Source of the DNA: an uncultured Lachnospiraceae bacterium
GTDB taxonomy: Bacteria > Bacillota > Clostridia > Oscillospirales > CAG-272
Assembly (NCBI GenBank): GCA_964490165.1
Contig: CAZBAR010000008.1
Span: 915-64,914, forward strand
Direction: 5' to 3'
DNA length: 64,000 nucleotides
Part shown: positions 1-64,000 of the stretch, piece by piece
Layout: each line of letters opens with the position of its first letter
Position numbering within the stretch: the first letter of the stretch is position 1
Program-made: the position numbers and the translations under genes
Notes under the pieces: generated by a model
Told to the model about the DNA's origin: nothing
The model's database searches: none
What the model saw: the letters and a program-made list of their open reading frames with translations, nothing else

Positions 1-278
1 GGCATTTTGTCGTCGTTGATGATAACTGCTGCGTTTTCATCAAATTTAATGTAAGAACCGTCGGCACGGCGAAGTCCCTTTACGCTTCTTACTATAACAG
101 CCTTGACAACGTCGCCTTTCTTTACGACGCCGCCGGGAGCTGCCTTCTTTACAGCACATACAACAACATCGCCGATGTTGCCGTAGCGTCTGCCGGAGCC
201 GCCAAGCACTCTGATGCACATAAGCTCTTTTGCACCGGTGTTGTCAGCTACCTTCATTAGTGACTGCTGCTGAATCAT
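1..278 (-). CDS. rplN: 50S ribosomal protein L14 (N-terminal ~92 codons; 3' end lies outside the window)
   Basis: Hand translation of the minus strand from ATG at 276-278 gives [65 protein letters not shown]..., a canonical L14 sequence. It lies directly downstream of rpsQ. Confidence 0.95.
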
Positions 279-347
279 TTATCAGAAGTCCTCCTGTGTT
301 AATTTTCGGTATGCTCTTTGACATACTCTGTTAAGGAGCGGTGAATA

Positions 348-611
348 TTACTTCGCCTTCTCGATGATCTCAACAAGACGCCATCTCTTTGTTGCAGAGA
401 GAGGTCTTGTTTCCATAACCTTTACGGTATCTCCGATGCCGCACTCATTCTTTTCGTCATGAGCGTGGATCTTAACGGTTCTCTTAATGATCTTGCCGTA
501 AGTGGGATGCTTTACATTATCGGCTATTGCTACAACGATGGTCTTGTCCATCTTGTCGCTGACAACCTTGCCCACTCTGGTCTTTCTCAGTGCGCGTGTT
601 TCGTCTGCCAT
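348..611 (-). CDS. rpsQ: 30S ribosomal protein S17
   Basis: 87-aa [30 protein letters not shown]... typical of S17. Operon position is between rpmC and rplN. Confidence 0.96.
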
Positions 612-623
612 CTCAGTACCCCC

Positions 624-812
624 TTACGCATTCTTCTCGCCGAGAATTGTCATTACTCTGGCGATATCTTTCTTCACATCCGCAATCTTGTGGGGGTTCT
701 CAAGCTGGTTGATCGCGTGCTGGAAGCGAAGATTGAAAAGTTCCTTCTTCAGGTCGGTCAGCTTAGCGCTGAGATCTGAAACGGACATAGCTCTAAGTTC
801 AGTTGCTTTCAC
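624..812 (-). CDS. rpmC: 50S ribosomal protein L29
   Basis: 62-aa [34 protein letters not shown]... typical of L29. Operon position fits. Confidence 0.95.
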
Positions 813-815
813 AGC

Positions 816-1247
816 TTATCCCTCCAATTCCTTATCAAGCTGCTCCTTAGTGGCGAAACGACACTTAATGGGGAGCTTGTGCATTGCGAGACGCATTGCT
901 TCTCTTGCGATTTCCTCTGATACGCCGTTCATCTCGAACATTACGCGGCCGGGCTTAACTACGGCTACCCAATATTCGGGAGAACCTTTACCGGAACCCA
1001 TTCGGGTCTCAGCAGGCTTCTCGGTGATGGGCTTATCGGGGAATATCTTTATCCATACCTTACCGCCACGCTTAGTGTAACGGGTCATTGCTATACGGGC
1101 TGCCTCGATCTGGTTGCTGGTGATCCATGCGGGCTCCAGCGCGATAAGACCGTAGGTACCGTTTGTAATTCTGTTACCGCGAAGAGCGCGTCCCTTAAGA
1201 CGGCCTCTGTGTACTCTGCGGTACTTTACTCTCTTCGGCATTAACAT
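816..1247 (-). CDS. rplP: 50S ribosomal protein L16
   Basis: 143-aa ORF starting [16 protein letters not shown], the canonical L16 N-terminus. Its start overlaps the rpsC stop. Confidence 0.97.
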
Positions 1248-2089
1248 TATCGTGCGCCCCCTTCTTTATTTTCTCTGGGTGCGCGAGGTGCTCTGTTATC
1301 ACGGGGACCTCTGTTATCACGTCTGTCGCCGCGAGGACCTCTGTTATCGCGTCTGTCACCGCCACGACGGTTGTCACGGCGATCGCCGCGTCTGTCGTTC
1401 TTGCGGTTCTGCTGCTGACGGCGCTCTTCAGATGCACCTGTCTGAATTCTTGCTACCTCGGGAAGAACCTCACCCTTGAAGATCCAGACCTTAACGCCGA
1501 TCTTACCGTAGGTGGTGTTTGCCTCCCAGAAACCGTAGTCGATATCTGCACGGAGAGTCTGCAGAGGAATGGTACCCTCATGATACTGCTCTGTACGTGC
1601 GATTTCAGCTCCGCCGAGACGGCCGGAAACTGCGATCTTGATACCCTTTGCGCCCATACGCATTGTGCGGCCGATAGCCTGCTTCATTGCGCGGCGGAAA
1701 CCGATACGGCGCTCAAGCTGGCTTGCAATGTTCTCTGCAACAAGCTGTGCGCTCATCTCTACGGGCTTTACTGCGATTACGTTAAGAGAAACAGGAGTGC
1801 CTGTCATCTTCTCAACTTCAGCTCTGAGCTTCTCTATCTCAGTACCGTCGCGGCCGATGATCATACCGGGCTTTGCACAGTGGATGTAGATGCGCATCTT
1901 TCCGGTATTGTCTCTCTCGATTTCGATCTTCGGAATGCCGGCGCTGAGAAGACGCTTCTTCAGGTAATTTCTTACCTTGTAGTCATTTACCAGAGTATCG
2001 CCGAAGACTTCGTCTTTTGCGTACCATCTGGAGTCCCAGTTCTTAATTACGCCCACTCTGAGACCGTGGGGATTAACCTTCTGACCCAT
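1247..2089 (-). CDS. rpsC: 30S ribosomal protein S3 with a ~60-aa Arg/Asp-rich repetitive C-terminal extension
   Basis: 280-aa [27 protein letters not shown]... with KH and S3-C regions. The tail is [40 protein letters not shown]. Confidence 0.96.
1274..1390 (-). repeat. Imperfect in-frame tandem repeats (~30 nt) encoding the (G)DRRDNR(GP)R tail of S3
   Basis: The plus strand shows repeated units GACCTCTGTTATC(A/G)CGTCTGTC(G/A)CCGC. Confidence 0.8.
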
Positions 2090-2104
2090 GTTCGTCTACC
2101 TCCT

Positions 2105-2449
2105 TCATTCCTTTTCCTTCACCGCGATGGTGATGTGGCTTGTTCTCTTCAGTATTCTGTCTGCGCTGCCTTTACCGCGGGGCATCATTCTCTTAAGAGT
2201 CATGCCGGGGGTTACGTAGCACTCAGACACGTAAAGTCTTTCTTTATCCATACCGAAGTTATTGTCTGCGTCTGCAACCGCTCTGTCAAGCAGCTTGATG
2301 AGAACCTCACACGCTACCTTGGGAGTAGTCTTCAGAATACCGCGTGCAACCTCTACATCTTTGCCGCGGATAAGATCCAGAACGATCTTTACCTTACGGG
2401 GGGAGATGCGGACAAACTTCAGATTAGATCTTGCTTCTTTAGCTTCCAT
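2105..2449 (-). CDS. rplV: 50S ribosomal protein L22
   Basis: The ORF contains MEAKEARSNLKFVRISPRKVKIVLDLIRGK, an L22 sequence. The first ATG (2458) is only 2 nt from the GGAGG, so the second ATG (2449) is preferred. Confidence 0.93.
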   Translation of the reverse strand: MEAKEARSNLKFVRISPRKVKIVLDLIRGKDVEVARGILKTTPKVACEVLIKLLDRAVADADNNFGMDKERLYVSECYVTPGMTLKRMMPRGKGSADRILKRTSHITIAVKEKE

Positions 2450-2469
2450 TTCGTACATTTCCTCCCTTA

Positions 2470-2751
2470 TTACTTACCGTTGTTGGACGTCTTGGAGCCT
2501 GCGTGGCCCTTGAAAGTACGTGTAGGAGCAAACTCACCGAGCTTGTGACCTACCATATCCTCAGTTACATAAACCGGAATATGCTTTCTACCGTCGTGAA
2601 CAGCGATTGTGTGTCCCACGAATTCGGGGAATATGGTGGATGCTCTTGACCAAGTCTTGAGCACCTTCTTCTCACCCTTTTCGTTCATAGCGCATACGCG
2701 AGCGTACAGCTTTTCTTCAACGAAGGGTGCCTTCTTAAGACTTCTGCTCAT
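2470..2751 (-). CDS. rpsS: 30S ribosomal protein S19
   Basis: 93-aa [18 protein letters not shown]...[30 protein letters not shown], an S19 sequence. Confidence 0.97.
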
Positions 2752-2767
2752 TTATTTAGCTCCTTCC

Positions 2768-3598
2768 TCACTTGCTGTTTCTGCGCTTTACGATGAACTT
2801 ATCGGTTCTTGCCTTCTTGTTACGGGTCTTATAACCCAGAGCAGGCTTACCCCAGGGGGTAACAGGGCCGGGACGACCGATGGGAGAACGTCCTTCACCA
2901 CCACCGTGGGGGTGATCGCAGGGGTTCATTACGGAACCGCGTACTGTAGGACGGATGCCCATGTGACGCTTACGTCCGGCCTTACCGATCTTAACGGTGT
3001 CGTGCTCAACGTTGGAGACCTGACCGATAGTTGCCTTACAGTCCATACGGATGTAGCGCACCTCACCGGAGGGAAGTCTTACCTGAGCCATGGAGCCTTC
3101 CTTAGCCATCAGCTGAGCCTGTGTACCTGCACTTCTTACGAGCTGTGCGCCCTTGCCGGGATAAAGCTCTACGTTATGGATGAAGGTACCTACGGGGATA
3201 GCGGATATAGGCAGAGTGTTACCTGCTTTGATATCTGCGTTCGCACCGGAGTAAAGGGTCATGCCGTCGGTTACGCCGACAGGGCAGATGATATAGCTCT
3301 TGTTGCCGTCGTCATCCTGAAGGAGTGCGATGTAAGCTGTTCTGTTAGGGTCGTACTCAACGCCGATAACAGTTGCGGGCTTATCGCTCTGACGCTTAAA
3401 GTCGATCAGACGGTACTTCTGACGGTTTCCGCCGCCCTTGTGGCGAACGGTGATTCTGCCGTAGCTGTTGCGGCCGGCATACTTCTTCTTAACTGTGATA
3501 AGGCTCTTCTCAGGAGTCTTTTTTGTAATTTCCTCAAAGGAGGGAACCGACATATTTCTTCTTGCCGGCGATGTAGGCTTATACTTGATTGTAGGCAT
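2768..3598 (-). CDS. rplB: 50S ribosomal protein L2
   Basis: 276-aa [21 protein letters not shown]...[14 protein letters not shown], an L2 sequence. Confidence 0.97.
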
Positions 3599-3612
3599 TT
3601 TCTACTTCCTCC

Positions 3613-3906
3613 TTAGTTCATTCCCTCAAAGAACTCGATCGTCTTAGAGTCAGCCTTAAGGGTTACGATAGCCTTAGTCCACGCTGAGGTGTAGCCGCTC
3701 TGATAACGGAGTCTTTTGGGTTTTCTTTTCATATTGATGGTATTTACCTTTGCTACCTTAACGCCGAACAGCTCTTCAACCGCTGCTGCGATCTCGGGCT
3801 TTGTTGCGTCGGGAGCAACCTTGAAGGTATACTTCTTGGAGGCGATACCGTCCATAGCCTTCTCAGTGATGATAGGCTTCAGAATGATGTCCTGTGCAAG
3901 CTTCAT
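3613..3906 (-). CDS. rplW: 50S ribosomal protein L23
   Basis: 97-aa ORF MKLAQDIILKPIITEKAMD..., an L23 sequence. It overlaps the rplD stop by 4 nt. Confidence 0.95.
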   Translation of the reverse strand: MKLAQDIILKPIITEKAMDGIASKKYTFKVAPDATKPEIAAAVEELFGVKVAKVNTINMKRKPKRLRYQSGYTSAWTKAIVTLKADSKTIEFFEGMN

Positions 3907-4529
3907 TTTGAATATACCTCCTCGATCTTTTCGACCGCTGCCTTAGCAGCGATGAGAGAGTCGCAGTTCAGTATATCGTATACGTTGATCTCGTTATACT
4001 GCGAAACCTTGACGCCCTCGATGTTGCGAAGGCTTGCGATAGCCGCCTTGTCGTTCTCTGCGAGAACTACGAGCGCCTTCTTGCCCGCCTTTACATCTGC
4101 AAGCATCTTAGCCATGGTCTTTGTCTTGTACTCAGTTGCCTTGATCTCGTCAACAACGATCATCTCGTCGCCTGCGACCTTTGCGCTGAGTGCGCTGAAC
4201 ATAGCAAGTCTCTTGATCTTCTTGTTCATCTTTACCTTATAGCTGCGGGGCTTGGGTCCGAGTGCTACGCCGCCGTGTGTCCACTGGGGAGAGCGTGTGG
4301 AGCCCTGTCTTGCACGTCCGCTGCCCTTCTGTCTCCAGGGCTTCTTACCGCCGCCGGAAACTTCTGTGCGGGTCAGAGTGGACTGTGTGCCCTGTCTCTG
4401 ATTCATAAGGTAAGCTCTTACAGCAGAATGGAGGATGCTTGTCTTGACCTCTGCGCCGAATACGGTGTCGGACAGTGTCATCTTACCGACTTCAGCACCT
4501 GCCATATTCAATACTTTAATTTCAGGCAT
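3903..4529 (-). CDS. rplD: 50S ribosomal protein L4
   Basis: 208-aa ORF with GGGKKPWRQKGSGRARQGSTRSPQW, the L4 signature. Confidence 0.96.
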   Translation of the reverse strand: MPEIKVLNMAGAEVGKMTLSDTVFGAEVKTSILHSAVRAYLMNQRQGTQSTLTRTEVSGGGKKPWRQKGSGRARQGSTRSPQWTHGGVALGPKPRSYKVKMNKKIKRLAMFSALSAKVAGDEMIVVDEIKATEYKTKTMAKMLADVKAGKKALVVLAENDKAAIASLRNIEGVKVSQYNEINVYDILNCDSLIAAKAAVEKIEEVYSK

Positions 4530-4549
4530 TTGTTACTCCTCCTTCCGAC

Positions 4550-5182
4550 TTATGCTTTAACACTGTCGCGGATGAATACGATGCCGCCCTTAGCGCCGGG
4601 AACGGCACCCTTGACTGCTATCAGACCCTTTTCCGCGTCAATCTTAATTACTTCAAGATTAAGAACGGTTACCTGTTCGTTACCGTACTGACCGGCCATC
4701 TTCTTGTTCTTATACACACGAGAGGGGGTTGAGCAAGCGCCCATTGAACCAACCTGACGGTGGATAGGACCGGTACCGTGAGTCATTCTCAGAATGTGGT
4801 TGCCCCATCTCTTGACCGCACCGGTATAACCGCGGCCTTTTGTAATGCCAGTAATGTCGACCTTCTCGCCTGCGGCGAAGGTATCGGCGGCCACTACATC
4901 GCCTACGTTCATATCAGCAGCGCCCTCAAGACGGAATTCCTTAAGGTGTCTCTTTGCAGAAACGCCTGCCTTCTTGAAATGACCTGCAGCCGGCTTGGTA
5001 ACCAGCTTTTCTCTGATGTCCTCGAAGCCGAGCTGTACGGCATCGTAGCCATCATTCTCCGCAGTCTTCTTCTGAACTACGAAGCAGGGACCGGCTTCGA
5101 TCACTGTTACGGGGATCGCTGCGCCGTTGTCCGCGAAGATCTGGGTCATACCCAGCTTTCTTCCGATGATTCCTTTTTTCAT
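4550..5182 (-). CDS. rplC: 50S ribosomal protein L3
   Basis: 210-aa [19 protein letters not shown]..., the canonical L3 N-terminus. Confidence 0.96.
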
Positions 5183-5379
5183 CGTTATTTTCCTCCTGAT
5201 AAGGTTATTGGTTGATACTGCTTGTTTTTCCGCCAGCCTCGCGGAAGCATCAACGTGACCTTTCCGCCATCAAGCGCTTTATATAATAATCGGAAGTAAC
5301 GGTTCCGAAGCATCAAACCGTGGTTTGAACTGCTGCGCTCTGTACGTGGAAATGTTATCGGCTTTGCCTGTTCTGAGAC

Positions 5380-5691
5380 TTATTTAACTTCTTTTGCTTC
5401 GATCTCAACGCCGGCGGGAAGTTCAACGCCCAGAAGCGCTTCAACTACCTTTGCGTCAGCATTCTCAAGGACGATGAGTCTCTTGTGGGTGCGCTGTTCG
5501 AACTGCTCGCGGCTGTCCTTATACTTGTGGACTGCACGGAGAATGGTCACAACTTCCTTCTCGGTAGGGAGCGGAATAGGACCTGAAACCTCAGCGCCGT
5601 TTCTCTTAGCGATTTCTACGATCTTTGCAGCCGCATTATCAACCAGAGTGTGCTCATAGCTCTTAAGTCTTACCTTAATTTTAGTTGCCAC
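5380..5691 (-). CDS. rpsJ: 30S ribosomal protein S10
   Basis: The ORF contains [17 protein letters not shown]...RTHKRLIVL, an S10 sequence. The track ORF begins at 5736, but a GTG at 5689-5691 lies 8 nt after AGGAGG and gives the normal ~103-aa length. Confidence 0.93.
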
Positions 5692-6493
5692 TTTTTTTGC
5701 CTCCTGTTTTTCTTTGATGAGGCGACGAACACGCATCCGGGCGTTTCCGCGCCCTCCTCAAGTAATCCGGATCTTGCATACTGCACACTGCAGTCCGATC
5801 CGGAGCCTGACAGGCGCACCTTACACACTTTCGGCTGCCCGTACCTGCTCATATTCGCCCTCGCCCGCCTTATGGCGGACATACTCCACGGAAATTTCCC
5901 GCCCCACCGTAGCATAGTGGGCGGCCACCTCCCGCTTCATCGCACATCAAGCTCTGTTATTTTACCATACACTACATATAATTGCAAGCAAAGCAGTGAA
6001 ATTTCTTCCATAAATCGATTGAAAAATTTCGAGAAATTTTCTTTACTTTTTTGTGCATATTTGACAATAGATTTGTATATTGTGTTTTTGAATGTTTTTT
6101 CGTACTATATTTTGTTTTTGAATGTTCTTTATTTATTTATCGCTTTCTTTTTGTGAAAAAAGAAAGCTGGAAAGAAAAATCTTTCAAGGGAAGAAACGAC
6201 GTTTCTTCCCTTGAAAATCCTATTTTCCTTTTTGCTTCCGGAGGAAGCATAGCTAAGTTTACAGCAAAGCGTTAGGGGCTATTGCCCAATATTGTTTGAT
6301 TGATACTAACGTGTACTTCCCGCAGGGAAGTAAGAGGGAGTTTTCCAAGAGGGATACCTCCCTCTTGGATACCCTTTTCTTTGTAACTTTCTTTTTGGTA
6401 CGAAAAAGAAAGTTTGAAAAATAAAGTTTCTTGAACTATTCTTTTCGCCAAAAGAAAGTTAAAATAAAATTTGCCATAACAATGATAACAATA

Positions 6494-8473
6494 TCATTCC
6501 AGCTCGAAAGCTCCTGTATAAAGCTGATAATACGTTCCCTTTGCGGCAACAAGATCATCGTGGGTGCCGCGCTCGATAATACGGCCGTGATCAAGCACCA
6601 TTATAACGTCTGAATTCATAACAGTTGACAGTCTGTGAGCTATAACAAACACAGTCCTGCCCTCCATGAGCTTATCCATACCGCGCTGAACTATTGCCTC
6701 GGTACGGGTGTCAATGGAGCTTGTCGCCTCGTCAAGGATCATAACAGGCGGATCGGCAACCGCTGCGCGGGCGATAGCTATAAGCTGGCGCTGACCCTGC
6801 GACAGATTGGAGCCGTTGTTTGACAGCATCGTATTATATCCGTCGGGAAGTCGGGTAATGAAGTCATCTGCGCCTGAAAGCTTTGCAGCTTCCTTACATT
6901 CCTCATCAGTAGCCTCGAGTCTGCCGTAGCGGATATTGTCAAGCACCGTGCCCGTAAACAGGTTAGTCTCCTGCAAAACGATGCCGAGAGAGCGCCTGAG
7001 ATCGGACTTCTTTATCTTATTGACATTGATTCCGTCATAGCGGATCTTACCGTCTGCAATATCGTAGAAGCGGTTTATAAGGTTAGTGATAGTCGTTTTG
7101 CCTGCGCCCGTAGCGCCTACAAAAGCGACCTTCTGACCGGGCTCGGCATAAACGCTTACATCGTGCAAAACGTCCTTGCCCTCTTCATATCCGAAGTCCA
7201 CCTCGGTAAGGCGAACATCACCTGTAAGAGGTGTGTATGTGACGGTACCGTCGTTGTGGGGATGCTTCCACGCCCACTTGCCGGTGTGACTGTCACACTC
7301 AACGGCATTGCCGTTTTCGTCCTCGCGAATATTTACAAGCGTAACATATCCGTCATCCACCTCAGGGGCGGAGTCCATAAGCTCGAACACACGTCCTGCG
7401 CCCGCCATACCCATAACGATCATATTGATCTGCTGAGATACCTGATTAAGGTTACCTGTAAACTGCTTTGTCATATTAAGGAAGGGAACTACCATTGAAA
7501 TAGAGAACGCCATTCCCGAAAATCCCACATTAGGCACATTAAGTGTAATGAACAGTCCGCCTGCAAGTGCACACAAAACATACAGGATATTACCTATATT
7601 CATTATAATAGGGCCGAGAGAGTTTGCGTAAGCATGAGCGCGGAAGCTGTCGTTGAACAGCTCGTCATTGATCTTATCAAAATCCTCGGAAACCTTTTCC
7701 TCGCGGCTGAAGACCTTAACGACCTTCTGACCGTTCATCATCTCCTGCACGAAGCCCTCTGTCTTAGCCACGGAACGCTGCTGGCGCACAAAGTAGGTAG
7801 CACTGCCGCCGCCTATCTTCTTTGTTACGAAAAGCATTAACACAACGCCGACAGCAACCACCAATGTCATCCACACGCTGTAATAAAGCATTATGAACAG
7901 CACCGCAAGCACAACTATGCCTGATTGCAGCACGCTGGGCAAGGACTGAGACACCAGCTGACGCAGCGTATCAATATCGTTGGTATAGTGGCTCATAATA
8001 TCGCCGTGCTTGTTTGTATCAAAGAATTTGATAGGCAGGTTCTGCATTCCGTCAAACATGGCGCGGCGCATTTTGTCCAGAAATCCCTGAGTAATATACG
8101 CCATTATCTGAGACTCCAGAGTTATAAGCGAAATGGAGACAATATAAAGCGCAATAAGTATTCCAACCATGGGAACTATTTCTGTCCTTGCAACATCCCA
8201 CGACATATTGCCGGCGCTTACGTACTGATCAACAACGGCAAGCACCTTTTGCATAAACACTGAGGGAATAGCGTTTACCATAGCGTAAAATACAAGGCAC
8301 ACAATAACAATAGGCATCAGAACGGGATAGAAGCTGAAAAGCATTTTTATAATGCGCTTCAGGTGCTGCGCCTGAAATTCCGGCTTGCCCTTGCCGCCTG
8401 CCGGGGGCATTCCTCTGTTTCCATTCATAGGACCTCTACTCACTGTCAGCACCTCCTTTTGTCTGCTGCTCAT
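6494..8473 (-). CDS. ABC exporter, fused permease/ATPase (second subunit of a heterodimeric multidrug-type exporter)
   Basis: Six-TM exporter domain followed by an NBD: Walker A GATGAGKTT, signature LSQGQRQ, Walker B MILDEATSSID. The more likely start is ATG 8428, just after the upstream stop and preceded by AGAGG. Confidence 0.88.
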   Translation of the reverse strand: MSSRQKEVLTVSRGPMNGNRGMPPAGGKGKPEFQAQHLKRIIKMLFSFYPVLMPIVIVCLVFYAMVNAIPSVFMQKVLAVVDQYVSAGNMSWDVARTEIVPMVGILIALYIVSISLITLESQIMAYITQGFLDKMRRAMFDGMQNLPIKFFDTNKHGDIMSHYTNDIDTLRQLVSQSLPSVLQSGIVVLAVLFIMLYYSVWMTLVVAVGVVLMLFVTKKIGGGSATYFVRQQRSVAKTEGFVQEMMNGQKVVKVFSREEKVSEDFDKINDELFNDSFRAHAYANSLGPIIMNIGNILYVLCALAGGLFITLNVPNVGFSGMAFSISMVVPFLNMTKQFTGNLNQVSQQINMIVMGMAGAGRVFELMDSAPEVDDGYVTLVNIREDENGNAVECDSHTGKWAWKHPHNDGTVTYTPLTGDVRLTEVDFGYEEGKDVLHDVSVYAEPGQKVAFVGATGAGKTTITNLINRFYDIADGKIRYDGINVNKIKKSDLRRSLGIVLQETNLFTGTVLDNIRYGRLEATDEECKEAAKLSGADDFITRLPDGYNTMLSNNGSNLSQGQRQLIAIARAAVADPPVMILDEATSSIDTRTEAIVQRGMDKLMEGRTVFVIAHRLSTVMNSDVIMVLDHGRIIERGTHDDLVAAKGTYYQLYTGAFELE

Positions 8474-10178
8474 ATACCTCGCGGTATATACTGCTCTTTT
8501 CCAAAAGCTCTGCGTGAGTACCGACAGACTCTATTCTGCCGTTGTCCATAACAACTATCATATCGGCGTCCTCAACAGAAGATACACGCTGAGCAATAAT
8601 TATCTTTGTAGTTTCGGGAATAAAATCCTTAAAGCCCTTGCGGATAAGCGCATCGGTCCTAGTATCCACCGCACTTGTAGAGTCATCGAGAATAAGTATC
8701 TTAGGCTTTTTCAAAAGCGCTCTTGCAATACAAAGTCTCTGCTTCTGACCGCCGGAAACGTTTGTACCGCCCTGTTCTATGTAGGTGTCATAGCCGTCGG
8801 GGAAGGTCTGTACAAAATCGTCTGCCTGAGCCAGGCGGCAAGCCTCAACTATTTCGTCGTCGGTAGCATTTTCATTACCCCAACGAAGGTTTTCCTTTAT
8901 CGTGCCGGAAAACAGAAGGTTTTTCTGAAGCACCATAGCTACCGAGCCACGCAGGGTATCAAGATCATATTCTCTTACATCCTTACCGCCGACACGAACC
9001 GTACCCTCGGTAGTGTCGTAAAGACGGGGAATAAGCTGAACAAGCGAAGTCTTGCTGGAGCCCGTGCCGCCGATAATTCCCACGGTAGCGCCTGAGGGGA
9101 TATGCAGGTCTACATTTTCAAGCGAATAGCGCTCCGCCTTTTTGGAATACTTAAAGCTGATGCCGTCAAAGTCGACAGAGCCGTCATCAACTGCGAAAAC
9201 AGCATTTTCCGGACTGGAAAGGCTGCTCTCCTCATCAAGCACCTCAGCAATACGCTTTATAGACTCTGATGACATAGTGAGCATAACGTATATCATAGAC
9301 AGCATCATAAGCTGCATAAGCACCTGCATACCGTATGTTATCATTGCAGTGACTTCGCCGACATTTATGTTCACACCGCCGTCTGTTATTATAAGGCGGC
9401 TGCCCACAAGCAAAACAAACGCCATATTAAAATACAGGCAAAGCTGCATTGCAGGTGAGTTAAGCGCAACTATACGCTCAGCCTTTGTAAAGTCGTCGCG
9501 AATGTTCATTGACGCCTTGCCAAACTTTTCCTTCTCGTATTCTTCTCTTGAAAAACCCTTTACAACACGCATAGCTCTTACGTTTTCTTCAATAGACTCG
9601 TTGAGCTTATCGTATTTCTTGAACACTCTGCGGAACGCGGGCATTGCGTTACGCGCAATAAGAAGAAGCGCCACAATAAGAAAAGGTATTACTATTATAA
9701 ATGTAGCGGCAAGCGAACCGCCCATTATAAATGACATTATCACGGCAAATATCAGCATAAGGGGCGCGCGCACTGCCGTGCGTATAGTCATAAGATACGC
9801 CTGCTGAACATTGGTGATATCGGTCGTCATTCTCGTTACAAGAGATGACGAAGAGAACTTGTCAATATTCTCAAAGGAATAAGTCTGCACACGATGGAAA
9901 ATATCGTGTCTCAGATTTCTCGCAAAGCCTGCCGACGCCTTAGCACTGGTAAAGCCGGCAATACCTCCGCAACACAGAGATATTATCGCCATAACGATAA
10001 GCAGCGCGCCTGTTTTTACAATGGTAGGCATATCTGTGCCCGCCTGTACCTTGTTTACAAGCTCCGCTGTCATAAACGGTATCAGACATTCAATTATGAC
10101 CTCAAATACTATGAACATAAATGTAAGTATTGTAGGCGTTTTGAACTCTCTGATGCTTTTAGTTAATTTTCTAAGCAT
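8436..10178 (-). CDS. ABC exporter, fused permease/ATPase (first subunit)
   Basis: TMD followed by an NBD: Walker A GGTGSSKTS, signature VSGGQKQR, Walker B ILILDDSTSAVD. The second ATG (10178) has a GGAGA 6 nt upstream, whereas the track start is 10190. Confidence 0.88.
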   Translation of the reverse strand: MLRKLTKSIREFKTPTILTFMFIVFEVIIECLIPFMTAELVNKVQAGTDMPTIVKTGALLIVMAIISLCCGGIAGFTSAKASAGFARNLRHDIFHRVQTYSFENIDKFSSSSLVTRMTTDITNVQQAYLMTIRTAVRAPLMLIFAVIMSFIMGGSLAATFIIVIPFLIVALLLIARNAMPAFRRVFKKYDKLNESIEENVRAMRVVKGFSREEYEKEKFGKASMNIRDDFTKAERIVALNSPAMQLCLYFNMAFVLLVGSRLIITDGGVNINVGEVTAMITYGMQVLMQLMMLSMIYVMLTMSSESIKRIAEVLDEESSLSSPENAVFAVDDGSVDFDGISFKYSKKAERYSLENVDLHIPSGATVGIIGGTGSSKTSLVQLIPRLYDTTEGTVRVGGKDVREYDLDTLRGSVAMVLQKNLLFSGTIKENLRWGNENATDDEIVEACRLAQADDFVQTFPDGYDTYIEQGGTNVSGGQKQRLCIARALLKKPKILILDDSTSAVDTRTDALIRKGFKDFIPETTKIIIAQRVSSVEDADMIVVMDNGRIESVGTHAELLEKSSIYREVYEQQTKGGADSE

Positions 10179-10376
10179 AAAAATCTCCATTCTGCCGCAC
10201 TAGATCGCTTATCGATTTAGTGCTCAGTTCAAAATAGTCATGAAATTCTCCCGTGTTTCCTGTTTCCGAAGGAAACAAAATGGCGGTACCCCTCTCAGGA
10301 AGAATATTTGGCGTGAAGTAAATTGTATATAAAGTCCGTTTTTCCGGTTCAATGCAATTTTCACGCTGATCTCCTT

Positions 10377-10760
10377 TCAGGGTAAATAGCGGCGAATGTT
10401 GTCTTTCATCTTACTGCAAAGCCTGAAAAACTCCTCGATCTCGCCTTCATCAAAGCCATCGGTAAGAACAGCCTCAGTAGCATCAAAATTTGTATGCATC
10501 ATTTGCACATAGCTGTTTCCGCGCTCGGTAAGCACCAATCGCTTAAGCCTTGCATCGCCGCTGACGCTGACGCGCTCAATAAGCTCCTTTTGCTCCATAA
10601 GCGACAGAACTCTTGACGCAGTGGAGCGCGTGATGCAAAACTCATTTTCAATATCACGCTGGCAGATCTCGCGGTCGCGGTTCTTTTCAATAAAGCCGAT
10701 GATCCGTCCGTTATACGGTGTGACTCCTTCAAAGCTCTCCATATCCCGTCCTGCGTCCAA
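10377..10760 (-). CDS. MarR-family transcriptional regulator (true start probably upstream, see findings)
   Basis: Winged-helix core QRDIENEFCITRSTASRVLSLMEQKELIERVSVSGDARLKRLVLTERG. It sits directly upstream of the ABC exporter pair on the same strand. Confidence 0.8.
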   Translation of the reverse strand: MDAGRDMESFEGVTPYNGRIIGFIEKNRDREICQRDIENEFCITRSTASRVLSLMEQKELIERVSVSGDARLKRLVLTERGNSYVQMMHTNFDATEAVLTDGFDEGEIEEFFRLCSKMKDNIRRYLP

Positions 10761-10981
10761 AAGTCTGCCTATAAGATTATCCAGCGTGTGGACTTCTTTG
10801 GCAACAGCCCGTTTTTTATGACAATTGTTAGATTCTTTGATATGTAACGCTCCTCTCCGTCATGAAATGTAGTAGATAGAACTGTTTTACATACAACATT
10901 ATATTCATTTTTTCCCCAATGTCAACACATTTAGGGAATTTAATAATTAGTTTACATTTTTAACAAATCGGTATTTGACTA

Positions 10982-11010
10982 TTGCAAAAAATAAAATGAT
11001 GTGGTAGAAT
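10982..11010 (+). promoter_or_regulatory. Candidate sigma-A promoter of nrdR
   Basis: TTGCAA-17 nt-(TGg)TAGAAT. Confidence 0.5.
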
Positions 11011-11054
11011 TAGGGAAGATAATTGCTTTATTTCGATATACGGAGGTAATATAT

Positions 11055-11495
11055 ATGAAATGTCCTTCCTGCGGATCTGATGATATCAAGGTAGTCGATT
11101 CCCGCCCTGTTGAAGAAAACAATTCCATACGCCGCCGCAGAGAGTGCCTTGCGTGCCATAACCGCTTTACCACCTATGAGGTGATCGACGCATTTCAGCC
11201 TGTAGTTATAAAAAAAGACGGCTCAAAGGAGCTGTTTGACAAAAACAAGGTGCTGTCCGGTCTTATGAAGGCGTGCCAGAAGCGCCCTGTAAATGCAGAG
11301 ACGCTGGCAGCGGAGATAGAATCGGAGATCCAGAATTCGCTGAAGCGCGAGATAACCTCGTCTGAGATAGGCGATATGGCAATGGAAAAGCTGAAGGAGC
11401 GCGATGCCGTCGCATACGTTCGTTTCGCATCCGTGCACAGAGAGTTCAAGGATGTTGAGACCTTTATGAAAGAGCTGCAAAACTTAAAAGACTGA
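11055..11495 (+). CDS. nrdR: Transcriptional repressor NrdR
   Basis: MKCPSCGSDDIKVVDSRPVEENNSIRRRRECLACHNRFTTYE (zinc ribbon) followed by an ATP-cone. GGAGG lies 8 nt upstream of ATG 11055. Confidence 0.93.
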   Translation: MKCPSCGSDDIKVVDSRPVEENNSIRRRRECLACHNRFTTYEVIDAFQPVVIKKDGSKELFDKNKVLSGLMKACQKRPVNAETLAAEIESEIQNSLKREITSSEIGDMAMEKLKERDAVAYVRFASVHREFKDVETFMKELQNLKD

Positions 11496-11510
11496 GCCTG
11501 AAAAATTTAA

Positions 11511-11545
11511 GCTCTCAGCCGGTACCGGCTGAGAGCTTTCTATTT
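11511..11545 (+). terminator. Intrinsic terminator of nrdR
   Basis: GCTCTCAGCCGG-TA-CCGGCTGAGAGC followed by TTTCTATTT. Confidence 0.8.
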
Positions 11546-11571
11546 GTTGAAAAACTAATTTGCTGTAGAAA

Positions 11572-11689
11572 AATAACTAAAAGTTTTGGTCAAACTTTTT
11601 GGGGGGAGCTTGCGTGATTTTCCGACTTCCTGTCAATGACAGGAAGTCGATCAGAGCCTTAAATCGCGCTCCGCAGAGCGCGGAATCCC
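11572..11689. repeat. Intergenic hairpin-repeat element, family 1 (copy B)
   Basis: AATAACTAAAAGTTTTGGTCAA..TTTGGGGGGAGCTTG followed by hairpins CGACTTCCTGTCAATGACAGGAAGTCG and CGCGCTCCGCAGAGCGCG. It is collinear with the reverse complements of copies D and E. Confidence 0.75.
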
Positions 11690-12286
11690 TTATTTATCAG
11701 GTGAAATGTGGCTCCAGTATGACTTTATGTAATCTACGCCCGACCACACTGTCATAATTATCATAAGCGCTATAGTTATATAGGAAAGTATATGCCACTG
11801 ACCGAAGGGCTTGAACCAGAAAAACAGAACAGGCTCCAGCAGCACCGTGCAAATGCACACGATCTGCGTCACTGTTTTTATCTTACCCAGAGAGCTTGCC
11901 GCAATAACGATGCCGTCGCTTCCGCAGGCGACAAGACGAATGGACGTTACAGCCAGCTCGCGGAACATTACCAAAGCAGCAGCCCATATAAACACAGGAC
12001 GGATATCCTCATACAGATAAATTATGGAAAGCATTGCGCCGAATACCATAAATTTATCGGCGAGAGGATCCATAAACTTGCCGAAATTCGTTATAAGATT
12101 ATATTTGCGGGCGATCTTGCCGTCCAGCATATCCGTAAGACTGGTAATGATGAACACCGCCGCGGCGATAATGCGCTGAAGCATATCTCCCATCACAGTA
12201 TCGGGGAAAATAGGCGCTATCATTATTATCATAAATACAGGAACTAAAAACACTCTTAAAATAGTAAGCTTGTTCGGTAAATTCAT
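11690..12286 (-). CDS. pgsA: CDP-diacylglycerol--glycerol-3-phosphate 3-phosphatidyltransferase
   Basis: MNLPNKLTILRVFLVP... with the CDP-alcohol phosphatidyltransferase motif DMLDGKIARKYNLITNFGKFMDPLADK. Confidence 0.88.
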   Translation of the reverse strand: MNLPNKLTILRVFLVPVFMIIMIAPIFPDTVMGDMLQRIIAAAVFIITSLTDMLDGKIARKYNLITNFGKFMDPLADKFMVFGAMLSIIYLYEDIRPVFIWAAALVMFRELAVTSIRLVACGSDGIVIAASSLGKIKTVTQIVCICTVLLEPVLFFWFKPFGQWHILSYITIALMIIMTVWSGVDYIKSYWSHISPDK

Positions 12287-12421
12287 AACACTCCGATTTG
12301 AGACAAGTCTCAACGGTAAGCAGATGTGAATTTGCGCACGCGCATTCTGCTGCCGAAATTGCTACCTTATATTGTATATGAAAACAATAAATATGTCAAT
12401 ATATAATTTGTGAACACGAAG

Positions 12422-13708
12422 CTACAGCACTCTTACAGCGCCGCCGCGGCGCACATTAAGCACATGACACGCACCTTTTTTGAAAAATCTTTCTATATAT
12501 TCTTTATATTCCTTCACCTTTTCGCGAGGCACGAACGCCTGAATGGTTCCGGCAAAGCCGCCGCCGTGAACGCGCCATGCGGCATTACTGCCGCCGAGAA
12601 AGCTCTCGGTCAGGCAAAGCGCCAGAGACAGTCCCTGCTCGCGCACATTCTTTACGGTGTACACATTCTGCAAATAGCAAAAGCTTGAAATACCCGACGC
12701 GCGAACACCGTCAAAAAACACACCTATATCGCCGTTGTCAAGAGCCATGCGCATTTTGTCCACTCTTTTGTTTTCCGCAAAAAAGTGCATAGCGCGAAGC
12801 AGGGCGCGGTCGCCCTCTACGGCGCGTATCGTTTCAGCCTTTTCAAGCACCTCATCCTCTGTGCATTCTCTCAGCACCTTCTTGCCGAGAAGCGCTGCCA
12901 CTGCCTTCATCTCGGAGGGAACAGATGCGTAATCCTCATTCAGGTCAGCGTGGTTTCCTCCGGTATCTACGATGCAAAGAGCATATCCTGCCTCTGCAAG
13001 GTCAAAGTCCGGCTTTGATATTACGGGATCTGCGGGGTCTTCAAAATCGATCTCAATAAAGCCGCCCACAGCGCACGCCGTCTGATCCATAAGTCCGCAG
13101 GGCTTGCCGAAATACACGTTTTCTGCAAACTGCGCCATTTTTGCGATCTCCACGTTGGAAACGGCACCGTCATTGTACAAGTGATTGATAATATTGCCGA
13201 TCATAACCTCAAATGCAGCAGATGAGGAAAGTCCCGAGCCCTTGAAGACATTGGACGTCGTATACGCAACAAAACCGCCGACATTCAGGCCTCTGTCGCA
13301 AAACGCCCTCTCCATACCGGCAATTATTGAAGCCGAGGTGAAATATTTGTCCTCGTCCGGCTCTGCAAAACCGTCTGCATCCACGGTGTCAGCCGCAAAG
13401 CCCTCGCTTTTAACCTTCACCGTACCATCATCTGTAGGGGATGCAACAGCAATTATATCAAGGTCAATAGCGGCGCACATTACCTTGCCGCAGTTGTGGT
13501 CGGTATGGTTGCCCGCCACCTCGCTTCTGCCGCCCACAGAGAAAAGCATTGCTTCTCTGTTGCCGAAAAGATCTATAAAGCTTTTTACGGCTTCGCCCGC
13601 ACGGCTTCTGTATGCAGCCAGTCCTTCGGGCGCTATAGAGCACAGCGAGCTGATAGTGTCATCTGCCATACCAAGCATTATTTTATCGTAAAGTTCAGTT
13701 GCTTTCAT
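12422..13708 (-). CDS. galK: Galactokinase-family GHMP kinase
   Basis: A galactokinase-like signature GGRSEVAGNHTDHNCG and the GHMP ATP motif GSGLSSSAAFEV. Length is 428 aa. Confidence 0.75.
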   Translation of the reverse strand: MKATELYDKIMLGMADDTISSLCSIAPEGLAAYRSRAGEAVKSFIDLFGNREAMLFSVGGRSEVAGNHTDHNCGKVMCAAIDLDIIAVASPTDDGTVKVKSEGFAADTVDADGFAEPDEDKYFTSASIIAGMERAFCDRGLNVGGFVAYTTSNVFKGSGLSSSAAFEVMIGNIINHLYNDGAVSNVEIAKMAQFAENVYFGKPCGLMDQTACAVGGFIEIDFEDPADPVISKPDFDLAEAGYALCIVDTGGNHADLNEDYASVPSEMKAVAALLGKKVLRECTEDEVLEKAETIRAVEGDRALLRAMHFFAENKRVDKMRMALDNGDIGVFFDGVRASGISSFCYLQNVYTVKNVREQGLSLALCLTESFLGGSNAAWRVHGGGFAGTIQAFVPREKVKEYKEYIERFFKKGACHVLNVRRGGAVRVL

Positions 13709-13726
13709 ACTGATGATCTGCCTTTC

Positions 13727-14509
13727 TCAGAATATTAGTCCTTCAGCGCTTACACATTTCCCGCTGTCGGTATCAACGGTGAACAGTGCTCCGTGAGCAG
13801 CTGCCTCACCCGACGCGTGCTCAAAAAATATAGGAGTACGCTTTATAAACTTGTGTATGGCGTTCTCACTTTTTACGCCCAGCACGCCCTCTGTTGGCCC
13901 TGTCATACCGAGGTCGGTAATATAACCTGTGCCGCCGGGCAGCACGCACGCATCTGAAGTCTGAACGTGCGTATGAGTGCCGAAAACAGCGCTTACCCTG
14001 CCGTCAAGATATCTGGCAAGGCACATTTTTTCACTTGTCGCCTCAGCGTGGATATCTACAACTGCAAAATCGTATTTGCCTTTCATATCTGCAAGTATCT
14101 TGTCCGCTGCCTTAAACGGGCTGTCCAGCGGATCCATAAAGGTAGTGCCCAAAAGGTTTATTACAAGCAGACGCCAGCCGCAGCAGTCTACAACGGTATA
14201 TCCGTCGCCCGCAGCATCAGAGGGATAATTGGCAGGACGTATACAATTGGGGTGGCTGTCCAGATAGCTGTAGGTGTGATACCTTTTTAAGGTATGGTTG
14301 CCGCCGGTGATAACATCCGCTCCAGCTTCAAATATCGCCTCTGCGCTGTCGGGGGTGATACAATTTGTCTTTGATGAATTCTCTCCGTTGGCAATTATCA
14401 CATCAGCCCCCAGGCTTGACGCCATACGGCGCAGCCTGCCGCCGGAAAGATATTCAACACCGAGCTCTCCTACAACATCTCCTATTGCCAGTATTTTTAT
14501 TTGCGACAT
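13727..14509 (-). CDS. ymdB: YmdB-like metallophosphoesterase (TIGR00282-type 2',3'-cyclic-nucleotide phosphodiesterase)
   Basis: MSQIKILAIGDVVG...IANGENSS...GGNH...VDIHAEATSEK...GTHTHVQT, the calcineurin-like motif series typical of YmdB. Confidence 0.8.
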   Translation of the reverse strand: MSQIKILAIGDVVGELGVEYLSGGRLRRMASSLGADVIIANGENSSKTNCITPDSAEAIFEAGADVITGGNHTLKRYHTYSYLDSHPNCIRPANYPSDAAGDGYTVVDCCGWRLLVINLLGTTFMDPLDSPFKAADKILADMKGKYDFAVVDIHAEATSEKMCLARYLDGRVSAVFGTHTHVQTSDACVLPGGTGYITDLGMTGPTEGVLGVKSENAIHKFIKRTPIFFEHASGEAAAHGALFTVDTDSGKCVSAEGLIF

Positions 14510-14540
14510 AAGGATCCACCGCCTTTTTAAGATTTACCAT

Positions 14541-14578
14541 AGAAAAACGGGCAAGCCCTGACGGTATATGCCCGTTTT
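14541..14578 (-). terminator. Intrinsic terminator after the MGS-like gene
   Basis: Minus strand AAAACGGGCA..TGCCCGTTTTTCT. Confidence 0.65.
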
Positions 14579-14601
14579 GATCTCACGCACGGAAAATACG
14601 A

Positions 14602-15036
14602 TCAGCCGCGCGCTCTTTTCTTTCTGTTATATTCCGATGCGGGATTTACGATCTCTCTCCAATCAAGGTCTCCGCGATCCAGCGCGCAAACAAGAGCCTC
14701 CGCCGTTGCAATATTTGTGGCAATGGGAACATTCTGATTGTCGCACATACGAAGCAGATTGCTGTGCTCATCGCTGTTAATATGATTTGCATCGGAATTG
14801 CCGAAATACAAGACCACGTCGATCTCGTTATATGAAACTCTTGAGCATATCTGCTGAACGCCGCCGTGGCTGCCGGGCAGCATCTTTTCGATCTTCAATC
14901 CGGTTGCGTCTGAAATATACTTTCCCGTAATACTTGTGGAGCAAATATTATGCTTTGAAAGTATTCCGCAATAGGCGATGCAGAACTGTGTCATAAGCTC
15001 CTTTTTTGAGTCGTCAGCAATTATTGCTATTTCCAT
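14602..15036 (-). CDS. Methylglyoxal synthase-like (MGS fold) protein with substituted catalytic positions
   Basis: It aligns by eye with MgsA (IAIIADDSKKE / STSITG / PGSHGGVQQ / VPIATNIATAE). However, the residues at the E. coli His19 and Asp71 positions are Asp and Val. Confidence 0.7.
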   Translation of the reverse strand: MEIAIIADDSKKELMTQFCIAYCGILSKHNICSTSITGKYISDATGLKIEKMLPGSHGGVQQICSRVSYNEIDVVLYFGNSDANHINSDEHSNLLRMCDNQNVPIATNIATAEALVCALDRGDLDWREIVNPASEYNRKKRARG

Positions 15037-15057
15037 TTCGATCCCCCTTGACCTTTC

Positions 15058-15864
15058 TTATTTGTAAAATTTATCTCGCATTTTCCGCATTTTCTTCATA
15101 CCCGAAAACAGCGGTATATTTTTCTGCATCAAACGTCCGGCTATGTTTGCAAATGCCGTACCCGACAATCCGTCCCGTCGGCGCGGCATTTTTCGGCTTT
15201 CCTGTGACAGTGCCAGCGAATAATCGTAAGGAACCACACCGCAAAGGGGAAGTCCCGACGTATCTATCATTGAAAAAATTCCTTTTCTGCCGTCGGACAG
15301 GCAAACACCCTGACTGTCAAACGAATTTATCACCAGCCGGATATCCTCAACACCCATGTCCCGGACTCTCTGCGCCGTACCCTCGGCGCTTCTGAGAGAT
15401 ACGGGCGAATGCCCTGCAACGATAAGCGCGCAGTCCGCCGCCTTAGCGGCGACCTCCATACCGAAACTGATTCCCGCGCCTGTGTCTATAACGGCAAAAT
15501 CGCAGCCCAGCTCTTCCATGGCAGTTTTTATGCAACTGGCAGCGCCTGACACATCTGCATATGCTTCAGTATCACAAGACATAGCTGCCGGAGCTGCTAA
15601 GAGATATACTGTACCGCTGCCCCCTCCGCCGAGACGTATAGCTGCCTCGTCTGCGCTGCACCTGTCCTTTATGAGATCGGACACAGTGTACAGCACGGCA
15701 TTTTCCGCGCCTGTAAGCATATCAAGACAGGGACTGCCAAAGTCAAGATCGCAAAGCAGCACTTTACTGCCCATACGGCTGAGCGCGGTTGCAATACCGA
15801 GAGCTACGGTCGATTTACCGATACCGCCCTTAGAGGACGCTATCATAATACAATGTATTGACAT
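15058..15864 (-). CDS. ParA/MinD-family P-loop ATPase
   Basis: Deviant Walker A SSKGGIGKST followed by LLCDLDFG, with a basic C-terminal tail. ATG 15864 lies 5 nt after GGAGG. Confidence 0.8.
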   Translation of the reverse strand: MSIHCIMIASSKGGIGKSTVALGIATALSRMGSKVLLCDLDFGSPCLDMLTGAENAVLYTVSDLIKDRCSADEAAIRLGGGGSGTVYLLAAPAAMSCDTEAYADVSGAASCIKTAMEELGCDFAVIDTGAGISFGMEVAAKAADCALIVAGHSPVSLRSAEGTAQRVRDMGVEDIRLVINSFDSQGVCLSDGRKGIFSMIDTSGLPLCGVVPYDYSLALSQESRKMPRRRDGLSGTAFANIAGRLMQKNIPLFSGMKKMRKMRDKFYK

Positions 15865-16019
15865 AATTCCTCCGGACGGTTTATTTTTTAACTTCAACGG
15901 AAAATCTGACTGACCATACATTCAAATTATACACTCTTTTGAACGTCAAGTCAACAGATGCACAGTTTTTTCAAAAAATTTATGCATTATATTAACAAAT
16001 GCATAAAAAGTATTTCTTA

Positions 16020-16048
16020 TTGACAGCCTTTTAGAAAAGTGTTAGAAT
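16020..16048 (+). promoter_or_regulatory. Candidate sigma-A promoter of the amidase gene
   Basis: TTGACA-17 nt-TAGAAT. Confidence 0.55.
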
Positions 16049-16169
16049 TAGTTGGGTTTGTCGAAAAATCTGACGCGTTTTGCAGTTCAAAAAATCGATG
16101 ATCTGCCCGAAATTGCGATTTATTAAACATTATATACAGATATTTTATAACCTGGAAACGGAGATTTGT

Positions 16170-18149
16170 ATGCCTGTAAAGAAGTTGATCTGTCTTATCA
16201 TTGCAGCGGCGCTGCTGTTAGTATCTCTCCCGGTGACGTCATTTGCCGCATTTACCGGCGACGAGCGCGTAGTTATCGTCCTTGATCCGGGACACGGCGG
16301 CGGGAATATAGGATCCGCCTATAACGGAGTCGGCGAGAAGGTGTACACATTCCGCCTTGCTACATACTTAAAGCAGTTTCTTGAAGAAAACGGAAACTTT
16401 ATCGTATATATGACCCGTGAGGGAGACTGGGATCTTGAGCTGTGCGAGCGCGGCATATTTGCAAACACCCATAACGCCGACGCCTTTATAAGCCTGCATT
16501 TCGACGGCAGCACTGACAAAAATCAACACGGTGTTACAGTATACACATCCGTTTTTGACTATGCAGCCCTTGTGACACTGGGCGCCTCCGTCGCATCAAA
16601 CGTCGCCGCATCAGTGGGAATGTCCTCAAACGGAGTAAAGCGCCGTCCTGACACCCAGTATTATTGGAGCACTGAGTACCAGTGGGATATTAAAGATCCC
16701 TCACTGGGCATTCTCTCAGACTATTACGGCCTACCCACATGGGGCGCAAAGTTCGGCATACCTACAATGATCGTTGAGCACGGATTTTTGTCAAATCCGT
16801 CCGACGGCGCCCTTATCTCCTCAGGTACAACTATTGAAAAGATGGCGCGCGCCGAGGCCGACTCCATTATTGCGTACTACACCAACCACACTCATACATA
16901 CGGCGCTATGAAGCAGGACTATCCGTCCAACTGTATGTTCGTGGGAAAGCAGTCTGAGCACTGCACCGTTTGCGGGCACCGCCGCAATATTCAGAGCCTT
17001 GCCCCTGCACCTGACAACCATTATTGGGAAAATGAAGTAACGGTGCCCGCAACCTGCGGACATGACGGAAGCATTACACGTGTCTGCCGTATCACCAACA
17101 ATCTGATCGACAAGAAGTATAAAAATATAACCAATCACGAATCAGTTCAAATCATCCCTGCACCGACCCAGCACGACTTCGCAGTGATATCTGAGGATGC
17201 CGCAACCCACACCAAGGACGGATATATCCAGTATAAGTGCAAGACCTGCAGTGAAACCTTTAAGGACATACTGTACGCAGAGGGACACACATGGGAGTCG
17301 ATAGGACACGCCGATCCCACCTGTACAACGGACGGCGGAACGACTTTCCGATGCACTGTATGCAGCGAAGAGTTTTTAGAGGTGGACGCCCGCGCCTACG
17401 GTCACAGCTATACAGTTACCGATGAGACTCTGCCGACCTGCACTGAGGACGGTGTGAGAACCTCGGTGTGCAGCGTTTGCAGCCATACTTCCGAGGAAAT
17501 TCTTCCCTCGACGGGGCATGATACGAGCCTTTGCGAGTCGGTGTCTGCAAGCTGCACTGCGGACGGATACCTTCGCGGTGAATGCTCCGTCTGCAGTGAG
17601 AAAATTGACGAGGTATATCCTGCCGCAGGACACAGCTTTTCAAGGGTCGTAAAAAAGGCCGCCACCTGTACCGAGGGCGGCGAGAGTCATAAGGAATGCA
17701 CTGTATGCGGCGAGACTGCGGACGAGACGACGTCCCCGCTCGGTCATTACTACCTGATGACGTCATATATTGAGTCAACCTGTGACAGGAAAGGCGCTGC
17801 TGAGTTTGTGTGCGATCGCTGCGGCGCGCATACCGCCGGAACGATGGCTATAGCGGAACACAGCTACGAGATCACAAGTGAGAAGGCTTCGGGATTGTTC
17901 AGCGCAGGAGAACAACACCTGACCTGTGAGTATTGCAGCGACTCAATCACACAGAAGTTCAGCTTCAGCTGTGTTGACATAGCAGTGCGTGTGTTCGGCT
18001 GCATTTCGGTGCTTTGTTTAGCGGGATCCGTAACGGTACTGGCGATATTTATCATCCGCAGAAAGAAAAATAACGAGATCGCAAGCAGTAATGACAGCGA
18101 GAGCGATCTTGATGAAGTTGAGATAGACGATATAGAGGTTATGCTGTGA
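16170..18149 (+). CDS. N-acetylmuramoyl-L-alanine amidase (Amidase_3) with nine tandem His/Cys3 modules and a C-terminal TM anchor
   Basis: Signal peptide MPVKKLICLIIAAALLLVSLPVTSFA. Amidase_3 motifs VLDPGHGG...SLHFD...EHGF. Then ~36-aa repeats of the form Hx(Y/W/F)..(T/S)C..G.....C..C, a TM helix, and an acidic tail. Confidence 0.85.
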   Translation: MPVKKLICLIIAAALLLVSLPVTSFAAFTGDERVVIVLDPGHGGGNIGSAYNGVGEKVYTFRLATYLKQFLEENGNFIVYMTREGDWDLELCERGIFANTHNADAFISLHFDGSTDKNQHGVTVYTSVFDYAALVTLGASVASNVAASVGMSSNGVKRRPDTQYYWSTEYQWDIKDPSLGILSDYYGLPTWGAKFGIPTMIVEHGFLSNPSDGALISSGTTIEKMARAEADSIIAYYTNHTHTYGAMKQDYPSNCMFVGKQSEHCTVCGHRRNIQSLAPAPDNHYWENEVTVPATCGHDGSITRVCRITNNLIDKKYKNITNHESVQIIPAPTQHDFAVISEDAATHTKDGYIQYKCKTCSETFKDILYAEGHTWESIGHADPTCTTDGGTTFRCTVCSEEFLEVDARAYGHSYTVTDETLPTCTEDGVRTSVCSVCSHTSEEILPSTGHDTSLCESVSASCTADGYLRGECSVCSEKIDEVYPAAGHSFSRVVKKAATCTEGGESHKECTVCGETADETTSPLGHYYLMTSYIESTCDRKGAAEFVCDRCGAHTAGTMAIAEHSYEITSEKASGLFSAGEQHLTCEYCSDSITQKFSFSCVDIAVRVFGCISVLCLAGSVTVLAIFIIRRKKNNEIASSNDSESDLDEVEIDDIEVML

Positions 18150-18161
18150 TAAGGTTATGAT

Positions 18162-18192
18162 AAAAAGCCTTCCCAATATGGGAAGGCTTTTT
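18162..18192. terminator. Bidirectional terminator between the amidase and FNT genes
   Basis: AAAAAGCCTTCCC-AATAT-GGGAAGGCTTTTT. Confidence 0.8.
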
Positions 18193-18194
18193 AG

Positions 18195-18812
18195 TTAGTC
18201 AGTCAACCATTTACGGCAGAGGGGGAATATGATCCCGCCGACAAAATTGCCTGCTGTTATAACAAGGAGTCGCAGCACCATGCCGGTACTCCACGCATCG
18301 GACAGCCATATATAAAACATATCTGCAACGCAGTGTTCAAAGCCGCAAATTATAAAAACCATTACGCCAAAGAACAGGGAAAGATACTTACCTATGTCAT
18401 GAGGTGCGTTCTTAAAGCCGTCTACTCCTATATAGATGAATATATTACACAAAATTCCCAGTACAAACAGGCTTACAAAGCCGTCACCCGCCTTTGTTTC
18501 GCACAGTGATGCCGCCTTAGCGGATATAATGCTTATCCTTGAAAGGCGCACTGCAAGCGCCGCCGCGCCCGTGCCGACAAGATTGCCCAGCCATACGAGC
18601 ACAAGTGATGCGGCATATTTTCCATCATTCTGAAACACATAGCAGACCTTGCCTGTGAAAAGGTGCAGGCCGAAATTGCAGACGCAAAACAGACCCACGG
18701 TGAAAAACAGTGCGCCGAGGACCTTATTATCCAGCGACAGATACACAGTGCCGCCAAAGCCTATGCAAAGTCCTGCAAGAATTGCGGACACAAAAATTTT
18801 TACAGCTTTCAT
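18195..18812 (-). CDS. Formate/nitrite transporter (FNT) family channel, short form
   Basis: Polytopic 205-aa protein with FNT-like motifs GLHLFTGK and CGFEHCVADMFY. Confidence 0.7.
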   Translation of the reverse strand: MKAVKIFVSAILAGLCIGFGGTVYLSLDNKVLGALFFTVGLFCVCNFGLHLFTGKVCYVFQNDGKYAASLVLVWLGNLVGTGAAALAVRLSRISIISAKAASLCETKAGDGFVSLFVLGILCNIFIYIGVDGFKNAPHDIGKYLSLFFGVMVFIICGFEHCVADMFYIWLSDAWSTGMVLRLLVITAGNFVGGIIFPLCRKWLTD

Positions 18813-18941
18813 ACAAAAATCCCTAAATTTCTTTATTTATAGCAATAGGCTACCACAAAAACCGGGAAATGTCAACAGGGATACAAAACTCTCGCTGCAT
18901 TTTTCGCTGATCTGATTCAGTGATATACACATTTTTTACGC

Positions 18942-18978
18942 AAAACAGCGCTCCCGAAGGAGCGCTGTTTAATTTTTT
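18942..18978. terminator. Terminator downstream of the dockerin protein gene (bidirectional shape)
   Basis: AAACAGCGCTCC-CGAA-GGAGCGCTGTTT flanked by A- and T-runs. Confidence 0.75.
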
Positions 18979-19003
18979 AGCATAGAAGCTATCTAAGCTT
19001 ATC

Positions 19004-21406
19004 TTAGCCCATGAGAGCCTTTCTCATTACGAGCTGGTCCTTAGCATTGATAGCACCGTCACCGTTAGCATCTGCTCTGGAGGTGAGGATATCCTTATCG
19101 CTGTAAACTCTTGCGAGATACTTTCTCATTGCGAGAGTATCAGCAGCGGTAAGAGTGTAGTCACCGTCAAGGTCGCCTGCATAGGTTCTGTTGGTGTATG
19201 CAAAGTCTGCAGAACCGATAGCCATAGCATCAACATCAAAGCTGACACCGAAGTCACGAAGGATTATATAGTCAAGAGAGTTCTTGCTATAAGGCAGGTT
19301 GAAGAATGCACTTGCGCTACCAACTTCTACAGGATCGCCCCAGTCATCCTCAACGAGGTTGCCGTTCTCATCCTTGAGATAGCTAAAGCTGAAGTCGATG
19401 TACTCAACGCCGTTTACAAACAGCTTGAGAGATGCAAACTGATCAAACTCACGAGCCTCATCATCAGTCTTGAAGTAAGACATAGAAACTGCAAAGTTGT
19501 ATGCTTCGCCTTCTACCATAGTAAAGTCTACTGTCTTAGCAGAGAAGTTACCGCCGGGGAAAGGATTTGCCTGGTTGGGGCCTCCATTGTTAGGAACAAG
19601 GAAGAGCTTGTGCTGGTCAGCATTATAACCGATCTGAGCAGTTATAGTGTCAGCACCGCCGCACCAGAAGTACAGAACGTGACCGTAGCCGGGCTTGCCG
19701 TCTGCGTACTCTACAGAGCCGCCGACTGTGTCGAATGTGCCGTTGTAGATAAGGTCAATGTTCCAAGACCAGTTGTTAGCATTTACATTGCTTACAGTGT
19801 AGTAAATGTTGTAGTTATTCTCATTTGCAGCTGCAGTAGAAGTACCTGTGCCGCCGCCGAATACGAGAACGCCGCGATCTGCATCGCAAGCCCATGTTTC
19901 AGAGGTCCAGCTGTTATCGATAACGATAGCCATATCGTCGCTCATATCATGGTACTCATAAAGTGTGCCGGTGTATGTGTCTGCATCGGGAAGAGTAGTA
20001 TATCTTCTCTCTGTGCAGTCCGTGTTCTTACAGAAGGTGTAAACCAAACCGTCTTCTGTCTTGTTGTTGATGTTATAACCTGCGTAGTTGTGAGGTACCT
20101 TAGCTACAGGAGCATTTGACTTAACAGCGCCGCAAACTGCACAGTAGATAGCGTCATTACCCTCTTTGAAGCACTTAGGAGCTTCTGTTCTCACAAGCTT
20201 ACCGTTGATGTGACCGTTTGCTGCGCAGAGATCCTCAGCGTCAAGGTCAATAGTCTTAGCAACAGTGCTCTTAATAACAGTGTTTTCGATTGCGTTGTAT
20301 TTAATATCCATGAGCTGGATATTGTCAAGAACAGTAGAAGCGTTGTGAGGCATGAAGATCATGTTATCCCAAGCCTGAGCGCCTGCCCTGCTTGTGTAAA
20401 CAAGCTCTTTGTCGACATAGATCTGACCAACATTCTGGCTGAAGTTGATTACATATGTAACGTTCTTGAAGTTGTTGATAGTAGCTTCGCCCCAATCGAA
20501 CTGTACGAAGTCCTTAGTGTTGCCGGATTCTGTACCGACAAAGCCCTTAAGACCGTCTGCTGTGGGCATTACGCCGACCTTCCAACGGATGAGCTGTGTA
20601 CCGCTGCTTGTGTTGTTTGTCCACATCTCGAAGCAGCTGCCCTCGGTAGATTCGTTGACAGGAAGAACTGCAAGGTCAAAGTTCATGATGAAGCTTCCCT
20701 TGTTTACCTTAAAGCCGTCATTCATGAAGCTGTCGCTGTCGATGTAAGTGTTGATATCGTTTACACCGTATTCGGGAGTCTGCTCGATAAGGAGAGCGCT
20801 GCCGCCAACTTCCTTAGTTTCAAAGTGATCGAATATGCTTTCTTCTTTGATTACATATTCAGCGCGCTGACCCTGAACACCGTAGTCGTAGTTGTCATCC
20901 TCGAAGTCGCAGAACCAGTTACCGATTCTGTAGTTGTCGTAGGATACTCTGTCAAAGCCACAGTACTCAACAATCTTATTGCCATTTTCTTTGTCTGTGT
21001 AAAGACCCATTACTGCGTTTACTGTACCTACATTTACGCCGTCAACATATATTGTGGTCTTGCCGTCTTCTGCATCCCACTTAATATGATACCAACGACC
21101 TACCTCGTATGTGCCGGGGATCTTTTCGCCTCCTACACCTACAGCGGATGTAGAGAATGCAGGACCGTTGTACAGACCGTAGCCAAATATCTCACTGTCT
21201 GCTTCGTCAAGTCTGACGTCTATTTCTACGTCAAAGTTGCTGCCCTGATCGCCGATCTCCTTATAGTGGAAGGAGTTGCCCGAAGGCTGCGTCCAGTAAT
21301 GATTTACCGTCTCGTTCTTAGTTACTACCTGCACAGCAGACAGACCGACTGCCATACTGGAAAGCAGCATAGCAAGTGTAAGAACAATTGCTAAAATTTT
21401 TTTCAT
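19004..21406 (-). CDS. Secreted dockerin-containing protein of unknown function
   Basis: Signal peptide MKKILAIVLTLAMLLSSMAVGLSA. C-terminal type I dockerin duplicate DLDGDYTLTAAD...DANGDGAINAKD. One internal Cys-rich module resembles those of the amidase. Confidence 0.85.
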   Translation of the reverse strand: MKKILAIVLTLAMLLSSMAVGLSAVQVVTKNETVNHYWTQPSGNSFHYKEIGDQGSNFDVEIDVRLDEADSEIFGYGLYNGPAFSTSAVGVGGEKIPGTYEVGRWYHIKWDAEDGKTTIYVDGVNVGTVNAVMGLYTDKENGNKIVEYCGFDRVSYDNYRIGNWFCDFEDDNYDYGVQGQRAEYVIKEESIFDHFETKEVGGSALLIEQTPEYGVNDINTYIDSDSFMNDGFKVNKGSFIMNFDLAVLPVNESTEGSCFEMWTNNTSSGTQLIRWKVGVMPTADGLKGFVGTESGNTKDFVQFDWGEATINNFKNVTYVINFSQNVGQIYVDKELVYTSRAGAQAWDNMIFMPHNASTVLDNIQLMDIKYNAIENTVIKSTVAKTIDLDAEDLCAANGHINGKLVRTEAPKCFKEGNDAIYCAVCGAVKSNAPVAKVPHNYAGYNINNKTEDGLVYTFCKNTDCTERRYTTLPDADTYTGTLYEYHDMSDDMAIVIDNSWTSETWACDADRGVLVFGGGTGTSTAAANENNYNIYYTVSNVNANNWSWNIDLIYNGTFDTVGGSVEYADGKPGYGHVLYFWCGGADTITAQIGYNADQHKLFLVPNNGGPNQANPFPGGNFSAKTVDFTMVEGEAYNFAVSMSYFKTDDEAREFDQFASLKLFVNGVEYIDFSFSYLKDENGNLVEDDWGDPVEVGSASAFFNLPYSKNSLDYIILRDFGVSFDVDAMAIGSADFAYTNRTYAGDLDGDYTLTAADTLAMRKYLARVYSDKDILTSRADANGDGAINAKDQLVMRKALMG

Positions 21407-21873
21407 TGGATAAACCTCCATTTAATTTGGTAATACAATTGTAGCATTCATATCACAAAATGTCAATACTTTTTAGGGATTTTTTTGTATATTATATGGA
21501 AAGCGTTCTAAAATGAGCAGACAAAAAATATGCGATTTTCACATCAGTCACCATTTGTGGGCGCAGTTTTTGTAAATCATCCCACATATAGTGCAGCTGT
21601 CACTGTTTTCAGCGCATTTTTCTTGATCATGACGCATTTTCAGGAGTGATGTTTTTATAATTTTCTACATTATTATATAGGAGGACAGGCGTCAGAAATA
21701 TTTTTGTTCAGTTTTTATAATCTTTTATAATCGGAACAAAAGCGGCGGCTTCAGGCGAGGGAGTTTTATTGCACCACTTATTAGTTTTTCGCAAACTTCG
21801 CTTCTTTTTATTATACTCGCCTGTCTGTTGTCATAGAATATAAAATAAAAGTAAACACTTTATCGGGGGGCTT

Positions 21874-22188
21874 ATGATTTTTGAAATAAGGTCAATGGGC
21901 ACGGGGACTGCAAGCATACGGCTGCCTGTATTCAGCGCTGAGGATAGCGAGGCAGGGAATGCGGCGCGGATGAACACTTTTTATGAAAAACTGGCAGGGT
22001 ATATTAAGGAATTTATCGAGTCGGAGGATTTTCCCGCCGGAGGGCGTTACCGTGCAGAGGGAAAATGCACCGAGGGCGAGGACGGGAGCATTACGGTATC
22101 TGTTACGCTGTCGCTGCACCACCGCGGCAGGTGCACGGCTCGGCGTGTTATAAGCCACACGTGGAGAGACGGAGTTATTATAGGATAA
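21874..22188 (+). CDS. Hypothetical protein (104 aa)
   Basis: ORF with a GGGGGG purine run 4 nt upstream of the ATG and a non-repetitive, balanced composition. I recognised no family. Confidence 0.45.
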   Translation: MIFEIRSMGTGTASIRLPVFSAEDSEAGNAARMNTFYEKLAGYIKEFIESEDFPAGGRYRAEGKCTEGEDGSITVSVTLSLHHRGRCTARRVISHTWRDGVIIG

Positions 22189-22295
22189 ATGGCGGATGTT
22201 TTTGATATAAAAATAAACACGCAAACTTTTATTCCTATTTATTATATATTATTATATAGCCGCCGAAAGGCTGTAAAAATTATTGATATAATTTT

Positions 22296-22324
22296 CTTGA
22301 AATGGAAAAATGTTTGTGATATAA
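22296..22324 (+). promoter_or_regulatory. Candidate sigma-A promoter of the ntp (V-ATPase) operon
   Basis: TTGAAA-17 nt-TATAAT, ~70 nt upstream of ntpF. Confidence 0.6.
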
Positions 22325-22396
22325 TAACAATGAATACTCTGACTACAGATATTTTTTAGCAAACTAACATAATTTTCGTATAGAGGAGGGTATGCT

Positions 22397-22717
22397 GTGA
22401 CTAACGAAGCCATTGACACGATCCGCAAAACAGAGGACGAAGCTGAGGCTTGTATTGCCGACGCCAGAGCAGAGGCTGCAGAGAAAGTACGGTCGGCGAA
22501 GCTGAGGGCAGACGAGATACTGAAGGAAGCAGAAGCAGCCGCCGCGAAGATCGCCGCGTCTGCTGAAAAGACCGCCGCCGATCACGCTGACGGTGTTATA
22601 GCCAAAGGGTCGGAGAATGCCAGAAATGAAGCCAAGAAAGCAGTAGCGGCGGCTGAACCGAAAGTAGAAGCTGCCGCCGATGAAATTATTCGGGAGATAT
22701 TTGAAAAATGGCAGTAA
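22397..22717 (+). CDS. ntpF: V-type ATPase peripheral-stalk subunit (E. hirae NtpF / subunit G-like)
   Basis: 106-aa Ala/Glu/Lys-rich coiled-coil protein. It is the first gene of the ntp operon. Start is GTG 6 nt after GGAGGG. Confidence 0.7.
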   Translation: MTNEAIDTIRKTEDEAEACIADARAEAAEKVRSAKLRADEILKEAEAAAAKIAASAEKTAADHADGVIAKGSENARNEAKKAVAAAEPKVEAAADEIIREIFEKWQ

Positions 22718-24639
22718 GTGAGATGAAAAAGCTATCCTGCATTGTCCCCGCCGACAGTGCAGACAGGCTTATCGCCTCTCTACAGCGTCTCGCCTGTGTG
22801 GAGATCATTACACACGACCATGACACCACCGGGCTTGCCCGCGCCGACACGGAGAGCGCAGCGGAGTATCTTACAAAAGATATTTCCACGGTGCGACGCG
22901 CCATAGAAATTCTTATGGCGTATGATATGAGAAAATATTCCGTGTTTGACGCTCCTGCCGAAGCGTCTATTGACGACTTTGACAGCGGACTTGACGCGAT
23001 CGCTTTAGCTGAGGCAAAGGCTGCCTGCGAATTGGGTGACAGGATAGACAAGCTTAAAACACGCATTTGCGACAGTGAAGCTGCCCTGGCGGCATTGCTG
23101 CCGTGGGTGGGCATAAATATTGCCCTGCCCGAGGATGAAACGGCACACACGGTGACGATCGGCGGCACGCTGCCCCAAAACATCGCCATGGACGCAGTGG
23201 AGGACAGGCTTAGCGAGCTTGCCTGCGTTATACAGACCGTGCAAGCCACCGGCAAGAGTGCGAGGGTCATAAGTGTGAGCGCCCACAGGGACGATATCGA
23301 TCAGGTGCGCGCCGTGCTCTCCTCCTTCGGATTTTCGCGCTGCACTGTAAGCACAAAAAAAGAGGACGGCTATGCCGAGGGTGCTGCGGCTGTTTGCCGG
23401 CGTCAGCTGGAGGCCGCAGGCGCCGAGCTTGAAGCGGCAAAGAAAAAGGCTGTCAGTCTTGCAGAAAAGCTGCCGGATCTGAAGGCGCTGTACGACGTAT
23501 TGCAAACAAGGCGCAGACGGCTTGAAGCAAAGGCGTCGCTTGGCTGCACAAAAAGCACTGCGGTGCTTTCCGGCTGGGTGCCTGCGTCGGCTGAAAAAAA
23601 GGTGGAAAAGCTGCTGACGGACGCAGGTGCGGCGTATGACTTTGAAGAGCCTCAGGAGGGCGACGATGTTCCCGTAGCGCTTTCCAACAACGCATTTGCA
23701 AGAAATTTCGAACCTATCGTATCCATGTATGCGCTGCCGCTGTACGGCAGATTTGACCCGACCATGATCGTATCGCTGTTTTACGCCGTAATATTCGGCC
23801 TGATGTTTGCGGACGTAGGCTACGGACTTATACTGCTGGCGGGATGTCTTGCGGGGCTTCGGCTCCTTCACCCCAAAGAGGGAATGAAAAAGCTGCTTAA
23901 TATGTTCGCCATATGCAGCGTTGCCTGTATAATCGCAGGTGTGCTGTTCGGCGGATACTTCGGAGACCTGCCAAACGCGCTTATGAAGGGCTTCGGCGGA
24001 CGCGAGGACACGGGAAGTCTTTCGGTATGGTTCGACATGGTGGAAAACCCTATGGCGTTCCTTATAGTATCCCTTGCGGTAGGCGTTGTTCATATGGTCA
24101 GCGGAATGGTCATAAAGTTTATCATTTTATGCCGCGACGGGCACGTGCCTGATGCGATATTCGATGTGGGCAGCTGGCTTGTTCTGTTCGCCGGCATAGG
24201 CGTGATGTTTATAAATTCCACAGCCGGGCTTATAACCGCGGGCGTGGGCGCGCTGATGCTTATCTGCACGCAGGGCAGGCACGAAAAAAGCATAATTATG
24301 AAAATAGGCAAGGGAGTTATGAGCCTTTACGATATCGTAAGCTACGCTTCGGATCTTTTGTCCTATTCCAGAATACTGGCGCTCGGTCTTGCGAGCACGG
24401 TCATTGCAAACGTTGTAAACCTGCTGGCTACCATGGGCGGTGCAACAGTACCGGGAGTTATAATGTTTATTCTGATATTCTTAGCAGGCCACGTTATAAA
24501 CTTCCTTGTAAACATTCTGGGCACGTATGTCCACACAAGCCGATTGCAGTATATTGAATTTTTCGGCAAGTTTTACGAGTCCGGCGGCAGAGAGTTTGCA
24601 CCTCTTGCTCCGGAAGAAAAATATGTAAGCCTCAGATAA
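22708..24639 (+). CDS. ntpI: V-type ATPase subunit I (membrane stator)
   Basis: 643 aa. Soluble N-terminal half followed by a polytopic C-terminal half ending ...HTSRLQYIEFFGKFYESGG, which contains the conserved Arg helix. Confidence 0.9.
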   Translation: MAVSEMKKLSCIVPADSADRLIASLQRLACVEIITHDHDTTGLARADTESAAEYLTKDISTVRRAIEILMAYDMRKYSVFDAPAEASIDDFDSGLDAIALAEAKAACELGDRIDKLKTRICDSEAALAALLPWVGINIALPEDETAHTVTIGGTLPQNIAMDAVEDRLSELACVIQTVQATGKSARVISVSAHRDDIDQVRAVLSSFGFSRCTVSTKKEDGYAEGAAAVCRRQLEAAGAELEAAKKKAVSLAEKLPDLKALYDVLQTRRRRLEAKASLGCTKSTAVLSGWVPASAEKKVEKLLTDAGAAYDFEEPQEGDDVPVALSNNAFARNFEPIVSMYALPLYGRFDPTMIVSLFYAVIFGLMFADVGYGLILLAGCLAGLRLLHPKEGMKKLLNMFAICSVACIIAGVLFGGYFGDLPNALMKGFGGREDTGSLSVWFDMVENPMAFLIVSLAVGVVHMVSGMVIKFIILCRDGHVPDAIFDVGSWLVLFAGIGVMFINSTAGLITAGVGALMLICTQGRHEKSIIMKIGKGVMSLYDIVSYASDLLSYSRILALGLASTVIANVVNLLATMGGATVPGVIMFILIFLAGHVINFLVNILGTYVHTSRLQYIEFFGKFYESGGREFAPLAPEEKYVSLR

Positions 24640-24684
24640 AAAATAAAATATTAAGATAACATAAGTCAGAAAGGAAAAATCATC

Positions 24685-25182
24685 ATGACATTCGGACAGC
24701 TTCTCAATCTTATTTTTACAGGACAGAATCTTGCAATTCTCGGCGCAGTTCTTGCTGCAGCTCTTGCCTGCATCGGCAGTGCTAAGGGCGTCGGCATCGT
24801 CGGCGAGGCGGCAAGCGGTATGCTTGCTGAGGATCCTTCAAAGTTCAGCCAGGCGCTGCTTTTGCAGGCTCTTCCCGGTACACAGGGTATTTACGGCTTC
24901 GTAACCGCGTTTCTTATTATGTTGAAGCTCAACATTTTCGGAGGAATGGCTGAAATAAGCGTAGGTCAGGGTATGTATCTTTTCGCAACCGCGCTTCCCA
25001 TCGCTATCGTAGGTTATTTCTCAGGCATTGCGCAGGGCAAGGTTGCCGCAAGCGGTATTGAGCTCGTTTCTCGCCGCGAGGGTCAGGTCATCAAGGCTAT
25101 CACCTCGGCTGCTCTTGTTGAGACATATGCTATTTTCGCACTTCTTGTATCTCTTCTTCCCATTCTGTTCTTCGAGGTATAA
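24685..25182 (+). CDS. ntpK: V-type ATPase proteolipid subunit K (4-TM, Na+-site signature)
   Basis: 165 aa, closely parallel to E. hirae NtpK: GSAKGVG, LPGTQGIYGF, GIAQGKVAA, VETYAI. Confidence 0.92.
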   Translation: MTFGQLLNLIFTGQNLAILGAVLAAALACIGSAKGVGIVGEAASGMLAEDPSKFSQALLLQALPGTQGIYGFVTAFLIMLKLNIFGGMAEISVGQGMYLFATALPIAIVGYFSGIAQGKVAASGIELVSRREGQVIKAITSAALVETYAIFALLVSLLPILFFEV

Positions 25183-25235
25183 TCAAAGATACCCTATTTT
25201 CGGAAAAATCAAAGAAAGGGGACAGGGAACACTGA

Positions 25236-25970
25236 ATGCAAAATCTTGATAAAATTACAGATAAAATAAAGTCAGACGCCGACAGCCGCAAGGAGCGGAT
25301 ATTGGCTGACGCGGAGCGCTCTTTCGACGAGATAATAAAGAACGCAGAGAGTCGCGCCGAAAAAATGCTGGCTAAGGCAAAAAACAGATCCCGCCGCGAA
25401 GCGCTGGAGGTTGCAAAAAGAGCATACTCCACCGCTGATATGAGAGAGCGCGAGCTTATGCTTGCCACCCGCGTGGGCCTTATAAACAAAGCCTTTCGCG
25501 AGGCGAGGCGCCGGCTTTTGCAGCTCAGCGATGACGATTACTGCTCGCTGGCGGCGCATCTTCTGGCGGACGCTGCCACAGAACGCATTGAAGCTGCAAA
25601 GCGTCTGAAAAAGACATACGGAGACAGCGAGGACTGCTGCGTTGATTTCGAGGTACTTTTCCGCAAGGAGGATCTTGAAGAGAGAGCGCCCCTGATAATC
25701 AAAGCGGCAAAGGCTGTTATGCGCACAAAATCGGCAACGCTCGGCAGAACGCCTTTTGCAATAAGCGAGGAGGTCGCCGACATTGACGGCGGCGTTATCC
25801 TTCGCTACGGCGACATTGAAACAAACTGCTCCTTTGAGGCTGTTATAAGCGATGCAAGAGAAAGGCTTGAGGGACGTGTTGCCGAGATCCTGTTTTCGCC
25901 TGCTTCGCTTTCGGGGGAAGACGCATACGAGGACAGTAAAGACAGTAACGATAACAATAATGAAGAATAA
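25236..25970 (+). CDS. ntpE: V-type ATPase subunit E
   Basis: Long N-terminal coiled coil (ILADAERSFDEIIKNAESRAEKMLAKAK) plus a globular C-terminus. Operon position fits. It also has an acidic C-terminal tail. Confidence 0.8.
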   Translation: MQNLDKITDKIKSDADSRKERILADAERSFDEIIKNAESRAEKMLAKAKNRSRREALEVAKRAYSTADMRERELMLATRVGLINKAFREARRRLLQLSDDDYCSLAAHLLADAATERIEAAKRLKKTYGDSEDCCVDFEVLFRKEDLEERAPLIIKAAKAVMRTKSATLGRTPFAISEEVADIDGGVILRYGDIETNCSFEAVISDARERLEGRVAEILFSPASLSGEDAYEDSKDSNDNNNEE

Positions 25971-25993
25971 ACGGCAAGCGAGGGGGTGGAATA

Positions 25994-26980
25994 ATGCTTG
26001 GTGAAAGAGACTATGTTTTTGCGTCGTCCTTTCTTCGCGCCGCCGACGGCCGCGGCACGCCCCGCGAGCGCCTCGCGCGTTTCGGAGAGGCGTCGTCAAA
26101 GGAGTCGCTTCGCGCGGCTGTCGCGGAAGCCTACGGTATTGCAGGCGGTGCAGACATATACGAGAGAGTTCTCGGTGATGCAGCAGAAAAAATGCGCGGC
26201 GCTCTGCCCGATTTTTCGGTCATGTATCCGCTGCTTTTCAAATACGACTGTAACAACATAAAAACGGCGATAAAGTGCGCCGTCAAAAATACTGATCCCG
26301 ACGGACTGATGTTTTCTTTCGGAGCGATCAGCCCCGACACGGTCATAAGCTGTGCAAAAAAATCAAGCTTTTCCGCTCTGCCTGACTACGCTTCGTCTAT
26401 GCGCCGGGCGGCACAGGAGGCTATGCATTTATACCGCAAGACCGGAGAAGCGAGAGCGATCGATCTGATGCTTGACGCCGCGTGCTTTAAGGATATGAAG
26501 AAAGCTGCCGATGAGGGCGGTGTTGAGCTTATAAAAAACATCGTTACCCTTCGCGCAGACGGCACAAATATTATGACGTGCCTTCGGATCGCGGCTGCCG
26601 GCTTGCAGCCTGCTACCGCCGTATCTCTGACAGAGCGCGCATTTGTCAGCGGCGGAGATATTCCGCTGTCGGCATTTCTCACAGCAGACGGCGGCACTGC
26701 CGACGCTGAGAGTGCGGCAAAAAAAGCGCCATACGGATCTGTCAGCGCCGACGCCGCACGCCGTGCCGCCAAGGCTGACGGCTTTGCAGCGGCAGAAAAG
26801 GTAATTGACGAGGCTGTGCTGGCCCTTGCAGACAAATTTCGCTTCAAGCCCTTCGGCGCTGAGGTAGCAGTCAGATTTTTCCTCATAAGAGAAGCGGAAA
26901 TGACTAACTGCCGCATTATCGAGGCTGCCATGAGCGGAGACGGAAGCGTCAAAGAGAGGATGCGTAAGGCTTATGTATAA
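25994..26980 (+). CDS. ntpC: V-type ATPase subunit C (d-like)
   Basis: 328-aa helical protein between ntpE and ntpG, as in ntp operons. Confidence 0.78.
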   Translation: MLGERDYVFASSFLRAADGRGTPRERLARFGEASSKESLRAAVAEAYGIAGGADIYERVLGDAAEKMRGALPDFSVMYPLLFKYDCNNIKTAIKCAVKNTDPDGLMFSFGAISPDTVISCAKKSSFSALPDYASSMRRAAQEAMHLYRKTGEARAIDLMLDAACFKDMKKAADEGGVELIKNIVTLRADGTNIMTCLRIAAAGLQPATAVSLTERAFVSGGDIPLSAFLTADGGTADAESAAKKAPYGSVSADAARRAAKADGFAAAEKVIDEAVLALADKFRFKPFGAEVAVRFFLIREAEMTNCRIIEAAMSGDGSVKERMRKAYV

Positions 26981-27290
26981 AATAGGTGTTATCGGTCAGC
27001 GCGAGAGAGTGTCATGCTTTATGGCTGCCGGATTTTCGGTGTACGTTGCATCCGGCCCCGATGAAGCGGCTGCCGCTCTGAAAAAGGCAAAAAGCGAGGA
27101 CTGTGCCGTAATATATATAGTTCCCGAGCTTTGCAACGGCATTGAAAATGACATTGACAAGCTTTCGGGAGAGGTGCTGCCCGCTGTTATTCCCCTGCCC
27201 GAAGCAGGGGGCGGCATAGGAATAAGACAAATGAGCCGCGCCGTGGAAAGAGCTGTCGGCGCAGATATTATATTTAAGGAACGGTCATAA
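26973..27290 (+). CDS. ntpG: V-type ATPase subunit F (E. hirae NtpG)
   Basis: 105 aa, [24 protein letters not shown]..., subunit-F-like. It overlaps both neighbouring genes. Confidence 0.82.
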
Positions 27291-29062
27291 TGATGGTAGA
27301 AGGAAGAATAGTTAAAATATCGGGTCCTCTCGTTATTGCCGAGGGTATGCGAGAGGCAAATATGTTCGATGTGGTGCACGTCGGCGAAGGAAACCTCGTT
27401 GGCGAGATCATCGAGATACACGGCGACAGAGCTTCTATACAGGTCTACGAGGAAACGGCGGGACTGGGACGCGGCGAGCGCGTTGTGTCCACCGGTGCGC
27501 CTCTGTCTGTAGAGCTGGGCCCCGGCATAGTTACAAATATTTACGACGGAATTCAGCGTCCTCTTGAAAAAATGTACGAGCTTTGCGGCGCGAACATTCA
27601 GCGCGGAGTATCACTGCCCGCTCTTGACAGAGAGAAAAAGTGGACGTTTGTTGCCACTCTGAAATCAGGTACACCTGTATCCGCGGGCGATATTTTGGGC
27701 TACGTAGACGAAACCGAGGTCATCCGCCACAAGATAATGGTACCTATCGGCGTCAGCGGAACTGTCAAGGAGCTGTTTTCGGGTGAGTACACCGTCACAG
27801 ACAGAGTAGGTATTATTGAGACTGAGAACGGCGACATCGACGTAACGCTTATGCAGAAATGGCCTGTACGTATCAGCCGTCCCTACAGTCAGAAGCTGCC
27901 GCCCAGCGAGCCTATGGTAACCGGTCAGCGCGTTATAGATATGATGTTCCCCATTGCAAAGGGCGGTACGGCCTGCGTTCCCGGCCCCTTCGGCTCCGGC
28001 AAGACCGTCGTTCAGCATCAGCTGGCAAAGTGGAGCAACGTTGACCTTGTTGTATACATCGGCTGCGGAGAGCGCGGCAACGAAATGACTGACGTTCTGG
28101 GCGAATTTCCCGAGATAATCGACCCCCGCAACGGCGAGACCCTGATGAAGCGCACCGTGCTCATTGCCAACACATCGGATATGCCTGTTGCGGCAAGAGA
28201 GGCGTCAATATACACAGGTATCACCATTGCCGAATACTTCCGCGATATGGGATATTCGGTTGCAGTAATAGCAGACTCCACCTCCCGTTGGGCGGAGGCA
28301 TTGCGCGAAATGTCAGGCAGACTTGAAGAAATGCCCGGCGACGAGGGTTATCCTGCTTACCTGACATCACGTCTTGCGCAGTTTTACGAGCGCGCAGGCG
28401 ATGTTGTGTGCCTCGGCAGCGACGGACGCCGCGGCTCACTGTCCGCGATAGGCGCAGTCAGCCCTCAGGGCGGAGATATTTCCGAGCCTGTATCGCAGGC
28501 GACACTGCGAATCGTAAAGGTATTCTGGGGACTTGACTCAAGCCTTGCATACCGCCGTCACTTCCCGGCAATAAACTGGCTGAACTCCTACTCTCTGTAC
28601 AAGGACAGACTGGAAGCGTGGTTCTCCGAAAACATAAATTCAAAATGGACAAAAAATGCAGCAGAGCTTTCAAAGATCCTACAGGAGGAAGCCGAGCTTG
28701 AAGAGATAGTTAAGCTTGTAGGCGTTGACGCTCTGTCACCCACAGACAGGCTTACCCTTGAAGTAGCGCAGTCTGTAAGAGAAGACTATTTGCAGCAGAA
28801 CGCCTTCTCCGACACCGACTCCTACACCCCCATGGAGGAGCAATTCGCGCTGGTATCGCTTATTCTGTATTTCAGAGACAGCGCGCTGGAGGCGCTGGAT
28901 AAGGGCGCCGACATACAGCGTATAGCCGATCTGCCCGTAAGAGAGCGCATAGGCCGTGCAAAAGCCGCGCCTGCGGACAAATTTGAAGAAGAATACGCAG
29001 ATATCCGCCGTGAAATAGACCGCCAGCTTGACGCGCTGTGCCGTGAGAGGAGCGATGACTGA
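27290..29062 (+). CDS. ntpA: V-type ATPase catalytic subunit A
   Basis: 590 aa with Walker [10 protein letters not shown] and the non-homologous-region architecture typical of A subunits. Confidence 0.96.
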
Positions 29063-30459
29063 TGAGAAAGGAATATAAGACCATAGAAGAGGTCGCCGGC
29101 CCTCTGATGCTTGTGAAAAAGGTGGACGGCGTAAAATATGACGAGCTCGGAGAGATCGAGCTGCCGGGCGGCGAAGTCCGCCGCTGTCGCGTGCTTGAAA
29201 TAGACGGCTCAAACGTGCTTGTTCAGCTTTTTGAAAACGCGCAGGGTCTGAACCTTGCAAAGTCAAAGGTACGCTTTTCGGGTCACGGCATAGAATTGCC
29301 CGTATCCCGCGATATGCTGGGACGAGTATTTTCCGGTATGGGCGAGCCTATTGACGGAGGCCCGCGCATTATTCCCGAAAAAAGCCTCAACATAAACGGA
29401 ACGCCCATAAACCCTGCGGCGCGCCGCTATCCCTCTGAATTTATTCAGACGGGCGTTTCCACCATTGACGGACTTAACACCCTTGTACGCGGTCAGAAGC
29501 TGCCGATCTTCTCAGGTTCCGGACTTCCCCACGCAAATCTGGCTGCTCAGATCGCCAGACAGGCAAAGGTTATAGGAGACGACGGCTCGAAATTCGCCGT
29601 TGTGTTTGCCGCAGTGGGAATCACCTTTGAGGAAGCCGACTTCTTTATATCCGATTTTAAGAAAACAGGCGCTATAGACAGAACGGTAATGTTTGTAAAC
29701 CTTGCAAGCGACCCTGCAATAGAGCGTATCTCTACGCCGAAAATGGCGCTGAGCGCCGCTGAATATCTGGCGTTTGAGTGCGATATGCACGTGCTTGTAA
29801 TCATAACCGACATTACAAACTACGCCGAGGCGCTGCGCGAGGTATCAGCAGCACGCAAGGAGGTTCCCGGTCGCCGCGGATATCCCGGCTATCTGTACAC
29901 CGACCTTGCTACCATGTACGAACGCGCAGGCAGAAAGCTCGGCAGTGAGGGATCTATTACCATGATCCCTATCCTCACCATGCCTGAGGATGATAAGACC
30001 CACCCCATTCCCGACCTTACGGGCTACATTACCGAGGGTCAGATAATCCTCTCGCGCGAGATGTACCGCAAGGGCTATATGCCCCCTGTTGACGTACTGC
30101 CCTCTCTGTCGCGACTGAAGGACAAGGGTATCGGCGCCGGTAAGACACGTGAGGATCACGCCGACACAATGAACCAGCTGTTCTCAAGCTACGCAAGAGG
30201 ACGCGATGCAAAAGAGCTTATGGTGGTTCTCGGCGAGGCGGCGCTGACCCCCGTAGACAGGCTTTACGCCAAATTTGCCGATGAATTTGAGAAAAAGTAT
30301 ATAAATCAGGGCTTTTACGAAAACCGCACCATTGAGGAGACCCTTGATATCGGTTGGTCGCTTCTGAAAATACTGCCCCGCAGCGAGATGAAGCGAATAA
30401 AACCTGCGCTTCTGGACAAATACTGGCCGCTTGAGACCGACGCTGACAGTCAGGAGTAA
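29062..30459 (+). CDS. ntpB: V-type ATPase subunit B
   Basis: 465 aa, [18 protein letters not shown]...[18 protein letters not shown], a B-subunit sequence. Confidence 0.96.
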
Positions 30460-30464
30460 GAGAC

Positions 30465-31136
30465 ATGGCAGAATTGAAGGTCAACCCCACCAGAATGGAG
30501 CTGAAGCGCCTTAAAGGCAAGCTTGCCACGGCAAGGCGCGGCCATAAGCTCCTGAAGGATAAGCGGGACGAGCTGATGAAGCAGTTTCTTGACATCGTTC
30601 GCGAGGCAAAGGCACTTCGTGAGAGCCTTTGCGGAAGCTTTGAGGACGTGTATTCAAAATTCGAGACGGCAGCGGCGCTGACCGATCCGAAAATGATGAG
30701 CGAAGCACTGCTTATGCCCGGAACCGAGGGCGAGCTGACGGTGGGCGAAAGAAATATAATGAGCGTCCGTGTGCCGCAATTTGAATACAAAACAAAAAGC
30801 ACTGCCGAGGGCGGCGGTGCAGGCTACGGTTATGCGTTTACCTCAGGCGAGCTTGACGCGGCTGCGTCATCCATATCCGCTATCACTCCGCGGCTTGTGC
30901 GCCTTGCCCAGCTTGAAAAATCGGCGATGCTTCTGTGCGACGAAATAGAGCGTACGCGCAGACGCGTAAACGCGCTGGAATATATTATGATACCGCAGTA
31001 TGAAAGAACGGTAAAAACCATAACAATGAAGCTCGATGAAAACGAGCGCAGCTCACAGACAAGACTTATGAAGGTCAAGGATATGATGGTAAAACAGTCC
31101 CTTGCCGCAAAGCATAAGGATATGGAAGAAGAATAG
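30465..31136 (+). CDS. ntpD: V-type ATPase central-stalk subunit D
   Basis: 223 aa, MAELKVNPTRMELKRLKGKLATARRGHKLLKDKRDEL, the canonical subunit D N-terminus. Confidence 0.93.
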   Translation: MAELKVNPTRMELKRLKGKLATARRGHKLLKDKRDELMKQFLDIVREAKALRESLCGSFEDVYSKFETAAALTDPKMMSEALLMPGTEGELTVGERNIMSVRVPQFEYKTKSTAEGGGAGYGYAFTSGELDAAASSISAITPRLVRLAQLEKSAMLLCDEIERTRRRVNALEYIMIPQYERTVKTITMKLDENERSSQTRLMKVKDMMVKQSLAAKHKDMEEE

Positions 31137-31203
31137 ACAATTCCACAGTCTCGCTCAAAAGACTGGCGAAAACTTTTAGCCTTTTTATTGCCTTTCTTTT
31201 ATC

Positions 31204-31259
31204 CAAAAAGGTTTTGAAAGGGTTTCAGGGGAAACTTTTCCTTAAAAAGTTTCCCCTGA
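31204..31259. repeat. Intergenic repeat, family 2 (copy C); its hairpin also serves as the ntp operon terminator
   Basis: CAAAAAGGTTTTGAAAGGGTTTCAGGGGAAACTTTTCCTTAAAAAGTTTCCCCTGA, about 85 percent identical by eye to 41511-41561. Confidence 0.75.
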
Positions 31260-31265
31260 TTTTTT
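31226..31265 (+). terminator. ntp operon terminator
   Basis: CAGGGGAAACTTTT-CCTT-AAAAAGTTTCCCCTG followed by ATTTTTT. Confidence 0.75.
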
Positions 31266-31285
31266 CACACTATTTTATTTCAGCT

Positions 31286-31900
31286 TTATTTCAGCGATCT
31301 GCAATACTCTGCCGCGTCAAAGGCATCGAGGGGGGTATTGCTTTTCAAATACAGCGGATGATGCGGGTGTCCGCGTTTTTTGGAACGAGCGCCTGCGGTA
31401 TACCACTGTGCGCCGTAGCGCTCGCCTATACTTATCATGTCCATAACACAGTCCGTAAGATACGCGCGCTTTTCGATTATAGCGCCCCACGCCGCCCAGA
31501 CGGCAGGTGCGGACCCTGACATTTTCAGAATATATTCAAACGCCCGCATATTCTCACGGTGCATATCAGCGTTTAGCTCCCTTTCCATATGATCGGGATT
31601 TGTGGCGCGCTGAGCGTAAACATTGAACATTATGAAGCTGTCGTAGCCGTTTGCCAGAGCTATTCGTTCGGCGCTTTTCAGCGTGTTGTCGAGATTATCA
31701 GGCTCGGCAGTAGACGGATTTATGCCGACGCATATAAGCGGATCATTGCCAACAGTACCCAGAATATAACGGTACTCTGAATAGAAATCGGGCACGTATA
31801 TCCACTTGTCCCTGTCGTAGGTGCAGACCTCTGAGGGGCGCAGTGCGTCCTCAAAGCTGAGCACGCCTGCCTCGGCTGTAGTCATCGACGGAATATGCAT
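31286..31900 (-). CDS. DUF1643 domain protein
   Basis: LICVGINPSTAEPDNLDNTLKSAERIALANGYDSFIMFNVYAQRATNP matches the DUF1643 core as I remember it. The TAATG junction suggests translational coupling to the upstream HAD gene. Confidence 0.65.
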   Translation of the reverse strand: MHIPSMTTAEAGVLSFEDALRPSEVCTYDRDKWIYVPDFYSEYRYILGTVGNDPLICVGINPSTAEPDNLDNTLKSAERIALANGYDSFIMFNVYAQRATNPDHMERELNADMHRENMRAFEYILKMSGSAPAVWAAWGAIIEKRAYLTDCVMDMISIGERYGAQWYTAGARSKKRGHPHHPLYLKSNTPLDAFDAAEYCRSLK

Positions 31901-32550
31901 TATTTTTCACCAAGCCTTTCATAAAGTGCCGCAGCGTCGGAAACGATAACGTTTGCTCCGGCGGCAGTCAGTGTAGCTCTGTCTCTGAAGCCCCAGTCCA
32001 CAAAAATACCGTCTATTCCCGCATTTTTCGCCGTGGCGACATCCACCTCAGAGTCGCCCACATATACGGGGCGGGACGCGTCCAAAAGACGTACCGCCTC
32101 AAAAACAGAATCGGGAGCGGGCTTTTTCTCTATCCCCTCTCTCTCGCCTAGCGCCGCCTTAATAAGTCCGTTAAAATATGTATCTGACAGCTTTTTCACG
32201 GCAAAATCTGCTTTGTTTGAAACAATGGCGCACGGCACACCGTCACTCTTCAGCTTTTCAAGCAGCTCCGTTACACCGTCATAGGGCCTTGTATTGTCCT
32301 CACAGTGCGCGCTGTAGTAGCTCTTGAAGCGCTCAAATACCGCGTTCGCAGTCTCGGAAGACGTTCCGTCTGGAACGGCGCGCTCTATAAGCAAACGGAT
32401 ACCGTTGCCGACAAACCGCCTTACCTCTTCAAGCGAGCGTGCAGGTAATTTCTCTGCTTCAAGCGACGCCTGCACCGCCGAATGCAGATCGTCAAGAGTA
32501 TTCAGAAGCGTGCCGTCAAGGTCAAAAATGACCGCATCGTATTTTATCAT
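31900..32550 (-). CDS. HAD-superfamily hydrolase (phosphoglycolate phosphatase-like)
   Basis: MIKYDAVIFDLDGTLLNT (HAD motif I), VSNK (motif II), and YVGDSEVDVATAKNAG (motifs III/IV). Confidence 0.82.
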   Translation of the reverse strand: MIKYDAVIFDLDGTLLNTLDDLHSAVQASLEAEKLPARSLEEVRRFVGNGIRLLIERAVPDGTSSETANAVFERFKSYYSAHCEDNTRPYDGVTELLEKLKSDGVPCAIVSNKADFAVKKLSDTYFNGLIKAALGEREGIEKKPAPDSVFEAVRLLDASRPVYVGDSEVDVATAKNAGIDGIFVDWGFRDRATLTAAGANVIVSDAAALYERLGEK

Positions 32551-32769
32551 TATTATGACCACACCTTTCTTTAGGTTTGTGTCGGTCCCGCTGTAAGCGG
32601 AATTCGCCCGTGCTGTCCGGACGAAAAGCACAAATCGTGTCTAAAAACGCTATACTGTCGATTTATGTTCAACTTTATTTTCAGACTTACACCTCATCAT
32701 TCCCCGCATTACCGGACTTGACTTTTTTTCGCAATTGAGATATACTGAAAAAAGTCGGAGGTGAGTGCC

Positions 32770-33249
32770 GTGAGAGATATTGAAAGAGACAAATATTTTA
32801 TGGCGCTTGCCATAGAAGAAGCAAGGAAATGCGCCGAGCTGGACGAAGTGCCCGTAGGCGCTGTTATAGTCCGCGGTAACGAGGTCATTGCCGCGTCGGG
32901 CAACGGCCGCGAAACTGAAAAGGACGCAACTGCCCATGCGGAAACGACTGCCATAAGCGCCGCGTGCCGCGCTTTGGGCGGCTGGAGACTCGTGGGCTGC
33001 GAGCTGTTCGTTACCCTTGAGCCGTGCCCTATGTGTGCAGGCGCTATTATCAATTCCCGCGTGCCGGCAGTCATTATCGGCGCCCACGACCCCAAGGCAG
33101 GAGCGCTGGGCAGCATAACAGATCTTTCTGCGCTGCCGCTGAACCACAAGCCGGAGATAGTTTTCGGCGTTATGGAAGACGAATGCGCCGAGCTGCTGAG
33201 AAGCTTTTTCAGAGAAAAGCGCGCACGGGGAATCAGGTGGAAGAAATAG
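32770..33249 (+). CDS. tadA: tRNA-specific adenosine deaminase
   Basis: HAETTAI...LEPCPMCAGAI deaminase zinc motifs. GTG 32770 lies 8 nt after GGAGG. The track start at 32761 overlaps the SD. Confidence 0.92.
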   Translation: MRDIERDKYFMALAIEEARKCAELDEVPVGAVIVRGNEVIAASGNGRETEKDATAHAETTAISAACRALGGWRLVGCELFVTLEPCPMCAGAIINSRVPAVIIGAHDPKAGALGSITDLSALPLNHKPEIVFGVMEDECAELLRSFFREKRARGIRWKK

Positions 33250-33254
33250 CAAAG

Positions 33255-33455
33255 TGAACAAAAGGGGGGCGCTCTCTGCGGAGCGCAGTACATTCCCGCC
33301 CGTGGTGGGAAGTACGACCCTCTGGACTCCGTGACGGCTTAGGTGTTTCGACCTCTGCGGAGGTCGATTTAGGGCTTTGCCCCTACTTCCGCGCAGCGGA
33401 ATGTAGTAACCCCACAAGCTCCCCAAAAAGCTTGACCAAAACTTTTAGTTATTGC
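33255..33455. repeat. Intergenic hairpin-repeat element, family 1 (copy D, longest)
   Basis: Hairpins GCGCTCTCTGCGGAGCGC, ACATTCCC..GGGAAGT, TCGACCTCTGCGGAGGTCGA and CTACTTCCGC..GCGGAATGTAG, then ..CCCCAAAAAGCTTGACCAAAACTTTTAGTTATT. Confidence 0.75.
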
Positions 33456-33506
33456 TATGCCAATTTAGTTTTTCGACAGTCTGAAACGTCCTTAAATGGA
33501 CGTTTT

Positions 33507-35342
33507 TTATTTCAGCAAGCGCATCGAATTGCTGACAGCAAGGATGCACACGCCTACGTCGGCAAGCACTGCGGCCCACATACCGACCAGATTCAACGCC
33601 GCGAGGATCAGCACCGCAAGCTTTACACCCAGCGACAGGATTATATTTACCCGCACCGTGCGAACCGTTCTGCGGCAAAGCTTTTTAGTTTCCGCCAGCT
33701 TTGTAAGATCGCCGCTCATCAGTACAACGTCTGCCGCCTCGATCGCCGCGCCGCTTCCTATAGCGCCCATTGCCACGCCTACATCGGCGCGTGCAAGGGA
33801 GGGTGCGTCATTTATTCCGTCGCCGACATACATAACGCAGCCGTCGCCGCAAAGCCGTTCTATATTTTCAAATTTTTCATCGGGCATAAGTCCTGTCAGC
33901 AGCTCGTCAACACCCACCTCGTCAGCCACAGCTGCAGCGGCGCTGCTGCTGTCGCCCGTAAGCATAACGCAGTGCTTTACTCCGTTTTGCCGAAGTGAAG
34001 CAAGCGCCTTTGCCGCACCGGGCTTTACAGTATCGGAAAGATATATGCGCCCGGCATATACGCCGTCAACGCTGACGTCAACAGCCGTTTTTGAAACAGG
34101 CTTCTCGGGGCGAAGCACCGATACGCGTCTGCCGTCCGAAAGTACAGCTTCGACACCCTTACCGGATACCTCCGTAACACTCTGAGCCTTTGCGACTTCG
34201 GAGGCGCAGCTGAATATCGCCTTTGCTATCGGGTGCGACGAGCTTTGCTCAGCTGCTGCCGCCGCCGCTATCAGCGCGTCCACGCTCCATCCGTCCGCGC
34301 ACTCAACGCCCGATACGGACAGTCTGCCCTCGGTAACCGTTCCGGTTTTATCAAACACCGCAATGTCAACTGCGGCAAGCGTATCTGCAAAGGCGGAGCC
34401 TTTTATAAGTATTCCTTTTTTTGACGCGTTGCCAAGTCCGCAGAAGTAACCCAGCGGAACTGAAATAACAAGCGCGCAGGGACAGGAAATTACAAGCATA
34501 CTGACAGCCCGCCTTCCCCACTCAGGCAAAAGCTCAAGATATGCCGCGCCGCTGCCAAGCATAATAATAAGCGGCGGCAAAAATGCAATTATCAGAGCCA
34601 GCAGTGCCACGCAGGGGGTATATACCTTTGCAAAGCGGGTAATAAACGCCTCGGAGCGCGTTTTTCTCTCGCCCGCAGTCTCGGTAAGGCGCAGTATTCT
34701 GCCCGCCGCGCTGTCCTCCGGCAGATTTTCAACCGCTGCCGTAACAAGTCCCGTTTGATTTATGCATCCGGAATACAGCATATCGCCGACCGACGCATCG
34801 CGGGGAACGCTCTCACCCGTTACAGGTGATGTGTCGACAGCAGTTTCGCCGCTGAGAATAGTGCAATCGGTGGGAATGCGCTCGCCCGCGCGTATCTGCA
34901 AGGTATCTCCTATTTTAACATCAGACGCCGGGATCTCAACAAATTCGCCGTCTCTCAGCACTCTTGCGCTGTCGGGGCAAAGCTGACTCAGCTCGCGTAT
35001 TGCGCTGCGCGATCTGCCCACGGCAATAGACTGAAACAGCTCGCCTACCTGATAAAGTATCATAACAGCCGCACATTCGGGGTACTCGCCGAGAACCACC
35101 GCACCCACTGCGGCAACGGTCATCAGCGTATTTTCGTCAAAAAATTCACCGCGAAAAATTCCACGAACAGCTCTTACAACACACATAATACCCGCGGCGG
35201 CGCCTGCTGCGGCAAACAGTATCGCGCTGACAATATCAGCGCCGAGCAAAGCTGCGATGCCGCCCGCCGCAAACAGTACCGCGCCTGAAGCGATAGACAA
35301 CAGGCGCTTTTTTTGTACCTTGGTAAGCTTTGTTTTTTTCAT
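33507..35342 (-). CDS. Heavy-metal (Cd/Zn/Co-type) P1B-type ATPase lacking an N-terminal HMA domain
   Basis: The CPC transmembrane motif (SCPCALVISVP), DKTGTVTEG, and GDGINDAPSLA. Length is 611 aa. Confidence 0.9.
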   Translation of the reverse strand: MKKTKLTKVQKKRLLSIASGAVLFAAGGIAALLGADIVSAILFAAAGAAAGIMCVVRAVRGIFRGEFFDENTLMTVAAVGAVVLGEYPECAAVMILYQVGELFQSIAVGRSRSAIRELSQLCPDSARVLRDGEFVEIPASDVKIGDTLQIRAGERIPTDCTILSGETAVDTSPVTGESVPRDASVGDMLYSGCINQTGLVTAAVENLPEDSAAGRILRLTETAGERKTRSEAFITRFAKVYTPCVALLALIIAFLPPLIIMLGSGAAYLELLPEWGRRAVSMLVISCPCALVISVPLGYFCGLGNASKKGILIKGSAFADTLAAVDIAVFDKTGTVTEGRLSVSGVECADGWSVDALIAAAAAAEQSSSHPIAKAIFSCASEVAKAQSVTEVSGKGVEAVLSDGRRVSVLRPEKPVSKTAVDVSVDGVYAGRIYLSDTVKPGAAKALASLRQNGVKHCVMLTGDSSSAAAAVADEVGVDELLTGLMPDEKFENIERLCGDGCVMYVGDGINDAPSLARADVGVAMGAIGSGAAIEAADVVLMSGDLTKLAETKKLCRRTVRTVRVNIILSLGVKLAVLILAALNLVGMWAAVLADVGVCILAVSNSMRLLK

Positions 35343-35560
35343 ATTTCCTCTATCTCGCAGTCAGGCTCCACCTTGCGGACAGCCTTCGCCGCCTTTTTCA
35401 TAATTGCGGGAAAATCCTTTTCCTCTGCCTCAACAGTGAGCTTCAAAACAAGAAAATCCACTCTTGCGCTTATAACGCCGTCAATTGCAGCGATCGCATC
35501 CTGAACCTTGCCCGCGCAAACGGGGCAGTCGAGATCTGTAAGTCTGAAAGTCTTTGTCAT
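35339..35560 (-). CDS. Stand-alone heavy-metal-associated (HMA) domain protein
   Basis: 73 aa, MTKTFRLTDLDCPVCAGKVQDAI... (CxxC metal site). The ATGA junction overlaps the ATPase start. Confidence 0.8.
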   Translation of the reverse strand: MTKTFRLTDLDCPVCAGKVQDAIAAIDGVISARVDFLVLKLTVEAEEKDFPAIMKKAAKAVRKVEPDCEIEEI

Positions 35561-35587
35561 TTTTGTATATCTCCTTATAAATAAAAT

Positions 35588-35917
35588 TTACTCTGTAATA
35601 TGCTCCATGCCGCACTCGATTATCTCGCGCACATGGTCGTCTGCAAGGCAGTAATACACAGTCTTGCCGTCGCGCCTGTAGCGCACCAGTCTCGCACCCT
35701 TCAGAATACGCAGCTGGTGTGATACTGCCGACTGAGACACACCCAAAAGCTCAGATATGTGCTGCACACACATCTCGCCGGTGAACAGAATATAAAGTAT
35801 CTTTACCCTTGTGGTGTCGCCGAATATTTTGTACAGTTCCGCAAGATCGTACAGTATTTCGTCGTCCGGCAGAGCATTTGCCGCGCCCTCAAAATCGTCC
35901 TTGTGCGTTTCTTCCAT
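35588..35917 (-). CDS. ArsR/SmtB-family metal-responsive repressor
   Basis: LAELYKIFGDTTRVKILYILFTGEMCVQHISELLGVSQSAVSHQLRILK. ATG 35917 lies 7 nt after GGAGGG. Confidence 0.88.
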   Translation of the reverse strand: MEETHKDDFEGAANALPDDEILYDLAELYKIFGDTTRVKILYILFTGEMCVQHISELLGVSQSAVSHQLRILKGARLVRYRRDGKTVYYCLADDHVREIIECGMEHITE

Positions 35918-36038
35918 ATCAGCGCCCTCCTTTTTCAAACATATGAATAACTGTTCATATGTTCATTATACGCAGTTTTTCTCATGTGTCAATAGTTTTT
36001 CAGAAAAAATTTCAAAAAACTATTGACAAAACGCTTTG

Positions 36039-36070
36039 GTTGTATTATTGTATTATTACACTAATACAAC
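36039..36070 (+). promoter_or_regulatory. Candidate YtrA-type operator overlapping the promoter of the GntR-ABC operon
   Basis: GTTGTATTA..TAATACAAC inverted repeat with an internal TGTATTAT direct repeat, just downstream of TTGACA (36023-36028). Confidence 0.45.
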
Positions 36071-36084
36071 AGGGAGGTACAGAA

Positions 36085-36462
36085 ATGTCATGGAGCTTTG
36101 ACAGATCCTCGCCGGTGTTCAGGCAGATCGCAGATACGGTGCGCCGCCGGATAGTTTGCGGAAGCTACGAAAAAGGCTCACAGCTGCCGTCAGTCCGTGA
36201 TCTGGCGATCGAAGCATCGGTAAACCCCAACACCGTACAGAGGGCTTTTTTAAGCCTCGAGGGCGACGGACTTATAGAAACACGCGGCACGCAGGGACGC
36301 TTTGTTACCGACAGCGACGAAAAAATACAGAGCGCAAGAAGCGCTCTTGCCGCAGAAAGAGTGATCAAATATTTTGAGGATATGGCGGGACTTGGCATCG
36401 CTGCTTCAGACGCCGCCGAGCTTATCAACAACTACAATGACGAGAAAGGAAGGATCAAATAA
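36085..36462 (+). CDS. GntR-family (YtrA-subfamily) transcriptional regulator
   Basis: MSWSFDRSSPVFRQIADTVRRRIVCGSYEKGSQLPSVRDLAIEASVNPNTVQRAF. The short ~125-aa form precedes an ABC ATPase. GGAGG lies upstream of ATG 36085. Confidence 0.88.
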   Translation: MSWSFDRSSPVFRQIADTVRRRIVCGSYEKGSQLPSVRDLAIEASVNPNTVQRAFLSLEGDGLIETRGTQGRFVTDSDEKIQSARSALAAERVIKYFEDMAGLGIAASDAAELINNYNDEKGRIK

Positions 36463-36464
36463 CA

Positions 36465-37166
36465 ATGGGAAACTCCATTATCGACTGCGTTCACCTGACC
36501 AAGAGCTACAACGGCTCGCGCGGACTTGACGATTTTACCGTAAGCCTGCCCCGCGGAAAGGTCATCGGTCTTCTGGGTCCTAACGGCAGCGGAAAGACAA
36601 CGCTTATAAAGCTTATGGCAGGACTGCTGACGCCCACATCAGGTATGCTTCTTGTTGACGGCAAGCCTGTGGGACATGAAACAAAATCCATCGTATCTTA
36701 TTTGCCTGAGCGGACATATTTTGAGCCCGGTATGAGGGTAAAAGAAACTGTAGAATACTTCAAGGAATTTTACGCTGACTTTGACAAGGCAAAGGCGGAG
36801 GATATGCTGCGCCGCCTGAATATTGACACGACAAAAAAGATGAAGGAGCTGTCGAAGGGCACGCGCGAAAAGGTGCAGCTCGTGCTTGTGATGTCACGCC
36901 GCGCCGCGCTTTATCTGCTTGACGAGCCTATCGGAGGCGTTGACCCCGCTACAAGAGAGTTTATACTCAGCACTATCGTTTCAAATTATTCTCCCGACTC
37001 CACCGTGCTTATATCCACCCATCTTATAAACGATGTGGAGAATATACTTGACGAATTTATATTTATAAACGAGGGAAGAATGACCCTTTACAACAACGCA
37101 GACAACGTGAGAAATGAGCTCGGCAAATCTGTTGACGAGCTTTTCAGGGAGGTATTCAAATGTTAG
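36465..37166 (+). CDS. ABC transporter ATP-binding protein
   Basis: Walker A GPNGSGKTT, signature LSKGTREK, Walker B LYLLDEP. Confidence 0.9.
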   Translation: MGNSIIDCVHLTKSYNGSRGLDDFTVSLPRGKVIGLLGPNGSGKTTLIKLMAGLLTPTSGMLLVDGKPVGHETKSIVSYLPERTYFEPGMRVKETVEYFKEFYADFDKAKAEDMLRRLNIDTTKKMKELSKGTREKVQLVLVMSRRAALYLLDEPIGGVDPATREFILSTIVSNYSPDSTVLISTHLINDVENILDEFIFINEGRMTLYNNADNVRNELGKSVDELFREVFKC

Positions 37167-37996
37167 CAAAGCTTTTCAAATATGACTTTAAGGCTATTTC
37201 CCGCATTTTGCTTCCCGCAACACTGCTGGCAGCTGCAATGACCGTGCTGGGTACTGCCGCGCTTAAAATAATAATAAACATTGTATCCGTCTCCGAATAT
37301 ACATTTGCGCGTTCCGCGCTGACGGCGGCGCTTACGGTCGTAGTTGTCTCCGCAGCGCTGGGCATTTTCGCCTATTCGGTAATAAGCGCAATTTCAGTAT
37401 ACGCGCGATTTTATAAAAACCTGTTTACAGACGAGGGATACCTCACCTTCACACTGCCTGTGAAGACCCACACTGTTATACTGTCAAAAATGTTTGCCGG
37501 CATTCTTTGGGAGCTGATAACGGCTGTCGTCGTTATTATTCTGGCGGGTGTAATGATATCAGTAGGCGCAGCGCCTCAGGGTGAGTTTATTAACGCAGAA
37601 TTGGTATCAGAATTATTTCGCGTCGTACTTAACGTGATAAAGCAATATCCTCTTGCTGTCACCATTGGAATTATCGCAATGCTGGCGCAGCTGCTTTACA
37701 ATCTGCTTATGATATTCCTTGCCATAACCATAGGAAGCACCGTTGCAAGAAAGCAGAAGATACTTGCATCCATAGGCTTTTACTTTGCTCTCAGCACCGG
37801 TATTTCAATAATTTCCTCCGTGCTCGTATTGGTATTCGCTATGATAGCAGGCACAAATATGATGTTTTATGAACTTAACGTCGAAACGTTAATGACATTG
37901 TATTTTGCAGCAACGGCAATTTTCTATGCCGTAATTGCCGCGGTCGAATTCTTCTTTGTCAATTACATTGCAAAGAATAAGCTGAATTTGGCATAA
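37160..37996 (+). CDS. Polytopic membrane protein (putative ABC-2-type permease partner)
   Basis: 278-aa hydrophobic protein. It overlaps the ATPase gene by 7 nt. Confidence 0.65.
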   Translation: MLAKLFKYDFKAISRILLPATLLAAAMTVLGTAALKIIINIVSVSEYTFARSALTAALTVVVVSAALGIFAYSVISAISVYARFYKNLFTDEGYLTFTLPVKTHTVILSKMFAGILWELITAVVVIILAGVMISVGAAPQGEFINAELVSELFRVVLNVIKQYPLAVTIGIIAMLAQLLYNLLMIFLAITIGSTVARKQKILASIGFYFALSTGISIISSVLVLVFAMIAGTNMMFYELNVETLMTLYFAATAIFYAVIAAVEFFFVNYIAKNKLNLA

Positions 37997-38034
37997 TATT
38001 GTTTTTGGGTATACCGATTTATATAAATAAATCA

Positions 38035-38070
38035 GCAAAAGCTCCTGCCGATGTCGGCAGGAGCTTTTGC
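38035..38070. terminator. Bidirectional terminator between the ABC-2 operon and the AbrB-like pseudogene
   Basis: GCAAAAGCTCCTGCCG-ATGT-CGGCAGGAGCTTTTGC, a perfect 16-bp stem. Confidence 0.8.
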
Positions 38071-38312
38071 TCAGTAGGTATGATCATTATTCAGTTTGCT
38101 TATACAGCTTCTGCAAATAAACCTTTTATTAAGTTCTTCCAAATCATCTTTGCCTCCGCAAAACACACAGGAATTACTTGGCTTTTTTATTACGACCTCT
38201 GTCCGTTATAAAAAATATGCAGCAGTTCCTTTTCCCTGAGATTTAACGCCTTTCGTATTTCCGAAGGAATAACTATCCTTCCTAGGTTGTCCAATGCTCT
38301 CATATTATCCAT
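38071..38312 (-). pseudogene. AbrB/SpoVT-family DNA-binding protein gene disrupted by a frameshift
   Basis: The minus strand reads MDNMRALDNLGRIVIPSEIRKALNLREKELLHIFYNGQRS then a stop (38190-38312). It continues in the -1 frame as RTEVVIKKPSNSCVFCGGKDDLEELNKRFICRSCISKLNNDHTY then a stop (38071-38205). Confidence 0.7.
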
Positions 38313-38550
38313 CAAATTTTATTGCCTCCATTTTCATATTATATTTATTGTAATTTATCTATCAGACCCTCTTTAATAAATATTACCACTGACATCACAC
38401 GATTTTTGTCGTTTTTCGTCCGCTAACATTTATTATTTTGCTTCCGATTGCTACATTACAATCAATTTCCATAATCGCCCGGCTAATATATACTATTTAT
38501 ATACTTACGGATAGTTTTTAATAAATATTTCAAGGTGAATATAAATAGGT

Positions 38551-38850
38551 ATGGAAGCGAATAAACTTATAACAGAATACAGGAACAAAAGAAATTTATC
38601 GCAGCTTGATGTGGCGGCAAAAGCCGGTATGAATATCAAGCATTATCAGGCGGTGGAAAGAGGCGATGTCCAGCCGCGCCTTAAGTCCTTATTAAAAATT
38701 GCAAATGCGATCGATATACCGTTTGACCTGATGTTCAAAGACTCCGGCAAGGACTTTCTGATCTATTCGGTCGCAGCTGAACTGGACAGATATGACAAGG
38801 AAGAATTGAAGATATTTTATAACATTTTAGGAGCTTACATAAATGAGTAA
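38551..38850 (+). CDS. XRE-family helix-turn-helix protein (99 aa)
   Basis: EYRNKRNLSQLDVAAKAGMNIKHYQAVERGDVQPRLKSLLKIANAIDIP, an HTH_XRE sequence. Confidence 0.8.
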   Translation: MEANKLITEYRNKRNLSQLDVAAKAGMNIKHYQAVERGDVQPRLKSLLKIANAIDIPFDLMFKDSGKDFLIYSVAAELDRYDKEELKIFYNILGAYINE

Positions 38851-39163
38851 TACAAAAAATGACGGTTTCGCTTTTTTCGGGGAAAGACTGCGGTATTACA
38901 GAAAAAAGCTCGGAATGACCCAAGCTCAGCTGGCTGAGAAAACAGACGTAAGCGAGCATTATGTCCGCCTTATTGAAAACGGTTACAGCGTACCGTCTGT
39001 TGATCTCTTTCTTGAGATATGCAAAAAGCTTGATATACCTGCATACAATCTTCTGCAAAGTGAAAATGAAGCCGTGCGTTTTACAAACCCAAAGCTGTAT
39101 GAGAAGCTGAGATCAATGAGTGAAGATCAGTTAAACTCTGTCTTAAATACTTTGTTCAGATAA
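38843..39163 (+). CDS. XRE-family helix-turn-helix protein (106 aa)
   Basis: FGERLRYYRKKLGMTQAQLAEKTDVSEHYVRLIENGYSVPSVDLFLEICKKLDIP. It overlaps the upstream XRE gene by 8 nt. Confidence 0.8.
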   Translation: MSNTKNDGFAFFGERLRYYRKKLGMTQAQLAEKTDVSEHYVRLIENGYSVPSVDLFLEICKKLDIPAYNLLQSENEAVRFTNPKLYEKLRSMSEDQLNSVLNTLFR

Positions 39164-39164
39164 G

Positions 39165-39295
39165 TTGTTGGGGATTTCGCCCTCTGCGGAGGGCGAGAAA
39201 CGTACTTCCCACCACAGTGGGAAGTACTGCCCTATCACTGCGCCGCCTCCCCCCAAAGGCGGGCAAAAACTTTTGGTTATTTTCTGATACACTAT
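39165..39295. repeat. Intergenic hairpin-repeat element, family 1 (copy E)
   Basis: TCGCCCTCTGCGGAGGGCGA, GTACTTCCCACCACAGTGGGAAGTAC, ..CCCCCCAAAGGCGGGCAAAAACTTTTGGTTATT. Confidence 0.75.
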
Positions 39296-39308
39296 AATTT
39301 CTCTAAAC

Positions 39309-39340
39309 AAAAAGCGCTGACCGCCGTCAGCGCTTTTTTA
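39309..39340. terminator. Bidirectional terminator between the XRE pair and the ynbB-like gene
   Basis: AAAAGCGCTGAC-CGCC-GTCAGCGCTTTTTT. Confidence 0.8.
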
Positions 39341-39344
39341 TCTT

Positions 39345-40619
39345 TTACTTTCTCTCTCCGCAGCGGTCGGCTGCCGCCATAACGCCCAGTCTTGCGCTTT
39401 CATATGTAAGTCCGCCCTGCATAAATGCAATATACGGCTCTCTCATAGGTCCGTCTGCGGACAGCTCGATAGACGAGCCGCCGACAAAAGCTCCAGCTGC
39501 CATAACAACGTCGTCATCATATCCCGGCATATCCCACGGTTCGGGTGAAACGTATGCGTCGATAGGCGACGCCGACTGTATTCCCCGGCAAAATTCTACC
39601 AGTCCCTCTCCGCTGTACAGCTTGACCGTCTGGATTATATCGTGGCGCGTCTCCAAAGGTGCCGGCGCAACGTCATATCCCAGTGCGTCAAACAAATACG
39701 CCGCAAGGTGTGCCGTCTTCAATGCCTGCGCCGTAGTATGAGGTGCATAGAAGATTCCACGCAGAAGATTTCTGTTCTGACCGAGTGATGCGCCCACCTC
39801 AAGACCTACTCCGGGGCAGGTAAGGCGGTAACCCGCCAGCTCTACGGCGCGGCTGCTGCCCACCAGATAGCCGCCCACGTCTGCCATTCCGCCGCCGGGA
39901 TTTTTAATAAGCGATCCTATCATAAGATCCACCGCACCGTCGCCGAAGCGTGTGTTACAAGGCTCGTACTCCTCGCAGAACTCGCCGTAGCAGTTATCAA
40001 GAACGACAAATATATCGTGCCCTGCTGCGCGGCGGCTGAAGCGTGCGATCTCGCATATCTCCTCAGTGGAAAGCGTTTTTCTGTCCATATATCCCTTTGA
40101 GCGCTGGATAAATACAATTTTAACACGCTCGCCGTACTGCTTCAGCGCCTTTTCTATACCGTCAAGATCCACTTCTCCGTCAGCCTTAAACGCCACCTCT
40201 GCGTATTCAACGCCGAAATCACGCAGGCTGCCGTTGCCGCTCGCGCCGCTGATCCCGATTACATCGCGCAGGGTATCGTATGGGGTGCCTGTAACAGACA
40301 GCATAACGTCCCCCGGACGAAGCAGTCCAAAGAGACCCACGGTCAGAGCGTGAGTGCCGCTGAGTATAGAGGGCCGCATAAAGCCTGCCTCTGCGCCGAA
40401 CACCTCTGCTGCGATCTTATCGATCGCGTCACGCCCGCGATCGCCGTAGCCATAGCCGGTGCTTGAAGCAAACATAGCCTCGGACACGCGGTTTTCGCGA
40501 AAAATATCCAAAACCTGCTCCTGACGAATTCTTGCCGTTTCATCTATTTTTTCAAAAACGCCGCGAAGCGCCGTTTCCGCTTCTCTTGCCAATTGCCTTG
40601 TTCTTTCAGAGATCTGCAT
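39345..40619 (-). CDS. YnbB-like PLP-dependent enzyme (Met_gamma_lyase / aluminium-resistance family)
   Basis: 424 aa. The N-terminus ...VLDIFRENRVSEAMFASSTGYGYGDRGRDAIDKIAAEVFGAEAGFMRPSILSGTHAL is characteristic of the family as I recall it. Confidence 0.72.
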   Translation of the reverse strand: MQISERTRQLAREAETALRGVFEKIDETARIRQEQVLDIFRENRVSEAMFASSTGYGYGDRGRDAIDKIAAEVFGAEAGFMRPSILSGTHALTVGLFGLLRPGDVMLSVTGTPYDTLRDVIGISGASGNGSLRDFGVEYAEVAFKADGEVDLDGIEKALKQYGERVKIVFIQRSKGYMDRKTLSTEEICEIARFSRRAAGHDIFVVLDNCYGEFCEEYEPCNTRFGDGAVDLMIGSLIKNPGGGMADVGGYLVGSSRAVELAGYRLTCPGVGLEVGASLGQNRNLLRGIFYAPHTTAQALKTAHLAAYLFDALGYDVAPAPLETRHDIIQTVKLYSGEGLVEFCRGIQSASPIDAYVSPEPWDMPGYDDDVVMAAGAFVGGSSIELSADGPMREPYIAFMQGGLTYESARLGVMAAADRCGERK

Positions 40620-40731
40620 AATTCTACCGTACCTTTTCAGACTTTTTACCTTATTATTTTATACAAAATCACTCCCTTTGTAAAGGGAGTGTGACGCTAT
40701 AAAAAAATTATGGCAATTTTCACCAAAATAG

Positions 40732-40760
40732 TTGATTTTTATGATGCTTTTGTGTATAAT
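40732..40760 (+). promoter_or_regulatory. Candidate sigma-A promoter of the cytidylate kinase-like gene
   Basis: TTGATT-17 nt-(TGtG)TATAAT. Confidence 0.55.
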
Positions 40761-40835
40761 ATATGTAGAAACATATTCCGGATCGAACACGGGGTATGTT
40801 TGCAGTCTAACGCAAAGAAAGGTATGGTAAACTAA

Positions 40836-41456
40836 ATGAATGGTGTTATAACCATAGGCAGAGAGCTGGGCAGCGGCGGACGTAGCATAGGCAAGCTGGT
40901 TGCGGAAAAGCTGGGCGTGCCCTATTACGACAGAGAACTTATCGACGAGGCGGCAAAGGAAAGCGGTCTTTCTCCCGATTTCATCGAACAGAATGAGCAG
41001 GCGATAACAGGAAGTTTTCTGTACAACCTTGCCATGGGCAACAGCTATACCTACGGTATGCTCGGTCTTTCCGGCACAAACACCCTGCCGCTTACCATGC
41101 AAGTCTTTCTGGCGCAGCAAAAGGTCATTCTCGAATATGCAAAAAACCCCTGCGTTATCGTAGGCCGCTGCTCCGATTTTATCCTCAGAGAGCGGGACGA
41201 TATTTTCAAGGTATTTATTTATTCAAATATGGAGAAACGCATAGAGCGCGCTATAGAGCGTTACGGCTGTGACAGAAAAAAGGCTATAGACCTTATAAAC
41301 AAAAGCGACAAGGGACGCAGCCGCCACTACTCCACCTTTACCGACTGGGATTGGGGCGACAGAACACACTATGATCTGCTGTTGAACAGCGGTTCTATAG
41401 GTGTAGATTTTGCAGCAGAGATCATCTGCGACTGTGTAAAAGATATCAACCTCTGA
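40836..41456 (+). CDS. Cytidylate kinase-like family protein
   Basis: MNGVITIGRELGSGGRSIGKLVAEKLGVPYYDRELI, typical of the CMPK-like AAA family. Confidence 0.78.
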   Translation: MNGVITIGRELGSGGRSIGKLVAEKLGVPYYDRELIDEAAKESGLSPDFIEQNEQAITGSFLYNLAMGNSYTYGMLGLSGTNTLPLTMQVFLAQQKVILEYAKNPCVIVGRCSDFILRERDDIFKVFIYSNMEKRIERAIERYGCDRKKAIDLINKSDKGRSRHYSTFTDWDWGDRTHYDLLLNSGSIGVDFAAEIICDCVKDINL

Positions 41457-41473
41457 TCGGATATAGATTTACA

Positions 41474-41510
41474 AAAAAAGGAAGCCGTGCAAACGGCTTT
41501 CTTTTTTATT
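41474..41510 (+). terminator. Terminator of the cytidylate kinase-like gene
   Basis: GAAGCCGT-GCAA-ACGGCTTTC followed by TTTTTTATT. Confidence 0.75.
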
Positions 41511-41561
41511 CAAAGGTTTTGAAGGGTCTCAGGGAGACTTTTCCTTAAAAAGTCTCCCTGA
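41511..41561. repeat. Intergenic repeat, family 2 (copy F)
   Basis: CAAAGGTTTTGAAGGGTCTCAGGGAGACTTTTCCTTAAAAAGTCTCCCTGA. Confidence 0.75.
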
Positions 41562-41586
41562 ATTCCTGAATTTGAACTATAACCTC

Positions 41587-42975
41587 TTATTTAACCGTTA
41601 CGACCTCAAGTCCGAGAAGCTTTGCGAAATAAGCCACCTCTTCAAGAGCCGCGCCGTATACCAGCGAAGAATGGTGTGTAACACCTGCGTTTGATATAGC
41701 CGCAAGGAAGTCGGCAACAGGCAGGGCGGGCTTCATCCAGCCGCGCACTGTACCCTCAAAGCCGTCGTTTTCAGCATCCTGCATCTCAACGGGAGAAATA
41801 AGCATCTTATATTTTTCAGCGTCCTTAAACACGTTTACAAACACAGCGCTGCCTGCCTTGTATCTGCCATAGCAAACTACCGGATCTTCAGCATCGCCGA
41901 AAACAAAGGGGATCTCCTTGATCTCAGGCTTATCGCCTGCGAGCGCCATATTGAACTCACCCATATGGGAAAGGAACAGTGTATTATTCTTCCAGTCAGG
42001 GCAGAATATCTCGACAAACGCCGCTGTATCAAAACCGCGCATCAGTGCGCCTGTAATTGCAGCAGTAAGCACGTCGCCCTCGCCTGCATAGCCGACGCCG
42101 CGCGCCATAGCCTTGCACGCTTCCATAAAGGGCATAACGCGAAGTCCGTTTTCAGGTCTGATCTCTCTGAAATTAACGGTGAACGCATCAAGCTTTTCCT
42201 TTTCAAGCCACTTTCTTACCGCAAGGCAGTTTCTGACTGTCTTTGCGTGGCTTTCACGGCTGAAGGGTGCAAGAACCTTGCAGCTTTCCATATCCTTTGC
42301 AATCTCAGCGTCGATCTCAGCGTCGGTCACTTCCTCGCCGAGGCGGGCAAGCTCAGCACCATCGGAGTATACGGCAGTAACACCGAAACGCTCTGCCAGC
42401 TCTTCGTCGCTGATAAGGAAATCGCCCATTCCGTCAAAGCTGCCGCCGATAGTTCCGACTCTGGAGCCCTTAAGCGATGCAGCGCCTGCTGCCGCACGGA
42501 CAAGGCGAGCCGCCTTTGCAACAACGTCGCTCTCAGGATAATGACCTGCCGCAATAGCGTAAGCCTTGCCGCGGCGTGAAAGCATACTTGTCATATCCAT
42601 AACGCCGTGGATACCGTGGTTTATGTTTATCTCCTCAGTGCTCTGCGCGGGGCTGAAATCAAAGGTCTCTGTAGTGTCCAGCACAACGATAGGCAGCTCA
42701 GTTCCTGCCAGCGCGTCAATAGACTCAAGAGAAGGAGAATATGCTGCGTGCCATGTTACAATGCAGTCAGCATCCTCTGCCTCAAATTTTGCAACGCACG
42801 CCTCAAACTCAGACTTTACGCGGCAAAATTCGTTGCGTATTACCTCAAAGCCCTCTGCCTCAAGCTCGCACGCAAGCTTTTCGTAAAAAGGCTCCAGACG
42901 ATCTCTGATAGTAAGACCGCAGTCGTCATACAGCTTGATGTAAAGTGGCATAAAGCCGATCTTGATCTTTTTCAT
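41587..42975 (-). CDS. L-arabinose/L-fucose isomerase-family protein
   Basis: 462 aa. MKKIKIGFMPLYIKLYDD... and NINHGIHGVMDM resemble the sugar isomerase family. Assignment is by memory only. Confidence 0.5.
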   Translation of the reverse strand: MKKIKIGFMPLYIKLYDDCGLTIRDRLEPFYEKLACELEAEGFEVIRNEFCRVKSEFEACVAKFEAEDADCIVTWHAAYSPSLESIDALAGTELPIVVLDTTETFDFSPAQSTEEININHGIHGVMDMTSMLSRRGKAYAIAAGHYPESDVVAKAARLVRAAAGAASLKGSRVGTIGGSFDGMGDFLISDEELAERFGVTAVYSDGAELARLGEEVTDAEIDAEIAKDMESCKVLAPFSRESHAKTVRNCLAVRKWLEKEKLDAFTVNFREIRPENGLRVMPFMEACKAMARGVGYAGEGDVLTAAITGALMRGFDTAAFVEIFCPDWKNNTLFLSHMGEFNMALAGDKPEIKEIPFVFGDAEDPVVCYGRYKAGSAVFVNVFKDAEKYKMLISPVEMQDAENDGFEGTVRGWMKPALPVADFLAAISNAGVTHHSSLVYGAALEEVAYFAKLLGLEVVTVK

Positions 42976-43013
42976 AAGTATTTTTCCTCAATTCAGATTA
43001 GATATATAGTATA

Positions 43014-44039
43014 TTAGAAGTTGATTCCGAAGAGTCTCCGGGCATTGCCGCACATAATGTCGTTTACGTCCTCGCGGGAGAGCTTCAGTTCCTCAGCGCA
43101 CTTCTTGAAGGCGCGAAGCTCCTCGTACATAAAGGTGGTGAGGTCTGTCTCGTCAGTCTCCTTCATATTGGGGTCGCCTGAAACATCACCGTAAGCGCCG
43201 CGGGGCACAACGTTTACATACTTGTTGTCCTCGCAAATGCGGTACATTCTCATTTTTGTAATAGGCATATCAGAACCGAACATCAGACGCTTTGTGCCCA
43301 CAGCCTCAATACACTTCACCATTGCAAGGGTAAGGGTGTTTGCCGTAAAGTCGAACATCATATTTTTTGTGTTTTTGAGCACCTCAAAAGCGTCGCCGAT
43401 ATCGGCGGGAACATAGGCGCGTCCGATATGAGCGATTATTACCTTGGCATTGGGGTACTTTTCTTCTATCTCCATCATCTGAGCCAGATTTACGGGGTCG
43501 CGAAGTCTGAGCGAGCGAGGAATGTGCAGCATAACGATGCCGCCGAGCTCATTCATGACCTCCATATGCTCGTGGGTAAGAAAATCGAAAATCCTCACCT
43601 CGTTTGCGGGAATATAGGAGGGAGAGTTGTTAAGATAAGGCTTTATGCCGGCAAAGCCGTTTGCCATAGCGGCTCTTATCTCGTCCTTTGTCGTGTCCCA
43701 GTTGGTGCAGAACAAAGCGGGAAGTCCCTCTTTTTTGCCGCACTCCAGCGCATAAGCGTTTACCTCGTCAAGACGGCAGGTGGGCATACCCATAATGACT
43801 GCCTTAACGTCCTTACCGGGGAACATCTGTAAAAATGACTGCTTCATATCCTCGATAGTGAGATCGGGAGCCACCATATGAGGCCAGTTTACGCAGCCTT
43901 TTCTGTTTTCCGGGCGCACACGCTGCATTTCTTCCTTGTAGATATGTACGTGAGCATCGATTATTTTGTCGGGCAGAAAGTCGCAAAGCTCTTCTTCGTA
44001 TACTTTTCTGTCGTAGTCGGTAACATTAACACCAAACAC
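43014..44039 (-). CDS. Amidohydrolase-family (TIM-barrel metal-dependent hydrolase) protein
   Basis: IIDAHVHIY metal motif near the N-terminus. Length is 341 aa. Start is GTG. Confidence 0.7.
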   Translation of the reverse strand: MFGVNVTDYDRKVYEEELCDFLPDKIIDAHVHIYKEEMQRVRPENRKGCVNWPHMVAPDLTIEDMKQSFLQMFPGKDVKAVIMGMPTCRLDEVNAYALECGKKEGLPALFCTNWDTTKDEIRAAMANGFAGIKPYLNNSPSYIPANEVRIFDFLTHEHMEVMNELGGIVMLHIPRSLRLRDPVNLAQMMEIEEKYPNAKVIIAHIGRAYVPADIGDAFEVLKNTKNMMFDFTANTLTLAMVKCIEAVGTKRLMFGSDMPITKMRMYRICEDNKYVNVVPRGAYGDVSGDPNMKETDETDLTTFMYEELRAFKKCAEELKLSREDVNDIMCGNARRLFGINF

Positions 44040-44197
44040 GGTATTATCGCCTGCCTTTGTAATTTTTTATTAAATAAGGGCAAAATGCCCACAATTCTTG
44101 CATTTTATTATAACTCAATCATACGGCTAAAGTCAACTGTTTTATATAAATATGAAAAAATCAAAGCAAAAAATGACGACGAATTTCAAAATAGGTA

Positions 44198-44226
44198 TTG
44201 ACAACGGAGACAAGCTCTGGTATAAT
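44198..44226 (+). promoter_or_regulatory. Consensus sigma-A promoter of tRNA-Thr
   Basis: TTGACA-17 nt-TATAAT, 16 nt upstream of the mature tRNA 5' end. Confidence 0.75.
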
Positions 44227-44242
44227 AAGTGTCGTTCCGAAT

Positions 44243-44318
44243 GCTGATATAGCTCAGTTGGCAGAGCACGTCATTGGTAATGACGAGGTCATGAGTTCGA
44301 ATCTCATTATCAGCTCCA
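44243..44318 (+). tRNA. tRNA-Thr (anticodon GGT)
   Basis: Folded by hand: acceptor GCTGATA/TATCAGC, D arm GCTC..GAGC, anticodon stem CGTCA/TGACG with loop TTGGTAA, T arm ATGAG-TTCGAAT-CTCAT, encoded CCA. Confidence 0.93.
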
Positions 44319-44347
44319 AAAAAGACGCTTTTGCGTCTTTTTTTGTT
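44319..44347 (+). terminator. Terminator of tRNA-Thr
   Basis: AAAAAGACGC-TTTT-GCGTCTTTTTTTG. Confidence 0.8.
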
Positions 44348-44408
44348 TTTAGCTGATAATGCGCATGGTACTGCATGGTATCATATTCTAAACAGTTTTT
44401 ATCAAACC

Positions 44409-45584
44409 TTAACGGTCGATAAGTTCCTCTAAATATGTTTTTGCACGTTGTTCTGACACACTGGTTTTATCGTCATCTTTAAGGATCTGTGTCAATCCGC
44501 TCCCGATGAACTGAGCAACCCCGCGGGAATTACGCCCTGCCCAGTGATGGATCACATTTGTGTTATCAATCAAACGTTCATCATAGATCGAGCATAAACG
44601 AGCAACGATCTCACCGTTTTCTCCAATACCGAGAAGATAGATCAAATAAACAGATCTATCCTTTGAAAGAAATTCCAAAAGCTTATCAATATTATAGGCC
44701 TTCGGATTTCCGTCAAGAAACATTACCTTTGTTTTAATATCAGTCTCAATTAAAAAACCGGGATATTCTTTTGCATAATCTCCTAATTTATCTTCTGTTT
44801 TGAATTCGGGCAAGGGCTTATTTGCACGTAATGCCTGTATTATCTGGTCTTTGAGGGGCGACCCGTTATCGGTGATCAGGTATTCAATGACACGTCCTCT
44901 GACATTGACATTATCAATAAAAGCTGCAATAGCAATTTCTCCCTGAACTTTTTTTACCCGGCAGTCCAGATCTTGCCGCAGATTTCTGTAATACTCTGAC
45001 TTGATAAATTCAGAAGCTCTGGGAATCGAACTTAATATTGATCTCTTTGCAGCCTCTGTAACATTAAATTTTTTAACTCTGCCGACTATTCCGTTTGTAC
45101 TTTCTACAAGTCGCTCAAGGTTATCTTCAAACGAAAGTCCTTCGTGATAGGCAAACAGCACCTGAAAATTTTGAGGGCCATTTTCAATGCCTTGAAACTC
45201 CATTATAATATCACTGCCGTTAAAGCTTCCCTTTATATTATCCATCCGAAGCTTGTGAGAAGAGTGACTTATTTTCTTCAAAAATGTCGTGTTCGCTAAC
45301 AGCAAATAATTTGTTTCAGATGCTACGATACATACAATAAAAGGTTTGTCATCATACTTTCGAAGTGTCGAAAGAGATAAAACGGTATTGCCCAATCTTT
45401 TTTTCGTGGATTTACTAAATCTTATGGCAAAATCATCATTTACAAATACTGCGCGTTTCCTAACAAGACCAAATTGCTTTTGTACAATATCAGCCAACTT
45501 TCCCTTGTCACCTATACCGTTATTCTCATTAACAGTACGGATCAAATTATCTATCACAGTTTTATTATACATTTTAATCTTCAT
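44409..45584 (-). CDS. Putative type II restriction endonuclease (unrecognised family)
   Basis: 391-aa ORF overlapping the 3' end of the methyltransferase gene by 11 nt. It is AT-rich like the MTase gene. A possible PD-(D/E)xK-like element is GD...ETDIK. No family was recognised by eye. Confidence 0.55.
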   Translation of the reverse strand: MKIKMYNKTVIDNLIRTVNENNGIGDKGKLADIVQKQFGLVRKRAVFVNDDFAIRFSKSTKKRLGNTVLSLSTLRKYDDKPFIVCIVASETNYLLLANTTFLKKISHSSHKLRMDNIKGSFNGSDIIMEFQGIENGPQNFQVLFAYHEGLSFEDNLERLVESTNGIVGRVKKFNVTEAAKRSILSSIPRASEFIKSEYYRNLRQDLDCRVKKVQGEIAIAAFIDNVNVRGRVIEYLITDNGSPLKDQIIQALRANKPLPEFKTEDKLGDYAKEYPGFLIETDIKTKVMFLDGNPKAYNIDKLLEFLSKDRSVYLIYLLGIGENGEIVARLCSIYDERLIDNTNVIHHWAGRNSRGVAQFIGSGLTQILKDDDKTSVSEQRAKTYLEELIDR

Positions 45585-46542
45585 CCTCCAATAACGGTTT
45601 CTGCAGACTTTTTACCTTTCTCTGAATGGAATTGGTATTTCGCTCCCAAAAAACGCCATCGGTATATCCTTGAATTGATGGATCAGCATCAGCCATTTCA
45701 AGGCGTTTCTCTGCCCAGACACAGTACTGTTCATTTTCTTCTATTCCGACATAGTGCCGACCTAATTTTTTTGCCGTTACCGATGTTGAACCGGAGCCGA
45801 GAAACGGGTCTAAAATAACATCACCTTCATCTGAGCTCGCTAGAATAAGCTTCGCCAATAATTTTTCCGGCTTCTGTGTGGGATGGGCGGTATTTTCCGG
45901 CATAGACCAATATGGCACAGAAATGTCATCCCAAAAATTAGAAGGATATGTATTCCTGAAATTTCCATCCTCGGTCTCTTCCCAATCTTTCGGCGTTCCG
46001 TCAGACTTGTACGGGGCAATGACCTTACGGCGTATCTTTACATCTTCTACATTGAAGGTATATTGCTTTGATACCGTCGCAAACCAAATATCTTCCATTC
46101 CGTTTTTCCAGTTATTAAGTGCTCCGCGACCTTTCTCACGTTGCCAGGTAATGCGGTTTTGAATATAGAAGTATTTTTTTATTATATTGCCGATCGCCGG
46201 ACTTGAACGCCAATCGCAACAAATATATACTGTGGCAGTATCTTTCAACAACGGTAAAACTTTTTGTATCCAGGTTTCGGTGTATGCTTCGTACATTTCA
46301 TCTGTAGTTTTTTTGAATTTCTTACCGTTAAAATCCTTGTCAAGGTTATACGGCGGGTCTACGATCAACAGATCCGCAAATTTTTCCGGCAGCAGCGGAA
46401 GAATTGTAAAAGTATCTCCTAAGATTGTCTTATCCATTACAGTATGTAACTCTGACTTTTCAGAGACAGAAATACATTTTTCCAAGTATTGTTTACCCTC
46501 TTCAACTGTAATGTCAATAGTCTTATTGCGTTCCGCTTTCAT
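45574..46542 (-). CDS. DNA methyltransferase, beta-class N6-adenine/N4-cytosine (PF01555-like)
   Basis: Motif IV LIVDPPYN precedes motif I ILDPFLGSGSTSV, plus HPTQKPEKL. ATG 46542 follows AGGAAG. Confidence 0.88.
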   Translation of the reverse strand: MKAERNKTIDITVEEGKQYLEKCISVSEKSELHTVMDKTILGDTFTILPLLPEKFADLLIVDPPYNLDKDFNGKKFKKTTDEMYEAYTETWIQKVLPLLKDTATVYICCDWRSSPAIGNIIKKYFYIQNRITWQREKGRGALNNWKNGMEDIWFATVSKQYTFNVEDVKIRRKVIAPYKSDGTPKDWEETEDGNFRNTYPSNFWDDISVPYWSMPENTAHPTQKPEKLLAKLILASSDEGDVILDPFLGSGSTSVTAKKLGRHYVGIEENEQYCVWAEKRLEMADADPSIQGYTDGVFWERNTNSIQRKVKSLQKPLLEDED

Positions 46543-46856
46543 ACTTGTTCTTCCTTGTTTTGAAATAAATATTGTCCGCAATTTATTGTCATAAATAATG
46601 AAAATCAATCACTTTGTATATTACTTTGCACTTCAGAACCATTTTCCCGGCTTCTGATAAACCGCCTGCAGCTTCAGGCGAATTACTGATTTTAGTATAG
46701 CACAGATATCCGATTTGGGCAAGCTTTTTTTCAGATCAAAGGCGCTGGGGAGGCATATGCGCGCTTGTCTTACTGACCTCTTAGGTACAAATATTACAAC
46801 CGCTCTGCCGCAGATCATATTTATCCTTATTCCGCCGCGCTTTTTACCTTTGCCGT

Positions 46857-46886
46857 ATTGAAAAACACCGAGGGTTTTGATATAAT
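46857..46886 (+). promoter_or_regulatory. Candidate sigma-A promoter of proBAC
   Basis: TTGAAA-18 nt-TATAAT. Confidence 0.5.
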
Positions 46887-47002
46887 TTTTATTAGAACAT
46901 TTTGAAAAACAGGTACAGTTCGCCCGGAAACGGGGAGCGCCCCGTTTTCAGTGAAATTCATTACCTTTTTTGCCGCCGTACGGCGGCTGAACGGAGGCTA
47001 TT

Positions 47003-47773
47003 ATGCGTATAGTTGTGAAGGTCGGCACATCGACGCTCACACATTCATCAGGAAGAATAAACATCAGACGTGTGGAAAAGCTTTGCCGCGTTCTCAGTGA
47101 TCTGAAAAACGCAGGACACGAGATCATACTTGTATCCTCGGGCGCTATAGGAATGGGAGTCGGAAAGCTGTCGCTCAAGGAGCGCCCCGATGACATACCC
47201 ACAAAGCAGGCGTGCGCTGCTGTGGGTCAGTGCGAGCTGATGTACATATACGACAAGGAATTCTCGGAATACAACCACACCATAGCACAGGTGCTTATAA
47301 CAAGAGCCGACATCGACAACGAGACGTGTCACCGCAACTTCAAAAACACCGTGACCCGCTTGCTTGAATTTGACGTACTGCCCGTTATAAACGAAAACGA
47401 CACCGTTTCTACGGAGGAGATCGTTATAGGCGACAACGACACGCTGGGCGCTATAGTCGCCGTCAGCGCAGAGGCGGATATGCTTATTCTGCTCTCCGAC
47501 ATCGACGGACTTTACACAGCGGACCCCCGCAAGGATCCCGATGCAAAGCTGCTTGACAAGGTAGAAAAGATAACCGATGATATTATCGCACTCGGTGCAG
47601 GCAAGGGATCGGCACTCGGCACCGGCGGTATGAAAACAAAGCTGCACGCGGCAACTATCGCCACTGATGCCGGCATTGATATGGTCATTGCCAACGGAAA
47701 AGATCCGGACATACTGTATGAAATAGCCGCAGGCAGACCCGCCGGCACATTCTTCAGCGGCAAGAAAGCCTGA
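47003..47773 (+). CDS. proB: Glutamate 5-kinase (no PUA domain)
   Basis: MRIVVKVGTSTLTHSSGRINIRRVEKL...VSSGAIGMG...INENDTV. Confidence 0.93.
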   Translation: MRIVVKVGTSTLTHSSGRINIRRVEKLCRVLSDLKNAGHEIILVSSGAIGMGVGKLSLKERPDDIPTKQACAAVGQCELMYIYDKEFSEYNHTIAQVLITRADIDNETCHRNFKNTVTRLLEFDVLPVINENDTVSTEEIVIGDNDTLGAIVAVSAEADMLILLSDIDGLYTADPRKDPDAKLLDKVEKITDDIIALGAGKGSALGTGGMKTKLHAATIATDAGIDMVIANGKDPDILYEIAAGRPAGTFFSGKKA

Positions 47774-47793
47774 GAAAGAAGGAGCTGTTATAA

Positions 47794-49041
47794 ATGATGC
47801 AGACTATAGAAATCCTGACAGCGGCACGCGCCGCTAAGCCCTACATAGCATCCCTCTCCACCGACGAGAAAAACGATGCCATAATGAAAATGGCAGACTG
47901 CCTTGTGGAGGCGACTGACGAAATACTCGCCGCCAATGCATTGGACGTTGAAGCAGCAAGAGGAAATATTTCCGACGTTATGATAGACAGGCTGTCGCTT
48001 ACACAGGCACGTATCGCCGATATGGCAAGCGGTATGCGCCACGTTGCCACCCTTGACGACCCTGTCGGCAAGGTGCTTGCAAGAAACGTTCTTGAAAACG
48101 GTCTGGTGGTAGAAAAGACCTCCGTGCCGCTGGGCGTTATAGGTATTATTTACGAAAGCCGCCCCAACGTTACATCCGACGCTGCGTCCCTCGCCTTCAA
48201 AAGCGGCAACGTATGCGTGCTGCGCGGCGGCAAGGAAGCGTACCGCACCTCGGCTGCGGTAGTAAAAGCTCTGCGCCGCGGTCTGACAGCGTCAGGACTT
48301 CCCGAAACTCTTATCAATATGATAGAGGACACCTCCCGGAACAGCGCAAATGAAATGATGACAGCGAACGGATATATCGACCTGCTCATCCCCCGCGGCG
48401 GCAAAGGACTTATACGCGCCTGCGTTGAAAACGCTTCTGTCCCCTGCATAGAGACCGGAACGGGAATTTGCCATATTTATGTAGACGGCGACTGCAACGC
48501 AGATATGGCGCTTGATATTATAGAAAACGCAAAGACCAGCCGCCCCTCCGTATGCAACGCCTGCGAGGTATGCCTTGTAGACGGCAAAATAGCGGCAGAT
48601 TTTCTGCCCCGTCTGAAGGAAAGGCTTTGTACGGGTCGTGAAAAGTCTGTGGAGCTGCGCCTTGACAGCGCGGCAGCCGCTGTTATTGACGGCACTGCCG
48701 CCGGAGACACCGACTTCGACACAGAATTTCTCGATTACATTCTGGCTGTCGGCATTGTTGACGGCGTAAAGACTGCGGTCAGCCATATAGCAGAGCATTC
48801 TACAGGTCACAGCGAAGCCATAATTACGGAAAACAGCGACGCTGCCGACTATTTCTGCAAAAACGTAGACAGCGCGGCTGTGTATGTAAACGCATCCACA
48901 CGGTTTACCGACGGCGGCGAGTTCGGACTGGGCTGCGAGGTGGGAATCTCCACCCAAAAGCTGCACGCAAGAGGGCCCATGGGGCTTTCCGAGCTTACTA
49001 CTTATAAATACATCGTCCGCGGAAACGGCCAGACGAGATAA
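47794..49041 (+). CDS. proA: Gamma-glutamyl phosphate reductase
   Basis: 415 aa with [31 protein letters not shown] and catalytic Cys context SVCNACEV. Confidence 0.93.
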
Positions 49042-49058
49042 AAGGCAGGGATAAGTAT

Positions 49059-49859
49059 ATGTACAAATTCGGATTTATAGGAACAGGAAATATGGGCGGT
49101 GCGCTGGCACGCGCCGTTCGGAAAAATGCAGACGGCAAGGATATACTGCTTGCAAATAAAGATGCAGAGGCGGCGGAAAAGCTTGCGGCAGAGCTGGGCA
49201 GCACCGTGGGCGACAATGTCTGCGTTGCAAAAAGCTGCAAATATATTTTTCTCGGCGTAAAGCCGCAGGTGCTGCCTGTGGTTCTTGAAGAGATCGCTCC
49301 CGTGCTCTCTTCAAGAAAGGACAGATACATTCTTGTAAGTATGGCGGCAGGCGTCAAAATTGAAAAGATCGCCGCTGCCGTGGGAGAGTGCCCCATTATC
49401 AGAATAATGCCCAACGTTGCCGCGTCTGTCGGTGAAAGCATGGTTCTTCTTACATCAAACGGTGCCGTAGAAAAAGAGGAGCTTGAGGAGTTCAGGTCTG
49501 CAATGCAGGGCGCAGGACGCATAAACGAGATCGGCGAGGAGCAAATGGACGCAGGCTGCGCCCTGTCCGGCAGCGGTCCTGCCTTTGTGTTTATGTTTAT
49601 AGAGGCGCTGTCCGACGGCGGAGTAGCCTGCGGACTGACCAGAGACAAGGCGCTTGAATTTGCAGCTCAGACGGTTCTCGGCTCGGCAAAGCTGATGTTG
49701 GAAAGCGGACAGCACCCCGCCGCGCTTAAAGACGCTGTGTGCAGCCCCGCAGGCACGACTGTTGCAGGTGTTGCCGCGCTGGAGAACGCCGGATTCAGAG
49801 CTGCGGCAATAAACGCGGTAAAGGCAGCATATGAGCGCTCCCGCGAGCTTGGAAAATAA
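49059..49859 (+). CDS. proC: Pyrroline-5-carboxylate reductase
   Basis: MYKFGFIGTGNMGGALARAV (Rossmann fold) and the C-terminal ProC motif SPAGTTVAGVAALE. Confidence 0.93.
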   Translation: MYKFGFIGTGNMGGALARAVRKNADGKDILLANKDAEAAEKLAAELGSTVGDNVCVAKSCKYIFLGVKPQVLPVVLEEIAPVLSSRKDRYILVSMAAGVKIEKIAAAVGECPIIRIMPNVAASVGESMVLLTSNGAVEKEELEEFRSAMQGAGRINEIGEEQMDAGCALSGSGPAFVFMFIEALSDGGVACGLTRDKALEFAAQTVLGSAKLMLESGQHPAALKDAVCSPAGTTVAGVAALENAGFRAAAINAVKAAYERSRELGK

Positions 49860-49875
49860 TAATCATTACTTGGGT

Positions 49876-49911
49876 ATACCAAGACTTCCCCGGCGAGGGA
49901 AGTCTTGGTAT
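49876..49911. repeat. Perfect 15-bp hairpin with the ACTTCC/GGAAGT core (family 1 module) after proC
   Basis: ATACCAAGACTTCCC-CGGCGA-GGGAAGTCTTGGTAT. Confidence 0.7.
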
Positions 49912-49986
49912 AAAGCTATCTGAATGGCAGTTAAAAGCTCCGTTTTTCGCCGAAAAATATTTTTTGAAAAAATTTCAAAAAAGGTA

Positions 49987-50015
49987 TTGACAAATGCTTC
50001 TTGTTTTGGTATACT
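49987..50015 (+). promoter_or_regulatory. Sigma-A promoter of the tRNA cluster
   Basis: TTGACA-17 nt-TATACT, ~30 nt upstream of tRNA-Val. Confidence 0.7.
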
Positions 50016-50047
50016 ATAAAAGCCGTCGAGAGAACGGCAAAACAAAT

Positions 50048-50123
50048 GGGAGCATAGCTCAGCTGGGAGAGCATCTGCCTTACAAGCAGAGGGTCATAGG
50101 TTCGAGCCCTATTGTTCCCACCA
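50048..50123 (+). tRNA. tRNA-Val (anticodon TAC)
   Basis: Hand fold: GGGAGCA acceptor, anticodon stem TCTGC/GCAGA with loop CTTACAA, T loop TTCGAGC, encoded CCA. Confidence 0.93.
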
Positions 50124-50126
50124 TTT

Positions 50127-50203
50127 GGCCCGGTAGCTCAGTTGGTTAGAGCGCTAGCCTGTCACGCTAGAGGTCAGGGGTTCGAGCCCCCTTCGGGTCG
50201 CCA
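50127..50203 (+). tRNA. tRNA-Asp (anticodon GTC)
   Basis: Hand fold: GGCCCGG acceptor, anticodon stem CTAGC/GCTAG with loop CTGTCAC, T loop TTCGAGC, encoded CCA. Confidence 0.93.
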
Positions 50204-50229
50204 TTTTTTCGGAAATATTCCGAAACGAC

Positions 50230-50305
50230 GCCTCTGTAGCTCAGTTGGTAGAGCAGGAGACTGAAAATCTCCGTGTCGTTGGTTCGATTCCGACCGGAGG
50301 CACCA
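50230..50305 (+). tRNA. tRNA-Phe (anticodon GAA)
   Basis: Hand fold: GCCTCTG acceptor, anticodon stem GGAGA/TCTCC with loop CTGAAAA, T loop TTCGATT, encoded CCA. Confidence 0.93.
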
Positions 50306-50308
50306 TAT

Positions 50309-50384
50309 GCGGATTTAGCTCATTTGGTAGAGCGCCACCTTGCCAAGGTGGAGGTGGCGGGTTCGAGCCCCGTAATCCGCTCCA
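50309..50384 (+). tRNA. tRNA-Gly (anticodon GCC)
   Basis: Hand fold: GCGGATT acceptor, anticodon stem CCACC/GGTGG with loop TTGCCAA, T loop TTCGAGC, encoded CCA. Confidence 0.93.
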
Positions 50385-50418
50385 CGAGCCGCATACATTA
50401 TGCGGCTCGCTTTTATAA

Positions 50419-50493
<75 letters not shown>

Positions 50494-50495
50494 AA

Positions 50496-50531
50496 GAAAA
50501 AGTCAGTCCAATGGACTGACTTTTTCTTTTT
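50496..50531 (+). terminator. Terminator of the tRNA cluster
   Basis: AAAAAGTCAGTCC-AA-TGGACTGACTTTTTCTTTTT. Confidence 0.8.
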
Positions 50532-50780
50532 CTCACAGTCATACATTTACCTGCTGTTTATGGTAAATGTTCCGCGGAGATAACTGAAACAAGATGCTTT
50601 GAAGCCGAGTGTAAGCGGAGCGTCGAGGCACGTACTTCGGCTATGCTTTTGTAAAGGATGCTGTGAGCCTGATATCGTCACATCAACATCCGGTACGGGA
50701 GAGCAGAAAAAGGAATCAAAATTTATACTTTGATTTTTCATTTTCAATTGCAGGTTTAATAAATCTCGTTTAGGCGGTTA

Positions 50781-50809
50781 TTGAAAGCAAAAAACAGATG
50801 TGGTAAAAT
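50781..50809 (+). promoter_or_regulatory. Candidate promoter of the XRE-TPR regulator gene
   Basis: TTGAAA-17 nt-(TGg)TAAAAT. Confidence 0.55.
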
Positions 50810-50854
50810 TGAATCACAGGATAGGCGCCGTCCTGAAAATACAGAGGTGTAGTT

Positions 50855-51646
50855 ATGAATATCGGAAATAAGATAAAGGAATTACGTAAACAAAGGGGAA
50901 TTACACAGGAGCAGCTCGCAGACAGCATAGGTGTTTCTTTTCAAGCTGTAAGCAAGTGGGAGAATAATATTGCTTTGCCGGATATCTCACTCGCCCCTGC
51001 TCTGGCAAGCTACTTCGGAGTATCGATGGATGTTCTTTTCGATTTCAATTTGAGTGAGATTGAAGAGAAAGCACTCGCCATTGCAAAAGAAAGCTGGAAA
51101 TACCGTGAGAGTGATCGGGTCAAGGCGAGGGATATCCTCGAAGAAGGACTGAAATTATATCCAGATAAGGATATTTTATACCTAAATATGCTGTATGTAA
51201 TTGATGACCCCGATGAAATTATAAAAATAGCTTCAAAGGTTATTGATGTTGCAAGGAGCGACGAATCCAGATACGATGCCGCACGTTTTATGGCACACGC
51301 ATATAAGGATAAAGGAGATATTGAAAGTGCGCGAAAGGCTTTGAATCAGATACCCGAAATTTATTTTTCTCACTTGTCCGAAAAAGCCTTTATTCTGAGC
51401 GGTGAGGAGCGCTTTGACGCGGCTTGCAGGGAGTGTGGCTGTTCACTTAGAAATCTGATCGATATGTATGCGATCATAGCTGACTGTTATATGGAAAAGG
51501 GAAACGTCGAAAATGCATTGAAGTCCTGCAATCAAGTGATCCGGGTGCTCGATGTTCTGGAAGCGTCGGATAGCTGGAGCTGGGCAAGGAGCCGTGCCTC
51601 TGAAAAAATCGCAGAAATACAGGCAAAGCAAAATGAAAATATGTAA
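50855..51646 (+). CDS. XRE-family HTH regulator with a helical-repeat (TPR-like) C-terminal domain
   Basis: MNIGNKIKELRKQRGITQEQLADSIGVSFQAVSKWENNIALPDISLAPALASYFGVSMDVLF followed by ~190 aa of helical-repeat-like sequence. Confidence 0.82.
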   Translation: MNIGNKIKELRKQRGITQEQLADSIGVSFQAVSKWENNIALPDISLAPALASYFGVSMDVLFDFNLSEIEEKALAIAKESWKYRESDRVKARDILEEGLKLYPDKDILYLNMLYVIDDPDEIIKIASKVIDVARSDESRYDAARFMAHAYKDKGDIESARKALNQIPEIYFSHLSEKAFILSGEERFDAACRECGCSLRNLIDMYAIIADCYMEKGNVENALKSCNQVIRVLDVLEASDSWSWARSRASEKIAEIQAKQNENM

Positions 51647-51770
51647 TTACATTAAGCGGACATTTCGTTCCCGGACGCTTAAGGAATAAATTTCCATATA
51701 AAATCGGGCTGACCGTGAGTCAAATCACAATCAGCCCGATTATTATTCTTGAAAAGGCAAAAATGAGATC

Positions 51771-52322
51771 TTATTTGAACTTCTTATTGAAGTTGATCTC
51801 TACCACCTGACCGTTCTGCGCGTTAAATTTATAGCACCCCTTGAAGGCAACGCCGTTGTGGTCGGTAACAAAAATAGTATTATCCTTTACAAATGTCTGG
51901 AAGTCGATGCTCTTTCCGTTCTTTACAGAGCCGACCTTAACTCCGTTAAGGTATACGTTCTGAGAAACAGCCATACCGACAAAGCTGGACAAGCGTGTAA
52001 AGTGAATGGTACAGGGCGATTCAAGGATCTCTTCAGGCTTTGCAGTCAAAGGCAGGGACTCAAATTTCTTTTTGCAGCCATTGCACTGATATTTTACAGG
52101 CTGCAGGCTGAAATCATCCTTGGACATAGAGTTAGCAACCAAATTACCTATAGCGCCGAACGCCATGCTGATACCTATGGACTTTCCCTTTGCGCCTTTT
52201 GTGCCTATAACTTTGAAATCGTTTTTACGCTGGCACTTAGGACAAGCCAGGTCAGCAACGCTGGGGTAATTTCCCTGTGCTGTATTCTGTTCGTTTGAAT
52301 TGATTTCCTGTTCAATACTCAT
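51771..52322 (-). CDS. Hypothetical zinc-ribbon protein (183 aa)
   Basis: CPKCQRKN ... CNGCKKKF pairs flank a Gly-rich hydrophobic segment. The C-terminal part is a beta-rich domain. No family was recognised. Confidence 0.55.
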   Translation of the reverse strand: MSIEQEINSNEQNTAQGNYPSVADLACPKCQRKNDFKVIGTKGAKGKSIGISMAFGAIGNLVANSMSKDDFSLQPVKYQCNGCKKKFESLPLTAKPEEILESPCTIHFTRLSSFVGMAVSQNVYLNGVKVGSVKNGKSIDFQTFVKDNTIFVTDHNGVAFKGCYKFNAQNGQVVEINFNKKFK

Positions 52323-52403
52323 AATTATAACACCTCGCGTGGTTTTTTTATATTATAGCAAAATGCTGTTCACAAGTCAATATATTGACGGTATGAATAC
52401 CCA

Positions 52404-52435
52404 CAAAAAACGGACTTCTTGTCGAAGTCCGTTTT
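52404..52435 (-). terminator. Terminator of pnp
   Basis: Minus strand AAAACGGACTTC-GACAA-GAAGTCCGTTTTTTGTGG. Confidence 0.8.
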
Positions 52436-52445
52436 GATTATTCAA

Positions 52446-54548
52446 TTATTCAGCACCGAGTGCGTCTTTTCTGGAGAGATTCATTCTGCCTCTCTCGTCA
52501 ACGCCCAGGAACTTGACCTTCATAGTATCGCCGACATTGCAAACGTCCTCTACCTTTTCGGTACGCTTATTATCAAGCTTGGAGATGTGTACAAGGCCCT
52601 CCTTACCGGGAGCAAACTCAACAAATGCGCCGATAGGAATAATTCTTGTTACAACACCCTCGTAAATAGCGCCTGCCTCAGGCTCGAACACGATGCCGTC
52701 GATTATCTTCTTTGCAGCTGCAATAGCATTCTTATCAACCGCGGAGATAAATACGCTGCCGTCGTCCTCGATATCGATCTTAGCGCCGGTATCAGCGGTG
52801 ATCTTCTGAATGACCTTACCGCCCGAACCGATGACCTCACGGATCTTGTCTACGGGGATCTTCATAGAGATCATCTTGGGAGCGTACTCAGAAACCTCCT
52901 CGCGGGGAGCGGGAATAGCCTTGAGCAGAACCTCGTCGATGATATAGTCACGGCCCTTGTGAGTTACCTCAAATGCCTCGCGGATGATCTCAGGTGTAAG
53001 ACCGTCGATCTTCAGGTCCATCTGAATAGAGGTGATACCCTTGTGAGTACCTGCGACCTTAAAGTCCATATCGCCGTAGAAGTCCTCAAGACCCTGAATA
53101 TCGATCATGGTCATAAAGTCGTCGCTGTCCTCAGCGGTAATAAGACCGCAGGAGATACCTGCAACGGGAGCCTTGATCGGAACGCCTGCGTCCATAAGTG
53201 CAAGGGTAGAACCGCAAACTGAGCCCTGAGAGGTAGAACCGTTAGAGGAAACGACCTCGGAAACAAGGCGGATAGCGTAGGGGAACTCCTCTACAGAGGG
53301 AAGCACGGGAACGAGAGAGCGCTCTGCCAGTGCGCCGTGGCCGATCTCGCGGCGTCCGGGGCTTCTGGAAGCCTTAGCCTCGCCTACAGAGTAGCCGGGC
53401 ATATTGTAGTGGTGCATATATCTCTTGGACTCTTCTTCCCAAATGGTGTCCAGCAGCTGTTCTTCGCTGATAGGACCGAGAGTAGCCATTGTCAGCACCT
53501 GAGTCTGACCTCTGGTGAACAGACCTGAGCCGTGCACTCTGTTGAAAAGTCCGACTTCTGCTGCCAGGGGACGGATCTCGTCCATTCTTCTGCCGTCAAC
53601 ACGCTTCTTGTCAACAAGCAGCCAGTGACGGACGATCTTTTTCTGAATTTTATAAATAAGCTCGGGATATACGGTTTCAAGATCAGGATACTTTTCAAGG
53701 AAAGCTTCCATAACCTTATCCTGAATAGGCTCCATTCTCTCATCACGGACGTTCTTGTCGTCGGTATCAAGAGCTGCCTTTACATCTTCCTCAACATATG
53801 CGAAGATCTCGTCGAACATATCGTGGTCAAGCTCGCCTGACTCATATGTGAACTTAGGCTTACCGACCTCATCAACGATGTTGTTGATAAATACGAGAAG
53901 CTGTCTGATGACTGCGTGTGCAAGCATAATAGCGTTGAACATATCGTCATCGGAAACTTCCTTAGCGCCTGCCTCGATCATTACGACCTTTTCGCGGCTT
54001 GCAGCAACAGTCAGCTCAAGCACGCTGTTCTCACGCTGCTTCTGAGTGGGGTTTACCATCAGCTTTCCGTCCTCGGTCATACCCATGAAAACGCCGCCGA
54101 TAGGGCCGTTCCAGGGAATGTCGGAGATAGACAGAGCGATAGACGCACCGATCATAGCAGTGATCTCAGGGCTACAATCGTAGTCAACAGACAGAACTGT
54201 GAGAGAAACGTTTACGTCGTTGCGCAGATCCTTAGGGAACAGGGGGCGCAGGGGACGGTCGATAACACGGGAGGTAAGGATAGCCTTCTCGCCGGGTCTG
54301 CCCTCTCTCTTGAGGTAACCGCCGGGCAGTCTGCCGACAGCGTACATTCTCTCCTCGAAGTCAACGGAAAGGGGCAAAAAGTCGATACCGTCACGGGGAC
54401 GTGCGCTTGCAGTAGCGCAAGCAAGTACGGCGGTCTCGCCGTAGCGAACGATACATGAGCCGTTTGCAAGACCTGCTACCTTACCGATCTCAACGATAAG
54501 AGGTCTGCCTGCAAGCTCAAACTTGTAGGTTTTGTAATTCTCAAACAC
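52446..54548 (-). CDS. pnp: Polyribonucleotide nucleotidyltransferase (PNPase)
   Basis: 700 aa. Two RNase PH domains followed by KH (IREVIGSGGKVIQKI) and S1 (GAIYEGVVTRIIPIGAFVEF). GTG start lies 9 nt after GGAGG. Confidence 0.96.
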   Translation of the reverse strand: MFENYKTYKFELAGRPLIVEIGKVAGLANGSCIVRYGETAVLACATASARPRDGIDFLPLSVDFEERMYAVGRLPGGYLKREGRPGEKAILTSRVIDRPLRPLFPKDLRNDVNVSLTVLSVDYDCSPEITAMIGASIALSISDIPWNGPIGGVFMGMTEDGKLMVNPTQKQRENSVLELTVAASREKVVMIEAGAKEVSDDDMFNAIMLAHAVIRQLLVFINNIVDEVGKPKFTYESGELDHDMFDEIFAYVEEDVKAALDTDDKNVRDERMEPIQDKVMEAFLEKYPDLETVYPELIYKIQKKIVRHWLLVDKKRVDGRRMDEIRPLAAEVGLFNRVHGSGLFTRGQTQVLTMATLGPISEEQLLDTIWEEESKRYMHHYNMPGYSVGEAKASRSPGRREIGHGALAERSLVPVLPSVEEFPYAIRLVSEVVSSNGSTSQGSVCGSTLALMDAGVPIKAPVAGISCGLITAEDSDDFMTMIDIQGLEDFYGDMDFKVAGTHKGITSIQMDLKIDGLTPEIIREAFEVTHKGRDYIIDEVLLKAIPAPREEVSEYAPKMISMKIPVDKIREVIGSGGKVIQKITADTGAKIDIEDDGSVFISAVDKNAIAAAKKIIDGIVFEPEAGAIYEGVVTRIIPIGAFVEFAPGKEGLVHISKLDNKRTEKVEDVCNVGDTMKVKFLGVDERGRMNLSRKDALGAE

Positions 54549-54672
54549 TGTGAAAATCCTCCTTGATTTTATTCTTCTTTATTTTGAAACTGCCTCCGGA
54601 GGGTTTAGCACTTAAATATACCGTAAATCATTTTACAGCATATTTAACTGCTAATCCGCCGCGGAGGAAATC

Positions 54673-54716
54673 AGCTTATAAAAATTTAGGCTGCGGCAGT
54701 AAACTGCCGTGGCCGT
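54673..54716. repeat. 44-bp direct repeat, copy 1 (rpsO-pnp spacer)
   Basis: AGCTTATAAAAATTTAGGCTGCGGCAGTAAACTGCCGTGGCCGT, identical at 42 of 44 positions to 54902-54945. Confidence 0.9.
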
Positions 54717-54901
54717 AACTTGTCGAAAAACCTAACGGTTTTTCCGACAGAAAGCTCCGTACGCTCGCGCCGTCGCGCCTCGAAGCTTCACTTCTCGACA
54801 CTCGTGGAGCTGTAAGGAGTGGGCTATCGGCGGTACACGCCCGCCTTGCCCACATATTTTTTAATTTGAATAGTTTTTTGCTTACACCTGTTTGCGAACA
54901 G

Positions 54902-54945
54902 AGCTTATAAAAATTTAGGCTGCGGCAGTAAACTGCCGCAGCCGT
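54902..54945. repeat. 44-bp direct repeat, copy 2; contains the probable rpsO terminator hairpin
   Basis: AGCTTATAAAAATTTAGGCTGCGGCAGTAAACTGCCGCAGCCGT. The hairpin is GGCTGCGGCAG-TAAA-CTGCCGCAGCC. Confidence 0.9.
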
Positions 54946-54994
54946 TTTGGGCGTGACATTTCAGCCCGTCGGCAATTTTTCTTTTTCGGAAAAA

Positions 54995-55261
54995 TTACTT
55001 TCTCAGGCCGAGCTTTTCAACGATAGCGCGGTAACGCTCGATGTCGATCTTCTGAAGATATGCAAGAAGATTACGGCGGTGGCCGACCATCTTAAGAAGT
55101 CCGCGGCCGGAGTGATAGTCCTTCTTGTTCTGCTTCATATGCTCGGTAAGGGTCTTGATTCTGTAGGTCAGAATAGCGATCTGAACCTCGGGGGAACCTG
55201 TGTCACCCTCATGAGTCTTGTACTCTTCGATGATCTTTGCTTTTTCTTCTTTGGTAATCAT
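54995..55261 (-). CDS. rpsO: 30S ribosomal protein S15
   Basis: [66 protein letters not shown] 55261 lies 6 nt after GAGGTG. Confidence 0.95.
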
Positions 55262-55373
55262 TGTTTTCACCTCTTAAAAATATTACAAAAACCGTGCATC
55301 TCAGGCAGCGGCGGGTGAAAGCTCCTCTGAAAGGACCTGTCTCCGCAGTCCGGGACGCCGATATTGCCTGTAT

Positions 55374-55402
55374 ATTGTATCACAACAAAGCGGCGTTGTA
55401 AA
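55374..55402 (-). promoter_or_regulatory. Candidate promoter of rpsO
   Basis: Minus strand TTTACA-17 nt-TACAAT, leaving a ~105-nt leader before the rpsO ATG. Confidence 0.55.
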
Positions 55403-55436
55403 GAGCTTTTTCGCAATTTTCCTTTGTTTTATTTAT

Positions 55437-55817
55437 TCATCTTGACTTCGGACGAAAAAAGCTTCGCCGAAGCACCATACAGCCTGCAAATATCAGCATT
55501 GCGCCGAACAGTTTGCGGATCAACCCGGGATCACAGACCGACGCCGTCAGCGAGCCCATATATGCAAACAGCATTCCTACCGACGAGCAGAACAGAATGG
55601 CAGGATAGTTTATTTTTCTTTTTACGGAATGGTAGAACAGCGACGCTGCCGACGCGAAAATAAAGAAATAAAGATTTACGCCTTGCGCACTCAGCTGATC
55701 CACGCCTCGCAAAAGAGTCAGATATATGACCAAAAGTCCCCCGCCGCCGATACCCATTCCCGACAGTGCCCCGATCAGAAACGCCGCAATAATATCAGCA
55801 ATTATCATACAAGCCAC
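55437..55817 (-). CDS. TauE/SafE-family membrane protein, half-size (126 aa)
   Basis: Four predicted TM helices. GALSGMGIGGGGLLVIYL is typical of TauE/SafE. No partner half-gene lies adjacent. Confidence 0.6.
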   Translation of the reverse strand: MACMIIADIIAAFLIGALSGMGIGGGGLLVIYLTLLRGVDQLSAQGVNLYFFIFASAASLFYHSVKRKINYPAILFCSSVGMLFAYMGSLTASVCDPGLIRKLFGAMLIFAGCMVLRRSFFRPKSR

Positions 55818-55980
55818 ACACTTTCTTTCATATTTATATTAGTTTGCACAGCGGAAGAAGATACAATTCAATTTTTTTAGAACAAAATGTTCTATATGGC
55901 AAATTCCGGCTTGTGTTCTGATATAATTGCCTTACAGATCAAAAGCATCGAATAGATTCAAACAGAAAGGCAGATATGAA

Positions 55981-56238
55981 ATGAGTAAAATGACTGATCG
56001 CGTTGACAAGCTGATGGCTGATATGAATCGGCTGCCTCTGAAAGCGAAAGACGCAATGATATGGCTGATTGAAAATATAGATATTGTAAATGAAATAACA
56101 GATGGTGAAAATCTTACTCCCGAAGCAGCAGAAAAATATCAAAAAATAGCTTTAGAAAAAGAAGATTTTGTAATGTGGGGACTGATACAATATCAACAAA
56201 TCAAAATAGGTGTTGACAAAACGGAAAAAAACGTGTAA
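55981..56238 (+). CDS. Hypothetical protein (85 aa)
   Basis: MSKMTDRVDKLMADMNRLPLKAKDAMIWLIENIDIVNEI... The track ORF starts at 55927, but ATG 55981 has a weak purine-rich stretch upstream. No family was recognised. Confidence 0.4.
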   Translation: MSKMTDRVDKLMADMNRLPLKAKDAMIWLIENIDIVNEITDGENLTPEAAEKYQKIALEKEDFVMWGLIQYQQIKIGVDKTEKNV

Positions 56239-56252
56239 AATAAAGGTGTAAG
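56224..56252 (+). promoter_or_regulatory. Promoter of the candidate antisense sRNA
   Basis: TTGACA-17 nt-TAAAAT. The -10 element overlaps the stop codon of the 85-aa ORF. Confidence 0.6.
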
Positions 56253-56258
56253 AGCTAC

Positions 56259-56349
56259 CGGAGACGGTTGCTCCCTTCTAAACGATTAAAGAAATAACCG
56301 CTAAGTTGGTCGCTGGGCGGTTATTTCTTTTTATTTTCATGATTTATTA
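56259..56349 (+). ncRNA. Candidate antisense (antitoxin) sRNA, ~90 nt, convergent with the toxin mRNA
   Basis: The TTGACA-17-TAAAAT promoter (56224-56252) predicts a +1 at G56259. A hairpin GAAATAACCGC...GCGGTTATTTC followed by a T-run ends near 56349. The RNA is fully complementary to the 3' UTR and last codons of the peptide mRNA. Confidence 0.5.
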
Positions 56350-56424
56350 TACAATTCACTAATGCAACAATAAATGTAGCTAACAGTATCAACTGTTCGA
56401 GTGTTATGTACATTATAACCACCT
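56332..56424 (-). CDS. Candidate type I toxin: 30-aa hydrophobic peptide MYITLEQLILLATFIVALVNCIINHENKKK
   Basis: Not in the >=60-aa track. ATG lies 8 nt after GAGGGGAGG. A single TM-length hydrophobic stretch is followed by a Lys tail. It has its own near-consensus promoter and extensive flanking RNA structure. Confidence 0.6.
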
Positions 56425-56526
56425 CCCCTCGTTTATGAAGGGAGATATAAAAGAAATATATTCCCTTCTGTTAGGAAGGGAGCAACCGCCACCGTTTGAT
56501 AGCTCTTACGCTGATATTATACCACT

Positions 56527-56555
56527 GAATGTCGAATTTTGTAATATATTACTTA
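56527..56555 (-). promoter_or_regulatory. Promoter of the candidate toxin mRNA
   Basis: Minus strand TTACAA-17 nt-(TGg)TATAAT. Predicted +1 is G56520. Confidence 0.6.
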
Positions 56556-56576
56556 TCCAATTACCTTTTAAGGCCC

Positions 56577-56665
56577 CTCGAAAACCTTTTGAATAAACCA
56601 TTTTCCTGAAAGGTTTTCGGGGGGTCGGGGGACTTTTCCTCAAAAAGTCCTCCGATACTTATTCC
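56577..56665. repeat. Intergenic repeat, family 2 (copy I, extended)
   Basis: CCCCTCGAAAACCTTT..AAAGGTTTTCGGGGGG long hairpin followed by GGGGGACTTTTCCTCAAAAAGTCCTCC. Confidence 0.65.
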
Positions 56666-56714
56666 AAACAAAAAGCTATCCGCCGATACGGCGGATAGCT
56701 TTTTATTTATCAGC

Positions 56715-59700
56715 TTATTCGTAAAGCTTGCCCATCTTCTGGAGTCTTTCGTATCTTGCCTTTGCAGCTGCCTCTGCCTTTGCGAAGAGCTGTGCGCTTC
56801 TCTCGGGGAAGGACTGTGCAAGACGAGCGTAACGAGCCTCGTTCTTGATGAATTCCTGATAGTCGCCGGTAGGCTCCTTGGAATCTATAGTAAGCTTGTT
56901 TGATTCAAGGGTAGGATTGTATCTGAACATATGCCAGTAACCTGCCTCAACTGCCTTCTTCATCTCGAGCTGGCAGTTCTGCATTCCGCCCTTCTTAATG
57001 CCGTGCATCTCGCAGGGTGCGTAGCCGATGATCAGAGAAGGACCGTGGTAAGCCTCAGCTTCCTTCATTGCCTTCAGAGTCTGATTCATGTCAGCGCCCA
57101 TAGCGATCTGTGCAACGTAAACGTAGCCGTAGGACATAGCGATCTCTGCAAGGTTCTTCTTGCCGATAGCCTTACCTGCTGCTGCGAACTGTGCAACCTG
57201 ACCGATGTTGGAAGCCTTGGAAGCCTGACCGCCGGTATTGGAGTAAACCTCGGTATCGAATACCATAACGTTTACGTCCTCGCCGCTTGCAAGTACGTGG
57301 TCAAGACCGCCGAAGCCGATATCGTATGCCCAGCCGTCGCCGCCGAAGATCCACACGGACTTCTTGGACAGATAATCCTTCTCAGCGAGGATCTTCACTC
57401 TGAGACCCTTGCAGCAATCGCAGGTGCAAGCCTCAAGCATTGCAACGAGAGCCTTTGTAGCCTCAGTGTTCTTCTCGCCGTCATCAAGAGTATCGAGATA
57501 TGCGTCGATAACAGCCTTCTTCTCGTCGTCGCTTACGATCTCGCGAAGCTCCTTAACGTAGCCTACAAGCTTCTCGCGGATAGTCTTCTGACCGAGAGCC
57601 ATACCGAGACCGTGCTCAGCGTTATCCTCGAACAGGGAGTTAGCCCATGCGGGACCCTTGCCTGTCTCGCGGTTTACGGTGTAAGGAGTTGAAGGTGCGC
57701 TGCCGCCCCAGATAGAGGAGCATCCGGTAGCGTTGGATATATACATTCTCTCGCCAAAGAGCTGAGTAATGATACGAGCGTAAGAAGTCTCTGCACAGCC
57801 TGCGCATGAGCCGGAGAACTCGAGCAGGGGCTGTTTGAACTGGCTACCCTTAACGGTTGCGTTGATAAGCTCGGGCTTTTCGCTGACATTTGCAACAGCA
57901 TAGTCAAATACTGCCTGCTGGTCAAGCTGAGTAGCCTGAGGAACCATCTCGATAGCTCTCTTTTCGGGCTTTGTGGGACAAACCTTAACACAGAGGGTAC
58001 AGCCCATACAGTCAAGAGGACTGACAGCCATAGTGAACTTATAATTTGTCTTAACAACAGGTCTTGCAGCGAACTTGGTCTGTGCGGGAGCCTTAGCTGC
58101 CTCGTCCTCAGTCATAGCGAAGGGACGGATGGTAGCGTGAGGACATACAAACGCACACTGGTTACACTGAATACAGTTTTCTGCGTGCCATACGGGAACC
58201 ATAACTGCAACGCCGCGCTTCTCATATGCGGCAGCGCCCTGCGGGAATGTACCGTCTGCCATATCCTTGAATGCGGAAACGGGCAGGCTGTCGCCGTCCA
58301 TCTTGCCTACAGGAGTAACAACAGTGTTGACAAACTTAACAAGCTCTTCTCTCTCGCCGACTACAGGAGCATCGGGAGCAGTCTCGCCTGCGTTCTTCCA
58401 CTCAGCGGGAACGTCTACCTTTACAAGCGCGCCTGCGCCCATATCGATAGCCTTATGGTTCTGAGCAACGACTTCCTCGCCGAACTTGGAGTAGGACTTG
58501 GTAGCCATATACTTCATATATTCAACAGCCTCGTCCAGGGGCATGATCTTTGCAAGCGCGAAGAATGCGGACTGGAGAATGGTGTTCTTAACCTTGGGAT
58601 TGCCTACCTCGTTCTTAGCAATAGCGGTAGCGTTGATGATATAGAACTGAACATCGTTATTTGCGATGTAGGACTTAACGGAAGCGGGCAGATGCTCGTC
58701 CAGCTCCTCGGGAGTCCACTGGCAGTCAAGCAGGAATGTGCCGCCGGGCTTTACATCGTTTACGATCTTATATCCCTTGAGGATGTAAGAGGGGTTATGG
58801 CAAGCAACAAAGTTTGCCTTGTTGATGTAGTAAGGGCTCTTAATAGCCTTGTCACCGAAGCGCAGGTGGGAAATTGTGATACCGCCTGTCTTCTTGGAGT
58901 CATACTGGAAGTATGCCTGAATATACTTATCGGTATGGTCGCCGATGATCTTGATAGAGTTCTTGTTAGCACCAACGGTACCGTCGCCGCCCAGGCCCCA
59001 GAACTTGCACGCGATAGTGCCGGCAGGAGCGGTATCGGGAGCGGGCTTCTCTTCAAGAGAAAGACCGGTAACATCGTCTACGATGCCGATAGTAAAGTTG
59101 TTCTTGGGAGCGTCTGCGTTGAGGTTCTCGTAAACTGCGAAAACGGAAGCAGGGGTTGTGTCCTTAGAACCGAGACCGTAACGGCCGCCTACAACAGTCT
59201 TGTCAGTTACGCCCTTGGAAGCAAGAGCAGCAACAACGTCAAGATACAGAGGCTCGCCCAGTGCGCCGGGCTCCTTTGTTCTGTCGAGAACTGCGATCTT
59301 CTTTGCAGTTTCGGGAATAGCCTTAAGAAGGTTATCAGCAACGAAAGGTCTGTAAAGACGGACCTTAACAAGACCTACCTTTTCGCCTGCTGCGTTCATG
59401 TAGTCGATGACCTCTTCTGCAACGTCGCAGATAGAGCCCATAGCAATGATAACGCGGTCAGCGTCAGGTGCGCCGTAGTAGTTAAAGGGCTTGTAGTCTG
59501 TACCCAGCTTAGCGTTTACCTTATCCATGTACTTCTCAACGATCGCGTGAAGTGCGTCATAGTAGGGGTTGCAAGCCTCTCTGTGCTGGAAGAAGATATC
59601 GCCGTTTTCAGCGGAGCCGCGGAGAACGGGATGCTCGGGGTTGATAGAACGCTTTCTGAACGCGTCAACAGCGTCCATATCTACCATTTCCTTCAGGTCC

Positions 59701-60287
59701 TCGTAGTCCCATGCTTCGATCTTCTGGATCTCGTGAGAGGTACGGAAGCCGTCGAAGAAGTTGAGGAAAGGAACTCTGCCCTCGATAGTAGCAAGGTGAG
59801 CAACTGCGCCCAGATCCATTACTTCCTGGGGGTTAGTCTCAGCCAGCATAGCAAAACCGGTCTGACGGCAAGCGTATACGTCGGAGTGATCGCCGAAGAT
59901 GTTCAGCGCGTGGGACGCTACGCAGCGTGCGGAAACGTGGATAACGCAGGGAAGCAGCTCGCCTGCGATCTTATACATATTGGGGATCATCAGCAGAAGA
60001 CCCTGTGACGCAGTGTAGGTGGTGGTAAGCGCACCTGCTGCAAGAGAACCGTGAACAGCACCAGCTGCGCCGGCCTCGGACTGCATCTCCATAACCTTAA
60101 CGTTTTCGCCGAAAATATTCTTTGCGGGCTCGCCGAATATGTTCTTATTCGTAGCGGACCAGGTGTCTGTTACCTCTGCCATAGGAGAGGAAGGGGTGAT
60201 GGGGTAAATTGCGGCAACTTCCGTAAACGCATATGATACGTGCGCGGCGGCGGTGTTACCGTCCATGGAAACTTTTCTTCTTGCCAT
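56715..60287 (-). CDS. nifJ: Pyruvate:ferredoxin (flavodoxin) oxidoreductase
   Basis: 1190 aa, MARRKVSMDGNTAAAHVSYAFTEVAAIYPITPSSPMAE. Two 4Fe-4S motifs, CIQCNQCAFVCP and CMGCTLCVKVCP. TPP site GGDGWAYDIGFGG. Confidence 0.96.
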   Translation of the reverse strand: MARRKVSMDGNTAAAHVSYAFTEVAAIYPITPSSPMAEVTDTWSATNKNIFGEPAKNIFGENVKVMEMQSEAGAAGAVHGSLAAGALTTTYTASQGLLLMIPNMYKIAGELLPCVIHVSARCVASHALNIFGDHSDVYACRQTGFAMLAETNPQEVMDLGAVAHLATIEGRVPFLNFFDGFRTSHEIQKIEAWDYEDLKEMVDMDAVDAFRKRSINPEHPVLRGSAENGDIFFQHREACNPYYDALHAIVEKYMDKVNAKLGTDYKPFNYYGAPDADRVIIAMGSICDVAEEVIDYMNAAGEKVGLVKVRLYRPFVADNLLKAIPETAKKIAVLDRTKEPGALGEPLYLDVVAALASKGVTDKTVVGGRYGLGSKDTTPASVFAVYENLNADAPKNNFTIGIVDDVTGLSLEEKPAPDTAPAGTIACKFWGLGGDGTVGANKNSIKIIGDHTDKYIQAYFQYDSKKTGGITISHLRFGDKAIKSPYYINKANFVACHNPSYILKGYKIVNDVKPGGTFLLDCQWTPEELDEHLPASVKSYIANNDVQFYIINATAIAKNEVGNPKVKNTILQSAFFALAKIMPLDEAVEYMKYMATKSYSKFGEEVVAQNHKAIDMGAGALVKVDVPAEWKNAGETAPDAPVVGEREELVKFVNTVVTPVGKMDGDSLPVSAFKDMADGTFPQGAAAYEKRGVAVMVPVWHAENCIQCNQCAFVCPHATIRPFAMTEDEAAKAPAQTKFAARPVVKTNYKFTMAVSPLDCMGCTLCVKVCPTKPEKRAIEMVPQATQLDQQAVFDYAVANVSEKPELINATVKGSQFKQPLLEFSGSCAGCAETSYARIITQLFGERMYISNATGCSSIWGGSAPSTPYTVNRETGKGPAWANSLFEDNAEHGLGMALGQKTIREKLVGYVKELREIVSDDEKKAVIDAYLDTLDDGEKNTEATKALVAMLEACTCDCCKGLRVKILAEKDYLSKKSVWIFGGDGWAYDIGFGGLDHVLASGEDVNVMVFDTEVYSNTGGQASKASNIGQVAQFAAAGKAIGKKNLAEIAMSYGYVYVAQIAMGADMNQTLKAMKEAEAYHGPSLIIGYAPCEMHGIKKGGMQNCQLEMKKAVEAGYWHMFRYNPTLESNKLTIDSKEPTGDYQEFIKNEARYARLAQSFPERSAQLFAKAEAAAKARYERLQKMGKLYE

Positions 60288-60603
60288 GAATAATCCTCCT
60301 GAATTATATGAATTAGTTTTTAACTGTTAAGCATTGTATGCCGCGCCTCGTCACAGTCTCGGCATACTACAAGTATTATACTACTCTTTTTCTTCATTGT
60401 AAATAACGAATTTCGGAAAAATTGCAAATTAAGCTGTGTTAATTTCTGTTTTTCAACATTTCTTCGGAAATGTACCGAAAAAATTCAGAAAATAAATTGT
60501 TCCGGTTCATTTGAAAGTATTGCGTTGAATAATATTGACTTTGTCAAAGAATCTGTTTATAATTCAAATATACGATAAATGCAGAAAGCGAGGGCACACG
60601 ATC

Positions 60604-61206
60604 ATGGAAAAATGCACAGACACACTGCCGTCGGATTACAGCGAAATATACAGTCTCGATCTGCAAAAGGACAAAAAGACTGCGCTGATAGTTAACGGCG
60701 CTGCCGTCGCCATTATGCTTATTCTGTTTTTTATCGGCAACGCCGTAATGCCTGTTTTCTCTTTGTTTGAGATCGAAGATGAGTTTTACTACCGTATGAC
60801 GTTCATAAAGCTTATCGTTTTATGCGTTTCCATGGTCATATATATGCTTCTGCACGAGCTGGTTCACGGCGTCACCATGAAGCTGTTCGGTGCCAAAAAG
60901 GTAAAGTACGGCTTTACGGGACTTTATGCCTATGCAGGATGCAACGAATACTTTGCAAAAATGCCGTACATAATCATCGCTCTTGCACCTATCGTTATTT
61001 TTGGGGTGGTTCTCTTTATCGTCAACTGCCTTGTCCCTGATGACTGGTTCTGGATAGTATATATCATTCAGATAATGAATGTTTCGGGAGCGGCAGGCGA
61101 TCTGTTTGTGACCTTGAAATTTTCACAGCTTCCCAAGGACATACTTGTAAAAGACGTCGGAGTATCAATGACGGTATATTGCGCCGGCGGCTCTCAAAAG
61201 TCTTGA
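60604..61206 (+). CDS. DUF3267-like membrane protein with HExxH motif (putative zincin peptidase)
   Basis: A polytopic protein with LHELVHGVTMK. ATG 60604 was chosen over the track start at 60535. Confidence 0.6.
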   Translation: MEKCTDTLPSDYSEIYSLDLQKDKKTALIVNGAAVAIMLILFFIGNAVMPVFSLFEIEDEFYYRMTFIKLIVLCVSMVIYMLLHELVHGVTMKLFGAKKVKYGFTGLYAYAGCNEYFAKMPYIIIALAPIVIFGVVLFIVNCLVPDDWFWIVYIIQIMNVSGAAGDLFVTLKFSQLPKDILVKDVGVSMTVYCAGGSQKS

Positions 61207-61268
61207 AAAACGCATAAATCTGTGATATACTCTGAATATACTTTAAGCACGAAAGGTATTTGCTTATT

Positions 61269-62024
61269 ATGAAAAAGATCAACGTAACTGTATGGAACGA
61301 ATACAGACATGAAAAGAGCAATGAAGAGGTCGCAAAGCTCTACCCCAACGGTCTGCACGCCGTTATCGCCGAGGCTATCGGCTGCGACGACTTTGAGATC
61401 CGTCTCGCTGCCCTTGACGACGAGGCGCAGGGTCTGCCCGAAGAGGTACTGAGCACCACTGATGTTCTTGTATGGTGGGGTCATATGGCGCACCATGAGG
61501 TAGACGACGCTCTTGTAGAGAGAATTCGCCAGCGTGTATATCTGTGCGGCATGGGTCTTATCTGCCTGCACTCTGCACACCACTCCAAGGTATTCAAAGC
61601 CGTCGTCGGCACAACCGGAAATCTTACATGGGGCGACAACGTTGAGGAAGTAGTATGGAACATCAATCCCACTCACCCCATTGCGGCAGGCATCCCCTCT
61701 CACTTCAAGCTTGAGGCTGAGGAGATCTACGCCGAGCCCTTCCAGATACCCGATCCCGATGAGATCGTATTCCTGAGCTGGTACAAGACCGGCTACGTTT
61801 TCCGCGGCGGATGCTGCTGGAAGCGCGGCGCGGGCAAGGTATTCTACTTCCAGCCCGGACATGAGACTGTTCCCTCCTATCACAACGGATATGTTCAGCG
61901 CATCATAAAGAACGCCGTATACTGGGCTGCACCCGCAGAAACAGGCTACAAGGTAGCAGACGGCTGTCCCTATCTCGGCGGCGAATTCGTTCCCGACGGA
62001 GAGCTGGACTCGCTGAAGAAGTAA
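61269..62024 (+). CDS. ThuA-like (trehalose utilisation) domain protein
   Basis: MKKINVTVWNEYRHEK...VLVWWGHMAHHEV...FYFQPGHETVPSYHN, ThuA family as I recall it. Confidence 0.72.
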   Translation: MKKINVTVWNEYRHEKSNEEVAKLYPNGLHAVIAEAIGCDDFEIRLAALDDEAQGLPEEVLSTTDVLVWWGHMAHHEVDDALVERIRQRVYLCGMGLICLHSAHHSKVFKAVVGTTGNLTWGDNVEEVVWNINPTHPIAAGIPSHFKLEAEEIYAEPFQIPDPDEIVFLSWYKTGYVFRGGCCWKRGAGKVFYFQPGHETVPSYHNGYVQRIIKNAVYWAAPAETGYKVADGCPYLGGEFVPDGELDSLKK

Positions 62025-62070
62025 TATAATATATAAATGGGGATGCTTTTTAAGCAAAAGCACCCCCATG

Positions 62071-62104
62071 CCCCCGAAAACCTTTTCGGATAAAAGGTTT
62101 TTGA
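62071..62104. repeat. Intergenic repeat, family 2-related AAAACCTTTT/AAAAGGTTTT hairpin (copy J)
   Basis: CCCCCGAAAACCTTTTCGGATAAAAGGTTTTTGA. Confidence 0.6.
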
Positions 62105-62125
62105 TGCAGACATATAGTTTTTACG

Positions 62126-62166
62126 ATATGACCCCCACCGAAAGCGATGGGGGTCATATTTTTTAT
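62126..62166 (+). terminator. Terminator downstream of the ThuA-like gene, at the convergent junction with trkH
   Basis: ATATGACCCCCA-CCGAAAGCGA-TGGGGGTCATAT followed by TTTTTTATT. Confidence 0.78.
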
Positions 62167-62185
62167 TGAAGTTTTCACTCAAACA

Positions 62186-63628
62186 TCATCTCTTTGTCCA
62201 CGTTGACGGTGCAAATGCCAGCAGCAAGGGGAAAAGCTCCAGTCTGCCGAGCAGCATTGCAAAGGACAGTGTAAGCTTTGACAGCACCGAATATCCCGCG
62301 TAGCTTGCGGCAGGGCCTACTGCGCCGAAGCCGGGACCTATATTATTATAGCACGCCGCCACGGCTGAAAAGTTTGTTTCAAAATTGAAGTGATCGACGC
62401 TTATTATCAGGAATATTATAAAAAATCCTACAATATACAATGAAAAATAATTGCTTACGTTATGAAGCGTGGCGCTGTCCAGCTTTTTGCCTTCAAACTT
62501 TACTACATTGATGCTTCTGGGATGAAGCAGAGATTTAAGCTCGTTCTTTACCATTTTTGCAAGGATCACAAGGCGCGATACTTTAAGACCGCCGCCGGTA
62601 GAACCTGCGCTTGCGCCTATAAACATAAGCACCAGCAGCACCGCCTTGGACAGTCCCGGCCACATATCAAAGTCGCAGGTGGAATAACCGGTAGTGGTTA
62701 TAACAGACGACACCTGAAAGGCGGAAAGTCTTACAGATTCCTCAATACTGTCGTACATAGGATAAATATTTACCGCTATTGTAACCACAGCGACAGCTAT
62801 GATAGCAAAATATGTGCGCATTTCCGTGCTTCGGAAAACGGAGCGGAACCTGCGTATAAGCAACAGATAATACAAATTGAAGTTTACGCCGAAAAGCAGC
62901 ATAAACACTGTAATGACCCACTGTATATAGGGCGAGTAGCCGGCAACACTGTCAAGCTTTATGCCAAAGCCGCCCGTACCTGCCGTACCGAAGGTATGAA
63001 CAACGCTGTCGAACAGCGACATACCGCCGCAAAGCAGCATAACAGCCTCAACCACACTCATTACTATATATATCAGGTAAAGAATTTTTGCAGTATCCTT
63101 AACACGGGGTACGAGCTTGCCGACAATAGGTCCGGGCATCTCGGCGCGGATAATATGCATAGAGCGCTCGCTGACGTTAGGCGCTATCGCCATTATAAAA
63201 ACAAGCACGCCCATTCCGCCTATCCAGTGAGTAAAGCTGCGCCAGAACAGCAGTCCGCGGCTCATTTTTTCTACATTATTAAGTATTGACGCGCCTGTGG
63301 TCGTAAAGCCGCTGACAGTTTCAAAAAACGCGTCAACATACGACGGTATCTCTCCGCTGAGCCAAAAAGGCAGCGCACCCAGAGCCGACAATGCAAGCCA
63401 TGTCAGCGCGACTATAACAAAGCCTTCTTTTGCATAAATAACGCGCTTTTGCGTGCGGAAAACAAGCATCATTGCAGCACCCAAAGCCACGCATATACCG
63501 ATAGTTATGCAAAAATCCCAAGCGCAATGCTCGCGGTAGCCCACCGCCACCAAAAGCGGCAAAACAAGCAGGGCTGCACAAAGCAGCAGCATCTGACCGA
63601 GGGTGTGAAAAACCATTCTGCGATTCAT
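62186..63628 (-). CDS. trkH: TrkH-family potassium uptake protein
   Basis: 480-aa polytopic protein with the repeated selectivity-like motifs TTTGAS, GTAGTGG, TTTGYS and SAGSTGGG. Confidence 0.9.
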   Translation of the reverse strand: MNRRMVFHTLGQMLLLCAALLVLPLLVAVGYREHCAWDFCITIGICVALGAAMMLVFRTQKRVIYAKEGFVIVALTWLALSALGALPFWLSGEIPSYVDAFFETVSGFTTTGASILNNVEKMSRGLLFWRSFTHWIGGMGVLVFIMAIAPNVSERSMHIIRAEMPGPIVGKLVPRVKDTAKILYLIYIVMSVVEAVMLLCGGMSLFDSVVHTFGTAGTGGFGIKLDSVAGYSPYIQWVITVFMLLFGVNFNLYYLLLIRRFRSVFRSTEMRTYFAIIAVAVVTIAVNIYPMYDSIEESVRLSAFQVSSVITTTGYSTCDFDMWPGLSKAVLLVLMFIGASAGSTGGGLKVSRLVILAKMVKNELKSLLHPRSINVVKFEGKKLDSATLHNVSNYFSLYIVGFFIIFLIISVDHFNFETNFSAVAACYNNIGPGFGAVGPAASYAGYSVLSKLTLSFAMLLGRLELFPLLLAFAPSTWTKR

Positions 63629-63645
63629 AACAGTGCCACCGCCCC

Positions 63646-64000
63646 TTATTTCATAATGTCAGAGAGGTCGGTCATTCTCGCCTCTGAGCTGAGCACTACA
63701 ACTCTGTCTCCGGGCTGGATCCGGTCGTCACCTGAGGGAATTATTATTTTTCTGCCCCGGATTATTCCCGATATCAGGATGCCGGGCTTAAGCTGCATAT
63801 CCTTGATCGGTATATCAAAATATTTGAAGTCGTTTTGTGTTATAAATTCTATCGCCTCCGCCTTGCCGTCCATAAGCTGATAAAGCGTTTCCACCTTGCT
63901 GCCGAGAGAGTTTCTCAGTGCACGGGCATAGCGGACGAAAATATCCGCGATTATCTTTTTGGGAGAAACGATGCAGTCAAGGTCAAGCTTAGAAGCCATA
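63646..64000 (-). CDS. trkA: TrkA potassium uptake regulator (C-terminal part; 5' end outside the window)
   Basis: The C-terminal RCK_C-like sequence ...GKAEAIEFI...IPSGDDRIQPGDRVVVLSS lies immediately upstream of trkH. The ORF is open to the window edge. Confidence 0.85.
   Translation of the reverse strand, partial: MASKLDLDCIVSPKKIIADIFVRYARALRNSLGSKVETLYQLMDGKAEAIEFITQNDFKYFDIPIKDMQLKPGILISGIIRGRKIIIPSGDDRIQPGDRVVVLSSEARMTDLSDIMK

What the first reader, a model, noticed from the sequence alone, without database searches (positions are those of the whole stretch)
56213..56560. Compact candidate type I toxin-antitoxin module: a 30-aa hydrophobic peptide mRNA with complementary 5'/3' ends and a convergent antisense sRNA
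No ORF of 60 aa or more explains this ~350-bp stretch, yet it is densely organised. On the minus strand there is a near-consensus extended -10 promoter (TTACAA-17-TGgTATAAT, 56555-56527). Its predicted +1 is G56520. The transcript starts GUAAGAGCUAUCAAACGGUGGCGGUUGCUCCCUUC. The Shine-Dalgarno GAGGGGAGG can pair with an upstream CUCCCUUC in a hairpin (56434-56455). A 30-codon ORF follows (56424-56332): MYITLEQLILLATFIVALVNCIINHENKKK, one TM-length hydrophobic helix with a Lys tail. The transcript's 3' region, the complement of 56259-56289, can pair with its own 5' end through perfect 10-bp and 14-bp helices around an internal loop. On the plus strand a second promoter (TTGACA-17-TAAAAT, 56224-56252) predicts a +1 at G56259. 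That RNA begins with the same GUAAGAGCUA...CGGUUGCUCCCUUC motif and ends at a hairpin plus U-run near 56349. The result is a ~90-nt RNA perfectly antisense to the peptide mRNA 3' UTR and its last ~6 codons. The RNA also mimics the mRNA 5' end, so it could compete with the 5'/3' closure. Three features are hallmarks of type I TA loci such as hok/Sok, bsrG/SR4, txpA/RatA and fst: a small hydrophobic peptide, SD sequestration and long-range 5'/3' pairing, and a 3'-overlapping antisense RNA. The specific sequence family is not one I can name with certainty.
Basis: partly seen in the sequence, partly recalled or inferred. Interest (0 to 1): 0.8.

Follow-up and report, generated by a model that had tools for sequence, protein, structure and literature searches.

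The report
Type I toxin-antitoxin module, Hol_Tox/TxpA-like
This 330-bp stretch is very likely a small "toxin plus antisense-RNA antidote" gene pair of a known general kind (TxpA/BsrG/SprG-like); it belongs to a previously undescribed but widespread branch in gut Clostridia and their phages, and appears to be wired like the well-studied bsrG/SR4 pair of Bacillus subtilis.

Summary
True span: 56213-56545.

- **Minus strand.** A TTACAA-17-TGgTATAAT promoter drives a highly structured mRNA (+1 G56509). It encodes a 30-aa hydrophobic, Lys-tailed peptide (56413-56321).
- **Plus strand.** A TTGACA-17-TAAAAT promoter drives an ~85-90-nt RNA (56248-~56335). The stem of its terminator contains the toxin's last codons and stop codon.
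- **Family.** I found about 100 related modules in gut Clostridia MAGs and IMG/VR viral contigs. The ORF evolves as coding sequence. The antisense promoter is a 12/12 consensus match in 36 of 56 modules.
- **Peptide homology.** The peptides fall in or near Pfam Hol_Tox (the TxpA/SprG superfamily). The window's own peptide scores below threshold.
- **5'/3' inverted repeat.** It co-varies module by module (93% of cells paired; 17 of 25 pairs compensatory). Mismatches are biased towards G·U in the mRNA orientation.
- **Precedent.** The same principle was shown experimentally for bsrG/SR4: a 5'-3' helix P1 whose 3' half is the antitoxin target, so that antitoxin binding frees the 5' arm and tightens SD sequestration.

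Verdict: a new member (new clade) of a known kind. Transcription, toxicity and read-through of the shared hairpin remain untested.

The parts
56213..56241 (+). Antitoxin promoter: TTGACA (56213-18), 17-nt spacer, TAAAAT (56236-41). It overlaps the last codons and stop codon of the upstream 85-aa ORF.
   Evidence: 11/12 consensus match. The equivalent promoter is 12/12 in 36 and 11/12 in 13 of 56 family modules.
56248..56337 (+). Predicted antitoxin sRNA (~85-90 nt): 5' stem-loop 56252-56273 with a GAGA tetraloop, an anti-SD-like CUCCCUUC at 56271-56278, a single-stranded spacer, then the terminator (stem 56288-56301 / 56317-56330 plus U-run).
   Evidence: Fold -34.4 kcal/mol, z = -4.8. CM R1 hit 56249-56332, 78 bits, E = 2e-17. 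The terminator stem shows compensatory AU<->GC changes.
56516..56544 (-). Toxin promoter: TTACAA (56544-39), 17-nt spacer, extended -10 TGgTATAAT (56524-16). Predicted +1 is G56509.
   Evidence: L002 has TTGACA-18-TGaTATAAT at the same place. The family toxin promoters score 11-12/12 in 40 of 56 modules.
56475..56509 (-). mRNA 5' arm (5' half of the P1-like helix): GUAAGAGCUAU (56509-499), bulge CAAA, CGGUGG (56494-89), CGGUUGCUCCCUUC (56488-75). It contains anti-SD copy 1.
   Evidence: Arm covariation.
56462..56481 (-). Hairpin H1: anti-SD1 UCCCUUC (56481-75) paired with a pseudo-SD GAAGGGA (56468-62). It forms only when the 5' arm is not engaged in P1.
   Evidence: H1 is present throughout the family's 5' UTRs.
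56445..56460 (-). Conserved U-rich linker (UAUAUUUCUUUUAUAU). Its function is unexplained. It is complementary to the A-rich end of the ORF.
   Evidence: (I19). The cognate vs non-cognate test was only weakly positive, p = 0.017.
56422..56444 (-). Hairpin H2: anti-SD2 CUCCCUUC (56444-37) paired with the Shine-Dalgarno GAGGGGAG(G) (56430-22).
   Evidence: The SD is predicted almost fully paired, P(unpaired) = 0.02.
56321..56413 (-). Toxin ORF, 30 aa plus stop: MYITLEQLILLATFIVALVNCIINHENKKK. One TM-length helix with a Lys tail.
   Evidence: Family conservation and coding signature. Pfam Hol_Tox 15.5 bits, E = 0.017, below the gathering score.
56288..56330 (-). Shared hairpin holding the last Lys codons and the stop codon in its 5' arm. 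It is the sRNA terminator on the plus strand. On the toxin strand it corresponds to bsrG SL3 and may act as a leaky terminator (T1).
   Evidence: (I11). The toxin-strand tail is U-rich: UUAUUUCUUUAA.
56248..56282 (-). mRNA 3' arm (3' half of P1), the exact complement of the sRNA 5' stem-loop. Present only in transcripts that read through the shared hairpin.
   Evidence: P1 duplex -55.6 kcal/mol. Read-through fold -110.7 kcal/mol, z = -10.8. Covariation.
56223..56247 (-). U-rich tract (ACCUUUAUUUUACACGUUUUUUUCC) after the 3'-arm hairpin. Candidate second terminator (T2) for the full-length toxin mRNA.
   Evidence: Inference only.

Best explanation
**What it is.** A chromosomal type I toxin-antitoxin module of the Hol_Tox / TxpA-BsrG-SprG superfamily.

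**Components.** The minus strand makes an mRNA for a 30-aa membrane peptide. The plus strand makes an ~85-90-nt antisense RNA that lies wholly within the 3' part of the full-length toxin transcript.

**Proposed mechanism** (steps 1-2 are read from sequence and comparative data; steps 3-5 are inferred by analogy with bsrG/SR4):
1. The SD is locked in hairpin H2 by an adjacent anti-SD.
2. Full-length toxin mRNA reads through the hairpin that holds its stop codon. Its 3' arm then pairs with its 5' arm in a ~30-bp helix (P1-like). This removes anti-SD copy 1 from hairpin H1.
3. The freed pseudo-SD of H1 competes for anti-SD2, so the SD is partly opened. This is the translatable form.
4. The sRNA is identical in sequence to the mRNA 5' arm and perfectly complementary to the 3' arm plus the stop-codon hairpin. 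It probably nucleates by loop-loop contact at the shared hairpin, then zips up and displaces the 5' arm. The 5' arm refolds into H1, and H2 closes on the SD.
5. The ~90-bp perfect duplex is a substrate for RNase III, so the mRNA is also degraded.

The net effect is SR4-like dual control of translation and stability.
For: **Coding peptide.**
- About 60 loci were found with a pattern that fixed only the SD and four codons. All of them that are not cut off by a contig end, masked by N or extended by a changed stop or C-terminal end encode 25-34-aa peptides: MYIT..., hydrophobic helix, basic tail.
- Codon-position entropies are 1.38 / 0.68 / 1.78 bits, and only frame 1 is open.

**Homology.**
- 26 of 48 peptides hit Pfam Hol_Tox. 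Several exceed the gathering score (25.1-29.3 bits; 44.5 bits for a viral member with the same RNA).
- 15 of 48 hit NCBIfam PepG1.
- Fozo 2010 equates the 'holin-like toxin' annotation with the TxpA family.

**Antisense RNA.**
- Consensus promoter at a fixed distance, a GNRA/AUGA-capped 5' stem-loop, and a terminator with compensatory changes.
- The CM gives 78 bits in the window, 75 bits in L001 and 40-68 bits in about 35 viral contigs.

**P1 helix.**
- Cognate vs non-cognate arms: -44.2 vs -35.0 kcal/mol, p < 2e-4.
- True orientation vs mirror image: p = 3e-7 and 6e-5 in two independent sets.
- 93.2% of cells paired, 17 of 25 pairs compensatory, 0 of 500 shuffles as high.
- sRNA loop AUGA or AUAGA is tracked by mRNA GUGG or GUAGG.

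**Switch.**
- Median SD P(unpaired): 0.013 (terminated), 0.077 (closed full-length), 0.013 (plus sRNA). 26 modules rise and 6 fall, p = 0.0013.
- The window dimer fold shows the 5' arm released and H1 plus H2 formed.

**Precedent.** bsrG helix P1 (nt 1-35 with nt 232-262), with SR4 binding the 3' half, freeing nt 1-33 and extending the SD helix from 4 to 8 bp (PMC3834814).

**Natural history typical of type I TA.**
- Tandem and multi-copy loci (L036, L049, L062, L067).
- An orphan antitoxin with the toxin deleted (L001).
- A stop-codon variant (L002).
- Patchy, phage-associated distribution.
Against: - No expression data of any kind: both promoters, both RNA ends and the toxicity are predictions.
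- The window's own peptide is below the Pfam gathering score (15.5 vs 23.3 bits) and hits no NCBIfam model.
- On the toxin strand the shared hairpin is followed by a U-rich tail (UUAUUUCUUUAA). It could therefore terminate most toxin transcripts before the 3' arm is made, and P1 would then exist only in a minority of transcripts.
- The predicted SD opening in the closed form is modest, and it reverses in 6 of 35 modules.
- The P1 alignment was anchored by similarity between the arms, so its pair counts lean towards the structure.
- Modules in the set are phylogenetically related, so p-values overstate independence.
- Some relatives of this superfamily were not toxic when overexpressed: YhzE-2 in B. 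subtilis, and TxpA in E. coli (Fozo 2010).
Confidence: 0.7

Rival explanations
1. Plain RatA/SprF-type module. The toxin mRNA terminates at the shared bidirectional hairpin, and the sRNA acts only through the ~45-50-nt terminal overlap (RNase III-mediated decay). The similar 5' ends of the two RNAs are just parallel 5' stabilising stem-loops, kept alike by common descent or gene conversion, with no 5'/3' helix in vivo.
For: - The toxin-strand tail after the hairpin is as U-rich as the sRNA's own tail: 7.3 U in 12 nt.
- txpA/RatA works mainly through degradation (PMC4147584).
- The SD is already locked by H2 without any sRNA.
Against: - The helix is significantly more stable in the mRNA orientation than in its mirror image, in two independent sets.
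- Differences between the arms are G·U-compatible 95:18 and 30:9.
- The arms keep a fixed bulge and hexamer difference while co-varying in 8-14-nt blocks, which by my own knowledge of recombination is probably too short for recombinational homogenisation.
- The homologous position in bsrG is read through.
Confidence: 0.17
2. SprA1AS-like trans action. The sRNA's non-overlapping 5' domain carries an anti-SD (CUCCCUUC, 56271-56278) that pairs directly with the toxin SD (GAGGGGAG) and blocks ribosome binding. The 3' overlap serves only for docking.
For: - The anti-SD motif is conserved in the sRNA across the family as CUYCC.
- It is complementary to the SD.
- There is a precedent in S. aureus SprA1/SprA1AS (cited in PMC6563280).
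Against: - In the sRNA the motif is partly buried in its own 5' stem-loop.
- The SD is already paired with a cis anti-SD of equal strength.
- In the dimer fold the 5' domain pairs with the mRNA 3' arm, not with the SD.
- The module-specific covariation involves positions far outside the anti-SD.
Confidence: 0.06
3. Not a toxin-antitoxin pair. The peptide is a harmless or regulatory small membrane protein (compare ComI or YhzE-2) whose expression happens to be under antisense control.
For: - 10 of 48 peptides weakly hit NCBIfam ComI.
- YhzE-2 was not toxic despite having an antisense RNA.
- The window peptide is only a sub-threshold Hol_Tox match.
Against: - The elaborate multi-layer silencing, with two anti-SD hairpins, P1 and a constitutive-consensus antisense promoter, is typical of genes whose product is harmful.
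- In L001 the toxin is deleted but the antitoxin retained.
- Loci are tandem, multi-copy and phage-borne.
- Homology to PepG1/TxpA-type toxins, which are experimentally toxic.
Confidence: 0.07

Closest known systems
bsrG/SR4 of Bacillus subtilis SPbeta (TxpA/BsrG family)
   Same: - Convergent genes that overlap at their 3' ends.
- The stop codon lies in the 5' part of a hairpin that is complementary to the antitoxin's terminator.
- A long 5'-3' helix (P1) whose 3' half is complementary to the antitoxin.
- The SD sits in a local helix.
- Antitoxin binding frees the 5' arm and tightens SD sequestration, and RNase III cleaves the duplex (PMC3834814).

The predicted behaviour of the window locus matches this step for step.
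   Different: - The antitoxin here is about 85-90 nt and is entirely complementary to the full-length mRNA. SR4 is ~180 nt and has a non-complementary SL1.
- A separate toxin terminator is not obvious here: the candidate T2 is the 3'-arm hairpin plus a U-tract.
- There are two tandem anti-SD hairpins (H1 and H2) instead of one.
- The peptide is 30 aa and more similar to Hol_Tox/SprG peptides than to BsrG.
- There was no Rfam hit to any described RNA family.
sprG/SprF (S. aureus) and txpA/RatA (B. subtilis, E. faecalis EF3263)
   Same: - The peptide family is related: NCBIfam PepG1 hits, best E = 6.8e-6, aligned over the TM helix and KK tail. The Pfam Hol_Tox annotation equates to TxpA-like.
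- The antisense RNA overlaps the toxin's 3' end, including the ORF end (T1TAdb).
- These systems also sit on mobile or prophage DNA.
   Different: - Scores are far below the PepG1 equivalog cut-off (25.6 vs 70 bits).
- The hosts are uncultured gut Clostridia rather than Bacilli.
- The antitoxin is shorter than RatA (222 nt, from my own knowledge); I have no length for SprF.
- A 5'/3' helix is not described for these systems in the papers I could read.
par (fst RNA I / RNA II) of pAD1
   Same: - Convergent transcripts that share a bidirectional terminator.
- The SD is sequestered in a 5' stem-loop.
- Short repeats occur near both 5' ends.
   Different: In par the repeats are direct in the DNA, so the two RNAs are complementary at their 5' ends. 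Here the repeats are inverted, so the two RNAs are identical there. There was no Fst Pfam hit.
hok/Sok and aapA1/IsoA1
   Same: A 5'-3' long-distance interaction in the full-length toxin mRNA controls translatability.
   Different: - In those systems the antisense RNA targets the 5' region or translation-initiation region, and the closed form is the inert one.
- Here the antisense RNA targets the 3' arm, and the closed form is predicted to be the more open one.
- Those systems are from Proteobacteria or Campylobacterota, and their peptides are unrelated.

Membership tests
Type I toxin-antitoxin system (generic) | A small (<60 aa) hydrophobic peptide ORF that is conserved as coding sequence | tested here: met
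   30 aa, one TM-length helix and a KKK tail. There are 52 unique homologous CDSs with codon-position entropies of 1.38 / 0.68 / 1.78 bits, and only frame 1 is open.
Type I toxin-antitoxin system (generic) | A cis-encoded antisense RNA gene that overlaps the toxin mRNA | tested here: met
   Predicted from sequence only. The evidence is a conserved consensus promoter, a 5' stem-loop and a terminator that overlaps the stop codon. The CM scores 78 bits in the window, and the element recurs in about 100 loci. Transcription itself was not observed.
Type I toxin-antitoxin system (generic) | The peptide is toxic on overexpression and is neutralised by the RNA | not testable with these tools
   This needs an experiment. 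Indirect support comes from L001, which lost the toxin but kept the antitoxin.
Pfam PF16935 Hol_Tox (putative holin-like toxin; TxpA-like) | HMM score at or above the gathering threshold (23.3 bits) | tested here: not met
   The window peptide scores 15.5 bits, E = 0.017. Clade relatives at 50-57% identity to it do pass (25.1-29.3 bits). A viral member carrying the same antisense RNA scores 44.5 bits. Membership is therefore by transitive homology at clade level, not by the window sequence's own score.
NCBIfam NF041589 PepG1 (SprG1 toxin equivalog) | Score at or above the equivalog cut-off (70 bits) | tested here: not met
   The best score in the clade is 25.6 bits, and the window peptide has no hit. 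It is a homologue-level resemblance, not an equivalog.
TxpA/BsrG-type architecture (bsrG/SR4 paradigm) | Convergent genes in which the antitoxin overlaps the toxin's 3' end, including the stop codon | tested here: met
   The stop codon (56323-56321) lies inside the sRNA terminator stem.
TxpA/BsrG-type architecture (bsrG/SR4 paradigm) | A 5'-3' helix P1 in the toxin mRNA, with its 3' half complementary to the antitoxin | tested here: inconclusive
   The helix is strongly supported in silico: -55.6 kcal/mol in the window, 93.2% of cells paired, 17 of 25 compensatory pairs, and a directional G·U bias. It requires read-through of a hairpin that is followed by a U-tract, and that could not be tested.
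TxpA/BsrG-type architecture (bsrG/SR4 paradigm) | Antitoxin binding increases SD sequestration and triggers RNase III cleavage | not testable with these tools
   Only thermodynamic prediction is available: median SD P(unpaired) goes from 0.077 to 0.013 on sRNA binding.
Fst/RNAII (par) | Direct repeats that make the 5' regions of the two RNAs complementary; Fst-type peptide | tested here: not met
   The repeats are inverted in the DNA, so the RNAs have the same sense at their 5' ends. There was no Fst_toxin Pfam hit.
Any Rfam RNA family (RatA, SR4/Bsr RNAs, Spr RNAs, etc.) | A covariance-model match | tested here: not met
   No relevant match even at E <= 10 over 55000-57500 on both strands.

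The most novel reading that the evidence does not exclude
The four-segment leader (anti-SD1 / pseudo-SD / anti-SD2 / SD), coupled to a 5'-3' helix whose 3' half is the antitoxin target, could be a general and portable RNA switch for the whole Hol_Tox superfamily, from Clostridia to Brevibacillus phages and Streptococcus satellite phages.

In this reading the full-length closed mRNA is the translatable form. The antitoxin works purely as a molecular mimic of the mRNA's own 5' end and never touches the ribosome-binding site.

On phages and satellites, such a module could act as a hair-trigger abortive-infection or superinfection-exclusion device.
Probability: 0.2. Interest if true: 0.6.

Novelty: new member of a known kind. 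Interest (0 to 1): 0.45.

Why it matters
**Distribution.** A 2019 review reports that type I toxin homologues could not be found in most Clostridial species apart from C. difficile-specific families (PMC6563280). This locus shows otherwise. A compact Hol_Tox/TxpA-like family with a recognisable ~85-nt antitoxin RNA is common in uncultured gut Clostridia/Oscillospirales MAGs (56 loci from one pattern scan). It is also common on predicted phage contigs (about 35 of 42 IMG/VR hits). Neither component is normally annotated, and no Rfam model exists for the RNA.

**Mechanism.** The family supplies about 100 natural sequence variants. Together they give comparative (covariation) support for the 5'-3' helix / antitoxin-displacement mechanism, which so far rests on biochemical probing of a single B. 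subtilis locus (bsrG/SR4).

**Practical use.** The covariance model and the peptide pattern could be used to annotate these modules in gut metagenomes and prophages.

For the window itself, the finding is an ordinary accessory-gene module, although a neatly organised one.

Tried and rejected
**Searches that found nothing.**
- The exact shared 5' motif in GTDB representative genomes gave 0 hits. A degenerate version gave 29 single-arm hits in unrelated high-GC taxa, about the ~26 I estimated for chance; rejected.
- blastn of the locus against PLSDB plasmids and INPHARED phages gave nothing relevant.
- Exact-sequence look-up of the 30-aa and 33-aa peptides: not on record.
- tblastn of the window peptide against GenBank phages gave only a chance hit.

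- The word-indexed protein search refuses queries under 40 aa. A query made by joining two variants found only the L002 variant.
- The search for related loci refuses the short peptide.
- The adjacent 85-aa ORF found no relatives in the reference genomes.

**Ideas tested and rejected.**
- MITE or mobile inverted-repeat element: only one copy in the 64-kb window, and the arms start at the two predicted transcription starts.
- The plus-strand RNA being merely the 3' UTR/terminator of the 85-aa gene: the same RNA with its own 12/12 promoter occurs in dozens of unrelated contexts that lack that gene.
- H1 plus the U-rich linker as a 5'-UTR attenuator or terminator: the U-tract lies 5-6 nt from the stem, so this is not favoured.
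- The linker pairing with the A-rich ORF end: only weak support, p = 0.017, with noisy extraction.

**Left open.** The covariance model barely detects Bacilli homologues (13 bits), although reading the sequences by eye shows the same arm design.
Full report
**1. Observation**

The true layout is:
- Plus-strand promoter: TTGACA 56213-18, 17-nt spacer, TAAAAT 56236-41; +1 G56248.
- Plus-strand RNA: begins GUAAGAGCUACCGGAGACGGUUGCUCCCUUC and ends at a 14-bp hairpin (56288-301 / 56317-330) followed by UUUUUAUUUU.
- Minus-strand promoter: TTACAA 56544-39, 17-nt spacer, TGgTATAAT 56524-16; +1 G56509.
- Minus-strand transcript: begins GUAAGAGCUAUCAAACGGUGGCGGUUGCUCCCUUC.
- SD: GAGGGGAGG 56430-22.
- ORF: 56413-56321, encoding MYITLEQLILLATFIVALVNCIINHENKKK.

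The consensus scan ranks the two promoters best in the region, at 11/12 and 10/12. Predicted folds are far more stable than dinucleotide shuffles:
- sRNA: z = -4.8.
- mRNA ending at the shared hairpin: z = -6.4.
- Read-through mRNA: z = -10.8, with the 5' and 3' ends closed on each other.

**2. Relatives**

*First attempts.* No plasmid, phage or Rfam match exists for the DNA or RNA, and the exact motif is absent from reference genomes.

*Syntenic contigs.* The adjacent 85-aa ORF has only three clusters in a 5.8-billion-protein database. Their contigs gave three syntenic states:
- Copies identical to the window.
- A ~79%-related lineage (L002/L003) with the whole module. Both arms carry matching substitutions, and the stop codon has changed from TAA to TAC, giving 44 aa.
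- A ~78%-related lineage (L001) that retains the plus-strand RNA gene but has lost the toxin gene, its leader and its promoter.

*Peptide search.* An exhaustive phmmer search with the 30-aa peptide found three more relatives at 67-70% identity, in unrelated contexts. One of them is a tandem array.

*Pattern scan.* A pattern fixing only the SD and the first four codons returned 56 loci, almost all from gut Clostridia/Eubacteriales/Oscillospiraceae MAGs. Apart from copies cut off by a contig end, one masked by N and two extended by a changed stop or C-terminal end (L002 and L069), every one encodes a 25-34-aa peptide: MYIT-x-x-(E/D)-L, a hydrophobic helix, then a basic tail.

**3. The ORF is a gene**

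- Across 52 unique CDSs, outside the four fixed codons, codon position 2 is most constrained (0.68 bits) and position 3 least (1.78 bits).
- Frame 1 is open in 52 of 52. Frames 2 and 3 contain stops in 52 and 39.
- 26 of 48 peptides hit Pfam Hol_Tox, and several exceed the gathering score (25-29 bits vs 23.3).
- 15 of 48 hit NCBIfam PepG1, the SprG1 type I toxin (best E = 6.8e-6, well below its equivalog cut-off).
- 10 of 48 hit ComI.
- The window peptide itself is sub-threshold: Hol_Tox 15.5 bits, E = 0.017.
- Fozo et al. 2010 state that the 'holin-like toxin' annotation corresponds to the TxpA family, whose antitoxins (RatA, and the EF3263 antisense RNA) overlap the toxin's 3' end.

**4. The antisense RNA is a gene**

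In 56 non-redundant modules, the opposite strand carries TTGACA-17-TATAAT at a fixed distance. It scores 12/12 in 36 modules and 11/12 in 13.

The promoter is followed by:
- A 5' stem-loop, ...CACCG-(GNRA or AUGA)-CGGUUGCUYCC.
- A variable spacer.
- A terminator whose stem includes the toxin's last Lys codons and stop codon.

In the 47-sequence alignment, the terminator has compensatory AU<->GC changes (13 sequences at each of two pairs) and CG<->UA changes.

A covariance model built from this alignment gave:
- One true hit in the whole 64-kb window (56249-56332, 78 bits).
- 75 bits for the toxin-less L001 locus.
- Full-length hits of 40-68 bits in about 35 of 42 IMG/VR viral contigs that had been fetched with a terminator pattern.

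The ORFs convergent to those hits encode more diverse Hol_Tox-type peptides. One of them (MSVFETISLMIAFGMLIIAIIRKKK) is an unambiguous Hol_Tox at 44.5 bits.

**5. The 5'/3' inverted repeat**

*Conserved leader.* The toxin leader has the same parts throughout the family:
- An optional 5' hairpin.
- An arm of the form (A')-bulge-CGGUGG-CGGUUGCUYCC.
- Hairpin H1 (anti-SD with a pseudo-SD).
- A U-rich linker.
- Hairpin H2 (anti-SD with the SD).

*Relation to the sRNA.* The sRNA 5' end repeats the arm without the bulge. The toxin-strand complement of the sRNA 5' end (the mRNA '3' arm') can therefore pair with the mRNA 5' arm.

*Evidence that this pairing is selected:*
- Cognate arms pair better than non-cognate arms: -44.2 vs -35.0 kcal/mol, permutation p < 2e-4.
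- The arms share derived indels and substitutions module by module, even in viral and Bacilli-phage relatives whose arm sequences are entirely different.
- Where the arms differ, the changes are G·U-compatible in the mRNA helix 95:18 (genome set) and 30:9 (viral set).
- The helix is more stable in the true orientation than in its mirror image in 36 of 42 and 20 of 22 modules (p = 3e-7 and 6e-5).
- The mRNA hexamer GUGG or GUAGG tracks sRNA loops AUGA or AUAGA.
- On a register-anchored alignment of 24 modules, the 25-bp helix has 93.2% of cells paired (32-54% when slid) and 17 pairs with changes on both sides. It has 93 compensatory cells against 27 ± 5 in shuffles, 0 of 500.

*Caveats.* The arms were located by mutual similarity, and the modules are phylogenetically related.

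*Gene conversion.* This is an unlikely explanation, for two reasons. The identical blocks are only 8-14 nt long, which by my own knowledge of recombination is probably too short to be homogenised. And a constant bulge/hexamer difference persists across the family.

**6. Does the toxin mRNA reach its 3' arm?**

This is the weak point.

- Against: on the toxin strand, the shared hairpin is followed by UUAUUUCUUUAA, so it could terminate transcription.
- For: the complement of the sRNA 5' stem-loop folds into a hairpin (mean -10.9 kcal/mol) and is followed directly by a U-rich tract (mean 7.0 U in 13 nt). This is a plausible second terminator that would give full-length transcripts ending near the sRNA promoter.
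- For: the literature precedent supports read-through. In bsrG mRNA the stop codon lies in the 5' part of SL3, which is complementary to the SR4 terminator stem-loop (SL4). The 3' half of P1 follows it, and the toxin terminator comes after that (PMC3834814).

**7. Mechanism**

bsrG/SR4 provides the experimentally established model:
- Nt 1-35 pair with nt 232-262 to form helix P1.
- SR4 is complementary to SL3, to the 3' half of P1 and to the terminator.
- On binding, nt 1-33 become single-stranded and the SD helix grows from 4 to 8 bp. RNase III also cleaves.

The window locus is predicted to behave the same way:
- In the closed full-length RNA, H1 cannot form.
- With the sRNA bound (a predicted gain of -78.7 kcal/mol), the 5' arm refolds. 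H1 and H2 both form, and the SD is locked.
- Across 35 modules the median SD P(unpaired) is 0.013 (terminated), 0.077 (closed full-length) and 0.013 (plus sRNA). 26 modules rise and 6 fall, Wilcoxon p = 0.0013.

These are thermodynamic predictions only.

**8. Context**

- The window's S15 is 93% identical to that of a 'Candidatus Avispirillum sp.' MAG, classified as Clostridia incertae sedis.
- That genome keeps the TauE-rpsO neighbourhood but lacks both the 85-aa gene and the module.
- Several MAGs carry 2-5 copies on different contigs or in tandem.
- The module is therefore accessory, patchy and often phage-borne, as is usual for type I TA loci.

**9. Comparison and novelty**

- The locus works like bsrG/SR4, and its peptide is related to the Hol_Tox/TxpA/SprG peptides.
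- It is not an Fst/par system: the repeats are inverted, not direct.
- It is not hok-like: the antisense RNA sits at the 3' end, not the 5' end.
- No Rfam family covers the RNA.
- Reviews report that TxpA-like toxins were hardly detectable in Clostridia.
- I found no paper describing this clade or its antitoxin. The library is limited to open-access papers.

I therefore file it as a new member (a new, widespread clade) of a known kind.

Noticed in passing
window 55984-56238 (+): An 85-aa ORF (MSKMTDRVDKLM...) lies immediately upstream of the antitoxin gene, and its last codons and stop overlap the sRNA promoter. It has only three clusters in a 5.8-billion-protein database and no Pfam hit. It travels with the TA module in L001 and L002 but is absent from the nearest reference genome. 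Read-through from this gene would also end at the sRNA terminator, which could produce a longer antisense RNA.
   Followed up: partly
L001 4603-4800 (syntenic to window 56200-56560): A related lineage keeps the antitoxin promoter, RNA and terminator (CM 75 bits) but has lost about 250 bp that hold the toxin ORF, its leader and its promoter. This is an orphan antitoxin.
   Followed up: yes
L002 2218-2352 (and L003): The toxin stop codon has changed from TAA to TAC. This extends the peptide to 44 aa and introduces a mismatch in the shared hairpin. It may be a decaying or altered toxin allele.
   Followed up: partly
L036 (whole 1277-bp contig); L049, L062, L067: These loci carry tandem arrays of complete modules. 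Several MAGs (for example CAVKJG01, CAVEOF01 and JAZQKG01) carry copies on multiple contigs.
   Followed up: partly
L037 and L038 (toxin leader region): These two loci keep the peptide, H2 and the antitoxin, but the toxin's 5' arm, H1 and consensus promoter are replaced by unrelated AT-rich sequence. They are natural variants that lack the P1 5' half.
   Followed up: no
window 56574-56655: Two strong adjacent hairpins (56574-89 / 56609-24 and 56625-37 / 56643-55) lie between the toxin promoter and the PFOR terminator (56666-56708). They give sub-threshold Rfam matches (AaHKsRNA41 at 41 bits vs gathering score 97; PK-repBA at 30.5 vs 45) that are probably structural coincidence. They are not conserved in L002.
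   Followed up: no
window 55437-55817 (-): A 126-aa ORF matches only the C-terminal half of Pfam TauE (profile positions 129-235 of 237). It is either a half-size sulfite-exporter-like membrane protein or a truncated gene. It is conserved in L001, L002 and L137.
   Followed up: no
window 55208-55313 (-): There is a sub-threshold match to the Rfam ribosomal S15 leader (22.6 bits vs gathering score 39.5), overlapping the 5' end of and extending upstream of rpsO.
   Followed up: no
L217 (Brevibacillus phage Emery gp50), L219 (phage Osiris gp17), L218 (Streptococcus satellite phage Javan500): Hol_Tox-type peptides in GenBank phages and satellites are annotated 'hypothetical protein' or not annotated at all. 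They show the same design, with the antisense 5' end copying the mRNA 5' arm, but with unrelated arm sequences. In Javan500 the module sits next to the integrase.
   Followed up: partly
L094, L096, L100, L119, L125, L129 (IMG/VR contigs): Several viral-contig copies lie within about 200 nt of an end of the fetched locus. This suggests a position near a contig or prophage end.
   Followed up: no
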